From Thermotogota bacterium (lineage in GTDB: Bacteria; Thermotogota; Thermotogae; Petrotogales; Kosmotogaceae), in NCBI GenBank assembly GCA_034660555.1, contig JAYEJL010000107.1, positions 1-11,208 of the forward strand: a stretch of DNA of 11,208 bases, read 5' to 3'. This document shows, piece after piece, positions 1 to 11,208 of this stretch. The position numbers and the translations under genes were made by a program. The notes under the pieces are model-generated. The model saw only the letters and a list, made by a program, of their open reading frames with translations, did not search any database and was not told the DNA's origin. Each line of letters opens with the position of its first letter. Positions within the stretch are counted from its first letter, which is position 1.

Positions 1-227
1 AAGATGAAAGAAATTTTATTTAGTTCCTTGTTTAGTTGTTTTGGTATGTTCTTGTGTATACATACATCTCTGCCCCAAATTCCATTCCTGTATTTAAAAG
101 CTTCTATAACCTGAGCAAAGCAATATTTGCAGCCAAATCCGCAACCAATATATGGATTTATAGCGTATTCTGCTACAGATATTCCGGTTTTTGTTAACGC
201 TGTTTGTGATGTTATTTCATAAAGCAT
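1..227 (-). CDS. Radical SAM protein, spore photoproduct lyase-like (5' part; runs off the window edge)
   Basis: Not in the ORF track. My translation from ATG 227 gives MLYEITSQTALTKTGISVAEYAINPYIGCGFGCKYCFAQVIEAFKYRNGIWGRDVCIHKNIPKQLNKEL..., open to position 1. It has the CxxxCxxC motif in the NPYxGCxxxCxYC context typical of SPL-like/COG1533 radical SAM proteins. Confidence 0.88.
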   Translation of the reverse strand, partial: MLYEITSQTALTKTGISVAEYAINPYIGCGFGCKYCFAQVIEAFKYRNGIWGRDVCIHKNIPKQLNKELNKISFI

Positions 228-341
228 AATAAAATTCTATATCATATTTGCTCGATATAAAACCTAAATAACTAAATGTATCAATGAATAAATAGATATT
301 TTTGGTAAAATATTGTTGTAACAAGCCAAGAGGTGAAAGAG

Positions 342-1220
342 ATGATTGCATTTGCAATAGATAATGCAATTACATTACCTGAAAAAACAGAAAATAAATA
401 TGGTATTAAAATTTTCAAACTTGGCATACCTATATATATAGATGACAGAAAGTATATAGATGGCAAAGACATTACAGCAGAAGAGTTTATAAAAATGTAT
501 GATCCAAATTCAGATTTGAAGACAGCTGTTCCCTCTCCGGGTTTCATTGAAGATTTTTTAAGAAGCATTCAGAAAGAAGGATATGACGAGGTCATATATT
601 TCGGAACTTCTACCGGCTTATCTGGATTAACCAATTCAGTGGAAATGGTTGCAAGAACGATAGATGACATGAAAATCCATGTAATCGATACAAAAAATGT
701 TTCTGTTGGAGCAGGTTATGTGGTTCTGAAAGCCCTTGAGTTTTTTAAGGAGTCTCGTAGTATAAAAGATATTGTTGAAGTTTCAAAAGAAAACTATAAA
801 AACATAAAATTGCTGGTAAGTGTAATGGACTTAACCAGACTTATTAATGGTGGTAGACTACCAAGATATAGGGGAATTGTGGCCAGTTTGTTAAGAATAA
901 AGCCTCTTCTTCACATTAGCAATAATGGAGAATTGCAATTACTTCAAAAAACTAGGACATCCAGCAAATTAATTAGCAAAATGGTGAACATCACAATGAA
1001 ACATATCGAGCATAGAAAAACGAATTTGAAAATTGCCATAGGTTTAGGGCATGAAAGGATGAAAGACTATGCTTTAGAGCTTCAAGAGAGGTTAAAAAGT
1101 GAAGTGAGTAAAATTGCTGATATGGTCCCTGAGTTCATTACATTTAGCTTGCCCTCTGTGCTTATGTGCCACACTGGTCTTGATGTATTTGGATGTGTTA
1201 GCTACGGTGAAGTTGGCTAA
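342..1220 (+). CDS. DegV family fatty-acid-binding protein
   Basis: Motifs KTAVPSPG, STGLSG, IHVIDTKNVSVGAG, GGRL, LLRIKPLL and C-terminal HTG match the DegV/EDD fold. SD GAGGTG (330-335) favours ATG 342 over GTG 333. Confidence 0.92.
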   Translation: MIAFAIDNAITLPEKTENKYGIKIFKLGIPIYIDDRKYIDGKDITAEEFIKMYDPNSDLKTAVPSPGFIEDFLRSIQKEGYDEVIYFGTSTGLSGLTNSVEMVARTIDDMKIHVIDTKNVSVGAGYVVLKALEFFKESRSIKDIVEVSKENYKNIKLLVSVMDLTRLINGGRLPRYRGIVASLLRIKPLLHISNNGELQLLQKTRTSSKLISKMVNITMKHIEHRKTNLKIAIGLGHERMKDYALELQERLKSEVSKIADMVPEFITFSLPSVLMCHTGLDVFGCVSYGEVG

Positions 1221-1241
1221 TAGGGAAAATGAGGTGTTCTT

Positions 1242-1844
1242 ATGGTGAAGAAATGTACTATCTGTGGGCAGGAAATAGATAAAAAGAATTCTGTTAAGAT
1301 AAGAGGCGAATGGTACTGTCTTGAATGTGCTGCAAAGCTGAAGGAACTTGAAGAAAAGTCAGTCAGTAAAAAAAGTTATGGCAAAGCCCCTGAAGTCCTT
1401 GCTTTGAATGTCGAAAATCCGGGCATACCTGTAGTAAGATATTTTCAAATGGTTACAACGACGGGAATAATTCATCTGGGAGCCTGCGATAATTACAGAA
1501 ATGATCCTGATGAAAACATCGATGAAATAGTGGCTTCAGCAATGGAAGGTGTCTATTACAAATTACTCGATGATCTCAAAGATAAATCATATCAAATTGG
1601 CGCAAATAGCATTCTTGGCATCAAAGTTAGCACTGCATCATTCAGTACAGTTGAAGAAGAATTAGGTTTGATTGTTACTTTATCCGGGACACCAGCGCTT
1701 ACTGCAAGAAAAAAAGAAAAATCTACAGAAAAAAGCGGGGACGCTTCTCAAGAAAAGGACATAGCTACTCAAAATGATGAATTTGAGTTTCCAGTCGACT
1801 TTTTTGATGAAAAATTCGAGCAAATAGATAATGATAGTAGCTAA
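1242..1844 (+). CDS. N-terminal Zn-finger (CTIC...CLEC) fused to a YbjQ/UPF0145-like domain, with an acidic C-terminal tail
   Basis: Two CxxC pairs at the N-terminus. LLDDLKDKSYQIGANSILGIKV...VTLSGTP resembles the YbjQ GANAxxGV...GTA signature. SD GAGGTG lies upstream, 21 nt after the degV stop. Confidence 0.68.
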   Translation: MVKKCTICGQEIDKKNSVKIRGEWYCLECAAKLKELEEKSVSKKSYGKAPEVLALNVENPGIPVVRYFQMVTTTGIIHLGACDNYRNDPDENIDEIVASAMEGVYYKLLDDLKDKSYQIGANSILGIKVSTASFSTVEEELGLIVTLSGTPALTARKKEKSTEKSGDASQEKDIATQNDEFEFPVDFFDEKFEQIDNDSS

Positions 1845-2581
1845 ACTGCTTCACTTACTGAATTCAAAAAGCCTTTGATTTCAACAGAATTAGAGTTAAA
1901 AAAGGAAACAGGATCAGTATCTTCAATTATTTCCCCATTCTCCATGAAAATTATTCTGTTGGCGGTATTTTCAGCAAATCGTATTTCATGTGTAACAACA
2001 ATCATTGTTTTTCCCAGTAATGAGAGCTTTCTCATCACGTTCATCACTTCTCCCACAAGAGAAGGATCCAGCGCTGATGTTGGTTCATCAAAAAGTAATA
2101 GATCGGGTTCCATGACAAGGGCTCTGGCAATGCCTACTCTTTGTTGTTGTCCGCCAGAAAGTTGAGAGGGATAGTTCAAAGTCTTATCAGCAAGCTCAAC
2201 ATCAATCAAAGCTTTTTCAGCTTGTTTTCTAGCCTGACGCCAGTTCATATTTTTAACTTTAACGAGGGGAAGTGCAACATTATCTATTGCACTGAGATGA
2301 CTTATAAGATTGAAATTTTGAAAGACAAAACCAATCTTTGACCTTACTGATCGTATTATTTGTCTATTATTTATAACCTTGGTATCATTAAAATAAATCT
2401 CTCCAGAATTTGGCTCAATAAGATAGTTTATCGTTCTTAGAAGAGTAGTCTTTCCAGCACCAGATCTACCGAGTATTACAAGCACATCTCCCCTATTAAC
2501 TTTAAAACTAACATTTCTTAATACACAGGTGCTTCCAAATGATTTACATATGTTATTCATTAAAAGGACTGTATCTTTCAT
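1841..2581 (-). CDS. Polar amino-acid ABC transporter ATP-binding protein (GlnQ-like)
   Basis: Walker A GRSGAGKT, Q-loop VFQNFNL, signature LSGGQQQR, Walker B LLLFDEPTSALDP and H-loop VTHE. ATG overlaps the permease stop codon. Confidence 0.95.
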   Translation of the reverse strand: MKDTVLLMNNICKSFGSTCVLRNVSFKVNRGDVLVILGRSGAGKTTLLRTINYLIEPNSGEIYFNDTKVINNRQIIRSVRSKIGFVFQNFNLISHLSAIDNVALPLVKVKNMNWRQARKQAEKALIDVELADKTLNYPSQLSGGQQQRVGIARALVMEPDLLLFDEPTSALDPSLVGEVMNVMRKLSLLGKTMIVVTHEIRFAENTANRIIFMENGEIIEDTDPVSFFNSNSVEIKGFLNSVSEAV

Positions 2582-3312
2582 AGAATTGCTAGCCTCCTTT
2601 CTAACTTTCTACCAATATAGGACAAAATCGATGTCATTGCTAGATATATTCCAGCCAGGATTAAATATGCTTCAAGACTGGCAAGGGTTTGTGTACCCAC
2701 CTGTCTTGCTCTCATTGTTAAATCTCCCAAAGCAATTACTGAAACAAGTGAACTATCTTTTATTAATGAACACACCTGTCCTATTAACGGTGGAATGGAT
2801 ATCCTGAATGCCTGTGGAAAAACAATAGATAGAGTTACCTGATATGAGTAAAGGCCCATGGCTTCTCCGGCTTCAATCTCACCTTTTGGAACTGCTTCAA
2901 TACCAGCTCTAAAAATTTCTCCTATATACGCTCCTTCAAAAAACGCGAGTGAAAAAACACCAGCCCAGAATCTGTCAATTGAAAACACAGATCCCAGACC
3001 GTAGTATATGAGTAGAATAATTACAAGCAGTGGCATATTTCTAAAAAACCACACATAAATAGTTCCGAGGTCCTGAAAGACCTGAATCTTCGATGTTCTT
3101 AAAAGAGCAATAACTACTCCCGTTAATAACGCAAAACCAAGAGAAACAGCTGTTAATTTACCAGTCATTTCAAGTCCCATTAGAAAAAGCCTATAATATC
3201 TAGCTGTTACATCCCAGTTAAAGGGATATACCCTTGACATCGAAAAATATACTATTGCAATACAGCCAGACAAAACAATTATGATTAAAGACCTCGAAAG
3301 AAGTTTTTTCAT
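2578..3312 (-). CDS. Polar amino-acid ABC transporter permease (HisM/GlnP-like)
   Basis: FRNMPLLV, GAYIGEIFRAGIEAVPKGEIEAGEAMG (EAA loop), PQAFR and LIKDSSLVSVI. ATG 3312 (MKKLLSR) is preferred to the track start at 3381, which overlaps the SBP gene. Confidence 0.93.
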   Translation of the reverse strand: MKKLLSRSLIIIVLSGCIAIVYFSMSRVYPFNWDVTARYYRLFLMGLEMTGKLTAVSLGFALLTGVVIALLRTSKIQVFQDLGTIYVWFFRNMPLLVIILLIYYGLGSVFSIDRFWAGVFSLAFFEGAYIGEIFRAGIEAVPKGEIEAGEAMGLYSYQVTLSIVFPQAFRISIPPLIGQVCSLIKDSSLVSVIALGDLTMRARQVGTQTLASLEAYLILAGIYLAMTSILSYIGRKLERRLAIL

Positions 3313-3331
3313 ATTTACCCAATCTTTAAAA

Positions 3332-4105
3332 TTACATCTGGGGTTCGTATTCAACGAACCACTCGTATTCCAGTTCGTCAATTATTCCGGATGTATCCAT
3401 CCAGTTAATAAATGTGTTTATCCACCATAAAAATTCCAGATCCCCTTTTCTAACTGCTACGCCAAGATCTTCTTCGGTAAGGAATTCATTACTTACATCA
3501 AGTACTTCATATTTTTTGGCTACATATCTGGCATAAAGAGAATCGACCACAAGTATGTCAGCTCTATTAGAAGCAACCTGGAATGCAGCTTCATCCATTG
3601 AATCGAAGGGAAGTATTTCTGCGCCTTCAAACAGTCTGCGAGCAGCTTCGTCCCCTGTCGTTCCTAACTGGACAGCGATAGTTAAGTCATCATTTTTAAG
3701 TTCATTGTATTTGGGTAGTTCCTGATAATTATTTGTGCTGTATACCATCACCTGTCCCACAGTTAGATAAGCATCACTGAAGTTAACTTTTAAAGCTCTT
3801 TCCGGAGTAATTGTCATTCCTGACCAGATAATATCGAACTTCTCAGTCATCAATGCGGGTATAATCCCGTCCCAGTTGACAACTACAAACTCAAGTCTTA
3901 CTCCCAGAATGTCTGCCATACGTTGAAGGATTTCAACTTCTAGTCCTATGCGGTTCCCTTCCATATCAGTACCGTATAAAGGCATATAACCTGAATCCTG
4001 TCCAACTCTCAATACTCCTCTTTTTCTGATGTCATCCAGCAAGCTTCCAAAAGCAAAACCCGCTACCAATAAAACAATTACTGCAAAAACCATCATTTTT
4101 CTCAC
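3332..4105 (-). CDS. Polar amino-acid ABC transporter substrate-binding protein (SBP family 3)
   Basis: Signal peptide MRKMMVFAVIVLLVAGFAFG; motifs IRKRGVLRVG, WDGIIPAL, SGMTITPER, VNFSDAY and QLGTTG. SD GGAGGT lies 7 nt before GTG 4105. Confidence 0.94.
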   Translation of the reverse strand: MRKMMVFAVIVLLVAGFAFGSLLDDIRKRGVLRVGQDSGYMPLYGTDMEGNRIGLEVEILQRMADILGVRLEFVVVNWDGIIPALMTEKFDIIWSGMTITPERALKVNFSDAYLTVGQVMVYSTNNYQELPKYNELKNDDLTIAVQLGTTGDEAARRLFEGAEILPFDSMDEAAFQVASNRADILVVDSLYARYVAKKYEVLDVSNEFLTEEDLGVAVRKGDLEFLWWINTFINWMDTSGIIDELEYEWFVEYEPQM

Positions 4106-4131
4106 AACGAACACCTCCAGAATTTTGATAT

Positions 4132-4168
4132 AAAAAAAACCGGGCGATCTAATAATCGCCCGGCTTTT
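4132..4168 (-). terminator. Intrinsic terminator in the leader of the ABC operon
   Basis: The minus strand reads AAAAG-CCGGGCGAT-TATTAG-ATCGCCCGG-TTTTTTTT: a perfect 9-bp GC-rich stem followed by T8, about 27 nt before the SBP start. Confidence 0.88.
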
Positions 4169-4190
4169 CCTTTTATTTTTAACAGCATGC

Positions 4191-4277
4191 CTAAGATGTG
4201 CTGCCTAAAAGGGCCGAGCACCTCCATTTAACATGCTTCTTTGATATTAAATTTTGAATGGCATTACTAATATACAT
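4191..4277 (-). CDS. Candidate leader peptide (28 aa, MYISNAIQNLISKKHVKWRCSALLGSTS)
   Basis: ATG 4277 to TAG 4191-4193, with SD GGAG (4287-4290) 9 nt upstream. It lies between the promoter and the terminator and overlaps the antiterminator 5' arm. Confidence 0.5.
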   Translation of the reverse strand: MYISNAIQNLISKKHVKWRCSALLGSTS

Positions 4278-4307
4278 TTCAAGCAACTCCAATAATTAAT
4301 TTTCTTA

Positions 4308-4337
4308 ATACTACCAGAAAATAGTAAGCTTTGTCAA
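4308..4337 (-). promoter_or_regulatory. Sigma70-type promoter for the ABC operon leader
   Basis: Minus strand: TTGACA (4337-4332), 18-nt spacer, then TAGTAT (4313-4308) preceded by an extended -10 TG. Confidence 0.7.
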
Positions 4338-4430
4338 GTTTTCAAATTGAAACTCTAAGATTAACTCATGAACAGCTTCATAAAGCATAAATTGGCATAA
4401 ATAGTCTTCTTTTTTGATATTAATTACATT

Positions 4431-5771
4431 TTACTCATCATTAACCGTTGGTACCGCACCTGTACCCAGATAAATATCATGAATCATCCTACTATCAGCA
4501 CAGGGTTCGAGCGGGTTAAAGTACAGATAGTTAAAGTCTTCCCAATAAATCATTTCAAAAGCTACTGGTAAAGCATTTCTAGCAACCTCTGGATTGCTAA
4601 TTCCAATAAGTAACTCGTCAAGATAAACTTTATAAGGTATATCCCAGCCATCCATTACATCAAATTCAATGTAAAGATTTTCCAGTCCGGAATCCTGGGC
4701 AATGTCAAGAATTTCCGTTGTTGGTGTAAATTCTACCCCTCCTCCTTCCACAGGGCAAACATCAACCTGTTCAGCTATTTCAGTTGCTTCACTACCATGA
4801 CCCGGGGACATGAACAAGAAAACTTCGTTACTGTTCATTTGGGAACTTATTGAAGCAAGCGCTGCTTTGAGATCTTCCTTTGTACCTCCTACAACTGAGA
4901 TAACATCAAATCCAAGAGGAGTCGAAGTAAGTGTAGTCTTCCATTTTTCAATATCGCCTTTATGCCTTTGTTCGTCTGATCCTGAGAATAACAAAGCGTG
5001 TTTAGAACTGGCATCATCTGTAAGTCGCATGTTTTGATCTCCATTGTATAATCCCTGAGGATGTTCTGTTCCTGGAGGATTATCTCTATCACCATGAGGA
5101 CCTCTGCGGTCATTCATATGGGCGTCATGATCTGCTTTGGCAATAGTATCACCAGATTCGAATTCCTTTCTCAACTCTTCAAGCCAGTAATCATAACCAA
5201 GACCATCATTACCCCAACTAGTTTCGTTCCATCCTGCAGCTGATTTTAAAAGGGTGTCATCAAAATCTTTAAGATCTTTGAACATACCTCCACCAAAACA
5301 CTGTCCAAAGGCAAATATCATTTGTTTATAACCCTTATCAACAATATTATCCTTAATTAGTTTTGCAAACTCATGAGATCTAATGGAAGTATCTGATGCT
5401 GAAAGGGCAGCTTTCATATTTTCCGGTGGTTCAACATATTCTGGAGTTGGGACAGCTGTTTCAAAGTTAATTTCGACCGGGTTACCTTTCATGATTGAAC
5501 CTTCACCATCAGAATCGGTGTTAAGTGGGGTAAATTTCAGCAAATATTCAGAACCCGGTTCAAGGTCAGGAATCTCAAATGTTGAAGTACTTGTTATGGT
5601 CTCAAAAACAGTAGAGTCTTTTGTAATAACCACTTCCATAGCAAAATTGTCAGCCTTCCATGCTGTTGTTGGGGAAACATCAACTGTTACAGTTGGTGTT
5701 TCATATGGGGAATTTTCCTGCCAGTCACAAGGCCATTCTGGAATGGGAATAAGTTTTTGAATACTATCCAT
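4431..5771 (-). CDS. C-terminal fragment: FN3-like domain plus caspase/legumain-like cysteine peptidase domain
   Basis: FEIPDLEPGSEYLLKFTPLN is FN3-like. MIFAFGQCFGGG is the Cys motif and FLFMSPGHG is the His motif. No SD is evident before ATG 5771. Confidence 0.72.
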   Translation of the reverse strand: MDSIQKLIPIPEWPCDWQENSPYETPTVTVDVSPTTAWKADNFAMEVVITKDSTVFETITSTSTFEIPDLEPGSEYLLKFTPLNTDSDGEGSIMKGNPVEINFETAVPTPEYVEPPENMKAALSASDTSIRSHEFAKLIKDNIVDKGYKQMIFAFGQCFGGGMFKDLKDFDDTLLKSAAGWNETSWGNDGLGYDYWLEELRKEFESGDTIAKADHDAHMNDRRGPHGDRDNPPGTEHPQGLYNGDQNMRLTDDASSKHALLFSGSDEQRHKGDIEKWKTTLTSTPLGFDVISVVGGTKEDLKAALASISSQMNSNEVFLFMSPGHGSEATEIAEQVDVCPVEGGGVEFTPTTEILDIAQDSGLENLYIEFDVMDGWDIPYKVYLDELLIGISNPEVARNALPVAFEMIYWEDFNYLYFNPLEPCADSRMIHDIYLGTGAVPTVNDE

Positions 5772-5795
5772 TCTTTAAAGACAACATCGATGGCA

Positions 5796-7070
5796 TTACA
5801 GTTTCCAATCACTGATATTACATCTAGACCTGTATGACAAATAACAAGTACATGCACAAGAATATGTGAGCTCTCCGTTCTGATCAGTTGTTAATTCATC
5901 AGGACCTCTGGTGTGAAGTCCTGTTACAGTCACTTCAATTGATTTGCCTTCTGCGGGTTTTCCATCTGCTTTGGTTACTACGCCCTTTACTGTATGTACT
6001 CCAGGGGATATATTAATATCATATATAGGTGTTATGGTTATGCTATAGTCGCAGTCACATTCGATTTCAGCGTCCGACATTATCTTATCAATGTGTTCTG
6101 GTAGTGCGGAAACATTTCCCCATGTTTGAGCCATAATGCTTTGAGGATCTTCATCCTGCTCATAGTCGTTCACATAATTTCCATCTTCGTCATAGTGATA
6201 TTCATCATCAAGTCCCATAAAATGTCCAAGTTCATGTGCAACTACAGCTCCACTGTCGAGGCTATCGAATTCACCGGTTGTTGTATCGGTAGAACCAGGT
6301 GTTGGTAATGGAGTATTTACAAATGAAGTATGCGCTGCATTTACCTTTTTTATTTCAACTATGTGTGCATCTTCCGGAAAATTGCCATCAGTAACTATCT
6401 CAAATACAAAATCAAATTCAACCGTGCAGCAGTCTTCTTCATCTCCTTCTCCACCCCATTCACGAGAACCTTCATCACCATTCCAGATTTCTTCTGCTTC
6501 GGTTTCCCAGGAATCAATTTGTGTTTGCGTTGCTCCATTACCATGAAAAGCAATCTTTACGGTTACTTTGTACTCACAGGGACCTCCTGTAACTGAGGTT
6601 ATTAGCGGGAAATATTTATCTGGAGCATATTCATCTGGAAAGTAAGTGTGTAAAATCTGAAGTGCAAATTCTCCTAATTCTTTCGGTGGAACACTGAACA
6701 TCATTATTTCATTGGAACCAAGTAAGTTTACCAGCGGCGCTTTACCTTTATTATCACCATTTTTTAGAAGCGCAGTTGCTATCAGAGCTTTTATTGCATT
6801 GTTCGTATCGGTTAAATAGGTTTCAAGTTCATCTAATACAGTTGCAGGTAATGTTACCCTTTGGAAAGAGTAGGCTGCAGGCCAGCGCTCTAATGGAGTA
6901 CCATTTTCCAGCATGTCAAGTAGTTTATTTGTTTTATCATCTACTAAAGGAATAATTTCATCAATATATTTTATGGTCATTGGTATATCTAAGTCAACTT
7001 TATCAAGTATCTCATCGATTTCATCTTCTGCTACCTTAAAGTGTACTTTTACTGTTTTGTAATTATCCAT
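5796..7070 (-). CDS. Middle fragment of the disrupted lipoprotein: Zn metallopeptidase (metzincin) domain with Ig-like domain
   Basis: HELGHFMGLDD (HExxHxxGxxD, 6204-6236) followed by a SIM Met-turn. The C-terminal HTVKGVVTKADGKPAEGKSIEVTVTG...TTDQNGELTYS is Big_1-like. Confidence 0.8.
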   Translation of the reverse strand: MDNYKTVKVHFKVAEDEIDEILDKVDLDIPMTIKYIDEIIPLVDDKTNKLLDMLENGTPLERWPAAYSFQRVTLPATVLDELETYLTDTNNAIKALIATALLKNGDNKGKAPLVNLLGSNEIMMFSVPPKELGEFALQILHTYFPDEYAPDKYFPLITSVTGGPCEYKVTVKIAFHGNGATQTQIDSWETEAEEIWNGDEGSREWGGEGDEEDCCTVEFDFVFEIVTDGNFPEDAHIVEIKKVNAAHTSFVNTPLPTPGSTDTTTGEFDSLDSGAVVAHELGHFMGLDDEYHYDEDGNYVNDYEQDEDPQSIMAQTWGNVSALPEHIDKIMSDAEIECDCDYSITITPIYDINISPGVHTVKGVVTKADGKPAEGKSIEVTVTGLHTRGPDELTTDQNGELTYSCACTCYLSYRSRCNISDWKL

Positions 7071-7642
7071 ATAAACGGTTGCAGTAACGACATTTGAATA
7101 AGTAACATCACCAACCCAGTAACCAAATTTGTAGCCAATATCCGGATGTGCTGTTATTTATACCTCTGTATCTGCCTTAAATTCATTAACTCCTTTAGGT
7201 GGATTGGTAGTGACTTCAGCTTCAGAAATTTCCATAGTCAGCTCATACATTTTTAAAGTAAAATTACAGGATAAAATGATTAGTAAAAAGAACATGATGA
7301 TTAAAGAAAAGGAAAAAAATCTTGAATTTTTTCACATTACTCACCTCCCTTATCACATAGATCCAACAGAATTAACGTAATGAGTATGTTTCTTAAACAT
7401 GACTATTAGTTATAAAAACGGTGTTTATTTAATATTGAAGGAAAAAAGATGGAAATTTTTCGGGGTGTAATTAATGAAATGAATCATTATTATAAAAATT
7501 GTAACGTGCATAGAAAATGAAGTATTTTTTGAGGCTTAATATAAAACACCAGTTAGCAGCGTTCTTTAAATAAGCAAAGACTGTATTAGAAAAGAGTATA
7601 ATTCTTTTGTAGTAAAAAAATAAAGGTATTGGGGGAATCAAA

Positions 7643-8088
7643 ATGTGGAAGGACTTCAAGAAATTTATTATGAGAGGGAACATCATTGAAATCGCCATAG
7701 CATTTATTCTTGGGAGTGCATTTGGTCAAATTGTATCATCGCTTGTTCGGGACATAATAATGCCGCCAATAGGACTACTGCTAGGTAGGGTAAGTTTTTC
7801 AAATCTATTTATTTAACTGGTGAGAAGTTTAATACTTTAGCTGAGGCTCAGGCAGCCGGAGCACCAACCATTAATTACGGTGTTTTTATTAACACAGTCG
7901 TAAGTTTCATGATAATAGCATTTGTTATTTTTATTATAGTCAGACAGATGACAAAGCTACTTGAAAAACCAAAGGAAGAACAGCCCAAACCGCCATCAAC
8001 AAAAACATGTCCGTATTGTTATACAAGTATTCCGATACAGGCGACAAGATGTCCTAACTGCACATCAAAATTGGAGGAAAAAGTTTAG
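7643..8088 (+). pseudogene. mscL: Large-conductance mechanosensitive channel with C-terminal Zn ribbon, frameshifted
   Basis: Not in the ORF track. ATG 7643 gives [44 protein letters not shown]...NLFI* (TAA 7814-7816). The -1 frame continues [44 protein letters not shown]...TKTCPYCYTSIPIQATRCPNCTSKLEEKV* (TAG 8086-8088). Confidence 0.93.
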
Positions 8089-8097
8089 AAATTATTT

Positions 8098-8604
8098 ATG
8101 GGTTTATTGGATTCACGATTTAAAGGTAACAAGAAAAAGTATATTATTCAAATACTGCTGGCAACATTATTGGTATTAATCGTTCTTTTGCTCTTAGATA
8201 CCGTTTCTGATGTTGTTGTGATAGCATCCTTTGGTGCCAGCTCTTTCATTGTGTTTTCAGTTCCCAATTCTTCCGCGGCAGGTGTAAGATTTGTACTCGG
8301 AGGTAATATTACGGGTATACTATCAGCCTTCCTGGTAAATCTTATAGGCGTTTTAGTTGTGAATTCCGGGGTAGTTGCAGCAACCAATGAATACTATCAA
8401 ACTGTTCTGGGTGCTATATCAGTTGGTCTTGCAATGTTTTTGATGGTAATATTTAATACAGAACATCCTCCTGCTGCAGGTCTTGCTCTGGGAATTTGTC
8501 TTGAAGGTTTTGATTACCTTACTGCTTTGATAACAATAACGGGAATAATTATTCTATTGCTATTTAAACGAATTTTCAAAAAATATCTCATTAATCTGCT
8601 ATGA
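8098..8604 (+). CDS. HPP family membrane protein
   Basis: Several hydrophobic helices; ASFGASSFIVFSVPNS, VLGGN and the EHPPAAG signature. Confidence 0.9.
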   Translation: MGLLDSRFKGNKKKYIIQILLATLLVLIVLLLLDTVSDVVVIASFGASSFIVFSVPNSSAAGVRFVLGGNITGILSAFLVNLIGVLVVNSGVVAATNEYYQTVLGAISVGLAMFLMVIFNTEHPPAAGLALGICLEGFDYLTALITITGIIILLLFKRIFKKYLINLL

Positions 8605-8683
8605 AATTAATAAATCTACTTTATTCGTTAATCTATAAGTAAGTAAACAGGTGTAAAATATTAATGATTATAAAAATATTTCG

Positions 8684-10729
8684 GTGATTGCTGTGCCTAA
8701 CAAGAAAATTGAAACTATAATTATATATATGTTCTTTTTACTGCTTGCTGTTTCTATTATCATACTTTTGAGTAGCTTGTATGATATAGGTCAGGTAGCT
8801 TTGATACTTATTTCATCTGCTTTTGTAGTTTCACCTCTACTTTTCAGAAAAGACTTTAGAAAATATCTTGTACCAGTTCAGGCCTTTGCATTAAGTACAT
8901 TCGTAATACATATCTTTTTTAAAGATAATATACTAAATTTCTGGAGTATTTTGATCTATTTCGGTGTCTTATTTTTATCACTTATGTGGCTAGTTTACAT
9001 TAACAGAAAAGATGTGCTTGAACACAGAAAAACCCAGAACAGATTACAAAAATATTCAATGGTCCTTGAAAAGGTTCCCTTTGTAATTGTCATTCATGAT
9101 AAAGACAATATTATTTTTATGAATAAAGAATACAAAAAACTTTTTGGAACGAAAAATATACTCAAAGGTACATTTGGTCAAGGCAATGCGAATAATTGTA
9201 AATGCTATGCAAAAAAAGATTCAGATAGAGCTATGGCCCGCATCTGCAGAATTGATACATTAAAAGGGGAACGGTGGTGTTCATTAAGGACGGAACTGAT
9301 TAACGGAATCGACAATTATTATATTACCAGTGTACTTGACCACACTGATCAAATATCTTCAGGAGAGCAGATCAAAGAACTTATAGATATTGAAAAAAGA
9401 ATATTCAACTCCTTGCCTGTGGGTATTGCAGTTATTAGTAAGGAACATGGATTGGAATTTAGCAATGAAATTTTTTCTAAGTTAGTATCAGAAAAGCGTG
9501 TTCCTGTAAAAGAAAATAAAGACATATGTCCGGTGAAATGCAGCGCCGCTGAATGCGTGCTTGACAGAGGAACAGAATATTTTGAAGAATTAAAAAGTAA
9601 ATATGGAAACGCTGTTTACAAGCTGAGATGTATTCCTATCAGTAAAAATGGACATGTTACCGAGGCGGCAGTGACTCTTGAAGATATCACCAAAAAGAAA
9701 AAATATATTGAGACGCTTCAGAATCTATCTTCAAGCAGCAATTTAATAAGACGATTATCAGGACTATTAACATCAGGCAAGACTGGTTTTGAAGAATTTG
9801 GAGAGGAAATCTATAACGTTATTCACAATGAACTTAAACTCTGTGATCACATGTTTATAGCAAAAAAGATAAGTGAAGAAGAAATTCTTATTGAATTTGG
9901 CGTTATAGAAGGTGAGACAGTATCTGGAAAGAAAATTAAGCTTAATGAACCTTCACTAACCGGACATATTATCAATAACACAAACAGATTATATCTTGAA
10001 GACATCAAGAAGAGCGATATAAAGTCGTATGTGCCTAAAAACATTATGAGTGATAACAGGCCAATAACTTTTTTTGGAGTTCCTTTGAAGATTTCTGGAA
10101 AAACCCAGGGTGTGGTTGCCTTTGAATCATGGGGCGAAGATGTTTTTGATGAGAGCAAAAAGGAGATATTTTCTATAATCGCAAGTCAGCTGGAAGTGCT
10201 AATAAAGATACAAAAAGATGTTGAAAATTTGTATGAAGAGAGAAATGAGCTTAAGAAAATAGTTGTTCGAGACAAATTAACAGGAGCCTATAACAGAAAT
10301 TTTTTTGATGAATATATAAAAAAGATTCAAGCAATTAATCTAAGACAAAAAGAGAACTCTTCAATTGTTATGCTTGATATAAATCATTTCAAGAAAATCA
10401 ACGATAAAAAAGGGCATATTTTTGGAGATAGAGTACTGAAACTTGTAAGCGAGGTAATTGTGTCTACCTTAAGAGATATGGATGTTTTTATAAGATATGG
10501 AGGCGATGAGTTTATAATAATACTGCCTAAAATTGCTAAAAAGGATGCTTATAAGGTAATGTCTCGAATTACAAGAGTACTAGAAACCCAATCTGAAAAA
10601 GAAATAAATATGAAGATAACTATTTCTTATGGGATATCTCGTTTTGGAATTGCCCAGGATTACTTTAAAGCGATAAAAATTGCAGATGATCTTATGTACA
10701 AAATGAAAAATTCTAATCCTGAAACTTGA
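8684..10729 (+). CDS. Membrane-anchored PAS/PAS/GAF sensor diguanylate cyclase (GGDEF)
   Basis: About 4 N-terminal TM segments, PAS-like segments (VLEKVPFVIVIHD, IFNSLPVGIAVI) and a GAF region (FFGVPLKISGKTQGVVAF). Catalytic domain has RDKLTGAYNR, MLDINHFKKINDKKGHIFGD and RYGGDEF, with an intact RxxD I-site (RDMD). The start may be GTG 8693. Confidence 0.93.
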   Translation: MIAVPNKKIETIIIYMFFLLLAVSIIILLSSLYDIGQVALILISSAFVVSPLLFRKDFRKYLVPVQAFALSTFVIHIFFKDNILNFWSILIYFGVLFLSLMWLVYINRKDVLEHRKTQNRLQKYSMVLEKVPFVIVIHDKDNIIFMNKEYKKLFGTKNILKGTFGQGNANNCKCYAKKDSDRAMARICRIDTLKGERWCSLRTELINGIDNYYITSVLDHTDQISSGEQIKELIDIEKRIFNSLPVGIAVISKEHGLEFSNEIFSKLVSEKRVPVKENKDICPVKCSAAECVLDRGTEYFEELKSKYGNAVYKLRCIPISKNGHVTEAAVTLEDITKKKKYIETLQNLSSSSNLIRRLSGLLTSGKTGFEEFGEEIYNVIHNELKLCDHMFIAKKISEEEILIEFGVIEGETVSGKKIKLNEPSLTGHIINNTNRLYLEDIKKSDIKSYVPKNIMSDNRPITFFGVPLKISGKTQGVVAFESWGEDVFDESKKEIFSIIASQLEVLIKIQKDVENLYEERNELKKIVVRDKLTGAYNRNFFDEYIKKIQAINLRQKENSSIVMLDINHFKKINDKKGHIFGDRVLKLVSEVIVSTLRDMDVFIRYGGDEFIIILPKIAKKDAYKVMSRITRVLETQSEKEINMKITISYGISRFGIAQDYFKAIKIADDLMYKMKNSNPET

Positions 10730-11082
10730 ATCCTTTTTCGAAAACTTTTAAACAAGCTTGCGCGACCTTTTCATCATATAAGACAACAGCATTTTTCTCA
10801 ATTTCCTCAAGAGCTTTATTTACACCGAGAGCGGGTCTATATGGACGATTGGAAGACATCGCTTCCACAACATCTGCAACAGCTAAAATCCTGCCTTCCA
10901 GTGATATTTCATTGCCTTTTAAACCTATGGGATAACCGCTACCGTTCAATCTCTCATGGTGTTCATATATATACTTTTCTATTGGCCAAGGAAAATTATG
11001 TTCTTTGAAGATTTCGTAGCCAATTTTTGGATGTTCCTTGATTAGGTCGAATTCAATTTTTGTCAATTTACCGGGTTTTGTC
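10713..11082 (-). pseudogene. 3' fragment of an HD-GYP phosphodiesterase interrupted by an IS
   Basis: TKPGKLTKIEFDLIKEHP...HHERLNGSGYPIGLKG...ILAVADVVEAMSSNRPYR. The HD dyad that should precede KPGKL is missing, and HD-GYP-like sequence stops at 11082. Confidence 0.88.
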
Positions 11083-11116
11083 GACAGCGTAAAATTGATG
11101 CTGTAAAAAGATAAAA

Positions 11117-11166
11117 GCCCTGTATCCTATAATAGGACAAACCTATATAAAGGAGGGATACAGGGC
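11117..11166 (+). promoter_or_regulatory. SD-sequestering hairpin enclosing the putative transposase -10 box
   Basis: GCCCTGTATCC (11117-11127) and GGATACAGGGC (11156-11166) form a perfect 11-bp inverted repeat. TATAAT is at 11128-11133 and SD AGGAGG at 11151-11156. Confidence 0.75.
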
Positions 11167-11208
11167 ATGAAACTAAAGAATATTATACAACAGTTTCTAG
11201 TAGAAAAC
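11167..11208 (+). CDS. Putative transposase N-terminus (partial)
   Basis: MKLKNIIQQFLVEN, open to the window end, with a strong SD, inside the inferred IS. Too short to show catalytic motifs. Confidence 0.6.
   Translation, partial: MKLKNIIQQFLVEN

Follow-up and report, generated by a model that had tools for sequence, protein, structure and literature searches.

Evidence for a natural circularly permuted C13-like peptidase domain in a disrupted lipoprotein gene of a Kosmotogaceae bacterium

Introduction

Clan CD of the peptidases includes the caspases, legumain, separase and gingipain, and is described with a fixed order of catalytic residues, given in MEROPS as histidine followed by cysteine. 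In legumain the cysteine lies roughly 40 residues after the histidine. The caspase-hemoglobinase fold of the clan is of the alpha/beta type, built around a central sheet.

Rearranged members of the clan are known. The circularly permuted caspase-2 (PDB entries 8vp4 and 9c2y) is a man-made member of family C14. Its chain is cut open behind the cysteine, in the linker between the subunits, so that the histidine still precedes the cysteine in the large subunit. It is reported to be active as a single chain (PMC7760212). In type III metacaspases of phytoplankton (family C14B) p10 precedes p20 in the chain, an arrangement that its authors discuss as a circular permutation (PMC3734836). These are eukaryotic C14 proteins in which p20 is intact, with histidine and then cysteine.

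Here we describe a domain opened at a different point, between the histidine and the cysteine. It is encoded in the window, an 11,208-nucleotide stretch of DNA from a Thermotogota bacterium of the family Kosmotogaceae (contig JAYEJL010000107.1). The initial annotation had proposed a permuted clan CD family for which no characterised example could be named. This needs qualification: permutation within clan CD is already known at another opening site, and what is new here is a chain that opens between His and Cys, which also sets the family apart from the engineered caspases. With the type III metacaspases it shares a natural rearrangement within clan CD, but the break falls inside the equivalent of p20, which places it outside the type III metacaspase definition given in PMC3734836. 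Our search of the literature on circularly permuted clan CD, caspase, legumain-like and C13 peptidases found no natural clan CD protein with Cys before His.

Results and discussion

Domain organization

Translation of the reading frame P0001 (Table 1) bore out the motif positions that had been assigned in the initial annotation. The permuted domain is flanked by an fn3-like domain, which also gives a weak match to Pfam fn3 (E 0.022), and by a jelly-roll, which begins immediately after His-Gly. Structural matches of the jelly-roll by VIA-align comprise the PNGase F N-domain, glycosidase N-domains, CBM35/36 and the furin P domain. The Cys half holds canonical helix 3, strand 4 and all later elements of the fold and terminates at an EHPQ motif; the His half consists of canonical strand 1 (KHALLFSG, in which the Lys257 codon starts at 5003), helix 1, strand 2, helix 2 and strand 3, leading to GHG. 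Cys158 is therefore ahead of His325, the reverse of the order otherwise given for the clan.

Table 1. Features of the window. Positions count from the first nucleotide of the window.
Feature	Position	Strand	Basis or remark
Whole disrupted gene	4431..7335	-	Homologue of a lipoprotein of about 955-966 aa
Lesion 1: run of 7 T in the signal-peptide region, one base extra compared with congeners	7313..7319	-	Alignment with L003 and L005; three-frame translation
Lesion 2: in-frame TAA; congeners have CAA or CAC	7158..7160	-	Reproduced in a second sample
ORF of 424 aa: helical region, HExxH zincin metallopeptidase part (VVAHELGHFMGLDDEYHY), start of Ig-like domain	5796..7070	-	
Lesions 3 and 4: extra base near 5847 (ambiguous, about 5841-5860); base missing between 5767 and 5766	5766..5847	-	
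ORF P0001, 446 aa	4431..5771	-	Internal ATG; no signal peptide
fn3-like domain, aa 24-107	5451..5702	-	VIA-align to fibronectin type III domains, Z 7.4-8.6
Cys half of permuted domain, aa 119-245	5037..5417	-	Pfam Peptidase_C13; legumain superposition
Cys158 codon, predicted nucleophile, in FGQCFGGG	5298..5300	-	Invariant in 68 of 68 sequences
Join, aa 240-256, GLYNGDQNMRLTDDASS, canonical C-terminus to canonical N-terminus	5004..5054	-	Model and 8vp4 alignment
His half of permuted domain, aa 257-328	4788..5003	-	Pfam Peptidase_C14; PDB profile matches
Arg269-His270 codons, after strand 1; candidate S1-pocket residues	4962..4967	-	Aligned with Arg-His of 7f5j
His325 codon, predicted general base, in SPGHGS	4797..4799	-	Invariant, as is G326, in 68 of 68 sequences
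C-terminal jelly-roll or carbohydrate-binding-module-like beta sandwich, aa 327-438	4458..4793	-	VIA-align Z 7.5-8.9
Amino-acid ABC transporter, downstream, same strand	1841..4114	-	Pfam SBP_bac_3, E 1.9e-32
Family 3 solute-binding protein	3332..4114	-	SBP_bac_3
Transporter permease	2578..3381	-	Identity read from translation
Transporter ATPase	1841..2581	-	Identity read from translation

Profile evidence for the swapped order

The two halves are recognized separately. Positions 129-190 of the 258 in Pfam Peptidase_C13 (PF01650) align with aa 127-188 (E 1.1e-6; 28.9 bits against a cut-off of 22.8), covering the Cys half only; a full-length collinear match to PF01650 was not obtained. When the later piece was searched alone, positions 16-100 of the 233 in Peptidase_C14 aligned with about aa 266-342 (E 3.8e-4), at 20.6 bits just below the gathering cut-off of 21.4. 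Among the Pfam profiles the His half is thus closer to C14 than to C13.

Searching the PDB with P0001 as a single sequence gave chance-level matches only (E >= 0.15). With a family profile built from 68 relatives (435 positions), single PDB chains were matched in two stretches whose order was reversed. For metacaspase-4 (6w8s), profile positions 198-280 align with chain residues 22-94 and positions 45-96 with residues 110-155; in the ligase 7f5j positions 186-231 align with residues 7-51 and positions 45-120 with residues 132-210. The best C13 matches of the profile in the PDB are the peptide asparaginyl ligases 7f5j, 7f5q and 6idv (E 3e-6 to 6e-6), and its neighbours in the protein atlas are C13 clusters. 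The Pfam matches and the two-piece PDB matches support the proposal that the halves match clan CD profiles separately and in swapped order. Together with the invariant columns of the family and the lesion-free coding segment, they show that the Cys-before-His order is not a chance match of motifs.

Comparison with legumain

Legumain and the asparaginyl endopeptidases, the ligases and PIGK (C13, PF01650) share the fold of the permuted domain and are among its closest known counterparts. The likeness lies in the Cys half, in the His-Gly and x-Cys-x-Gly-Gly motifs behind hydrophobic strands, and in an Arg-His pair after strand 1 that is shared with the plant ligase 7f5j, where 'krhwnd' of the profile stands opposite 'YRHQAD'. 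The arginine is present in 47 and the histidine in 45 of the 68 aligned sequences. There are clear differences. In contrast to legumain, the permuted family places Cys 152-247 residues ahead of His (median 196.5), and the permuted protein is devoid of a legumain-type C-terminal prodomain, with the jelly-roll directly behind the histidine instead. In legumain an S1 glutamate stands two residues before the cysteine; the window protein has Gly156 there, and most family members have Gln or Gly, so that the S1 pocket would not be fully legumain-like.

Structural model

In the AlphaFold prediction the region forms a single compact domain (pLDDT 94.5, pTM 0.92); the full-length model has a pLDDT of 88.6 and a pTM of 0.85. 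The order of the secondary-structure elements is the canonical order, rotated. The join region is modelled as coil and short strands between strands E239-242 and E256-263, and the catalytic motifs are each predicted to close a hydrophobic strand (FLFMSPGHG, strand E316-323; MIFAFGQC, strand E150-156).

The ten best VIA-align matches are clan CD chains throughout, with Z scores from 12.7 to 6.4. At the top is the engineered caspase-2 chain 8vp4_A (Z 12.7, r.m.s.d. 2.6, 154 residues), which has the same join of canonical C-terminus to canonical N-terminus. It aligns collinearly over model residues 65-225, a stretch that crosses the join and includes the histidine. Legumain (4aw9_A, Z 8.2) is second; residues 15-186 of the model, where residue 15 is aa 119, superpose on chain residues 150-288 and include the cysteine. 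Ranks 3-10 are likewise all clan CD chains, and further C13 matches are 5h0i_B (Z 7.7) and PIGK (7w72_K, Z 6.7). Foldseek returned nothing at E <= 0.001 with the domain model, its top rows again being the permuted caspase-2 (E 7e-3, probability 0.99, TM 0.45), and gave only low-TM (0.13-0.19) multi-domain matches when the full model was compared with the PDB. The model is thus one compact clan CD domain, as had been anticipated, and the collinear caspase-2 alignment supports the joining of the canonical termini.

From the two partial superpositions, which share a core (model residues 65-186), and the known order of the sheet, we infer that Cys158 and His325 are adjacent. In the arrangement that we propose, the chain would be opened just past the canonical His-Gly and would run first through helix 3, strand 4 with Cys158 and the remaining canonical C-terminal part. 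After EHPQ a join of about 17 residues would lead into canonical strand 1, and strand 3 with His325-Gly326 would close the domain. Because the strands bearing Cys and His are expected to be neighbours in the fold, as they are in legumain, the dyad would be assembled from both ends of the domain; the fn3 domain would enter, and the jelly-roll leave, at the edge of the active site.

A family of exported proteins

An exhaustive search of the protein library found 98 proteins at E <= 1e-3, 26 of them at E <= 1e-10. A word-indexed homologue search found a single relative (P0002), and a single-protein query for related loci gave four close relatives only. Among the 100 proteins P0001 to P0100, 90 give a single collinear match that spans both catalytic positions in the order Cys then His. 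These 90 comprise the 68 rows of the profile and 22 of the 32 proteins outside profile building, and conservation of the order among homologues, which the initial annotation had put forward as a check, is therefore well supported. Of the 90 permuted proteins, 89 retain Cys as well as His; P0062 has Ser and Leu at the dyad positions. The 68 aligned sequences are diverse (~25-30% identity), and their only invariant columns are C158, G161, H325 and G326. The jelly-roll is included in the profile, with matches extending to about position 390-425 of the 435.

The canonical order is found in three of the 100 proteins (P0083, P0091 and P0098), in each of which the family profile aligns with two separate segments, both significant and in swapped order. 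In P0091, for example, profile positions 177-279 align with aa 16-138 and positions 39-173 with aa 148-275, both at about 1.5e-12; comparison of P0098 with the family by hhalign reported a collinear match to the Cys half alone. Unlike the permuted family, these proteins have His ~59 residues ahead of Cys, as in ordinary C13 members. They nevertheless share the family signatures (QCFSG; DD-GP-G and then EHPG), P0098 with a PEP-CTERM tail in addition, and are likely to be an unpermuted sister group.

Signal peptides are evident in the family sequences, and PEP-CTERM matches were obtained for P0015 (17.8 bits, cut-off 16) and P0098 (25.8 bits). P0001 has no NCBIfam match and hence no PEP-CTERM motif; proteins of the Kosmotogaceae type carry a lipoprotein signal in its place. 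NCBIfam holds no model for the catalytic domain, with zero matches for P0001, P0004 and P0014, and ten cluster representatives are unnamed or called 'hypothetical protein'. The bacterial proteins that share the domain form a sizeable family without a name; they are exported, with signal peptides and often PEP-CTERM anchors. Judging from the conserved residues, its members are most likely extracellular cysteine endopeptidases. Retention of the Arg-His pair after strand 1 suggests that they possibly have a legumain-like P1 preference; cleavage in family C13 is after Asn or Asp.

The parent gene and its lesions

The reading of P0001 as a permuted clan CD peptidase stands, but the frame is not a stand-alone gene: it is the tail of a fused lipoprotein gene that is disrupted in the window. 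With tblastn the 966-residue protein P0003 is collinear across 7304-4434 at 58% identity. The lipoprotein is laid out as a lipobox signal peptide, an InlB-B-repeat-like part, a helical region, an HExxH zincin, an Ig-like domain, fn3, the permuted C13 domain and the jelly-roll. The 424-residue frame that covers the zincin has Pfam matches below threshold only (Peptidase_M64, 20.4 bits with a cut-off of 26; Reprolysin-like; Big_1), and P0003 gives a weak M6-domain match too. In four of four genomes of the same genus the gene is intact, with stop-free frames of 968-1011 aa. Set against these frames the window copy has three in-frame TAA codons; its GTG start (7333-7335) is homologous to the start in the congeners.

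Lesion 1 shifts the frame after the GTG start and was seen only in the run that may be the source of the DNA. The TAA of lesion 2 and the two indels of lesions 3 and 4 are reproduced in a second sample, which belongs to the study that also produced the likely source run and is not a fully independent confirmation: its record 6 (6602-7295) shows no difference around lesion 2, and its record 5 (5599-6449) is gap-free across lesions 3 and 4. The latter pair was located from a nucleotide alignment with L004 (86% identity) and by comparing frames with P0002 and P0003. Out-of-frame reading between the two sites leads to TAA codons at 5796-5798 and 5775-5777. A read-through product joining the reading frames 5796-7070 and 4431-5771, which are in a common frame, was considered and rejected; the two TAA codons intervene, and the intervening stretch is out of frame with respect to P0002, P0003 and L004.

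The segment 4788-5417 itself is identical in the contigs from the two samples. It had been described as having no lesion, and this holds in that the segment contains neither stop nor frameshift, but the parent gene is broken upstream. Because a nonsense codon and three frameshifts precede the domain, the gene has probably become a pseudogene recently in this genome; at best it would yield a fragment lacking the signal peptide.

The locus adjoins a transporter for amino acids (Table 1), and in the three of three congener genomes with long-enough loci (6 loci) the binding protein and permease likewise lie downstream of the protease gene. The fusion with a zincin metalloprotease in one lipoprotein and the adjoining amino-acid ABC transporter suggest protein foraging as the role in the Kosmotogaceae lineage.

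Alternative explanations

Very probably the region of aa ~119-328 is a natural circularly permuted clan CD, C13-like peptidase domain, with an exported family, a zincin fusion and a disrupted copy in the window. Permutations usually arise when a duplicated domain is later truncated, a tandem array exists in P0029, and the same gene is frameshifted elsewhere in the contig, all of which could be taken to mean that the permutation is only apparent, a remnant of two tandem canonical domains or an artefact of assembly or frameshift. Such an origin is hardly credible and is largely refuted. Since an fn3 domain and a jelly-roll, rather than leftover clan CD halves, flank the domain, it is not the remnant of two tandem normal domains, which the initial annotation had named as one finding that would overturn it. 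The two halves are, moreover, modelled as one compact domain at high confidence; the same order occurs in the intact orthologues of all four congeners and in 90 of P0001-P0100; the three units of P0029 are each permuted and complete; and the coding segment recurs unchanged in the second sample. That the window copy is alive, its two long, open, ATG-initiated frames (5796-7070 and 4431-5771) being expressed separately and the permuted peptidase acting inside the cell, would accord with the 83-87% protein identity of the C13 part to intact orthologues and the retention of all its motifs. We nevertheless consider this unlikely: four lesions fall within 2.9 kb, whereas the remaining genes on the contig show none; the intact protein is a lipoprotein, yet both fragments lack a signal peptide; and the Ig-like domain is cut and out of frame.

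The remaining alternatives accept a permuted fold and concern what it does. Plant peptide asparaginyl ligases and the GPI transamidase subunit are both C13 members, and the prominence of such ligases among the PDB matches of the family profile, with PIGK among the structural matches, might point to a transpeptidase or ligase rather than a hydrolase. We think this improbable, as these matches reflect mere membership of C13, and the zincin fusion and the adjoining amino-acid transporter suit degradation better. It is highly improbable that the domain is a non-catalytic binding module, a pseudo-protease in which Cys and His are structural or bind metal. The loss of both dyad residues from P0062 and the absence of the S1 glutamate of legumain would fit such a role; yet no columns except those of Cys, His and the glycines beside them are invariant in so divergent an alignment, a single permuted protein departs from the dyad, and each of the two residues terminates a hydrophobic strand, just as it does in active enzymes of the clan.

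Implications

The existence in nature of a sizeable family whose catalytic residues come in reverse order indicates that the clan CD fold tolerates opening within its catalytic core. Database labels for these proteins are limited to a half-length C13 match or to 'hypothetical' because the halves stand in swapped order, and the family will go on being under-called wherever a profile search presupposes collinearity.

Legumain-type enzymes are wanted as peptide ligases and as proteases for tag removal, the practical aim that also lay behind the engineered caspase-2. The permuted domain offers a legumain-type scaffold of natural origin, in one chain and devoid of a prodomain. By analogy with the engineered permuted caspases, permutation may have yielded a prodomain-free, constitutively competent legumain-type enzyme in which the jelly-roll may govern access to the active site. 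Tentatively, this could be the first natural clan CD family opened between His and Cys, with a dyad drawn from the ends of the domain and the neighbouring domains tethered at the rim of the active site; if so, the family would merit a MEROPS family or subfamily of its own.

Permuted order and modelled fold

The motifs of a circularly permuted clan CD protease, claimed in the initial annotation from sequence, were recovered at exactly the same coordinates when the ORF encoding P0001 was re-translated (see the table). The Pfam Peptidase_C13 profile (positions 129-190 of 258) matches P0001 at aa 127-188 (E 1.1e-6, 28.9 bits, cut-off 22.8) and the later piece, scanned alone, matches Peptidase_C14 positions 16-100 of 233 (E 3.8e-4, 20.6 bits, below the cut-off of 21.4). 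Both halves therefore match clan CD profiles, and the profile positions place the canonical back part first and the canonical front part second. Pfam coverage extends to only half of the catalytic domain.

Features of the protease gene and its surroundings
Feature	Position	Strand	Detail
ORF of P0001	4431-5771	-	446 aa (translation)
Cys158 codon	5298-5300	-	motif FGQCFGGG
EHPQ motif	aa 236-239 of P0001
KHALLFSG	start 5003	-
His325 codon	4797-4799	-	motif SPGHGS
HExxH zincin part	5796-7335	-	VVAHELGHFMGLDDEYHY; P0003 aa 1-523
Lesion, one extra T	T-run 7313-7319	-	just after GTG start 7333-7335
Lesion, CAA to TAA	7158-7160	-
Lesion, one extra base	near 5847	-
Lesion, one missing base	between 5767 and 5766	-
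Start of contig	3-227	-	contig begins inside gene; CGFGCKYC in its N-terminus
200-aa protein	1242-1844	+	N-terminal CxxC...CxxC zinc ribbon, weak YbjQ-like region, acidic tail; Pfam matches all below cut-off
AT-rich stretch	7400-8097		~700 bases, GC ~0.32, no ORF of note; between protease gene start and HPP-family membrane protein gene (8098-8604)
Diguanylate cyclase	8684-10729	+	membrane-anchored, PAS-GAF-GGDEF; GGDEF E 1.3e-38
ORF with HHERLNGSGYP	10713-11066	-	convergent with cyclase gene; 3' ends overlap by 17 bases

AlphaFold2 was run with a 68-row alignment on the whole ORF (mean pLDDT 88.6, pTM 0.85) and on aa 105-340 alone (pLDDT 94.5, pTM 0.92). The elements follow one another in the model as helix, strand (Cys), helix, strand, two helices, short strand (PQ), strand (ALLFSG), helix, strand, helix and strand (His), and the modelled order is a rotated version of that canonical for clan CD. 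When the domain model was compared with 48,161 PDB representatives using VIA-align, the first rank was taken by an engineered circularly permuted caspase-2 (8vp4_A; Z 12.7, rmsd 2.6 Å, 154 residues), aligned over model residues 65..225, a span that begins behind the Cys, crosses the join and reaches the His. Human legumain (4aw9_A; Z 8.2, rmsd 3.0, 125 residues) ranked second, with model residues 15..186 on chain residues 150..288, and was followed in later ranks by OaAEP1, metacaspases 4 and 9, MALT1, CHAT protease, PIGK and caspases 8, 3 and 9. Residue 150 of the legumain chain lies directly behind the catalytic His148-Gly149; the new N-terminus of the domain is therefore placed just behind the canonical His-Gly, and its own His-Gly forms the last element. 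Foldseek returned no row at E<=0.001 for the domain model, its top rows being the same permuted caspase-2 (E 7e-3, probability 0.99, TM 0.45) and then legumains. We infer the dyad geometry from the two superpositions, which share a core (model 65-186) and each of which places one catalytic strand canonically.

Conservation of the order in the family

A word-indexed search gave a single close relative, P0002 (87% identity), and an exhaustive library search gave 98 proteins at E<=1e-3, 26 of them at <=1e-10. A motif scan of P0001 and its relatives (P0001-P0100) found Q/E-C-F/Y-G-G close to the N-terminus of almost every protein, with a hydrophobic strand and D/G-H-G about 200 residues after the Cys motif. 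The only invariant columns in a MAFFT alignment of 68 sequences (~25-30% identity to P0001) are C158, G161, H325 and G326. The profile made from this alignment was run over all 100 proteins, and the Cys-then-His order is kept in 90, which give one collinear match across both catalytic positions (the 68 profile rows and 22 of the 32 others); the remainder comprises three proteins of canonical order, six short fragments and P0075, without a match. Both Cys and His are retained in 89 of the 90 permuted proteins, P0062 having Ser and Leu instead, and are separated by 152-247 residues (median 196.5).

P0083, P0091 and P0098, the three proteins of canonical order, served as a control: in each, the profile of the permuted family gives two significant partial matches whose order is reversed. 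In P0091, aa 16-138 correspond to profile positions 177-279 and aa 148-275 to 39-173, both near E 1.5e-12. Reversed pieces were also obtained with metacaspase-4 (6w8s; chain 22-94 on profile 198-280, chain 110-155 on 45-96) and the ligase 7f5j (chain 7-51 on profile 186-231, chain 132-210 on 45-120).

Flanking domains and possible origin of the permutation

The swapped order could be read as two tandem normal domains, in which case a flank should hold a clan CD half. That reading fails, since neither flank does: in the model of the whole ORF, VIA-align matches aa 24-107 to fibronectin type III domains (Z 7.4-8.6) and aa 327-438 to jelly-rolls (Z 7.5-8.9; PNGase F N-domain, glycosidase N-domains, CBM35/36 and furin P domain). 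The jelly-roll belongs to the conserved core of the family, as profile matches extend to ~390-425 of 435 positions; as it starts directly behind the His-Gly, its point of attachment lies at the edge of the active site.

As to how the permutation arose, three permuted C13-plus-jelly-roll units, each of them complete, stand in a row in P0029, a 1692-aa protein recovered by the library search, and are followed by a lipo-invert-like tail domain (NF058595, 24.5 bits versus a cut-off of 37). A tandem array of this sort is the kind from which permutations arise, and P0029 may be a relic or a model of such a duplication route.

Circular permutation has precedent in clan CD: type III metacaspases have p10 before p20 (PMC3734836). 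In these and in the engineered permuted caspases the chain is opened after the Cys and the His still precedes it, whereas in the P0001 family it is opened between His and Cys. Our full-text literature search found no natural clan CD case opened in this way, which is probably, though not certainly, undescribed so far; no NCBIfam model covers the catalytic domain. Profile matches, family order and fold model agree on the swapped order, and the proposal of a permuted clan CD family stands, not as the first permutation in the clan yet as a new kind. Its interest lies with specialists in proteases and protein evolution.

A broken gene for a fused lipoprotein

The ORF of P0001 is no gene in its own right; it encodes the C-terminal part of a fused lipoprotein. 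P0003 (966 aa, 61% identity), whose residues 524-966 correspond to P0001, aligns collinearly with the window from 7304 to 4434, and all four other same-genus genomes have one open frame of 968-1011 aa, whereas the window copy has three in-frame TAA codons. The intact protein consists, from N to C, of a lipoprotein signal, an InlB-B-repeat-like part, a helical region, an HExxH zincin, an Ig-like domain, fn3, the permuted C13 domain and the jelly-roll. The zincin part reaches no Pfam or NCBIfam cut-off; its sub-threshold matches are to M64 (20.4 bits versus 26), an M6 domain (27.5 bits versus 110.8) and reprolysin-like families, and it may represent an unclassified metallopeptidase family.

Lesions were called by comparison with the same-genus loci L004 (86% identical), L003 and L005. 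Between the last two of these lesions, 80 bases are read out of frame, and this accounts both for the point at which ORF 5796-7070 seems to stop and for a second TAA, at 5775-5777. In contigs from another sample of the same study, the TAA at 7158-7160 and both indels recur unchanged; coverage of the T-run comes solely from the sequencing run that is the possible source of the window DNA. The absence of lesions noted in the initial annotation holds for the permuted-domain segment, which is intact (the P0001 protein is 83-87% identical to intact orthologues), but not for the surrounding gene. With four lesions in the fused gene and no other gene on the contig appearing broken, the window copy is most likely a recent pseudogene.

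Elsewhere in the window, the HHERLNGSGYP motif is presumably HD-GYP-like, and together with the cyclase this ORF may place a c-di-GMP breaker beside a maker. The CGFGCKYC at the contig start resembles a radical-SAM CxxxCxxC cluster site.

Predicted mechanism and specificity

The intact protein would be an exported cysteine endopeptidase, with Cys158 as the predicted nucleophile and His325 as general base, on neighbouring strands of one sheet and 167 residues apart in reversed order. In the alignment with 7f5j, the Arg-His of the ligase falls on Arg269-His270, which follows strand 1; Arg269 is kept in 47 and His270 in 45 of the 68 sequences, and this conservation hints at an Asn/Asp-type P1 pocket. 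Two positions ahead of the Cys the family has Gly or Gln, whereas legumain has an acidic residue there, so the S1 pocket would not be wholly legumain-like. The jelly-roll is a candidate gate of the active site. Engineered permuted caspase-2 is described as an active single-chain enzyme that requires no processing (PMC7760212); by analogy, a legumain-type domain that is permuted and lacks the legumain prodomain would perhaps need no activation cleavage.

Distribution and gene neighbourhood

The close relatives in named genomes (n=4) derive from MAGs titled Kosmotogaceae, Petrotogales or Thermotogaceae. Full-length profile matches occur in only eight of 151 genomes of the phylum, the window's own counted, all in the window's family: five of five in its genus (window genome included), two of three in genus g2 and one of ten in g5. 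Four more matches are partial and weak. Several g5 genomes have the metalloprotease-fn3 part without the C13 module, in open frames of 623-663 aa, which marks the module as an add-on. Family members from elsewhere stand alone and are exported, several of them ending in a PEP-CTERM tail; one carries the label Candidatus Dadabacteria, and every name found is 'hypothetical protein'. A family 3 solute-binding protein and a permease lie 3' of the protease gene, as in the window, in three of four congener genomes, those with loci reaching far enough. This transporter neighbourhood would fit a role in protein foraging.
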